32,989 nucleotides of DNA from the IMG/VR virus record IMGVR_UViG_3300025677_000016, one strand, 5' to 3'. This document shows positions 1 through 32,989 of this stretch, one piece after another. Origin of the DNA: a virus. Numbering within the stretch: the stretch's first letter is position 1; each line of letters begins with the position of its first letter. The notes beneath the pieces are model-generated. The model had not been told where the DNA came from and made no database searches. It saw only the letters and a program-made list of their open reading frames with translations. Position numbers and translations under genes: made by a program.

Positions 1-175
1 CGGGTACGGGTACGGGGACGGGTCCGGGGACGGGTACGGGTCCGGGTCCGGGGACGGGTACGGGTCCGGGTCCGGGGACGGGTACTGGTACTGGTACGGG
101 TCCGGGGACGGGTCCGGGGACGGGTACGGGTGCGGGTACGGGTACGGGTCCGGGTACGGGGACGGTGGCGGGGAC
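1..175 (+). repeat. Hexanucleotide G3N3 tandem array (GGGTAC/GGGGAC/GGGTCC, rare TGGTAC/GGGTGC); left part of a tract that continues from 32857-32989
   Basis: Strict 6-nt periodicity read directly. It ends at ...gacggtggcggggac before taa at 176-178. Confidence 0.95.
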
Positions 176-178
176 TAA
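1..178 (+). CDS. 3' part of the same wrapped Gly-rich repeat ORF (frame A ends TAA 176-178; total 91 aa after removing the 50-nt overlap). Frame B would end at TAG 213-215.
   Basis: Frame continuity checked across the 50-nt overlap. The stop lies 3 nt before the AACAAAAGGAACAAA motif of the next gene. Confidence 0.35.
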   Translation, partial: GYGYGDGSGDGYGSGSGDGYGSGSGDGYWYWYGSGDGSGDGYGCGYGYGSGYGDGGGD

Positions 179-196
179 CCTAACAAAAGGAACAAA

Positions 197-364
197 ATGC
201 ACAAGTGCAAAGTAGGCGGGTTTGCGGACATTGTGGTAGTCATTCTGGCCGGTGCAATCATTTTCGCCTCGGGCTTGGTGCTGGACGGAATCCGCAATGT
301 GACGCAAGACGAGTTGCCGGATGGCTGGTCCTATGACCAGACAATCATGGAGGAGGTCGAATGA
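197..364 (+). CDS. Small membrane protein, 55 aa (MHKCKVGGFADIVVVILAGAIIFASGLVLDG...)
   Basis: Hand-translated; not in the track because it is under 60 aa. ATG directly follows aacaaaaggaacaaa, there is one hydrophobic helix, and the stop overlaps the next start (ATGA at 361-364). Confidence 0.55.
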   Translation: MHKCKVGGFADIVVVILAGAIIFASGLVLDGIRNVTQDELPDGWSYDQTIMEEVE

Positions 365-552
365 GCGATCCAGGAAAAGGACACTGGCGGGAGATGGCGC
401 TGAACGTCACTGACACTCTCGGGTATCACGAGACTGTCGACAATCAGAGCACGCTACATTCGCTCCTGAAGGCGATCAAGAAACTCGGCTTCAAGCCGCA
501 CAGCGCGAAACAGAAGTGCGGAGGATGGCAAGTATGGGCAACAAGGAAGTGA
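361..552 (+). CDS. Hypothetical early protein, 63 aa
   Basis: Track ORF with ATGA coupling to the upstream ORF. Confidence 0.55.
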   Translation: MSDPGKGHWREMALNVTDTLGYHETVDNQSTLHSLLKAIKKLGFKPHSAKQKCGGWQVWATRK

Positions 553-785
553 TCACTGTGAAGCCGTTCATGCAGGTTAAAAAGCTTGAGCAGCTTGCAT
601 ATCTGTCTAAAATGAAACGCTCCGTTGTCTGCCCGGCTTTCTCACCCTGGTCTAAGCCGAAGCCTGCGGCGTTTATTTTCTTTCTGCCAGCGAGCGAGGT
701 TCTCAAGCTGATTGAAAAAGGACTCTACGTCTACGCACCTAAAGAAAAACCAAAGTACAAAACATGGACACCAAAAAGGAACTGA
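534..785 (+). CDS. Hypothetical early protein (MGNKEVITVKPF...)
   Basis: Track ORF 516-785. ATG 534 lies about 10 nt after GGAGG. The local sequence looks more A/T-rich than its neighbours. Confidence 0.5.
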   Translation: MGNKEVITVKPFMQVKKLEQLAYLSKMKRSVVCPAFSPWSKPKPAAFIFFLPASEVLKLIEKGLYVYAPKEKPKYKTWTPKRN

Positions 786-856
786 TCAAAGAAATGCGGC
801 GGATCATCGCTGCCGCGCAAAGGATAATCGACCTTCTAACCAAGGATGAACAATGA
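764..856 (+). CDS. Possible 30-aa ORF (MDTKKELIKEMRRIIAAAQRIIDLLTKDEQ)
   Basis: Hand-translated. It fills the gap before the RecT gene, and its stop overlaps the RecT start (ATGA 853-856). Confidence 0.3.
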   Translation: MDTKKELIKEMRRIIAAAQRIIDLLTKDEQ

Positions 857-1704
857 GTGAAGCACTTACTATCCGCAAGCCTCGGGCGCTCGAAGCTATG
901 GCTGAGCGGCTTAACGTCGAACCAGCCAAGCTGTTCGACACGTTGAAGTCAACAGTATTTAAAGGTGCGAGCAATGAAGAGATGCTGGCTCTGGTGGTTG
1001 TGGCCAATGAGTACGGTCTGAACCCACTACTGAAAGAGATGTACGCATTCCCGGCCAAGGGCGGCGGGATCGTGCCGCTCGTTGCAATCGACGGGTGGGC
1101 CAAAATCGTCAACCGGCAGGCGAGCTTCGATGGAGTCAAGTTTCACTGGGACTTCGACTCTGAGACTAACAAGCCGCTGGCTTGCACCTGCACAATGTGG
1201 GTCAAGGGTCGCAAGGAACCTGTGCAAGTCACAGAGTTCTTGGAGGAGTGTTCACGCGGAACAGAGCCGTGGGCAAAAATGCCGCGCCGGATGCTACGGC
1301 ATCGAGCGTTCATTCAAGCGGCTAGGCTGGCCTTCGGGCTGTCCGGGCTGGTGGATGAGGACGAAGCGCCCGACGTGCAGGTTATGCGCTCCCGTCCTAT
1401 CCGCGCCGATGTTGACGAGCCGAAAGCATTGGTTGCTCCACCACTCGAATCTGAGAAAGAACTCGCAGACGCGGGCCTTGCGCCCGTCGCTGAACGGCAA
1501 ATCACACCGCAGGATAGGCTGATGATCTGCCTCCAGGATTACGAGATTGGCATTGAGCGGTTTGGGGCGTGGCTCCTCAAAGCAGGACATATGGAATTCC
1601 AGCCCGCAACGTGGGACGACGTCCCCGCTGAACTCGCAACAAAACTCTGGCCAGCCCGTAAGAAGCTGGCCAACGAGATCAAGGCTGCATCATGCGAGAG
1701 CTAG
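853..1704 (+). CDS. recT: RecT/Red-beta family single-strand annealing recombinase
   Basis: The N-terminal half (LALVVVANEYGLNPLLKEMYAFPAKGGGIVPLVAIDGWAKI...FDGV) matches the RecT family pattern as I recall it. Confidence 0.85.
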   Translation: MSEALTIRKPRALEAMAERLNVEPAKLFDTLKSTVFKGASNEEMLALVVVANEYGLNPLLKEMYAFPAKGGGIVPLVAIDGWAKIVNRQASFDGVKFHWDFDSETNKPLACTCTMWVKGRKEPVQVTEFLEECSRGTEPWAKMPRRMLRHRAFIQAARLAFGLSGLVDEDEAPDVQVMRSRPIRADVDEPKALVAPPLESEKELADAGLAPVAERQITPQDRLMICLQDYEIGIERFGAWLLKAGHMEFQPATWDDVPAELATKLWPARKKLANEIKAASCES

Positions 1705-2501
1705 CCATTGTGCCGAGTGGAGCAATCGAGTTACCCACTCTATCCGTAACGCCGGAGTTTCTCGCGCGGCGGGAGGATGCGATTGCGTCCGCCGCGCTAA
1801 TCGCCCGGGTATCTTCACCCGATGAAAACAATCGCGCTGTCGAGGTGCAAAAGGCCCTGGTCGGTCTGGTCCGCGAAGTGGAGTCAGCGCGCAAAAAGCT
1901 CAAAGAGCCGGTGCTGGACCTGGGTCGGCAAATCGACGCTACGGCGAAAGCTGCGGTCGAGCCGATCACAGCAGCCGAACTCCCGTTGCGAAATCTCATC
2001 TCCGATTTCGCTGACTCTGAGCGCAAGCGTGCGCAAGCCGAGGCTGCGCGGATCGAGGCTGAACGGCGACAGGCCGAGGAGGCCGCGCTACAAGCCCGGC
2101 TTGCGGAAGAGAAGCGCGTGCGAGAAGAGGCCGAGGTGCGCCTACGTGCGGCCAAGGATGCGGCGGACCGAGCGCGGATAGAGGAAGAGGCTAAGGCTGC
2201 GGTCGAGCGCGCTAAAGCCGAACAGGAGCGCGCACAACGGCTCGCTGATGAACGTGCGGCGATGGACCGGCAGATGCACGCGCCTGCGGTCGCGCAGGGC
2301 CAATCGGTGCGAACGGAGTGGCAGCTTGATATCGTGGACATTTGGGCATTAGCCCGTGCTCACCCGGCTTGTGTCACAATCACACCTAGACTGTCGGAAA
2401 TCAAAGCCCTACTCGATGCGGGAGCTAAGGTGGTAGGGGTAAGTGCAAAACGAGTCACAATCGCGGGAGTCCGCACAGCAGGAAGGACGATTGACGTATA
2501 G
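1692..2501 (+). CDS. Coiled-coil protein of unknown function; its position suggests a recombination role
   Basis: Long E/R/A-rich heptad-like central region flanked by globular ends. It immediately follows and overlaps recT. Confidence 0.65.
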   Translation: MRELAIVPSGAIELPTLSVTPEFLARREDAIASAALIARVSSPDENNRAVEVQKALVGLVREVESARKKLKEPVLDLGRQIDATAKAAVEPITAAELPLRNLISDFADSERKRAQAEAARIEAERRQAEEAALQARLAEEKRVREEAEVRLRAAKDAADRARIEEEAKAAVERAKAEQERAQRLADERAAMDRQMHAPAVAQGQSVRTEWQLDIVDIWALARAHPACVTITPRLSEIKALLDAGAKVVGVSAKRVTIAGVRTAGRTIDV

Positions 2502-2591
2502 GCGGCCCTGGCGAGCCACGGGTCAAACCGTGTGCGACGGGGACTCTCGCGGCGGGCAACTCCACTCTGTCACTCCTCCCGGTGAGTACCA

Positions 2592-2954
2592 ATGGAAACA
2601 GACGCGAAAGCCGGGTGGAGTGACGCAAAAAGGAACACTAACTATCTGCAAGCACAGACTATCGAAAACGAAGTCACCAAGGAGAAGACCGAGCAATACG
2701 TCATTCCTGCGGCAGCATGTCACGAAGACATTGCCGTGGGCTTTGAGTCCAAGATGCGACGCTACGCAAACCGCAGCGTCAGCTTGCGAAACGCTACGCT
2801 GTGCAACCCGACGGCGGAGCTGGAGGACGCTACCCGCAAGAAGATCGAGGGTAGGCTGGAAATCGCGGCAACGCGGCTTGTGCTACTCGCACGGGAGCGC
2901 AGCCTGGGTGGTTGGGTGAAGAAACACGCCCCAAAGCTCCTTGAAAAACGATAG
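2592..2954 (+). CDS. Hypothetical protein, 120 aa
   Basis: Track ORF. Its codon pattern looks more coding-like than the overlapping 2443-2919 frame. Confidence 0.5.
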   Translation: METDAKAGWSDAKRNTNYLQAQTIENEVTKEKTEQYVIPAAACHEDIAVGFESKMRRYANRSVSLRNATLCNPTAELEDATRKKIEGRLEIAATRLVLLARERSLGGWVKKHAPKLLEKR

Positions 2955-2961
2955 GACAATT

Positions 2962-3061
2962 TGCGCGGCTCGGCGCGGCTCGGCGCGGCCCGGCTTGGCA
3001 GGGCGGGGCGCGGCCAGGCATGGCTGGGCATGGCGCGGCGTGGCTGGGCAAGGCGAGGCTC
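2962..3061. repeat. GGCNN pentanucleotide array, block 1 (about 19-20 units)
   Basis: GGC at 2967+5k up to 3057, with a degenerate TGCGC at 2962. Read directly. Confidence 0.9.
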
Positions 3062-3097
3062 CACACACTGCCCATTCGCGAGAGTGGGCAGAAGTTG

Positions 3098-3160
3098 GGC
3101 CTGGCGAGGCGCGGCAAGGCGAGGCTCGGCGCGGCGAGGCGTGGCAAGGCAGGGCGAGGC
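3098..3160. repeat. GGCNN pentanucleotide array, block 2 (13 units)
   Basis: GGC at 3098+5k up to 3158. It is separated from block 1 by a 36-nt non-repeat spacer (3062-3097). Confidence 0.9.
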
Positions 3161-3230
3161 TAACTCACCGGGGCGAGTGGTTGCCCCGGCAGCTTTCGGT
3201 TGACGGTCAACAAACAACAAAAGGAACACG

Positions 3231-3809
3231 ATGAAGACGATGAAGGTACGATGGACGGGGATTCGACCGCTGGTGATGCACAACGGGTTGATGGCAGACC
3301 CGACAAACAAGTTCACGCGGGCGATCAAAGAGATTGTCCGCAAGGGCAGCAAGAAGCTGACGGACTCGGACTATGAGATGCGCGACCGGCTCGAATGGGA
3401 AGCGGGCCTTTACTGGGACGAGGACCTGGGCGCGGTTATCCCGAGTGACAACATCGAGCGGTGCGTGCAACTGGGGGCGCAGAAATCGCGGATCGGGAAG
3501 GACGTGCAAGCCGCCGTCCTTTGCTCCGAGCCAGTCGTCAAGCTCATCTATGACGGACCGCGCAAGAAGGAAGCCATGTTCAACGACCCGCGATTCACAC
3601 TGCGGAAAGGAGTCAGCATTCAAAAGTCCCGGCTGATCCGAATTCGCCCCATGTTCCCCACCGGCTGGAGCATCGAATTTACCCTGGAGTACGATGACAG
3701 CATCGTGAACGAGCGCGGGCTACACAAGGCTATGGTGGATGCCGGGGCGCTGATCGGGCTCGGGGATCACCGCCCGAAGTTCGGCCGATTTACCGTGGAG
3801 GCGCTGTGA
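3231..3809 (+). CDS. Conserved-looking phage protein of unknown function, 192 aa
   Basis: Track ORF. ATG is preceded by aacaaaaggaaca, and the stop overlaps the next start (GTGA). Confidence 0.7.
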   Translation: MKTMKVRWTGIRPLVMHNGLMADPTNKFTRAIKEIVRKGSKKLTDSDYEMRDRLEWEAGLYWDEDLGAVIPSDNIERCVQLGAQKSRIGKDVQAAVLCSEPVVKLIYDGPRKKEAMFNDPRFTLRKGVSIQKSRLIRIRPMFPTGWSIEFTLEYDDSIVNERGLHKAMVDAGALIGLGDHRPKFGRFTVEAL

Positions 3810-4204
3810 CCCCAACACAACGCACAATGGATGAACTCCGCAAGCGCGGCTACACCGTGGGCCGAGTGGAGCAATGGAGGCCTGGACCAAATGGCGGCTT
3901 CCGGCAGGACTTATTCGGGATCATCGACCTGCTTGCTATCTCGGGCGACCTAACGATCGGAGTGCAAGTCTGCGGCACAGCCTGGAGCGCGCACGTCAAG
4001 AAGTTGCTCGGGCGCGATCCTGAATATCCAGAAGCAGAGCAGGCTGTCCGACGGTGGCTCGAAAGCCCACACCGGTACATGGAGTTGTGGGGCTGGAGGC
4101 CGCTCAAATACGGCGAGCGCAGAATCCACCGCCTGCGGCGCGGCATGATCTACATACGCTATGACGGCGCGCCTATCGAGTTCGAGGAGGTTGAGAGCGC
4201 ATGA
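3806..4204 (+). CDS. PD-(D/E)xK nuclease, Holliday-junction-resolvase (Hjc)-like
   Basis: RKRGY...DLFGIIDLLAI...IGVQVC resembles the D...(D/E)xK core of archaeal-type resolvases. It sits in the recombination module. Confidence 0.5.
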   Translation: MTPTQRTMDELRKRGYTVGRVEQWRPGPNGGFRQDLFGIIDLLAISGDLTIGVQVCGTAWSAHVKKLLGRDPEYPEAEQAVRRWLESPHRYMELWGWRPLKYGERRIHRLRRGMIYIRYDGAPIEFEEVESA

Positions 4205-4371
4205 CAGTCAAAAGATACTGCCGCCAACTCTACGACGCGCTGTTGCCAATCGTGACGCAATTGCGTGGCATTGTGGACGAGCGGGAGCTAAGCGCACGTA
4301 GCAAGGAAAAGCTGGAGATGATAAAGACTGAACTCGCAATCATCGCAAGGTGGATCGAGAGGGGCGAATGA
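4201..4371 (+). CDS. Small helical protein, 56 aa (MTVKRYCRQLYDALLPIVTQLRG...)
   Basis: Hand-translated, with ATGA overlaps at both ends (4201-4204 and 4368-4371). Confidence 0.5.
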   Translation: MTVKRYCRQLYDALLPIVTQLRGIVDERELSARSKEKLEMIKTELAIIARWIERGE

Positions 4372-4636
4372 ACTACGTAGACTTTCTGGACCGAAAGACA
4401 CAACTCGGATGCGATCACGGATTTGAGCCGTCATGGATGCCATCCTTCCTTTTTGACTTTCAGAAGTCGCTTGGGCGGGTGCTGATCCTGACGCCGTTGG
4501 CTGTGGCATTCCAGACGGTCAAAGAGGGTGAGAAATTCGGCATCGAGGTCAAGCATCGCCGGGATGGATTGCAGGCTGCGAGACGGTTGAGCAGTGGTGC
4601 CGGATGTCGCCAGCATCCCCGCTGAATCGAGATTGA
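4368..4636 (+). pseudogene. Remnant of an SNF2/DEAD-type phage helicase N-terminus, internally deleted, frameshifted and truncated
   Basis: MNYVDFLDRKTQLG..GFEPSWMPSFLFDFQKSL is followed directly by RVLILTPLAVAFQTVKEGEKFGIEV. The Walker-A segment normally found between these motifs is missing. A second frame ends ...IAGCETVEQWCRMSPASPLNRD* at 4636. Confidence 0.4.
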
Positions 4637-4727
4637 GTACCATCCCCCGTGCGGCCTTGGCTCGGTGGGACCGGCTCACATCGGCGGAACGGAGCGCGGT
4701 CATGAGCCGCGTCCGGCGGAAGTGGAT
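4571..4727. repeat. Inverted-repeat copy 1 (partner 31080-31306)
   Basis: Manual reverse-complement alignment. Segment A, 4571-4637 vs 31240-31306, has about 6 mismatches in 67 nt. Segment B, 4651-4727 vs 31080-31156, has about 2 mismatches in 76 nt. Confidence 0.9.
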
Positions 4728-4755
4728 TCGGAAGCAGAAGAAAGGCAACAAATGA
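4633..4755 (+). CDS. Possible small ORF (TTG start), paralogue of the 48-aa gene at 31058-31204(-); shares ARWDRLTSAERSAVMSRVRRK
   Basis: Hand-translated. Its stop overlaps the next ATG (ATGA 4752-4755). The start codon is uncertain. Confidence 0.35.
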   Translation: MSTIPRAALARWDRLTSAERSAVMSRVRRKWIRKQKKGNK

Positions 4756-5051
4756 GAAAATGGGTGGGAAAAACACCAAGCCCAAAACCTCAACTCTGGT
4801 ACACAAAGGGCGAGGCGCTGAAGGCCGGGGCGATACGTCCGGTCAAAGTCCGGTTCCCATTCTGTTGGGGCTGGTGTGATCTATACGATGGGATCAAGCT
4901 CACAGACGGTCGGACATGCCCGACGCATTCCGCTATGCTCGTTGTGAACGGGGTTGCATCTGATGTCGTCGGGATGCGGGACATGCAAGCCGTGACGTGG
5001 CCGGAAGACCTGGCCTCCGCGTGGCGAGCGTCGTTTGAACAGGAGTTGTAA
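4752..5051 (+). CDS. Hypothetical protein, 99 aa (MRKWVGKTPSPKPQLWYTKGE...)
   Basis: Internal ATG of track ORF 4665-5051, preceded by aaaggcaacaa, the RBS style typical of this genome. Confidence 0.55.
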   Translation: MRKWVGKTPSPKPQLWYTKGEALKAGAIRPVKVRFPFCWGWCDLYDGIKLTDGRTCPTHSAMLVVNGVASDVVGMRDMQAVTWPEDLASAWRASFEQEL

Positions 5052-5160
5052 TCCACCCCACTCCCCACAGCCAGGCTGTGCGCAATCTTGAGTTGGCTCA
5101 GCGGGAGCGCGACTGCAACGATCTTTTCAACCAGTAACCACAACCAAACGAAAGGACAAA

Positions 5161-5640
5161 ATGAAGACAACACTGACAGCAGCAGTAATCGGGATCACAC
5201 TCATGACCGGATGCACAACGACACCTGACATCGGAGCTATCGCCACACCAGCCCGCATTGAGGCTGTGGTCGCACTTGGTGCGTACTACGGCGGCAAGGA
5301 AATCATCAAGCAGGGCAACAGGCACGAGCTTGAGCAGGCGCACGCCGCGCTCCTTGAGCTCGATGCGTCCGAAGTCGTCGACACGCTCGCTATCGTGCGA
5401 ATCCTGGAACAAACCGACCTTAAGGGGACGCTGGACTCCACCGAAGGCCAGCTCATCATCGCGGCTGCTATGGTGTTCGTCGACAGTTACTCCGGCCAAG
5501 TCACTGAAATCAAAGACCTTCCACGGGTGCGCGCTGTTGTGCGCGGTCTTGCCAGAGGCTTCGAGTACGCGCTCGCGGATGATGGAGTTAGGGCGTCGAC
5601 GGCTGCGAGACTCACCAGCGAAGCGAAAGCAACAAGGTAA
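5161..5640 (+). CDS. Predicted lipoprotein, 159 aa
   Basis: The N-terminus MKTTLTAAVIGITLMTGC has a signal peptide plus a lipobox-like LMTG/C. ATG is preceded by gaaaggacaaa. Confidence 0.65.
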   Translation: MKTTLTAAVIGITLMTGCTTTPDIGAIATPARIEAVVALGAYYGGKEIIKQGNRHELEQAHAALLELDASEVVDTLAIVRILEQTDLKGTLDSTEGQLIIAAAMVFVDSYSGQVTEIKDLPRVRAVVRGLARGFEYALADDGVRASTAARLTSEAKATR

Positions 5641-5650
5641 TCAAGGGGTG

Positions 5651-5690
5651 CCGCGCAACGACTGAACCAAGCAAGCCGGTCGTTGCGCGG
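5651..5690 (+). terminator. 12-bp perfect stem-loop (ccgcgcaacgac / gtcgttgcgcgg, 16-nt loop) after the lipoprotein gene
   Basis: Inverted repeat read directly. There is no T-tract, so its terminator function is inferred only from position at an operon gap. Confidence 0.35.
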
Positions 5691-5841
5691 TGAAATGACA
5701 AGCCTATGACTCAACCGTATCGTCTCAAATTGGCCACTTGTGGCGATTCTGATTGCGAGGGGGTGTCAGGGTAGCGGGCACACAATCAAAATCTCTGCAA
5801 CGCCACAAAGATAAGCGCAAATCGGCAAGAAACGGCATTCC

Positions 5842-6594
5842 ATGAACGGAGGCTACACCAAGCTATTCTCGTCAATCGTTGCCTCAACGATATGGCGTGA
5901 ACCGGATCACGTACGGATTGTGTGGATAACGATGCTGGCCATAAGCGATCCGTGGGGTCATATCCGGGCAAGCATACCGGGGCTGGCTGATCTAGCCCGC
6001 GTGTCCGTAGAGGATGCCAAAGACGCGCTGGCTAGGCTATCAGCCCCAGATGAATATTCACGCACCAAGGAGCACGAGGGGAGGAGAATTGAGGAGACGG
6101 ACGGTGGCTGGTTCATACTCAATTTCGTGAAGCATCGGGACGCCGGCGCCGAGGGTCATCGGCGTGAGTATATGCGTCGATATATGCGCGAAAGACGTGC
6201 CGGAAATGTAAACTCAAAACGTAAACACTGTAAACCTAACAGTGAACAATCGTTAACACACTCAGACTCAGACTCAGACATAGTTAACAACAGTGAAATT
6301 GTAGACGTTGGGGCGTGTAAACTCGCGTGTAAACAATCGAGCGACCAAAATGCGCGGCGGGAGCCGCGCCAACAGGCAAAGGAAACGGATGAAGCTTGGC
6401 TCAAAGGGCTGGAAAGCAACCCGGCTTACGCGGGCCTGGACGTGGCCAGGGAGCACGCGAAGATGGTCGCATGGTGCTCTGTCAACGGAAAGCAACCGAG
6501 CAGGCGCCGGTTCGTAAACTGGCTGAACCGAGCCGAGAAGCCGATGCGGGTGACGAGAGCAACTACGGAGGATGAGCACTTGAAGGGGTTTTGA
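5842..6594 (+). CDS. Replication initiator / replisome organizer (N-terminal winged-helix type)
   Basis: The N-terminal YTKLFSSIVASTIWREPDHVRIVWITMLA... pattern is typical of phage replication proteins. It lies directly upstream of the helicase loader and contains internal iterons. Confidence 0.55.
   Translation: MNGGYTKLFSSIVASTIWREPDHVRIVWITMLAISDPWGHIRASIPGLADLARVSVEDAKDALARLSAPDEYSRTKEHEGRRIEETDGGWFILNFVKHRDAGAEGHRREYMRRYMRERRAGNVNSKRKHCKPNSEQSLTHSDSDSDIVNNSEIVDVGACKLACKQSSDQNARREPRQQAKETDEAWLKGLESNPAYAGLDVAREHAKMVAWCSVNGKQPSRRRFVNWLNRAEKPMRVTRATTEDEHLKGF
6207..6334. promoter_or_regulatory. Putative origin iterons inside the initiator gene: TGTAAAC/CGTAAAC at 6207, 6220, 6229, 6316 and 6328, plus GT(G/T)AAC variants and (CTCAGA)x3
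   Basis: Repeats read directly. GCGTGTAAAC occurs twice, 12 nt apart (6313-6322 and 6325-6334). The region looks locally A/T-rich. Confidence 0.45.
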
Positions 6595-6595
6595 G

Positions 6596-7270
6596 ATGAA
6601 AAAGACGTGCCAGGAATGCGGGAAAGAGTTCGAGGCGGTGATGATCACTCTCATTGGCCGGGAGTATTGCTTCGAGAAATATTGCCCGGCGTGCAAGCCG
6701 ATCAGGGAGCAACAAGAGCGGGACATGGCTGCTATCCGGCAAGAGCAGGCTCGAACCGAAGAGTTCAATCGCGCCTGCCCACCGCTCTACCGAGAGACCG
6801 ACCCACGCAAGCTCCCTTGCAATCCCGACATCACAAAGCTGGTGCTTGGCTGGACATACGGCGCGAAAGGCCTGGTGTTGCACGGAGCCACCGGGCGCGG
6901 CAAAACACGGCTCGCATACCTGCTCGTCAAGCGGCTGGTACTCGAGGGCCGCACCGTGAGCGCATTCGACCCGCTGTCATTCGCGCACCGCGTTGGTGAG
7001 ACGTTTGGGGAATACCAAGGCGAGCGATTCATCCGCGAGCAACAGAAGGTCGACGTGCTGATGCTCGATGACCTGGGCAAGGCAAAGCTAACAGAGCGTG
7101 CTGAGGCTGAGTTGTTCGGTCTGGTCGAGCATAGGATCGCTCACTTCAAGCCGCTGATCGTGACTACTAACTTCGTTGGGGATAAGCTAAGCGATAAGCT
7201 GAGCGAGGATCGAGCTACGCCGCTGGTCAGGAGACTGAGGGAGTTCAACGAGTGTGTGTGTGTGAGGTAA
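6596..7270 (+). CDS. DnaC/IstB-like AAA+ helicase loader with an N-terminal Cys-rich (zinc-ribbon-like) segment
   Basis: Walker A HGATGRGKT, Walker B VLMLDDLG, and CxxC...CxxC at the N-terminus. Confidence 0.8.
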   Translation: MKKTCQECGKEFEAVMITLIGREYCFEKYCPACKPIREQQERDMAAIRQEQARTEEFNRACPPLYRETDPRKLPCNPDITKLVLGWTYGAKGLVLHGATGRGKTRLAYLLVKRLVLEGRTVSAFDPLSFAHRVGETFGEYQGERFIREQQKVDVLMLDDLGKAKLTERAEAELFGLVEHRIAHFKPLIVTTNFVGDKLSDKLSEDRATPLVRRLREFNECVCVR

Positions 7271-7347
7271 TTGTGCTCGGAGGACATCGAGGGCACAGTT
7301 GTGCTGCCCGGGGCTGTGCTCAAAAGGCTTATGGAGGTGCTTCCGCT

Positions 7348-8103
7348 ATGCTGAGACCAAACGAGAATAAAAACGCGCCACAGGGCAACGTGGCGCAAGG
7401 GCGGGGCGGTGTGGTGGGGCGCAAGACGGGCGGCCGATGGTCTGAACTGCCAATCAGCGATGAAGAACTTGTGCGCAGATACCAAGCCGGGGCTGGAGTT
7501 AAGGCCCTCGCCAAACAACTCGGGACAAATCACGTCAAAATCCTTCGGCGAATCAGGGCAACATGCGGTGTGATTAAGGGGAGGCAATTCGTAAAGGAAA
7601 AGTTTGCCGGAAAGACGGTTGCAGCGTGGCAATACGACGCTTGGAAAGGTGAATGGAAAGCCATGTCGCAATACGACGAGACAAAGCACTGGGGCGGGTT
7701 GTGGGTGCGCAACCGAACTACGAATAGGGAATACAGACGCGCAATGGATGCCAAGCACAGGCGCGACAAGAGCAATTACTACATCTCCAAGCTGCTTAGG
7801 TGTAGAGTGCGGTCTGTGCTTAAAGGTGTGAAGAAATCAAAGCCAACACTCACCATGCTTGGCTGCACGCTTGAGCAGTTCAGACAGCACATGCAGGCAC
7901 AGTTCAAGCGAGGCATGGCATGGAATAACATGGGTAGTCATTGGCACATTGACCACATAATACCATGCTCTGCATTCGACCTAAGCAAGCCAGAGCAACA
8001 GGCGATATGCTTTCACTATACTAACATGCAACCGCTAGAGGCTAAAAGGAACTTGGCCAAGCGTGCAAAAGTCATAGATGCGCAATACAAGCTGAGGATC
8101 TAA
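7348..8103 (+). CDS. HNH endonuclease with an N-terminal HTH-like segment
   Basis: WHIDHIIPCSAFDL...HYTNMQPLEAKRNLAK is an HNH motif. ATG 7348 lies 8 nt after GGAGG. The gene is located just upstream of the terminase genes. Confidence 0.8.
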   Translation: MLRPNENKNAPQGNVAQGRGGVVGRKTGGRWSELPISDEELVRRYQAGAGVKALAKQLGTNHVKILRRIRATCGVIKGRQFVKEKFAGKTVAAWQYDAWKGEWKAMSQYDETKHWGGLWVRNRTTNREYRRAMDAKHRRDKSNYYISKLLRCRVRSVLKGVKKSKPTLTMLGCTLEQFRQHMQAQFKRGMAWNNMGSHWHIDHIIPCSAFDLSKPEQQAICFHYTNMQPLEAKRNLAKRAKVIDAQYKLRI

Positions 8104-8201
8104 AATGACCGGCAAAAAAACAATTTCTTTGGCAAACTCAAACAACGGGGTACGCGAAGGACCGTTCTTCGTCCGTGACTCATGTTTTGGAACTTTGACT
8201 A

Positions 8202-8447
8202 ATGAACACCAATAACAGCCATCCGTTTCCGCAAGCGACGTGTTCGGTTCCGGTCGCAGCGGTTGACCAACTCCTTAGACAACTGGAACGGATCGAAAGA
8301 CTCGAAAGCGCACTGACAGAAATTATTAATCTGTGTCAGGTTGCTGGACTTGGTGTCGAGGCTCAGGCATTCCAGTCGAGATTGATTGCGCAGAGAGCTC
8401 TTAAACCGAACGCAGAAAAGACGCCTGCGGCAGAACGCAAAGAATGA
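8202..8447 (+). CDS. Hypothetical protein, 81 aa
   Basis: Track ORF; its stop overlaps the TerS start (ATGA). Confidence 0.5.
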   Translation: MNTNNSHPFPQATCSVPVAAVDQLLRQLERIERLESALTEIINLCQVAGLGVEAQAFQSRLIAQRALKPNAEKTPAAERKE

Positions 8448-8917
8448 CGACCGCTAGCAAACGCAAACCAAGGCGCGCCAAAAGACCAACCCGGCATAAC
8501 AAGTCCTGGACGGATCACGACTTGTCAATATCCGAAGCCGCGAAGGAATTCCACAGCACACCGGAGACTATCCGGCGACGCTTGCGTGCTGCTGAGATCA
8601 CACACACCGAAGGTAAGCGATACTCAATCTATGTACTCCACACGGCTTTGGTCGGCGACTTGCACGCGCAGCGAATCCGGGAGACTCGTGCGCGCGCTGA
8701 CCTGCTTGAACTTGAGCGCCGCAAGACTGAAGGTGATCTTGTGACAATGGAGGAGGCTCGCAGTGTCATCCGGCAATACCTTGGTCCGATGCGGGACATC
8801 CTTACCACAGCGCCGATGGCCTTGGCTGCGCGAGTCAATCCGGCAGACCCCGAGCTTGCCCGGATGCAACTGGAGCAATGGTCGGAAGACAATCTAAAGA
8901 AACTGCATGACGTATGA
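8444..8917 (+). CDS. terS: Terminase small subunit, Nu1-like (HTH plus coiled coil)
   Basis: Basic N-terminus, HTH (ISEAAKEFHSTPETIRRRL), and LLELERRKTEGDLVTMEEA typical of Nu1-type proteins. Its position is upstream of TerL. Confidence 0.65.
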   Translation: MTTASKRKPRRAKRPTRHNKSWTDHDLSISEAAKEFHSTPETIRRRLRAAEITHTEGKRYSIYVLHTALVGDLHAQRIRETRARADLLELERRKTEGDLVTMEEARSVIRQYLGPMRDILTTAPMALAARVNPADPELARMQLEQWSEDNLKKLHDV

Positions 8918-9123
8918 GACTAACCTACACACAGCTTTATAACGCGCACACCAAAGGCGACGACTGGCCCACACAGACCGCATGGAAGATTGTCGAAAAG
9001 CTTCGGATTGAAAGCGGGCCGTATGACTCGCTGTGGTGTGTGAAGATGACACCACACCAACGTGACGTAGCATTCAACGCGATCCGCGACGTGCTGAACA
9101 AATCGGCGGAAGTGAGACAATGA
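8914..9123 (+). CDS. Hypothetical protein, 69 aa, between TerS and TerL
   Basis: Track ORF with ATGA overlaps at both ends. Confidence 0.5.
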   Translation: MRLTYTQLYNAHTKGDDWPTQTAWKIVEKLRIESGPYDSLWCVKMTPHQRDVAFNAIRDVLNKSAEVRQ

Positions 9124-10985
9124 CTCTCAAGACCTTCGCGCGGGAAGTCTTCACAGCTCAGAGCAAGCAGGCTGTTTCCGCTTGGAGCGAGGGGGCGCTT
9201 GTCATTCCTCCCGGCAAGTCCGAGTCCCCCGGCCCGTTATCGTGGCTTGGCCGGGACTACATGCGGGAACCTTTGGATGCGTGGAATGCGCCGGGCGTCA
9301 CAGACCTTGTGTTGTGCTTCGGATCGCAGACGGGCAAGTCAACTCTCATGATCGCGGGCGTGGCTTACGTGCTTGTCAACTCTCCGTCTGGCTTGCTATG
9401 GGTGCACCCAACGCAACAACTTGCGCGGAGCTTCTCGACCACGCGGTGGTTGCCTGTTGTCAAGGTATCACCCAGCCTGACCACATTGATGCCGACGGGA
9501 TCAGCGAAACGCACGGGGATGACACTGCTCCAGCAAGAGTTTGGTCCAAGCCTTGTGAACTTCGTTGGGTCAAACTCGCCTGCCAACCTTGCCAGCCGCC
9601 CCGCGCGCGTTGTGATCATGGATGAGGTTGACAAATTCCCGAAGGAAGTCCGATCCGAAGCAGACGCTGTGAACCTCGCAGAGCAGAGGACCAAGAGCTT
9701 TACAAACCCGCTCAGGGTGAAAGCTTCGACGCCCACGGAAGAGGACGGGCTCATCTGGCAAGAGTTCATGAAGGGCGATCAGCGCCGCTATCAGATGCCA
9801 TGCCCGCTCTGCCGCAAGCCAGTGGTGTTCGCATGGTCAGAGCAATTCTGCGTGATGCCGCGGCTCGGCTGTGAAGCGTGGGTGGCATGGGACTCGACCG
9901 CGCGGAGGGCAGACGGAACATGGGACCTGGATGCGGTGCATAAGAGCGCCCGGGCCGTGTGCCCACATTGCGGCGGGCACATTGCAGACAGCGCGAAGAC
10001 TCGCATGATCCGGGAAGGGAGGTGGGTGCCCACGGCCACGGCTACCACAACCCGCGGCTTTCGTTCCTATCACTTACCCAGCCTGTACGCCGTGGGGACG
10101 CAGACAAGCTTCGGTGCGCTTGCTATCGCGTTCCTCCGTGCGAAGAAGTCATTCCTTGGGTTGCGCGGCTTCGTGAACGGAGCACTGTCCGAGCCGTTCA
10201 TGCGGCAGGACATGCGCGGTCAGAGGATCGAGGTTGTTGTTAGCAAGCCCGAGGCGAAGGCTGAGGCTAGCAAGATCATGACGGTTGACTGTCAGCATGG
10301 CTCGCCGCACTTCTGGTACGTTGTTAGGACCTGGGAACACTCGCAGACTAGCACGGTGTCGACCGCGGTGAAGGCTGGGCACGCTGAGACATGGGAAGAC
10401 TTACACAAGATCAAGACCGACGAGAATGTTCCTGATGCTGGCGTCATGGTTGACTCAGGCTGGGGTGCGCGCTCGGACGCAGAAGTGTATCGGCGTTGCG
10501 CTGCTTACTCAGAGTTCACTTTTCTTGAGGAACGCGGCAAACACTTCGGGACTGGATGGTGCCCGGCAAAGGGAATGCCGCACCGGAAGACCTGGAAACA
10601 GCCGGACACGCAAGCACAAGCCCCGTACTTCACAAGGTTCATCGACCCGTTTGCTGGAACGTCCGATGCCGGCAAGGCTGAGATTGTCCTTTTCGAATTC
10701 GCATCGGACTGGTTCAAGGACTTGCTCGCAGTGTTGCGCGACCCAGAGCAAGCGAAAGACTTGTCGATAACATGGGCTGTGGCCAAGGACGTAGCTACTG
10801 AGGAGTATTGGCAACACTTGGATGCTGAGTACCTAGACCAACAGCCGAGCAAAAAGACAGGCAAGACAACTCGGACGTGGACGAAGCGCAGTCAGAGATG
10901 GCCGAACCACTTGCTTGACTGCGAGGTAATGCAACTCGCATTTGCAATGTGGTGTGGCCTGATGCCAACACTGCCGACGGAATAA
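9120..10985 (+). CDS. terL: Terminase large subunit, lambda GpA family
   Basis: FGSQTGKS P-loop, VIMDEVD Walker B, CPLC...CPHCGG zinc motif and C-terminal NHLLDCEVMQLA, in GpA-like order. Confidence 0.9.
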   Translation: MTLKTFAREVFTAQSKQAVSAWSEGALVIPPGKSESPGPLSWLGRDYMREPLDAWNAPGVTDLVLCFGSQTGKSTLMIAGVAYVLVNSPSGLLWVHPTQQLARSFSTTRWLPVVKVSPSLTTLMPTGSAKRTGMTLLQQEFGPSLVNFVGSNSPANLASRPARVVIMDEVDKFPKEVRSEADAVNLAEQRTKSFTNPLRVKASTPTEEDGLIWQEFMKGDQRRYQMPCPLCRKPVVFAWSEQFCVMPRLGCEAWVAWDSTARRADGTWDLDAVHKSARAVCPHCGGHIADSAKTRMIREGRWVPTATATTTRGFRSYHLPSLYAVGTQTSFGALAIAFLRAKKSFLGLRGFVNGALSEPFMRQDMRGQRIEVVVSKPEAKAEASKIMTVDCQHGSPHFWYVVRTWEHSQTSTVSTAVKAGHAETWEDLHKIKTDENVPDAGVMVDSGWGARSDAEVYRRCAAYSEFTFLEERGKHFGTGWCPAKGMPHRKTWKQPDTQAQAPYFTRFIDPFAGTSDAGKAEIVLFEFASDWFKDLLAVLRDPEQAKDLSITWAVAKDVATEEYWQHLDAEYLDQQPSKKTGKTTRTWTKRSQRWPNHLLDCEVMQLAFAMWCGLMPTLPTE

Positions 10986-10992
10986 GAGGAAC

Positions 10993-11331
10993 ATGAGAAT
11001 ACTGAACCTTGAACAATTCAGAGCGATGCCCGAAAACACGGTCTTTTCCAAGTATGAGCCATACCTGTTTGGCGAACTGCAAATCAAGGGTCAGACATGG
11101 GAAGCGGACTTTCTCGCGCAATCAATCAACGGAGCCATAGAATCAAACGACACCGGTGACTTCTGCGATAAACTCGACCGCGCACAGAAAACCGGAGAAT
11201 CGTTGAAGATGGACTTCAACTGCGAATGCCGCGACGGACTTTTCAACAAAGATCAACTGTTCGCGGTCTTGGAAGAAGCCGACGTGCGAGCACTTATCCA
11301 GCGCCTGCAATGGTGCTTGCCGCTGCAATGA
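10993..11331 (+). CDS. Acidic hypothetical protein, 112 aa
   Basis: Track ORF. I counted about 19 D/E against about 12 K/R. It is inserted between TerL and the gpW-like and portal genes, and the sequence looks more A/T-rich than its flanks. Confidence 0.6.
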   Translation: MRILNLEQFRAMPENTVFSKYEPYLFGELQIKGQTWEADFLAQSINGAIESNDTGDFCDKLDRAQKTGESLKMDFNCECRDGLFNKDQLFAVLEEADVRALIQRLQWCLPLQ

Positions 11332-11519
11332 GTGACAACCTATCGCGCAAGGACATTGCACGACTGCTCGACGTGAGTGTCGACCAGGTGCGTCGCAATG
11401 AAACGCGATGGGGGCTGAAGCCTGCGCGGCGAGTCTTCAACCTGCGCTTCGTTCGGTATCGCAAGGGGAAGGTCATAGAAGCACTACGGGCTATGGGATT
11501 GATTGATGACTTGCCGTAA
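11328..11519 (+). CDS. Small HTH DNA-binding protein, 63 aa (excisionase/MerR-like HTH)
   Basis: LSRKDIARLLDVSVDQVRRNETRWGL. ATG 11328 overlaps the upstream stop (ATGA). Confidence 0.6.
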   Translation: MSDNLSRKDIARLLDVSVDQVRRNETRWGLKPARRVFNLRFVRYRKGKVIEALRAMGLIDDLP

Positions 11520-11553
11520 CTGCCGCAACTGCCGCAACTGCCACAACTACCAC
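11518..11553. repeat. Four tandem 9-mers: AACTGCCGC, AACTGCCGC, AACTGCCAC, AACTACCAC
   Basis: Read directly. The array starts within the stop codon of the HTH gene and is followed by tagac/tagtt/tagtt and a 7-bp hairpin (11571-11593). Confidence 0.85.
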
Positions 11554-11589
11554 TAGACTAGTTTAGTTGCCCACGCGTACCTTATTCGC

Positions 11590-11961
11590 GTGGCGCAAAT
11601 AGCAGCATCAACCTACCGGGCGGCAGTCACCTACGCGGTGTCGCAAGCCAGCGCTGGGGCGTTGCGCACTTGGTTAGCTGCTAAGGTTGCTTCTACTTTC
11701 GGCGACGTATCCTCTGGTCGGTCAGTTGCTAGCGTCAGCATGAACGGCGTTAGCACTTCCTTCTTTGATCCAGCTTCCGCTGGCATGTCACAACAAGATG
11801 CCGTCCAAATGTGGCAACGGCTTCTGGAGTTGTGCGACACTTGCATAACCTACCTCGACGACGACGAGGCTACCAACGCCGAGATTGCTGCCGAAATGAC
11901 AGGCCGGTTGCCGGACGTTTATCAGCATTCGGTTGAATTCGCGGGGATGAACCAATGGTAA
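11590..11961 (+). CDS. gpW-like head-completion / head-tail joining protein (start codon uncertain)
   Basis: SGRSVASVSMNGVSTSF...WQRLLEL resembles lambda gpW TGKRVATVQKDGRRVEF...YIAELE. It occupies the position between TerL and the portal. GTG 11590 lies inside a hairpin. Confidence 0.45.
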   Translation: MAQIAASTYRAAVTYAVSQASAGALRTWLAAKVASTFGDVSSGRSVASVSMNGVSTSFFDPASAGMSQQDAVQMWQRLLELCDTCITYLDDDEATNAEIAAEMTGRLPDVYQHSVEFAGMNQW

Positions 11962-13436
11962 ACGCGCTCCGCCATTGGCTGGCCAGGTTACTCGTTGGCA
12001 ACGTCTATGAGGCTGCGCAGTATTCGACGCGGCGCAGTCGGATTCAATCCACCTACACTTCAGCGCGATTCGATATTTCAACAGCGTCCAGGCAGACACT
12101 CGCCCAGAAGGCTAGGTATTACGAGCGCAACTCGTGGCTCGTCAACAAGCTAGCTGACATTTTCGAGTCTGGCACGGTAGGCACTGGCTTAGTGGTTCAG
12201 CCTTCAACGGATGATGACGAATGGAACCAGCGGGCCAGTGACTGGTGGCAGACATGGTGCAAGTTCCCGGATGCCACGAGCAGGCAAAGCTTCGGCACAC
12301 TGCAAGGCCTGATGGCGCGGACATGGTTCATCGACGGCGAAACATTCGTGTTGAAGTCGATGGGCCGGGTCGGGCCGAGGGTGCAGATCATCGAGGGGCA
12401 TCTGATCCGCACGCCAGACGGACAGGAGAAAAACAAGCAGTGGATTGATGGGATATTCGTTGACTCGAATGGTAGGCCGACTGGATACGCTGTACACGCG
12501 GAGGAGGACGCAGGCAGACTCAAGCTCATCGAGGTGGTACCAGCGGAACGAGTGTGGCACCTATTCGAGCCACAGCGTCCAGGACAGTATCGCGGGACTT
12601 CGTTCCTATCTCCTGTTCTCAACGCTCTCCATGATCTTGATGATTTATGGAAGCTTGAGATGCAGGTTGCAAAGCTGGCCGGGACTCTCGGTGTGCTGAA
12701 GACGAATGCAACCGGAACATTCGACCCGCTCCGATTCCGCAGGTCACAGGTCACTCGCAGCAACAGCACAGCGGGCGGCGCAGCGACAACTGAGACAACC
12801 ACGGACTTGATCGAGGATGCTACTGGCGCAATGGCTATCGCGCTTGGAAATGGTGAGGACATCAAGCAATTCATTGCCACTCGACCCACAGAGCAACAGC
12901 GCCAACATTGGCAACTCATCACGAAAGCGATCTGCATTGGGGTAGGTATTCCCTACGTGATGGTAGACCCAGACAGTATGCAAGGGACTGTGTACCGTGG
13001 CAGCCTCGACCTAGCTGCATCTTTCTTCGCCCAGCGTTCAAGCGTAATTGCCGATGCGTGTCGTGACATCTACGGCTATGTTATGTCCGTCGCTCGGAAC
13101 ACACCGGAACTATCCGGAGCGCCAACCGAATACTGGGCGGCGAATGTACTCCCGCCAAGAGGAGTAAACGTTGACATAGGTTATACTATGTCGGCTAACC
13201 TCCAAAGTCTCCAGGCCGGAACGGACGACCTGGAGACTATCCTTTCGCCAAGGGGACTCGATTGGAGAACTGTGCTGCGCAGGAAAGCAGAGCAGGCTGC
13301 TTACATCAAAGAGCTCGCGGCAGAGTACGGTGTCGACCCTAGTGACATTGCGAACATCAACGGAAAGCAACAGGCCGCGCAAGCTCCGAGTGAAGAGGAG
13401 GAGAAGCCTGACACTGAAGAGGAGGAAAAGAAGTGA
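11955..13436 (+). CDS. Portal protein, lambda gpB family
   Basis: Size, position after GpA/gpW, the N-terminal YYERNSWLVNKLADIF..GTGL pattern, and an acidic C-terminal tail. Confidence 0.85.
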   Translation: MVNALRHWLARLLVGNVYEAAQYSTRRSRIQSTYTSARFDISTASRQTLAQKARYYERNSWLVNKLADIFESGTVGTGLVVQPSTDDDEWNQRASDWWQTWCKFPDATSRQSFGTLQGLMARTWFIDGETFVLKSMGRVGPRVQIIEGHLIRTPDGQEKNKQWIDGIFVDSNGRPTGYAVHAEEDAGRLKLIEVVPAERVWHLFEPQRPGQYRGTSFLSPVLNALHDLDDLWKLEMQVAKLAGTLGVLKTNATGTFDPLRFRRSQVTRSNSTAGGAATTETTTDLIEDATGAMAIALGNGEDIKQFIATRPTEQQRQHWQLITKAICIGVGIPYVMVDPDSMQGTVYRGSLDLAASFFAQRSSVIADACRDIYGYVMSVARNTPELSGAPTEYWAANVLPPRGVNVDIGYTMSANLQSLQAGTDDLETILSPRGLDWRTVLRRKAEQAAYIKELAAEYGVDPSDIANINGKQQAAQAPSEEEEKPDTEEEEKK

Positions 13437-15343
13437 AACCGTTTTGGGAAATCACGAACAGCGCAAAGAGCACGAAAGTCCTCCTTTACGGAATGATTGG
13501 CCGGGACTGGGATGGCAGCGGCAATGATCCAAAGGAGTTTCTCGAAGCGTGGGACGCGATTCCACAAGGCCCTATCGACCTGCACATACACTCTCCCGGC
13601 GGCTACGTGTTCGACGGGCTTGCGATTTACAACACGATAGCATCGCGCAAGCCCGATGTTACGGCGTACGTGGACGGGCTCGCGGCTAGCAGCGCAAGCT
13701 GGATTGCGTGCGCGGCTAACAAGGTGGTCATGCCGAAGACTGCTAGGATGATGATTCACGACGCACAAGGCTTCGTAATCGGCGACTCTGAGACTATGCG
13801 CGAGCAGGCCGAGTTACTTGACAAGGAGAGTGACCGGGTTGCGCAAATGTACGCTGACAAGACTGGCAAGTCGAAAGAGAAGATGCGTGACCTCATGCGG
13901 GCAACGACCTGGATGGATGGCATCGAAGCACACGAGATCGGGCTTGCGGATGAAGTCACAGACAGCACGGCGCAACCTAACAACTTCAACCTTTCCCGCT
14001 TCAAGTGTGTGCCTGGAGCGGGCGGCGGACTAAGCCCCGCCAAGACGGAAAAGAAAAACACAAACCAGCCGAAACCTATGGATAACCCAACAAACACGGC
14101 GGGGCCTAACCCTCAGCCGGAAATCAAACCCGTGAACGTGATTGATCACAACGCGGAACTTGAGCGCCTGCGGACGGCGCTTGAGTCCGAGCGGAAAATC
14201 AGGATCACGAACCAGCTCCACAACATCGCCGCGACGCGACCCAGCATCGACGTTGCCAAGTGGCTGCCGGACGTGCTGAAGAACGAGGGACTCCTCGAAA
14301 ACCTAAAGGCGTTCCCGGTGGTAGAGAATCAGACTCCCCAGCCGAGCGGCGTGGTCAACCTCGGGAATCCGCTGCTGAACGACTTGGAGAAGAAACCTAA
14401 AGGAACGCGCGAACGTTACGAGTTTCTTCGCAACCACCTGCCGGAACTCCATCGGCTTCGAGGGTATGACCCGATGAACGTGAACACTCTGAGTTCTACT
14501 CTGGTCCCGGCATTCCTGGCCGAGCAGTTTGTTCAGACGGCTCAAGTGCAACTCGCCCCGCTGGCTGCTTTCTCTCGCGATTTCGGCCTGGATCGCATTC
14601 GCCCTAGGGCAACCGTGGTTGTCGCGAAGCATACGAGCGGTCCGACGGTTCAGACTAACGCGACGAACTTCGAGTCTGGCGATAGCAAACTTGACCCAAT
14701 CAGCGTGACTATGAACCAGTACACTGCGAGCTTCCACGTGGACAATGCCGCGCAGAATCAGGGATTCAGAATGGCCACTCTCGCCGAGGGTGCGACAATC
14801 AATCTCGCGAAGAAGATTTCGAGCATCTGGACCACCTTGCTTGCTACCGCAACCTTCGGCGCAGCCAAGGCCATCGGCGCGGCTGCCAGCTTCGACCGCG
14901 ACGATCTTCCGGCGATTCTCGCGCTGGCCAAAAACTGGCCGAGAAAAAACCTGGTGCTCGATTGGGGACATCTCGCATACCTGCTGCCGAAGGACGTGAA
15001 CTACTTCGGGCTTACGAGCGGTGACATTCCTGGACGCGAAGGCCTGAAGCCCTACGGCTTCGACATGGTTGTAGCGCAGAACGACTGGACCGGCGCCGCG
15101 TCCAATACCGTTGGCGTTGTCTGTGATCCTGATGCAATCGCTGTTGCTAGCGGTCTTCCGGTGTCGTTCGGCAGCGGGTCGAGCATCGTGACCGAGACTG
15201 CTACTGTCGAGGGCCTCGGCCTTACCGTGCTTGCGTGCTCGTGGTTCTCGAATGCGTCGCGTACCACCTGGGCCTCCTACGATGTTGTCTTCGGTGCCGC
15301 AGCCGGTGACACCGACAAACTCGAAATCCTCGTTACCTCGTAA
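13433..15343 (+). CDS. Prohead protease (ClpP/S14-like) fused to a scaffold-like linker and an HK97-fold major capsid domain
   Basis: N-terminal VLLYGMIG...IHSPGGYVFDGLAIYN...ASSASWIA...MIHDA is a ClpP-type serine protease core. The middle is coiled-coil and Pro-rich, and the C-terminal ~300 aa are capsid-like. No separate capsid ORF follows. Confidence 0.75.
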   Translation: MKPFWEITNSAKSTKVLLYGMIGRDWDGSGNDPKEFLEAWDAIPQGPIDLHIHSPGGYVFDGLAIYNTIASRKPDVTAYVDGLAASSASWIACAANKVVMPKTARMMIHDAQGFVIGDSETMREQAELLDKESDRVAQMYADKTGKSKEKMRDLMRATTWMDGIEAHEIGLADEVTDSTAQPNNFNLSRFKCVPGAGGGLSPAKTEKKNTNQPKPMDNPTNTAGPNPQPEIKPVNVIDHNAELERLRTALESERKIRITNQLHNIAATRPSIDVAKWLPDVLKNEGLLENLKAFPVVENQTPQPSGVVNLGNPLLNDLEKKPKGTRERYEFLRNHLPELHRLRGYDPMNVNTLSSTLVPAFLAEQFVQTAQVQLAPLAAFSRDFGLDRIRPRATVVVAKHTSGPTVQTNATNFESGDSKLDPISVTMNQYTASFHVDNAAQNQGFRMATLAEGATINLAKKISSIWTTLLATATFGAAKAIGAAASFDRDDLPAILALAKNWPRKNLVLDWGHLAYLLPKDVNYFGLTSGDIPGREGLKPYGFDMVVAQNDWTGAASNTVGVVCDPDAIAVASGLPVSFGSGSSIVTETATVEGLGLTVLACSWFSNASRTTWASYDVVFGAAAGDTDKLEILVTS

Positions 15344-15347
15344 CACT

Positions 15348-15569
15348 ATGAGACGAGCAATCACACTGGGAATCGACGCGGCAGGTAAGACCGCGATTAT
15401 CCACGGCGTAGACATTCCCTATGCCGAGCAACGGCGCGAGTTCGCGGAGGCGCGCGCGGCACACTCGACTGGCAAGTGGGTCGAAGTCCTGTTCGCCTCC
15501 GAGTTCAAGAAGCTTCGTGTTGCGAAGCCGGAGCAGACTTCCGAAGAGCAGAAACGCAAGGTCAAGTAA
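15348..15569 (+). CDS. Hypothetical head-module protein, 73 aa
   Basis: Internal ATG of track ORF 15231-15569, 4 nt after the capsid stop. Confidence 0.5.
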   Translation: MRRAITLGIDAAGKTAIIHGVDIPYAEQRREFAEARAAHSTGKWVEVLFASEFKKLRVAKPEQTSEEQKRKVK

Positions 15570-15586
15570 CTAACCAACCAGCCCCA

Positions 15587-15626
15587 GCTCACGCGCTGGG
15601 TTATGTTCCTCTCCCAGCGCGTGAGC
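15587..15626 (+). terminator. 14-bp perfect stem-loop (gctcacgcgctggg / cccagcgcgtgagc, 12-nt loop) after the capsid genes
   Basis: Read directly. No T-tract follows, so it could be an attenuator or an mRNA-stabilising hairpin. Confidence 0.35.
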
Positions 15627-15640
15627 AAGGCGGACACAAA

Positions 15641-16078
15641 ATGAAAAGGCTCTTACTCTCGACACTGCTTCTCATGCTGTGCCCGCTGGCGCTGGCGCAG
15701 TATTCGACAGCAACGCTGACTCACGGGCTGACTAATATCGCAGGCGCGTTCACTACAAACCTGATCGTGAACGCTGTCATTGATACGAGCGACAGTCCGA
15801 ACACCGCGTTGCAAGCCAGCTTTAAACTGCATGACGGTGTGGAGACTGGCGACGTGACTTTCACCTTCCGGCCAATGCTCACAAGCACAACGCCAACTAA
15901 AACAGATCAGGATGTTACGTGGGTAGTCGCGGCAACAGCAACCACAACCGCAGTTGCTGTGACTAATTGGCCTAGCCTTGGCTACGGCTACTTGAAGCTA
16001 GTCTCGATTCAAAACGCAAACACAGCGGTCGTCACAAACCTTGTACTCACCTACAGCATCAAGAAAGGTGCGCAATGA
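15641..16078 (+). CDS. Protein with a strong Sec-type signal peptide (MKRLLLSTLLLMLCPLALA/QY), beta-rich, function unknown
   Basis: Internal ATG of track ORF 15476-16078; classic n-h-c signal-peptide layout. Confidence 0.6.
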   Translation: MKRLLLSTLLLMLCPLALAQYSTATLTHGLTNIAGAFTTNLIVNAVIDTSDSPNTALQASFKLHDGVETGDVTFTFRPMLTSTTPTKTDQDVTWVVAATATTTAVAVTNWPSLGYGYLKLVSIQNANTAVVTNLVLTYSIKKGAQ

Positions 16079-16881
16079 CAATCACGAGAATCGCAGAATC
16101 CGCAGTCACGGCAAACCGACTTGTGAAAGCCGGCACCGCTGCAACACAATGCGCGCTTTGCGGCGCTGGTGAAACTCCGATTGGAGTCAGCGCGAACAGC
16201 GCAGGCACAGGTGAAATCGTGACGATTCATCCAGTCTCTGGCGACCCTGCTTGTGTGACCGCTACAGACTCCATCGAGTTTCTTACTGCCACTGGTTGGA
16301 CCAGCACAAACTGGACTGGTGGATGGGTTGCTGGATGGGCGCACACAGCCGGGAACACAAGCGCGCTAAGTTACCCAACGGCGCCGGTGGCAGGCCGCAG
16401 GTATACGATCACTTGGGTTGTATCGTCACACACAGCGGGCACGTTCTCAATCGCGTTCGGTGGTCGCACGATACCGACTCTTAGCAAGTCTGGGTCAGTC
16501 ACGATTGACGCGACAACGACGGACGTGCTCACCGTCACTCCGGTCTCCGCATTCGACGGAACGCTCGCACTCTCCATCAAGTGTTCAAGGATTCAGTTCG
16601 GGGATTCTGTTGGAGTTGCCGCGGGAGGCCTGGCACAGACTCACAGCACTGGACTACTCGTTGGCAGTGCGATCAGCGATGCTAACACTGGCGAGACTTT
16701 AACTCTCTCGTATAGCTCCGGACTGACCGGAGGAGGTGGGCCAGTGATTAACGTCGTGGCCTCTGTGCCTACTGCTGATCCTGGAGTTGCTTCCGGCACT
16801 AGCGCCTTCGCGTTCCATTACGACACAAGCTTTAAGGGGCTGTACTTCTGGAACGGCACAGCTTGGGAACAGCTCGTCTAA
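16075..16881 (+). CDS. Head decoration / fibre protein: DUF2190-like N-terminal domain plus C-terminal extension
   Basis: N-terminal ANRLVKAGTAA...PIGVSANSAGTGEIVTIHPVSG matches the DUF2190 pattern as I recall it. The C-terminal YFWNGTAWEQL is fibre-like. Confidence 0.5.
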   Translation: MTITRIAESAVTANRLVKAGTAATQCALCGAGETPIGVSANSAGTGEIVTIHPVSGDPACVTATDSIEFLTATGWTSTNWTGGWVAGWAHTAGNTSALSYPTAPVAGRRYTITWVVSSHTAGTFSIAFGGRTIPTLSKSGSVTIDATTTDVLTVTPVSAFDGTLALSIKCSRIQFGDSVGVAAGGLAQTHSTGLLVGSAISDANTGETLTLSYSSGLTGGGGPVINVVASVPTADPGVASGTSAFAFHYDTSFKGLYFWNGTAWEQLV

Positions 16882-16882
16882 C

Positions 16883-17182
16883 ATGCCACTGGCGTCCATA
16901 GCAAACGAAGGCGCAACTGTACTACTGAGCGCAGTATCAGACACGCTCACATATTCTGGTACAAGCTATGCCTGCGTGCCGGCGCACATACAACAAGGGA
17001 ACACTGTGACAGTTGGCGGCAAGGAAGAGGAGCTTACCATGTCGTTTGCATTCCGACCTGGCAGCACTCCGACAACCGGACAGAAAATCACTTACAACAG
17101 CAAGTCCTATCGAATCGCGTCCGTTCAACACAACGCAAACAATTCAACAGTTATCGCACTATGCACTTCACCAAATATCTGA
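16883..17182 (+). CDS. Head-tail adaptor (head closure) candidate
   Basis: ...GQKITYNSKSYRIASVQHNANNSTVIALC resembles the C-terminal pattern of HK97 gp9 / SPP1 gp16-type adaptors. Confidence 0.45.
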   Translation: MPLASIANEGATVLLSAVSDTLTYSGTSYACVPAHIQQGNTVTVGGKEEELTMSFAFRPGSTPTTGQKITYNSKSYRIASVQHNANNSTVIALCTSPNI

Positions 17183-20100
17183 TTCTCCTAGTTGCGCTGT
17201 GCGGGATGGCCCAAGCGCAGATCATCAAGAGCAACGTGTTCGTGCGCACTGATGTCACGAATGAAACCGACAAAGCCGCGGCCCGTGCTTTGCTGGGGAT
17301 TTCTGAGTGGGTAACGAACAGCGTTCCGTCCTACACAAACATCGTCGCGGACCTGACCGCGCTTGCAGCGTACAGCGGCGCAGAGGATAGCGTCCTAGTC
17401 TCGGACGCGAATACCGGCGGCACGTTTACACGCGAGACCGCTGTGACTTCAGACGGGGTGCTAATCGTCACGAATGCTGCCAGCGGCGACGTGTTCAGGC
17501 GGCAGCACGGAGGACCTATCCTAGCGGAGTGGTTCGGACTCGCGTCCGGCACTGATAACGCAACAGCAATCGCAAACACTGCTGCGCTAAACGCGGCATT
17601 GAGCTTCGCCTCGAGAAACCGTTGGACGGTGGTGTTGAGAGGGGATTCAAATTACCGCTTTGACCTTGGTATTGTTGTCCCGGACAACACCACACTAGAT
17701 GGGCGTTTTGCGCTGATGACATTCCAGAACGCAAGCGAGCTTTCAACCGTGCGGGGTGTGCCAGCGATCACCATCGGCAGCCAGAGCACTGTTCGCAATC
17801 TCAACATTTATGGAAGTGGAGTCGACGAGGCGACATGTATAAAAGACCGAACCGGCTGGGATACGAGATTCATCATCGACAACGTGATGATCCGATCTAC
17901 CTGGAGAATCGGAGTCGATATTGCTGGAGCAACTCCCGCGTTACACAACATCTTTCTAAGCGCAGGCTCAGTTATTCCGTTGCGTATGAACTTGGCTTCA
18001 GTGTGCGACGTGCAGGGATTCACTGCGATCAACAACCGGATTGTTGATCTTGAAAAAACAAACTTCATCGCTTCCGTCGCTCGAACGACGAACGTCGTCA
18101 CGGTCACGACCGGCGCAGCGCATGACCTTATTCCGGGACAGCGGGTGCGCATGACGAACATTATTGACGCTAGTCTCAACATTGACGGTTACGTGCGGAC
18201 GACCGCCGATGATACGACATTCACAATGTACTCCGTCGGAAGTGATGTCGTCGCAAACCCAGCGGAATCCGGCACACTCATCGAAAGGCCAGCAGGGGTG
18301 GTTGGTCATAATGTGGTTACCGGCAACTTCGATGGTGTGAATGTGGAGGGCGCGACCACCAACGCGCTGCCCGACTTCGTGATTATGTCGGATGCGCAAA
18401 ACAATTTCTCGACATGGAAAAACTGGTGGACTGAAGAGTTTGAAAAGACGTTCACACTCCTTGGTGGGACACACATAATCACGAGAGGAAACGACATCAA
18501 AGACATCGTGATGGATGTTCGGCCAGGAGCGCGAGTCCAAGGACTTGAGGGGTGGTATCCAACGCCGAGCAATGAAGTGCTAGGCAAGGCAAAGTATCTC
18601 TACTATTTCAACGAGGGTGTTGGTAGTAATGTAGTAGACCATGCCGGCAACTACGATTTGCCGATCGCGGTGAATAGCGCGTGGACTAACACGCCATACG
18701 GTCCAGCCCTGCAAATGCAAACGGCTTCCAAGGTCGCGCAGACGGCGGCAACAATTCCCGCCGCGCTCGTTGCTGACTCATCATGGGCCGTCGCGTGGTG
18801 CTGGTACGCGCCGGCGCTGTCGGCTGGCAATAACGGTATGCAAGCTGCCTTCCGTCTCTACGAATCATCCAGCCACTATCTTTTCGTTGGACCGTACAGC
18901 AGCAGCAAAATCTACATATTGTCACGGGCATTGCAAAACATGAGCAGGAATATCATGAGCGATAACTATCACACGGGGTGGCAGTGGCACGCGCTTGTTC
19001 ATGATGCGGATCATGGCACCATGACTTACTTGCAACTGCAAGACGAATCGGGTGTTACTGAATGGAGTTGGAAAGGTGGTTCATACTTCACTCCGAGCAC
19101 TAATGTCCCATTAAACTTCAACTATTCGTCCAGTGCTTCCACTGCGCCATGGCAGACATGCTACACATTTTTTGGAGTGTGGACAAATACGATTGACCGA
19201 ACTGATCTGAAATGGCTTGCGAGCAACCTAAGCTTGTTGCGAGCTGGAGCCCCAAAGACAAGCACGTTTGCGCACGTACTCAAGCCGGCAACAGCAGCGG
19301 TTCAAGCTGGCAGCGGGGAAGCGGTTCTATCGGCTGGCGCGTATGGTTCCAAAACCACACTCTACGTGAGCCAGGATGGGGGCGTGACGCAACCGATTGA
19401 GCTGCGACAGCGCAGTTCAATCACAACGTCGCGTGGGTCGCTGGCTGGTGAGATGATGAATTCCTCTGCAATTGCAGGCTGCGAAAGTGGATGGACGCTG
19501 TCGAATCCTGCGGCCACCAACTGGATCTTGGGTGGTACTAGTTACGCTTACCTGAACAACGGCGACGGCAATGGTGGAGTCGCGATCACAAACACCATGC
19601 AGGCTCCAATCCGGGGTGGCGATACCGCATGGAACAGGGTCTATGACGTGACCGTGACGCTCGCGAGCGCCTGCACGATCACGAATAACGCGACCATCGA
19701 AGTGAGTTTGGGCGGCAATGTGATAGGTCAGATCGAGACCACAACATCATCGTTCAGCGCAACCGCGCTGTGCGGCAGCGCGACAAATCTCATTTTCACG
19801 ATCAGGAGTCCCACGACAAATTCCCAAGTACTGATCGAGTTTGATACTGTCTCAGTTGTTCCGTGGGCTAGCGGTGACCTGATGCACTCGCACAGCTACT
19901 CGGCTGCGAGTCTTGTTCCGTCTGCTAGTGCGGCCCCTTACTTCGAGTTCAGCGCAAGCGGTAGCAACGCTGCGACCGCAGACGTGAAAACTAACATCCT
20001 TGCACTTGCAACTACTACTGTCACAGATGTTCCTGAAATCATTGGTCAGATAGTCACGGGTGACAATGGTGGAAACTGGGTCGTGCGCGGTAAGGTGTTT

Positions 20101-20295
20101 GCCACAGCATCCGATGACTATGCGCTTGAGCTTACCTATATTGATCCAACCACGACAACTAACATCGTGACTGCTACCACAGACCTAACGCGATGGGCCT
20201 GGGCTAACGCGGGCTACATCTACTTTGGAGCGCGAGACGACAGCGCAGACTCGGGAGTAACCATCAAAGCAAGCTCGGTCGAAATCAAACCCTAA
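17161..20295 (+). CDS. 1044-aa protein with a signal-peptide-like N-terminus, a pectate-lyase-type right-handed beta-helix and a LamG/ConA-like domain; depolymerase or fibre candidate
   Basis: MHFTKYLILLVALCGMAQA/Q; AARALLGI; GPILAEWFGLASGTDNATAIANTAALNAAL...VVLRGDSNYRF (pectate_lyase_3-like); YLYYFNEGVGSNVVDHAGNYDL (LamG-like). Confidence 0.65.
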   Translation: MHFTKYLILLVALCGMAQAQIIKSNVFVRTDVTNETDKAAARALLGISEWVTNSVPSYTNIVADLTALAAYSGAEDSVLVSDANTGGTFTRETAVTSDGVLIVTNAASGDVFRRQHGGPILAEWFGLASGTDNATAIANTAALNAALSFASRNRWTVVLRGDSNYRFDLGIVVPDNTTLDGRFALMTFQNASELSTVRGVPAITIGSQSTVRNLNIYGSGVDEATCIKDRTGWDTRFIIDNVMIRSTWRIGVDIAGATPALHNIFLSAGSVIPLRMNLASVCDVQGFTAINNRIVDLEKTNFIASVARTTNVVTVTTGAAHDLIPGQRVRMTNIIDASLNIDGYVRTTADDTTFTMYSVGSDVVANPAESGTLIERPAGVVGHNVVTGNFDGVNVEGATTNALPDFVIMSDAQNNFSTWKNWWTEEFEKTFTLLGGTHIITRGNDIKDIVMDVRPGARVQGLEGWYPTPSNEVLGKAKYLYYFNEGVGSNVVDHAGNYDLPIAVNSAWTNTPYGPALQMQTASKVAQTAATIPAALVADSSWAVAWCWYAPALSAGNNGMQAAFRLYESSSHYLFVGPYSSSKIYILSRALQNMSRNIMSDNYHTGWQWHALVHDADHGTMTYLQLQDESGVTEWSWKGGSYFTPSTNVPLNFNYSSSASTAPWQTCYTFFGVWTNTIDRTDLKWLASNLSLLRAGAPKTSTFAHVLKPATAAVQAGSGEAVLSAGAYGSKTTLYVSQDGGVTQPIELRQRSSITTSRGSLAGEMMNSSAIAGCESGWTLSNPAATNWILGGTSYAYLNNGDGNGGVAITNTMQAPIRGGDTAWNRVYDVTVTLASACTITNNATIEVSLGGNVIGQIETTTSSFSATALCGSATNLIFTIRSPTTNSQVLIEFDTVSVVPWASGDLMHSHSYSAASLVPSASAAPYFEFSASGSNAATADVKTNILALATTTVTDVPEIIGQIVTGDNGGNWVVRGKVFATASDDYALELTYIDPTTTTNIVTATTDLTRWAWANAGYIYFGARDDSADSGVTIKASSVEIKP

Positions 20296-20298
20296 CCT

Positions 20299-20709
20299 AT
20301 GACTATGAAGAAACTACTCATTGCAATCATCGGGCTGGCGCTCATTGCGCCAGCGTGGTCGGCGGACGATGACCCTATCACTGCTGTTGAAACCACAGAG
20401 CTGACCCGACTGGAAGACGCCGGTTTCACGGTGCGTGTCGCGATGACGCCGGTGGTCAAATCCGGTGGGACGAACATCGCGAGCGTTGACAAGATCATTG
20501 TCGAACGTTGGGCCAAACGGCGAAAGTTGGTCAACGGCGTGCAGGTCGGTAATGCGACGTCAGTCAAGATCGACGAGCGGGACTGCACGGCGTGGTTCAT
20601 GGCGCGCATTAACCCGGCAACCGGGCTGCCTGTTGCGCTGAACATTGCGCCTGATCGTGGTTCCTGGGCACAGCGTGCCTACCGACAATCGGCACCAGTC
20701 GGGGAGTAA
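20299..20709 (+). CDS. Secreted protein, 136 aa (signal peptide MTMKKLLIAIIGLALIAPAWS/AD)
   Basis: Track ORF with a clear signal peptide. Confidence 0.6.
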   Translation: MTMKKLLIAIIGLALIAPAWSADDDPITAVETTELTRLEDAGFTVRVAMTPVVKSGGTNIASVDKIIVERWAKRRKLVNGVQVGNATSVKIDERDCTAWFMARINPATGLPVALNIAPDRGSWAQRAYRQSAPVGE

Positions 20710-20716
20710 GCTGCAT

Positions 20717-21052
20717 ATGGGCAAACCAATTGGAGAACTTCAGGGCTGGTGGGCGTCGAGCCATAAGGTACTGCTTGCAACGTGGCCAATGCTCCTCGCG
20801 TTGGGAGCTTGGCAAGTAAGACAGACCTTTGGACTTGCAGCGCAGATTCAGGAGGAGCGCATCGAGGCGAGGGCCTATACCGACAAAGCTGTAAGTGGGG
20901 CACTGGCCCAAGTGTTCCTGGAGATCAGCAACCTCAAGACCACCATCGCAACCATGCCCGCGAAGACGCCTCCTGACTGGTGGGAGCTGTTTGTGCGCAC
21001 TGAACTAAAAGAGCTTGACGATCGAGTCAAGGCCATTGAAAGGAAACCATGA
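20717..21052 (+). CDS. N-terminally anchored membrane protein with a coiled-coil C-terminus (i-spanin-like topology)
   Basis: Internal ATG of track ORF 20645-21052. TM segment VLLATWPMLLALGAW, followed by a helical, charged region. Confidence 0.45.
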   Translation: MGKPIGELQGWWASSHKVLLATWPMLLALGAWQVRQTFGLAAQIQEERIEARAYTDKAVSGALAQVFLEISNLKTTIATMPAKTPPDWWELFVRTELKELDDRVKAIERKP

Positions 21053-21315
21053 GAAAACTAGTCAAAACCGTAGTTCCGTTGAAGGTTGGTAAGGTGTTCG
21101 AGTTCCCGTGCAACCGGTTCCTCGACTGGCACGTTGCAGGACGGCAAGTTGTCATCCGTTGCCTAAACTGGACGGAAGGCGAGCCTGCGCCGTGCGAGTG
21201 GGTTGTGATCGAGGATGGTGGCACGGTACCAGAGGGGTTCGGCTTCGCGGCTAAACTTCAAGGGTCCACCAGCAAGGCATACTTGCTTGCGAGTACCTGC
21301 ATTGGGAACGTCTGA
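21049..21315 (+). CDS. Hypothetical protein, 88 aa
   Basis: Track ORF with ATGA coupling. Confidence 0.5.
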   Translation: MRKLVKTVVPLKVGKVFEFPCNRFLDWHVAGRQVVIRCLNWTEGEPAPCEWVVIEDGGTVPEGFGFAAKLQGSTSKAYLLASTCIGNV

Positions 21316-21620
21316 TGCGCTGGCTTGCCCTCACCCTGCTCGGTGCCCTGCTCTGTGGGTGCACGACCTACAACGAGCGGTTCACGTACGTCGATCCTAA
21401 TACTGGATCGACCAATCACACGGTGCATATCAGTTACCGAAGCTGTCTAATGTGGGGTGAGGCTGCGAAGCTGAAGACTGAGACTCAGACAATGGAGTTC
21501 ATCCGCACCGTCAACGCTGACGGACTAGTTAGCAAGCCGGACGCTGACTCGATCAAGGCCATTGCTGACGGAATAGTGCAGGCGATTTTAAACGCAGCAT
21601 CGCAAGGAGCTGTGCCGTGA
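21315..21620 (+). CDS. Predicted lipoprotein, 101 aa (o-spanin-like or exclusion lipoprotein)
   Basis: MRWLALTLLGALLCGC, lipobox-like LCG/C. The start overlaps the upstream stop (TGATG). Confidence 0.5.
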   Translation: MRWLALTLLGALLCGCTTYNERFTYVDPNTGSTNHTVHISYRSCLMWGEAAKLKTETQTMEFIRTVNADGLVSKPDADSIKAIADGIVQAILNAASQGAVP

Positions 21621-21805
21621 CACCAGAAGTCGTCAACCGCATTGTCGCAAAGCTGACGAGTGGTCAGTGGCTTCTCACCATGTCTGCCGCTTTTGTATTC
21701 GCATGGTGCGCGGTCAATGCTGTGTTGGACAAGGAGACAATCTCGACCTTGCTCGGTGTCATCTTCACGTTTTACTTCTCGCGACAGAGGAACCAGACTC
21801 AATGA
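21617..21805 (+). CDS. Small two-TM membrane protein, 62 aa (holin-like topology)
   Basis: Two hydrophobic segments (WLLTMSAAFVFAWCAVNAVL and ISTLLGVIFTFYF) with a charged C-terminus. GTG start overlaps the upstream TGA. Confidence 0.45.
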   Translation: MTPEVVNRIVAKLTSGQWLLTMSAAFVFAWCAVNAVLDKETISTLLGVIFTFYFSRQRNQTQ

Positions 21806-22581
21806 GGCCAACAGTCACCATCGACACGTCCGAGTTTCAGCGTGCGCTGAGGCGGCACTTGGCTACAACGTCGCGTGAGTTATCCGAGGCTGTGAACATG
21901 CGGCTTGCTGCTGTGTTGATGCGAACGTTTCTGTTTCTTGATCCGCGCAATCCGCAAGCAAAGCGCGATGAAGTCAAAGGAATACTAACGAGAGAGATTG
22001 AGGAACGGACAAGGACCACGAAGAGCGGTAAAGTGAAAAGACTAGGGAGGCTGCGGCAATTCCAGTTCCGACACAAGATCATCAATGCGATGCGCGGCAA
22101 GCGCGGGCAAGCTGGCCTTTACGGTCAAGCAATGCGTGATGCTTCTGGATCGTTTCTTCGCGGACGCACTTCGTCTGTTGGTGCAATGAAGGCTCTTGTT
22201 GTGCGAATGCTTCGCAAGGTAATGCCTGCATTCACTCAGTTTGGAAGTGTGACTAAGAAGAGTGGAGGCCGACAGGTCAAAGGCAACGCAATGCTAATTC
22301 GTTTGGCAGGCCAGTACAACCATGCTGCAAGCAACGTTGGGGTCAGCAGCAACGTTAGCAAGCGACAAAGCGCAACAGGTAAGACAGCTGTGCCAGGGTG
22401 GAAGCCGTTCGCTGAAGTCTCTGGAGAGTACGGAGTGAAAGCAGGCCAAGACCCGAAAGTTAACGCGCGCTACCAAGCCGCCGTCCAGAGGGCATTCGCA
22501 GACGAGACTCGGGAGATGATTGACCACCTACGCGCCAAGGTACTGGACAATGCTGAGGCCGCAGGCTTCATAGTCAAATGA
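21802..22581 (+). CDS. Virion / neck-tail completion protein candidate, 259 aa
   Basis: Internal ATG 21802 (ATGA overlap) of track ORF 21667-22581. Its position is just before the tail-terminator-like and tube genes. Confidence 0.5.
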   Translation: MRPTVTIDTSEFQRALRRHLATTSRELSEAVNMRLAAVLMRTFLFLDPRNPQAKRDEVKGILTREIEERTRTTKSGKVKRLGRLRQFQFRHKIINAMRGKRGQAGLYGQAMRDASGSFLRGRTSSVGAMKALVVRMLRKVMPAFTQFGSVTKKSGGRQVKGNAMLIRLAGQYNHAASNVGVSSNVSKRQSATGKTAVPGWKPFAEVSGEYGVKAGQDPKVNARYQAAVQRAFADETREMIDHLRAKVLDNAEAAGFIVK

Positions 22582-23054
22582 GCGGCTACAACCCCATCCT
22601 AAGCGGCTACAACGCCATCCTACTAAGAGCGCAAAAAGCGTTGTACCAGTACATATCCGCTCAGACGTTCACTTGGACCTACTCGGGGACGAGCGTGACG
22701 GTTGGTAAGTACCGCGGCATAGACAACGCGGACCTGACACTGCCTGCGATCATCTGCAACGCGACGAACGCGGAGCATGAGGATGTTCCTTGGTGGACTG
22801 GCAACTGGCGGGTGACGGCTGAGATTCTGCTACGCGAGGCGGCAGACGATTGCACGGAGGACGAACACCTAACGCACGCAGGGGAAGTCATGGACACCAT
22901 CGTTTCGAGCAGCCTAGTCGCGGATATAAACACGGCGTGCACAAGTACAATCGAGGTTGTGAGGGCTGGACCTCCGGCGACCATAAGCTACTCCATTTCA
23001 AATCGTCATTGGGAGAGCAGCATCGCATTCACAATGCTAGTCAACAACACGTAA
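22578..23054 (+). CDS. Tail completion / terminator candidate (DUF3168-like by position and size)
   Basis: Immediately upstream of the tube genes. The N-terminus carries a 21-bp tandem duplication (SGYNPIL SGYNAIL). Confidence 0.4.
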   Translation: MSGYNPILSGYNAILLRAQKALYQYISAQTFTWTYSGTSVTVGKYRGIDNADLTLPAIICNATNAEHEDVPWWTGNWRVTAEILLREAADDCTEDEHLTHAGEVMDTIVSSSLVADINTACTSTIEVVRAGPPATISYSISNRHWESSIAFTMLVNNT

Positions 23055-23067
23055 CCAAGGATATCTT

Positions 23068-23481
23068 ATGGCAACCACAGTGGTCGGAAGCGGCAGACTC
23101 TACCTCGCGCCAAACGCTTCTCTAGGAACTTCGTTTGGCACGCACACGGTTGAGGAAGCTACCATCACGCAATCTGGCGAGGCTCCTGTTGAATCACAGG
23201 TTGCTGGAAGCTACGCGCTTATTGCGGTTAAGGACGCGATGAAGCTTGAACTCACAGCCACCTACGTCACAACAGATATAGTCTCACTACCGGCGCACGG
23301 GACATCACACACGCTCGCCAACATGCCAAGCATCACATGGAACTCCGTTGCCAACGCGATTAACGAGGTTGCATTAACCGGCAAGTGGACTCTGACAGCC
23401 CTGACAAATCCAGTGGCATACGATCAGGTATCGCGTTGCACTGCGACGTTCACGAAGTGGGCGGGCATTGTCCGATCATAG
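23068..23481 (+). CDS. Major tail (tube) protein, paralogue 1, 137 aa
   Basis: Position upstream of the chaperone and tape measure. Paralogous to the next gene. Confidence 0.6.
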   Translation: MATTVVGSGRLYLAPNASLGTSFGTHTVEEATITQSGEAPVESQVAGSYALIAVKDAMKLELTATYVTTDIVSLPAHGTSHTLANMPSITWNSVANAINEVALTGKWTLTALTNPVAYDQVSRCTATFTKWAGIVRS

Positions 23482-23491
23482 GGCGCGCGTT

Positions 23492-23905
23492 ATGGCAACC
23501 ACCGTTTATGGTAGTGGCAGACTCTACGTAGGATCATCGGCCTCGTTGGGCGCAAGCTTCGGCACTCACACTATCGAGGAAGTCACCATCACGCAATCTG
23601 GCGAGGCTCCGGTTGAAAGCATGGCCACCGGCTCGAACGCGCTCGTTGCAGTCAAAGACGCAAGCAAGGCCGAGTTGTCTGTGACATTCTTAACAAACGC
23701 TACCGTGACAATCCCGGCTATCGGAACGGCTCACACATTCGACCACATGCCCGAGGTTGAGATATTCGCAACGCCGGACGGTATCAATGATACGAGCACG
23801 ACCGGGAAATGGACGCTAACGGAGGTTACGAATCCAGTGGCCTACGATCAGGTACAGAGATGCACGGCAACGTTCGTTAAGTGGCGCGGGATGAAGCGAT
23901 CCTGA
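23492..23905 (+). CDS. Major tail (tube) protein, paralogue 2, 137 aa
   Basis: Starts at ATG 23492 (MATTVYGSGRLY...) and is collinear with paralogue 1 over its full length. Confidence 0.6.
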   Translation: MATTVYGSGRLYVGSSASLGASFGTHTIEEVTITQSGEAPVESMATGSNALVAVKDASKAELSVTFLTNATVTIPAIGTAHTFDHMPEVEIFATPDGINDTSTTGKWTLTEVTNPVAYDQVQRCTATFVKWRGMKRS

Positions 23906-23906
23906 G

Positions 23907-24497
23907 ATGGACCCGGCATTCAAAAATGCGAACGAGTCACGACTGACCGGCCACGTCGTTTATGGCCTGCCGCTCTATCCACTCACAATCGGTCACGTCT
24001 TTCTACTCTCTGACTTGGACGTGACATTCCTGGTGGACCAGAACGTTGAGCCGCAGATTGATGACATGCTGCTCTTCACCTTCACGGCGGCGCACAAACG
24101 CGCAGCGCAGGCGAGGCGGGCGTTGGCCTTCCCCTGGTTGCTTGCAAGCAAGCTATTCTTCTTCGTGTGGGGATTGTTCGCACGCAGAAAGAATCCGATC
24201 CTCGAAATGGCTAGGCTTCATGCGTACCTGGACAGCCAGGGGAAATCTCCACAGGTAAAGCCACCGAAAGGTGAAAGCGTGACGCTCAACGCTCCCGAGC
24301 ACTGGCGTCTGCTTGTGATGCTGATGGTTGACTTCCATATGCAGATGAAGGACGCACTCGACGTGCCGTTGAACTTCGCGCGCAATCTCTGGGCAGTGCA
24401 AGGTGAGCGCGAACAGAAGATTGCCTTGGCTTGGACTCCGAACACCAGTGCGGCTATCGCGCAACTCAAGCGCAAGCTTCAAGAGGAGGGCAAGTAG
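23907..24497 (+). CDS. Tail assembly chaperone candidate (by position)
   Basis: It lies between the tube and tape-measure genes. I found no canonical slippery heptamer. Confidence 0.35.
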   Translation: MDPAFKNANESRLTGHVVYGLPLYPLTIGHVFLLSDLDVTFLVDQNVEPQIDDMLLFTFTAAHKRAAQARRALAFPWLLASKLFFFVWGLFARRKNPILEMARLHAYLDSQGKSPQVKPPKGESVTLNAPEHWRLLVMLMVDFHMQMKDALDVPLNFARNLWAVQGEREQKIALAWTPNTSAAIAQLKRKLQEEGK

Positions 24498-24499
24498 CT

Positions 24500-25489
24500 A
24501 TGGGACTTGCTTCTCTCATTGTCCGCCTGGGGCTCGATGCGACAAGCTACAACGTGGGAATGAAGCGGGCCGAGAGTGCCGCAACGAAATTCTCCAGTGT
24601 TGTCAAGAGCCAGCTTGCTGGAGTGTTTGCGGTTGGCGCAATAACAGCCTACGCGAAGTCACTGACCAACTTCGCGTCGCACATACAAGACATCACAAAG
24701 CGCACGCAACTGAGCGCGGAAACAATCCAGGAATGGAACTATGCAGCTGAGCAGACGGGCACCAACTTGGAGACAATCGTTCGTGGGTACGAGTACCTTG
24801 CTAGGAGCAATCCGACGAAGACTAACCAGGAAGTCCTGCGGCAGTTCTATGAATTGAGCAGACTGGTTAAGGAGGGTGCGATCAGCAACGAGCTAGGCTA
24901 TGTTACGAAGCTTCTCGGGCGTGGAGGTGGCGAACTTATCCCGATGTTTCGCGAGGGCTTTCAGGAGATGGGCCAGGACGCGCGGCGGCTCGGAATCATC
25001 ATGGAGAATGACGTTATCGCCAAGCTGGACACTTTCGCGGACAAGATGGTCGAACTCAAAAATAGGTTGCGTGGGCCTGCGGGGACGGCGCTCGCAACGG
25101 CGGGTGGATGGCTTGCTGGATTCGTGAATGAAGTTGCGGACCAGGTTGCATTCCAAGGCGCGTTCTGGGCCGCAAAGGCTGAAGGCGTAACAAACGCTGA
25201 GGCGCTGAAGATAGCAAATGAAGTCCTTGCAGAGTCAAAGCCAACACAAGCTGAGGCCGCAAACAAGGCCGCGCCCAAACTGTTTGGTGATGAATCCGGC
25301 ACTGCCAACACGACGACCGCCCAAGAATCCCGCAAGTGGTTGCTAGGTGCTACCACCAGCAACCAACAAATCGGCGCCTTCAACGCCGCGCAGCCTATCC
25401 TCATCACGGAGACGAAGGAACAGACGCGCCAGTTGAAGAAGATTGCAGATAACACGGACGCGCTGAAAAAGGAGTGGGATAACTCATGA
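24500..25489 (+). CDS. Tape measure protein (short, 329 aa)
   Basis: The N-terminus MGLASLIVRLGLDATSYNVGMKRAES...QLAGVFAVGAI...TQLSAETIQEWNYAAEQTG is typical of TMPs, and the position fits. Confidence 0.7.
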   Translation: MGLASLIVRLGLDATSYNVGMKRAESAATKFSSVVKSQLAGVFAVGAITAYAKSLTNFASHIQDITKRTQLSAETIQEWNYAAEQTGTNLETIVRGYEYLARSNPTKTNQEVLRQFYELSRLVKEGAISNELGYVTKLLGRGGGELIPMFREGFQEMGQDARRLGIIMENDVIAKLDTFADKMVELKNRLRGPAGTALATAGGWLAGFVNEVADQVAFQGAFWAAKAEGVTNAEALKIANEVLAESKPTQAEAANKAAPKLFGDESGTANTTTAQESRKWLLGATTSNQQIGAFNAAQPILITETKEQTRQLKKIADNTDALKKEWDNS

Positions 25490-25491
25490 GC

Positions 25492-25614
25492 GTTTTCGGA
25501 ACAGACCACAAGCCTAATCAGTAGCCGCACGTCTAAGACTTCTATGCCACCCCAACCGAAAAAGGTTTTCGGAACAGACCCAAGACTAATCAGTAGCCGC
25601 ACGTCTAAGACTTC
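25492..25614 (+). repeat. Direct repeat of about 50 nt (25492-25542 and 25565-25614) with a 1-nt indel, at the TMP / next-gene junction
   Basis: gttttcggaacagacc(a)caag(c/a)ctaatcagtagccgcacgtctaagacttc, read directly. Confidence 0.9.
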
Positions 25615-26374
25615 GAGCGGAACTTCAACGATAAAGGTTTATGACGGGTCACTATCTGGAGTCAACACAGTCATTGCCGGCTTGTCTTCATGGGATCAAT
25701 GGGACCGTGACGACAGCAACGCTCCGCTCTATCGGTTGACGGTGCGGCAGCCTTTGGACGCTGAGGGTGCGGAATCGCTTGAGTGGTCTTGGGAAATCGC
25801 GCCGACCGAAGACAGGCGCGACATGAAGGAGCATCCCGTTGTGCTTAACATTGTCAATGCTCTGAATGCTGTGTCAGCAGACAGCGGCACAGATGCGCTC
25901 CGTCAAGTAATCCAGGCCGTTGACGATGCGAATGAACTCTTGTTTGTGGCTGGAGTTCTTCCGACCGAAGCAACGCGAGTATTCGAGAGACTCTATAACG
26001 TTATGCTCCGTGGCCAGACACACTTCGCATGGCCACACTACACACTGCGTTTCAACGCTACCGTAGGCGCTGCGTTCTCTGGACAAATCAACGACGATGG
26101 CGCTTATCGTGTGTACTCTGCCGGGGACATTATCTCGCAGTTTGGAAACTTCCCGATGTACGCTAGGACGCAAGCCCGAGTGCTTGCGCTCCAAGCATTC
26201 GACCCTGCGACTCTGTTCGCTTCCGCAGGCGTCACAGGCCTTTCTGGTTACACTTGGGGTTGGCTCAAAAAGCCGATGAGTGAAACGCAACTAAGGGACT
26301 TCAAGATTCAACTCTCTACAGAGTGGGATCTTGACTTGTGGGAAACTGAGCTACCCACTTACATCAGGCTATGA
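25544..26374 (+). CDS. Distal tail protein candidate (by position), 276 aa
   Basis: First gene after the TMP. The start is uncertain because of the upstream repeat. Confidence 0.45.
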   Translation: MPPQPKKVFGTDPRLISSRTSKTSSGTSTIKVYDGSLSGVNTVIAGLSSWDQWDRDDSNAPLYRLTVRQPLDAEGAESLEWSWEIAPTEDRRDMKEHPVVLNIVNALNAVSADSGTDALRQVIQAVDDANELLFVAGVLPTEATRVFERLYNVMLRGQTHFAWPHYTLRFNATVGAAFSGQINDDGAYRVYSAGDIISQFGNFPMYARTQARVLALQAFDPATLFASAGVTGLSGYTWGWLKKPMSETQLRDFKIQLSTEWDLDLWETELPTYIRL

Positions 26375-26559
26375 GGACTCCGGCAAAACCGCGCAAGCTC
26401 GGTGACTTGCTGACATGGGCTCAAGAGATGCACGAGTTCATCATGCGGAGTCGAATCGTGCCGAGTCCTGACGTGAAGCCGATTGAGACGACACGCGGCA
26501 CGGCTCTGATAACAACTGCGAAAGGCAAAGGTGGCGACGGTGACAATGTGTGGCAATGA
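26371..26559 (+). CDS. Hypothetical tail-module protein, 62 aa
   Basis: Track ORF with an ATGA overlap. Confidence 0.45.
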   Translation: MRTPAKPRKLGDLLTWAQEMHEFIMRSRIVPSPDVKPIETTRGTALITTAKGKGGDGDNVWQ

Positions 26560-26581
26560 CACAACTAACCAAGGATGAAAT

Positions 26582-27007
26582 ATGGCTGACTCTGTATCAC
26601 TCACATTCAAACTCAGCGCAAGCTTCTCAAGTGAGACCTACGCTAACACCATAAGCACAAAGAGCATCACGCCTGAGGCCGGCAGCGATGCCGCTGGCGC
26701 GAGCCTTCAAACCATCGGGACAAGCTGGCAAGCGTTAGACCTTGGTGACGTTGACAAAACTAAACGTTACTGGGTCTGTGTCGTCAACAAATCGAGCGAC
26801 ACAGCAACTCCCAATACACTGACGATTAAAGCTTTGACTGGAGTTGGGGCATACGGGGGTGTTGAGTTCGTGCTTTACCCTGGCGAGGGAATGCTCGTCC
26901 CGATGGAGGCTTGGGATGGAACATATCCGGTACTCGGAGGATTGTTCGCTGGTGCTACCGATCCTGTTGCTCAAGTCGTCTACGCGGACGCAGGTGTTCC
27001 TCAATGA
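26582..27007 (+). CDS. Hypothetical tail-module protein, 141 aa
   Basis: Track ORF with the RBS-like sequence ccaaggatgaaat upstream. Confidence 0.55.
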   Translation: MADSVSLTFKLSASFSSETYANTISTKSITPEAGSDAAGASLQTIGTSWQALDLGDVDKTKRYWVCVVNKSSDTATPNTLTIKALTGVGAYGGVEFVLYPGEGMLVPMEAWDGTYPVLGGLFAGATDPVAQVVYADAGVPQ

Positions 27008-28368
27008 GCTTGACCTATCCAGTCGCGCCAACGGTTGCGGCGGGAGAAGCTATCACTAGCACGCAACTGGCAGGACTCGCAAACGCGATCAATGCTAGGT
27101 TGCGCTGTGGACTTGGGGACGGTGCCGAGCGCGTTGCGTACATGACACGCAACGCGTTCCTTCAACTCCAGAATCCAAGCGGCAGTGTGTATCTGCCGCA
27201 GTCACACTTTTTCACTCAGCGGCAGATGGCCGAGCCGGAACACACCGAATGGCCGGAGGCCGAAGTGGGTGAAGACAACGGTGCAACCACGGGCAGCAAC
27301 TGGGGAGCCTACGTTTTCGGCTCTGATGACATCGACCTGCAACCGGAAGCTGTGCGGTTGACTGATCCTGTCGAGGGATTCATAACCACGCCTGCGAGCA
27401 CGAGCACTCTTGATTTGTGGCAACTCGGGAAGCTTCAACGCGGAGCATACGACCCAACGACTGGAGCTATAGCATGTCCTGCATTCACAGCAGCCCGCGA
27501 GTATGCGAAGATTCGGTGGCGCTGGTGGAGTCCACAAGGAGCAAGCTGGGGTGGATACTTCGCAAGCCCAGCCCTAAACGCGACACCGTGCGAAGACCCG
27601 GACGCTACAGACAACTACCCTGCCCCGCCCAACTTCAATGTTTTCTTCACCAACCTTTCCACCGGCGCGACCACAAGCTATCCGGGGACTTGTTCCGACG
27701 GGCCAAGCTTGTCTACCCCTGGAATGTATGATGATCACATTTACGCTTGGGGTGAGACACCCTGGGCGTACTATGTCGCGCTGAACAATGGCACGGTTGA
27801 CGAGCTAAGCAAAACAGAGTGGGTTATTGGACCGTTCTCCGGCGAACCGAGGCTAGGGCGAGGATGGGCAGGAATGTTCGAGCGATTCGGACACCGCTTC
27901 GCCGGCGAGTTTCGTGGGGTGGAGCCGAACGAGAAGGCTATGCGCGCGCGTTCTACGGTACGCTACAGGCTTGCGCCGAACTTTCGAGACATAGTGCGGC
28001 GGCAGTATCTACTAGCCCCGCAGAACGGAACGCAGAGCGGGAACGAGATAACCGCAATCTACCAAAGCGCAAGCCTAGGGCACGGGCAAAGTGCGATGAT
28101 GAACGCTGCGAGTGGCATGGTATTTGCCGGGATGCTCGTCACTGGTTCCGGCTCAGTGACAGCGACTGACTCCGACGGCGATGTTGTGGGATCAGCAAGT
28201 GGACCTGCATCTGTTGCAGCGTTTGATCCGACCGCAACTAGCGTTACGCTTACCGCTTCGGACTCATCTTCGGGTGTACAGGTTGAACTCTTGGAGTTGC
28301 TACCGTACACACCAGGGCCATGGGATGTGTTCATGATGTTTAGGGTCGGTGGGGCTGTGCTTGCATGA
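27004..28368 (+). CDS. Tail tip / baseplate protein candidate, 454 aa
   Basis: Internal ATG 27004 (ATGA overlap) of track ORF 26911-28368. Confidence 0.55.
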   Translation: MSLTYPVAPTVAAGEAITSTQLAGLANAINARLRCGLGDGAERVAYMTRNAFLQLQNPSGSVYLPQSHFFTQRQMAEPEHTEWPEAEVGEDNGATTGSNWGAYVFGSDDIDLQPEAVRLTDPVEGFITTPASTSTLDLWQLGKLQRGAYDPTTGAIACPAFTAAREYAKIRWRWWSPQGASWGGYFASPALNATPCEDPDATDNYPAPPNFNVFFTNLSTGATTSYPGTCSDGPSLSTPGMYDDHIYAWGETPWAYYVALNNGTVDELSKTEWVIGPFSGEPRLGRGWAGMFERFGHRFAGEFRGVEPNEKAMRARSTVRYRLAPNFRDIVRRQYLLAPQNGTQSGNEITAIYQSASLGHGQSAMMNAASGMVFAGMLVTGSGSVTATDSDGDVVGSASGPASVAAFDPTATSVTLTASDSSSGVQVELLELLPYTPGPWDVFMMFRVGGAVLA

Positions 28369-30464
28369 GCATTCCGCTTGATGGTAGTCCGCTTACAGTC
28401 GACGCTCCGCGCGCGATTGAATCGAGCTACTGGTCCGGCGCGTGTATCACTTCGCAGAGCGGACAGGAGTTGGACGTTCCGCGCTACATGAACCACAATG
28501 CTTTCTTCGATTCGGCTCGCCGCTTCTCACAGTTCGTCCGCTTCATTGATAGGCCACAAATCACGGGTTACGAAGTCGTCAACGGCAAGTCAGTGATCTA
28601 CGTCACACTCCGAGACTTGGGTGGAGGTGCAACTGTGCTTGATGGTATCAAGGATGCGATCACGGCCACGGCACCGAAAGAAGGCTGGTCAAACGAGTGG
28701 CTTCTGCTGCCGTACTTTCGTCCATACTCACCGCACGACACGCACACACTGAGTCTTCCGAACTTCGCGGATTACTACGATATTTGGCAGCGTGGCCAAT
28801 GGCACGCGCCGGAAACAGAAGTTGATGAGGATTTACTATGGCAGATTTCCTACGGAGCAAAGGTCAACGGCTACGGCAATTTCCTCGCCGAGAGTGTGTC
28901 AGGCTACAACTACGCCAAACTCTACACGCCAACATTTGGAAGCTACAACCTGAACTATTACCCGCACGGAGGCGACCCGACAGAGCAAGCAAAGAACCTT
29001 AAGTTCTACAAGTCGGTCCAGATTTACAAGCCTCCGTATGAGATTGAGTCTGCTGAAACTGTGAACATCGACGGCGCGGAGCGAATCAGGATTACGCTTA
29101 CCACGAGGCTACAGAATACCGTGGGCGAGGTTGACGGCGTTCCCGCTGGTGACATATCGCGTGACGTGTCGACGTGGGTCGGTGCAACCATTGCGGCTGA
29201 ACCGTATCGCACGGATGAGAACGCTCTGCGGTTGTATCTCGTTTGGCTCGCGACGGGCTACAATCCACCTTGCACGATAGGAGACTGGGCTCGGGCCGGC
29301 GAACCGAACACGCATTACGATTCGCTCTTTGCATCCATCATGCCGACGCTCGTGCTCGTGAAGCTGATGCCGTTGCCATACGATGACGGAAACGACACAG
29401 CGCAATCGAGCGATTCCCCGGCGTGGCATGACTGGTTCCTCTCTGCGGAATGGTACATTCGCGCAATGTGCGAAGGATACGTGGACCTGAACTCCAGCGT
29501 GAATCTCGCATGCAATGTCGATGATCCGGACGGCATTCCAGAGTCAGAGGACGAGACGTGCGAAGACACCGGACCTGATATTTACGACTACACGTTTGAA
29601 AACCTGATGGTTGATGCGAGCGGTGGAACGCGCTCCGCGATGCTGACTGTTCCAACGACTGACTTAGCTGACCCGTGGCCTAGCTACGGGCCATTGCCGC
29701 GGACGCCACGAGCAGCCGAAGTCTTCAACTTGTTCAGTTCGGCAGTAAACAAGCTAACTCGCGTTCGGCTCATGCTCCCATGGGACTTGTGGCACCGTGA
29801 TATTTACTATGAATCTGACGCTCTGAACGTCGCGCCGTCTGACTTGTGCGGCGGCGCGCTCTCATGCGGAGCAACCGGCAAGCAAGTGTGGGTTGGCACA
29901 GGGAATCCTGCTAACACACTCACGCTAGATGAGGGATGGGATAACACACCTGAACATCTTTACTCGCAGGTAAGCTCTGCGTTCACGTTCGCTTGCGGTC
30001 CAGACTATCAGCTTGTCAGCACTCGGAACACGGTGGAAATCAAATTCGACCTGCTCGATGCGGACTTGCTCTATGCGATTCCGGATCAATGGAAGGAGCT
30101 AGTCACAGACCATACAAACCTTGGAACTGTGATGTGCATATGGCGGTACAATGTGCGATGGGTGTGGAATGACGAAGCGACAACGGAATGCGATCCACCA
30201 TACATTTCGTTCGCTTGCGGATTCGAGGAGCAGAAGATACAGCGTGTCGGTTGCGAGTACGTGAAAGAAGGACTCGTGGACTTCGGCGCGCAACCGCCAG
30301 GAGGGCTGCACGCGGCGGCGTGGCAAACCACCCCATTAGCCCAGTGCTCGCACGGTCCGGCGAACATCTGGTGGGGCTATCCTGCTGAGCGTAGAACGCT
30401 ATTCGTCGACGTACCGCTCGAAGGAACCGAGCCCGAGACTGTGACAGTCCCCGAAGACCCATGA
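28365..30464 (+). CDS. Large distal tail / receptor-binding candidate, 699 aa
   Basis: Last and largest gene of the late operon. No motif recognised. Confidence 0.55.
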   Translation: MSIPLDGSPLTVDAPRAIESSYWSGACITSQSGQELDVPRYMNHNAFFDSARRFSQFVRFIDRPQITGYEVVNGKSVIYVTLRDLGGGATVLDGIKDAITATAPKEGWSNEWLLLPYFRPYSPHDTHTLSLPNFADYYDIWQRGQWHAPETEVDEDLLWQISYGAKVNGYGNFLAESVSGYNYAKLYTPTFGSYNLNYYPHGGDPTEQAKNLKFYKSVQIYKPPYEIESAETVNIDGAERIRITLTTRLQNTVGEVDGVPAGDISRDVSTWVGATIAAEPYRTDENALRLYLVWLATGYNPPCTIGDWARAGEPNTHYDSLFASIMPTLVLVKLMPLPYDDGNDTAQSSDSPAWHDWFLSAEWYIRAMCEGYVDLNSSVNLACNVDDPDGIPESEDETCEDTGPDIYDYTFENLMVDASGGTRSAMLTVPTTDLADPWPSYGPLPRTPRAAEVFNLFSSAVNKLTRVRLMLPWDLWHRDIYYESDALNVAPSDLCGGALSCGATGKQVWVGTGNPANTLTLDEGWDNTPEHLYSQVSSAFTFACGPDYQLVSTRNTVEIKFDLLDADLLYAIPDQWKELVTDHTNLGTVMCIWRYNVRWVWNDEATTECDPPYISFACGFEEQKIQRVGCEYVKEGLVDFGAQPPGGLHAAAWQTTPLAQCSHGPANIWWGYPAERRTLFVDVPLEGTEPETVTVPEDP

Positions 30465-30675
30465 CATTCCGCGTGACAGGCTATTTGCGACGCCGGACGG
30501 CTCCCCCGGTACGCGCACACCCCCCGGCCACAGAAAACGCGCCAGCGGGCAAATCTGAGCGAATGCAGGCCTGTCTCGCGTGCGGATGGCTACAGGACAG
30601 CCGGTGCCAACATCCTGGGGCGAGCCGGTGCCCAGGGCGGCAGGGCGGGCAGCCGTGGCGCAGCCTGCGGCGGTG

Positions 30676-30721
30676 CCCCGCGGGCCGGTGGTGAGCGCAG
30701 GAAGCCCGTGGTGGGGTTTTT
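30676..30721 (+). terminator. Possible terminator of the late operon: imperfect GC stem (ccccgcgggc ... gcccgtggtgggg) followed by TTTTT
   Basis: Read directly. The stem has an internal bulge. Confidence 0.3.
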
Positions 30722-30753
30722 CCCGGCGGGGAGGGTGAGCGTAGCCGGGCAAC

Positions 30754-30781
30754 AAAAAAGCCGCAGGGGGATGCCTGCGGC
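30754..30781 (-). terminator. Rho-independent terminator of the leftward module
   Basis: On the minus strand: gccgcagg-catccc-cctgcggc followed by TTTTTT, 22 nt after the stop of 30803-31012(-). Confidence 0.7.
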
Positions 30782-30802
30782 GTGGGTGCCTCGCGGGGCT
30801 AT

Positions 30803-31012
30803 TTACCACCCTCGTTTCGCCGTCACGACCGTGTAGCCATCGTCGCTACGGGCCTTTCCGTTTTCAGCGTCGCCCGGCAATCTCGCTCGCACTTCGTCTC
30901 CGAATCGCGATTTTGCGATGGCTTGAGCCTGATCCTGGGCCATCAAGCGTTGATGCTGCTCGAACACTCCGGTTGCGTCGTGTCTCCGGTATTGGACTGT
31001 GTATCGCTTCAT
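30803..31012 (-). CDS. Hypothetical protein, 69 aa (MKRYTVQYRRHDATGVFEQHQRL...)
   Basis: Track ORF preceded by aagaggaaacaaa, and a terminator follows. Confidence 0.55.
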   Translation of the reverse strand: MKRYTVQYRRHDATGVFEQHQRLMAQDQAQAIAKSRFGDEVRARLPGDAENGKARSDDGYTVVTAKRGW

Positions 31013-31026
31013 TTTGTTTCCTCTTG

Positions 31027-31044
31027 GTTGTGCCCCTTGCGGGG
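31027..31044 (-). repeat. 18-nt motif GTTGTGCCCCTTGCGGGG (minus strand: CCCC-GCAA-GGGG hairpin plus CACAAC), copy 1; copy 2 at 31216-31233
   Basis: Identical 18-mers. Each sits between a stop codon and the next RBS in the leftward module. Confidence 0.8.
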
Positions 31045-31057
31045 GCTGTGGGCGGCG

Positions 31058-31204
31058 CTACTTGCGCTTCGTGCGCCTGATCCCCTTCCGCCGGACGCGG
31101 CTCATGACCGCGCTCCGTTCCGCCGATGTGAGCCGGTCCCACCGAGCCGAGGCCGCTCTGGCCTGTTGCGGCTCGATGGCCGCGCCGCATTTTGGACAGT
31201 TCAT
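31058..31204 (-). CDS. Small basic protein, 48 aa (MNCPKCGAAIEPQQARAASARWDRLTSAERSAVMSRVRRKGIRRTKRK)
   Basis: Hand-translated, preceded by aaaaaggaagc. A paralogous segment occurs at 4651-4727 (+). Confidence 0.45.
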   Translation of the reverse strand: MNCPKCGAAIEPQQARAASARWDRLTSAERSAVMSRVRRKGIRRTKRK

Positions 31205-31240
31205 GCTTCCTTTTTGTTGTGCCCCTTGCGGGGCGGGTTC

Positions 31241-31564
31241 TCAGTCTCGATTCAGCGGGCTCGCCGGCGACATCCGGCACCACTGCTCGACCGTCTCGCA
31301 GCCTGCCACCCAATCACGCCCCACCTCGATGCGTAGCGTGCTCGGAGTGTAGAGCGTCCGCGCAAATCTACCGTTGCGGATATGGGTCTTCCAGCGTCCC
31401 ATTCCCGCCGTCGCGGGATGTTTGTCGCCATCCACCTCGACGATTGGGGTGGAGTGGAGCGATCGGAGGCCTCTATCCGTTCGGCCGCGCGGATGCCAGC
31501 CGTTTCGGCGGGCGATGCGCCTAATGTATGTGCTGAGTTTCATCTCGTTTTTGTTTGTTTTCAT
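31241..31564 (-). CDS. First gene of the leftward module, 107 aa; regulator candidate by position only
   Basis: Track ORF. ATG 31564 lies 6 nt after a TAGATT -10 box, which suggests a leaderless mRNA. The C-terminus AGCETVEQWCRMSPASPLNRD is duplicated at 4571-4636 (+). Confidence 0.55.
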   Translation of the reverse strand: MKTNKNEMKLSTYIRRIARRNGWHPRGRTDRGLRSLHSTPIVEVDGDKHPATAGMGRWKTHIRNGRFARTLYTPSTLRIEVGRDWVAGCETVEQWCRMSPASPLNRD

Positions 31565-31570
31565 GCGCGC

Positions 31571-31598
31571 AATCTACACTCACTTGCGCGCACGTCAA
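31571..31598 (-). promoter_or_regulatory. Leftward promoter candidate: TTGACG, 16-nt spacer, TAGATT, with TGCGCGCAA in the spacer
   Basis: Minus strand reads tgTTGACGtgcgcgcaagtgagtgTAGATTgcgcgcATG. Confidence 0.45.
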
Positions 31599-31663
31599 CA
31601 GTTTTCTGTAAAATCGTAAAACTTTTTTCTGGCGGGTTGGCACGATTCATGACGTGCGCGCAA
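31584..31663. promoter_or_regulatory. Perfect 14-bp inverted repeat TTGCGCGCACGTCA (31584-31597) / TGACGTGCGCGCAA (31650-31663)
   Basis: Read directly. The arms are 52 nt apart, and the left arm overlaps the leftward promoter. Confidence 0.8.
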
Positions 31664-31687
31664 ACATTGGCGTTTTCGAGCAAACGG

Positions 31688-31790
31688 CGATTTGATTGTG
31701 CGGAAACATCAATGGGAATGCGGGTGCAAACGCGATTTGCATTGCACTTTTCGGACGCGAATCGAAAAAACCGTTGACGATTTGCATTGC
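31688..31790 (+). repeat. Three direct repeats CGATTTG(C)ATTG at 31688, 31733 and 31778 (45-nt spacing)
   Basis: Read directly. The last copy overlaps the rightward -35 and spacer. Confidence 0.75.
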
Positions 31791-31802
31791 GCGCAATACA
31801 AG
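31774..31802 (+). promoter_or_regulatory. Rightward promoter candidate: TTGACG, 17-nt spacer, TACAAG, with the 12-bp palindrome ATTGCGCGCAAT (31786-31797) in the spacer
   Basis: Read directly. The -10 box is weak because it lacks the final T. Confidence 0.3.
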
Positions 31803-31837
31803 CAATGCACGCAATGAGCGCAAACCGAAAACGGAAA

Positions 31838-31987
31838 ATGCGATCCTGGGAAGCGGACCCAGACATAGACGAGCATCTTCGTCTGCTTCAAAAAAAGCAC
31901 ACTCTTTTAACACCCCACATCAACCGCGCGTTGCGAGCGTACTTCGCCCGCGAATTCGGGTGGTCGTGGAAAAAGAAGCTCCAATGA
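31838..31987 (+). CDS. Small ribbon-helix-helix-like protein, 49 aa (MRSWEADPDIDEHLRLLQKKHTLLTPHINRALRAYFAREFG...); Cro-like by position
   Basis: Internal ATG of track ORF 31787-31987, preceded by aaacggaaa. The stop overlaps the next start (ATGA 31984-31987). The strand-helix-helix pattern was judged by eye. Confidence 0.4.
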   Translation: MRSWEADPDIDEHLRLLQKKHTLLTPHINRALRAYFAREFGWSWKKKLQ

Positions 31988-32367
31988 GAACGCTACTTTC
32001 GGCCTGTCTCGCGTTTGCGATCACGGGCCTGGTCTGCGCGGGACAGCCTCAAAAAAGACCCAATGCTGTACGTCTCGAGCAGGCCGAACTCTACACAGTC
32101 ACGGCTTACTGTCCGTGCAAAGTCTGCTGCGGGAAGTGGAGCGGTGGGCCGACGGCAAGCGGCAAGATGCCGGTGGCCGGCATCACAGTTGCCGGGCCAC
32201 GGTCGATTCCGTTTGGCACTAGGGTTTGGATCGAGGGCGTGGGCGTGCGGGTGGTGCAAGACAGACTTGCTCGCAAGTATGACGGGAGATTTGACCTGTA
32301 CTTTTCGAGCCATGCGGACGCGCTCCGATTCGGGAAGCGTAGCCTGAAGGTAAGGGTGCTGCGATGA
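31984..32367 (+). CDS. Secreted 3D-domain (MltA/RlpA-like) muralytic protein; endolysin candidate
   Basis: Signal peptide MRTLLSACLAFAITGLVCA, then TAYCPC..CCGKWSGGPTASG...PFGTRVWIEGVG..VQDRLARKYDGRFDLYFSSHADALRFG, which is the 3D-domain pattern. Confidence 0.7.
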   Translation: MRTLLSACLAFAITGLVCAGQPQKRPNAVRLEQAELYTVTAYCPCKVCCGKWSGGPTASGKMPVAGITVAGPRSIPFGTRVWIEGVGVRVVQDRLARKYDGRFDLYFSSHADALRFGKRSLKVRVLR

Positions 32368-32549
32368 GTGACCATCAACCCATCCCCGGTACTCCAAGCG
32401 AGCAACACGCGATCCGCATCAAGGAGATCGAGTTGATGCGCGAAGAACAGTTGGAGCGGGTCTATGACCCGAAACAGTTGGACGAGCTTGCGGAAGCTTA
32501 CTGGATTTCAGTTCTCGCGCTCAATAGCAAGCGCAGAAACATGCGATAA
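32364..32549 (+). CDS. Hypothetical protein, 61 aa
   Basis: Track ORF with an ATGA overlap to the upstream gene. Confidence 0.5.
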   Translation: MSDHQPIPGTPSEQHAIRIKEIELMREEQLERVYDPKQLDELAEAYWISVLALNSKRRNMR

Positions 32550-32590
32550 TTTCCGGTAGCACGACGCTGCCGGGCAACAAAAGGAACAAA

Positions 32591-32848
32591 GTGAAAGCGC
32601 ACAACGTAACAGGTAAGTGCATTGTAGCCGCTGATCGCGGCTTCGTGTGGGTTGGAGACATTGAGAGGAGCGGGGACTGCTTGCTGATCCACAATTCCAA
32701 AAACATCCGGAGGTGGGGAACAACTCGCGGCATTGGTGAGCTAGCGAATGGGCCAACACCATCTACCGTGGTCGACGATCAGGGTGAGGTAGTAGTTCCC
32801 TGGCACGCCGTAATCCATATCACCTTATGCAAAGCGAACTCATGGTGA
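32591..32848 (+). CDS. Conserved-looking small phage protein, 85 aa (..DRGFVWVGD...IRRWGTTRGIGELANGP..)
   Basis: GTG start directly after aacaaaaggaacaaa. Confidence 0.6.
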   Translation: MKAHNVTGKCIVAADRGFVWVGDIERSGDCLLIHNSKNIRRWGTTRGIGELANGPTPSTVVDDQGEVVVPWHAVIHITLCKANSW

Positions 32849-32989
32849 CTATTGATGGGTCCGGGTCCGGGTACGGGTACGGGGACGGGGACGGGTCCGG
32901 GTACGGGTACGGGTACGGGTACGGGGACGGGGACGGGTCCGGGTACGGGTACGGGGACGGGTCCGGGGACGGGTACGGGTCCGGGTCCG
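32842..32989 (+). CDS. 5' part of a wrapped Gly-rich dipeptide-repeat ORF (frame A: MVTIDGSGSGYGYGDGDGSGYGY...). An alternative frame B starts at ATG 32855 and reads (G-T/P)n.
   Basis: ATG 32842 overlaps the TGA of the upstream gene and follows an A-rich aaagcgaac motif. The 6-nt repeat keeps the frame open. The coding status itself is uncertain. Confidence 0.35.
   Translation, partial: MVTIDGSGSGYGYGDGDGSGYGYGYGYGDGDGSGYGYGDGSGDGYGSGS
32857..32989 (+). repeat. Hexanucleotide G3N3 tandem array, right part. The last 50 nt (32940-32989) are identical to nt 1-50.
   Basis: Character-by-character comparison of the two window ends. This is a direct terminal overlap of the kind seen for circular or terminally redundant assemblies. 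Confidence 0.95.

Follow-up and report, generated by a model that had tools for sequence, protein, structure and literature searches.

Background

[quoted passage not shown] According to these two preprints, a vrRNA consists of 9-16 tandem YNNGG units (GGY/NN) followed by a structured 3' tail, and each unit is bound by one Vipr protomer, which sequesters the GGY bases and leaves the NN dinucleotide exposed. The exposed dinucleotides pair with double-stranded DNA in such a way that every third target base is skipped, and the resulting R-loop triplex represses transcription, with competing phages, prophages and satellites as the natural targets (both 2026 preprints).

The stretch of DNA analysed here, which we refer to as the window, comprises 32,989 nucleotides of the viral record IMGVR_UViG_3300025677_000016 from IMG/VR. 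It belongs to a tailed phage, encoding small and large terminase subunits, a portal, a head protease and a tape measure protein, with all genes on the + strand and with RecT, an exonuclease and a DnaC-like loader in the early region. We conclude with high confidence that this early region carries a new example of the VIPR systems with which phages silence DNA by means of guide RNAs: positions 2967-3230 very probably encode two vrRNAs and the gene directly downstream (3231-3809) encodes their partner Vipr. The locus displays most of the VIPR features that can be examined in silico, and the mechanism proposed for it below is carried over, on grounds of homology, from the SUSP1 and P. fulva systems. 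The features of the locus, several of which are predictions, are as follows:

2955..2966, + strand: short conserved 5' flank GACAATTTGCGC, which separates the TAG stop codon (2952-2954) of the upstream ORF from the first GGC
2967..3059, + strand: predicted vrRNA1 repeat tract, 19 GGC units with period 5 and, between them, the 18 dinucleotides tc gc tc gc cc tt ag gg gc ca at tg at gc gt tg aa ga
3060..3097, + strand: predicted vrRNA1 3' tail, with a CCACACA motif, then a hairpin (3068-3091), then AAGTTG
3098..3160, + strand: predicted vrRNA2 repeat tract, 13 GGC units with period 5 and, between them, the 12 dinucleotides ct ga gc aa ga tc gc ga gt aa ag ga
3161..3230, + strand: predicted vrRNA2 3' tail and vipr 5' region, with TAACTCAC, then a hairpin (3168-3189, CCGGGGC...GCCCCGG)
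3200-3210, + strand: small hairpin TTGAC-G-GTCAA upstream of vipr
3222-3225, + strand: Shine-Dalgarno-like AGGA upstream of the vipr start
3231..3809, + strand: vipr, encoding a RAMP (Cas7-like) protein of 192 aa that is predicted to be the partner binding the arrays
3806..4204, + strand: ORF of 132 aa that shares 4 nt with the end of vipr, stop codon included, a possible vap-like accessory gene

Two GGC tracts with a period of five nucleotides

An initial, sequence-only reading of the window had described 19 and 13 GGC units with a period of 5 nt, variable intervening bases, a shifted phase and a non-periodic spacer, and this description was confirmed base for base when the sequence was re-read. 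On the + strand GGC starts at positions 2967, 2972 and so on up to 3057, giving 19 successive units with zero mismatches, and after the non-periodic stretch 3060-3097 a second tract of 13 successive units starts at 3098 and 3103 and runs up to 3158, with its phase shifted by +1. The GGC triplet is intact in 32/32 units, and the variable NN positions hold 12 different dinucleotides in the first array and eight in the second. The pattern (GGCNN)x9GGC has 14 overlapping matches in the window, all on the + strand and all within the two arrays, compared to 0 matches over 100 dinucleotide-preserving shuffles, and a relaxed scan of both strands of the whole window for other GGY tracts with period 5 (≥5/8 units) found none besides the arrays.

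Three other repeat-based candidates were considered and rejected. The window contains no CRISPR-like repeat-spacer array, all units found by TRF and in the repeat pattern being 5 nt long, in place of repeats of ~23-50 nt and spacers of similar length, and no cas or defence families were found in the window apart from the lone RAMP homologue. A G-quadruplex of the (G2N3)n type leaves both the invariant C and the linked RAMP protein unexplained, and in the case of TRAP-like attenuation a homologue of TRAP (MtrB) is absent from the window and the variation sits in the spacer bases.

Both strands have long ORFs running through the array (2941-3234, 2961-3203 and 3020-3163 on the + strand; 2762-3352, 2830-3147 and 2883-3068 on the - strand), and gene callers annotate such ORFs in relatives, between which the number of units differs. 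These properties could point to a slippage-prone microsatellite or to a low-complexity protein-coding repeat without specific function. The array is not protein-coding, however, because repeats with a period of 5 pass through each of the three frames in turn, and the crossing ORFs, which lie in several frames and on both strands, fit by-products of a G+C-rich stop-free repeat, as the sequence-only reading had also held. An intact GGC in every unit together with diverse NN is not expected from slippage of single units either, and the same signature is present in at least 120 unrelated viral contigs with a GC content of 0.39-0.76 (among the matches listed), with a Vipr homologue in 88 of the 120 listed. 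We give next to no credence to a repeat of either of these kinds.

The array pattern is linked to one gene in viral contigs

The collection of at least 120 contigs was obtained by scanning the IMG/VR viral contigs with the DNA pattern (GGCNN)x9GGC only, the kind of periodicity scan that had been proposed in the sequence-only reading. Among the matches listed, the arrays occupy a single strand in every locus, often with several arrays per locus, and perfect GGC runs reach 29 units. A tblastn comparison of 14 early-region ORFs of the window with the 120 listed loci identified 3231-3809 as the sole recurrent ORF, and the count of 88/120 loci with a Vipr homologue was obtained with an iterated profile. 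Many of the listed loci in which no Vipr homologue was detected are cut off at the array.

Of 89 Vipr ORFs, 88 are on the same strand as the array, and the median distance between the Vipr ORF and the nearest array is 33 nt (both among the matches listed). The position of the arrays relative to the gene is not fixed: among the listed loci (n=83) there are 53 with arrays downstream only, 11 with arrays upstream only and 19 with both. Conversely, all nine loci that were retrieved by identity to the window Vipr or to a 75%-identical relative carry arrays beside the gene. Array and Vipr therefore represent a conserved two-part module. Clustering of neighbouring genes across the 88 loci did not reveal a second, broadly vipr-linked gene, and a blastn search with positions 2400-3900 against GenBank phages gave no match.

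The product of 3231-3809 is predicted to be a Vipr protein

The ATG of vipr begins 70 nt after the end of the second array. The identification as VIPR started from the sequence match with PDB entry 36pp and was then extended with the literature on Vipr and SUSP1. When a family profile of 3231-3809 was compared with the PDB, a single entry was matched, 36pp_D 'SUSP1 Vipr protein' (E=1.4e-37), in an alignment spanning the full length of both proteins (residues 1-191 vs 1-189), and in BLASTP the product is 34% identical to SUSP1 Vipr (E=1e-39). An AF2 model of the product (mean pLDDT 90, pTM 0.83) was compared with the PDB using Foldseek, which placed Csm3/Cas7 chains of type III CRISPR complexes on top (6ifn_F, 7uzw_A and 9g9f_D) with a probability of 1.0, among 40 hits at E<=1e-3. 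The model has a glycine-rich loop at its C-terminal end (GLGDHRPKFGRF) as well as a long beta-hairpin (residues 123-142), and the predicted structure corresponds to a minimal RAMP fold, in which a single RRM core is combined with the glycine-rich loop and the thumb hairpin.

Contact residues of SUSP1 Vipr were taken from the published structure paper (bioRxiv 10.64898/2026.04.26.720927) and mapped by pairwise alignment onto the window protein. The residues holding the GGY bases are conserved (SUSP1>window: H17, R138>R139, D177>D179 and R179>R181), as are the DNA-backbone contacts K33 and K88>K90. The tryptophan that stacks in the G-loop of SUSP1 Vipr (W178) is replaced by His180, an aromatic substitution that leaves 4/5 GGY-contact residues identical, with Trp occupying this position in >90% of close relatives. 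A second substitution replaces SUSP1 K82 with Gln84.

In family databases the protein matches phrog_4652 ('unknown function', E=1e-49), and there were no Pfam, NCBIfam or PADLOC matches for 3231-3809, 2592-2954 or 3806-4204. Homologues of Vipr numbered 474 in a search of 5.8 billion proteins, and the family has 3,324 representatives at 50% identity. Members are present in 130 GenBank phage records, where all are annotated as 'hypothetical protein' and all are <60% identical to the window protein. Gene callers also annotate ORFs over the arrays themselves, such as an ORF of 118 aa in one of the sister loci described below (L121) and gene 40 of Gordonia phage Trine.

Conserved flanks and hairpin tails

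The identical 192-aa Vipr protein is encoded in six further metagenomic contexts (L121-L126), which together with the window gives seven contexts for comparison. The 5' flank GACAATTTGCGC precedes the first array in 6/6 of the sister loci. A stable hairpin is located 3' of each array of the window (3068-3091 and 3168-3189), a feature absent from the sequence-only reading. The first has 10 bp (CTGCCCATTC / GAGTGGGCAG) closed by a GCGA loop, and the vrRNA1 tail containing it folds with -22.8 kcal/mol (z = -3.8 vs shuffles), with corresponding values of -25.2 kcal/mol and z = -2.1 for the vrRNA2 tail. Single-sequence folds of the tail additionally show an outer helix, in which the last GGC takes part.

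Tails of the vrRNA1 type are also found 3' of arrays in L121, L122 and L125, and in a variant form in L124. The terminal hairpin reads CCGGGGC/GCCCCGG in the window vs TGGCGC/GCGCCA in L123, which represents a compensatory variant, and across 17 aligned tails of several clades the pairing of the tail hairpin is kept via two-sided changes at 4/7 pairs. Three types of tail are conserved among the loci with identical Vipr protein:

type 1: TACACACAC-hairpin-GCAGCGTGGTCT
type 2: TCCACACA-hairpin-AAGTTG, found after array 1 of the window
type 3, terminal: TAACTCAC-hairpin, found after array 2 of the window

At gathering thresholds, Rfam gave 0 matches over the whole window. A match to osmY at the vrRNA2 tail (25 bits vs a cutoff of 46.9) was treated as chance, as were the chance-level, sub-threshold matches to IRES_Bag1 and eiav_FSE in a permissive scan of positions 2800-3350. 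ARAGORN predicted no tRNA in the window, nor in loci with T-arm-like tails. A consensus scan for a sigma-70-like promoter or a terminator adjoining the array found neither, and there is no room for a separate promoter because only 12 nt separate the upstream stop codon from the first GGC, from which we infer that the array is co-transcribed with the early operon and then processed.

Guide variation on an identical Vipr protein

The seven contexts with identical Vipr have 2-4 arrays each, with 13 distinct guides of 11-22 units between them; one of these contexts (L126) repeats the window, with an identical vrRNA1 array. The NN strings differ between the loci, with the 5' flank, every GGC and the tail types being conserved. 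Because three of the five bases of the unit are conserved and the other two differ between phages with identical Vipr, the variable NN on a fixed scaffold is, judged from the sequences, the signature of a programmable guide RNA and not that of a protein-binding DNA repeat. In 9/13 guides of this set the last NN reads GA, and this terminal GA probably belongs to a conserved handle.

Comparison of the guides showed that they share blocks of units. vrRNA1 has some unit blocks in common with guide 2 of L122, and vrRNA2 combines a 5-unit block of guide 4 of L121 with a 7-unit block of guide 1 of L124. In total, seven shared blocks of 4-7 units were observed among the guides on the identical Vipr background vs 0.38 expected from shuffles. 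Since the guides are a mosaic of such blocks, recombination or indels in the GGC register present themselves as a route of turnover, and we tentatively suggest, with slightly less than even confidence, that recombination in step with the GGC units is how the guides of this clade turn over. If this is true, VIPR repertoires would diversify through indels and the shuffling of units in the absence of Cas1-like adaptation, and given guides 19-22 units long (up to 29 elsewhere) the length of the filament would not be restricted to 9-16 protomers. The origin of new guides is not discussed in either preprint (bioRxiv 10.64898/2026.04.26.720920, 10.64898/2026.04.26.720927), and neither are mosaic guides on an identical protein background.

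These results also bear on the functions that had been considered for the array in the sequence-only reading. One of these was an iteron-type origin or parC-type centromere, in which an early protein would bind double-stranded DNA iterons for partition or the initiation of replication, and the locus does consist of two blocks of repeats on either side of a short unique spacer, with RecT, an exonuclease and a DnaC-like loader encoded in the same early region. A duplex site need not be strand-specific, whereas the motif is co-oriented with one gene in the 88/89 cases listed above, and an iteron unit is conserved throughout, whereas here only 3/5 bases are. The supposed spacer is a conserved, covarying RNA hairpin, the 2-4 arrays of 11-22 units vary freely between phages with identical neighbouring genes, and the associated protein is an RNA-binding RAMP rather than ParR, ParB or Rep, with no ParA/ParM/ParR or Rep families detected in the neighbouring ORFs. 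We therefore regard this explanation as extremely unlikely. A recombination hotspot for RecT was not supported, the array being co-oriented with a RAMP gene, and a 5' leader regulating 3231 is at odds with the downstream position of the arrays in most related loci (53 of 83 downstream only, among the matches listed). The earlier proposals of a protein-coating site and of a link to gene 3231 pointed in the right direction, as the product of this gene is predicted to coat the transcript of the array. The proposal that the constraint acts on nucleic acid was likewise correct.

Proposed mechanism and guide targets

In the proposed VIPR mechanism, the array would be transcribed, probably within the early operon, and then cut into individual vrRNAs, each consisting of a GGCNN tract of 19 or 13 units capped by a 3' hairpin tail. 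Each pentanucleotide unit would be bound by one Vipr protomer, with the GGC sequestered and the NN exposed, resulting in helical filaments of 19 and 13 protomers. The NN would pair with double-stranded DNA reading NNxNNx..., with one base skipped per unit, which gives predicted target lengths of ~57 bp for vrRNA1 and ~39 bp for vrRNA2, and the R-loop triplex would block transcription of a competing phage, prophage or satellite.

Both guides were decoded by the 1-nt skip rule and used to search viral contigs, metagenomes and GTDB genomes with exact matches only. In viral contigs, neither the full cores of both guides nor seeds of 9-10 units were matched exactly, and in metagenomes the seeds had no exact match either. 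Eight matches of a 9-unit seed in GTDB genomes were rejected as being at chance level on rescoring (best 26/40). This negative result is a weak one, as mismatches were disallowed and 7/11 collection scans were over-constrained by including the last NN GA. There was no self-target in the window at 1-nt skip, the best position matching ~58% of NN, the same as with control spacings; an absence of self-targets is likewise reported in the preprint for its own VIPR systems. A match was found for a guide of a sister clade (L128, 9 units, with a Vipr 75% identical to that of the window), which fits the vipr ORF of another phage contig (L071) at 16/16 NN with 1-nt skip. The chance of such a match is roughly 5e-4 per guide over the ~2.2 million positions of the sequences compared, and the skipped base is at codon position 1, not at the wobble position.

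The ORF directly downstream of vipr (3806-4204) is in the same position in 6/6 sister contexts, and had 23 homologues in the search of 5.8 billion proteins vs 474 for Vipr. Its AF2 model (mean pLDDT 92) has weak Foldseek matches to Hjc resolvase (probability 0.92, E=0.05) and also to HincII, and the conserved residues E22, D35, D41 and Q54 are compatible with a PD-(D/E)xK-like fold. The ORF may encode a PD-(D/E)xK-like nuclease that is part of the recombination module or a vap-like partner of Vipr. No recognisable vap gene, including a vap1-like DNA-binding gene, was identified beside vipr, and the ORF upstream of the array (2592-2954) is not conserved beside vipr in the sister contexts.

A genuine Vipr-vrRNA pair could also act differently in this clade, for example by targeting RNA, by regulating genes of the phage itself or by cleavage together with the nuclease-like ORF. 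The published complex also pairs with single-stranded RNA in vitro, with incomplete assembly (bioRxiv 10.64898/2026.04.26.720927), and some VIPR types carry nucleases (bioRxiv 10.64898/2026.04.26.720920). Within the locus itself, the translationally coupled ORF with its weak Hjc/HincII-like fold match, the long guides (19-22 units), the W>H and K>Q substitutions in the protein and the lack of a DNA target match in the collections searched are in line with such a different action. However, the match to nucleases is weak (E=0.05) and vipr is not generally accompanied by this ORF, the GGY-holding and DNA-backbone residues are mostly conserved, and at any spacing the window has no self-match above background save a trivial one. 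The guide of the sister clade moreover fits a foreign phage gene under the 1-nt skip rule for DNA. We consider a different mode of action very unlikely, and prefer RNA-guided silencing of DNA as in the characterised VIPR systems.

Comparison with known systems

Non-contiguous RNA-guided recognition of DNA has already been published in 2026, and the locus described here confirms and extends this principle. The VIPR assignment provides a function for a stretch of DNA that is otherwise called as spurious ORFs, and for a large family of 'hypothetical proteins' (phrog_4652, 'unknown function'). With the (GGCNN)n DNA pattern, VIPR loci can be picked out of viral metagenomes with high specificity, and the sister loci supply a range of natural guide repertoires for one and the same protein, useful for the study of guide evolution and of targets.

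The locus resembles the VIPR systems of SUSP1 and P. fulva in having a full-length Vipr homologue of ~190 aa with RAMP fold, G-loop and thumb, and in having GGY/NN pentanucleotide tracts which adjoin vipr on the same strand, with hypervariable NN on an invariant scaffold. It also shares a predicted structured 3' tail for each tract, the presence on a phage without a CRISPR array or cas genes, and the absence of self-targeting. There are clear differences as well: the window protein is only 34% identical to SUSP1 Vipr and has His in place of W178 and Gln in place of K82, the Y position is always C in the window arrays, and vrRNA1 has 19 units and the sister loci have up to 22, compared to 9-16 in the characterised systems. 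Both guides of the window are upstream of vipr, a layout that is in the minority (11/83 among the matches listed), whereas SUSP1 has one guide upstream and three downstream. The tail here has a CACAC motif and a hairpin, and a pseudoknot of the kind reported for the SUSP1 clade could not be made out.

A more distant resemblance is with the Cas7/Csm3 filaments of class 1 CRISPR systems, which have the same predicted fold, one protomer per fixed increment of RNA, and bases flipped by the thumb. The sequence identity is 10-15%, and Vipr has a period of 5 nt and sequesters three bases, compared to 6 nt and one flipped base for Cas7/Csm3. Unlike in those complexes, the guide information is non-contiguous and there is no repeat-spacer array, and the window lacks Cas6, Cas5, adaptation genes and a large subunit.

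The trp RNA-binding attenuation protein (TRAP) binds sites of 9-11 (G/U)AG triplets spaced 2-3 nt apart, and forms an 11-mer ring that is unrelated to the RAMP filament, with the spacer bases of its sites carrying no information. The analogy between the two is functional only, in that an oligomeric protein reads an RNA triplet every ~5 nt with non-conserved bases in between; these spacer bases are uninformative in the TRAP sites, whereas in the window arrays they would be the payload.

Mosaic guides in the window and its sister loci

Comparison of unit blocks showed that the guides upstream of vipr are mosaics, both in the window and in L121-L125, the sister metagenomic loci encoding an identical Vipr. 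The second guide RNA of the window (vrRNA2, 3098-3160, 13 GGCNN units) has its first five units in common with guide 4 of L121 and its units 4-10 in common with guide 1 of L124, while vrRNA1 (2967-3059) has two 4-unit blocks in common with guide 2 of L122, with a one-unit indel between the blocks. In total, the window and sister guides have seven blocks of 4 or more units in common, versus 0.38 in shuffles. The final NN ahead of the tail is GA in most guides of this set (9/13).

A guide matching vipr of another virus

The 9-unit guide at 1488-1535 of L128, a locus from the sister clade with a 75% identical Vipr, matches positions 10807-10829 of viral contig L071 at 16 of 16 NN positions under the 1-nt skip rule, in which one target base is skipped per unit. 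The matched site lies inside the vipr ORF (10350-10967) of this different VIPR-carrying contig, in the part encoding the thumb, and the skipped base is codon position 1.

Other features of the window

Features of the window outside the guides and vipr:
3806-4204, 132-aa ORF translationally coupled to vipr
7252-8103, second ORF, endonuclease VII-like
25492-25640, 72-nt repeat unit, 2.1 copies with 85% identity, between tail genes or at their edge

The product of the coupled ORF has conserved E22, D35, D41 and Q54, and its predicted structure gives a weak match to the Hjc/HincII-like (PD-(D/E)xK) fold.

Both termini of the window carry GGG-NN-C hexanucleotide arrays, at 1-175 (~27 units) and 32843-32989 (~22 units). 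The array is coding in frame, starting from an ATG at ~32843 with MVTID followed by (Gly-Ser/Tyr/Asp)n, and this frame carries on at the window start up to a TAA at ~173-175. Because the frame resumes in this way, the contig is probably circular or terminally redundant, with a single G-[YSD] dipeptide-repeat ORF spanning the junction. With its period of 6, the terminal array is not a vrRNA.

Array architectures in other phages

The nearest cultured relative is Gordonia phage Trine (MH271318.1), where Vipr is encoded by gene 41 (39.6% identical).

Array region of Trine:
2079-2349, downstream of vipr

This region contains a perfect GGC tract of 12 units (2128-2185) followed by a degenerate GGC-rich stretch, both 3' of vipr, and GenBank gene 40 is annotated right over the array. 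Among these stretches lie three copies of a tRNA-like element that has an acceptor stem and a T-arm (CGGGGTTCGACTCCCCG), with mascRNA as its best, sub-threshold Rfam resemblance (22 bits). The element may serve as a signal for processing by RNase P/Z; this layout is not mentioned in the main text of the VIPR preprint. Similar T-arm-like tails are also present in the viral contigs L011 and L015, and ARAGORN called no tRNA at these tails.

In the sister locus L123 (2746-2815), two vrRNAs are separated by an extra insertion of ~50 nt, which contains a perfect palindrome (GTGTGTCCCCGGGGACACAC), has a duplicated CGTGGTCT on either side, and could represent a terminator or a recombination scar.

Finally, viral contig L005 (IMGVR_UViG_3300033480_000011, 1995-2351) has a different array architecture, in which a constant 7-nt linker, GTTCA(N)G, connects tracts of 6-11 units and there is no hairpin tail. 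The VIPR preprint mentions 'staggered' arrays, and the L005 array may correspond to these.
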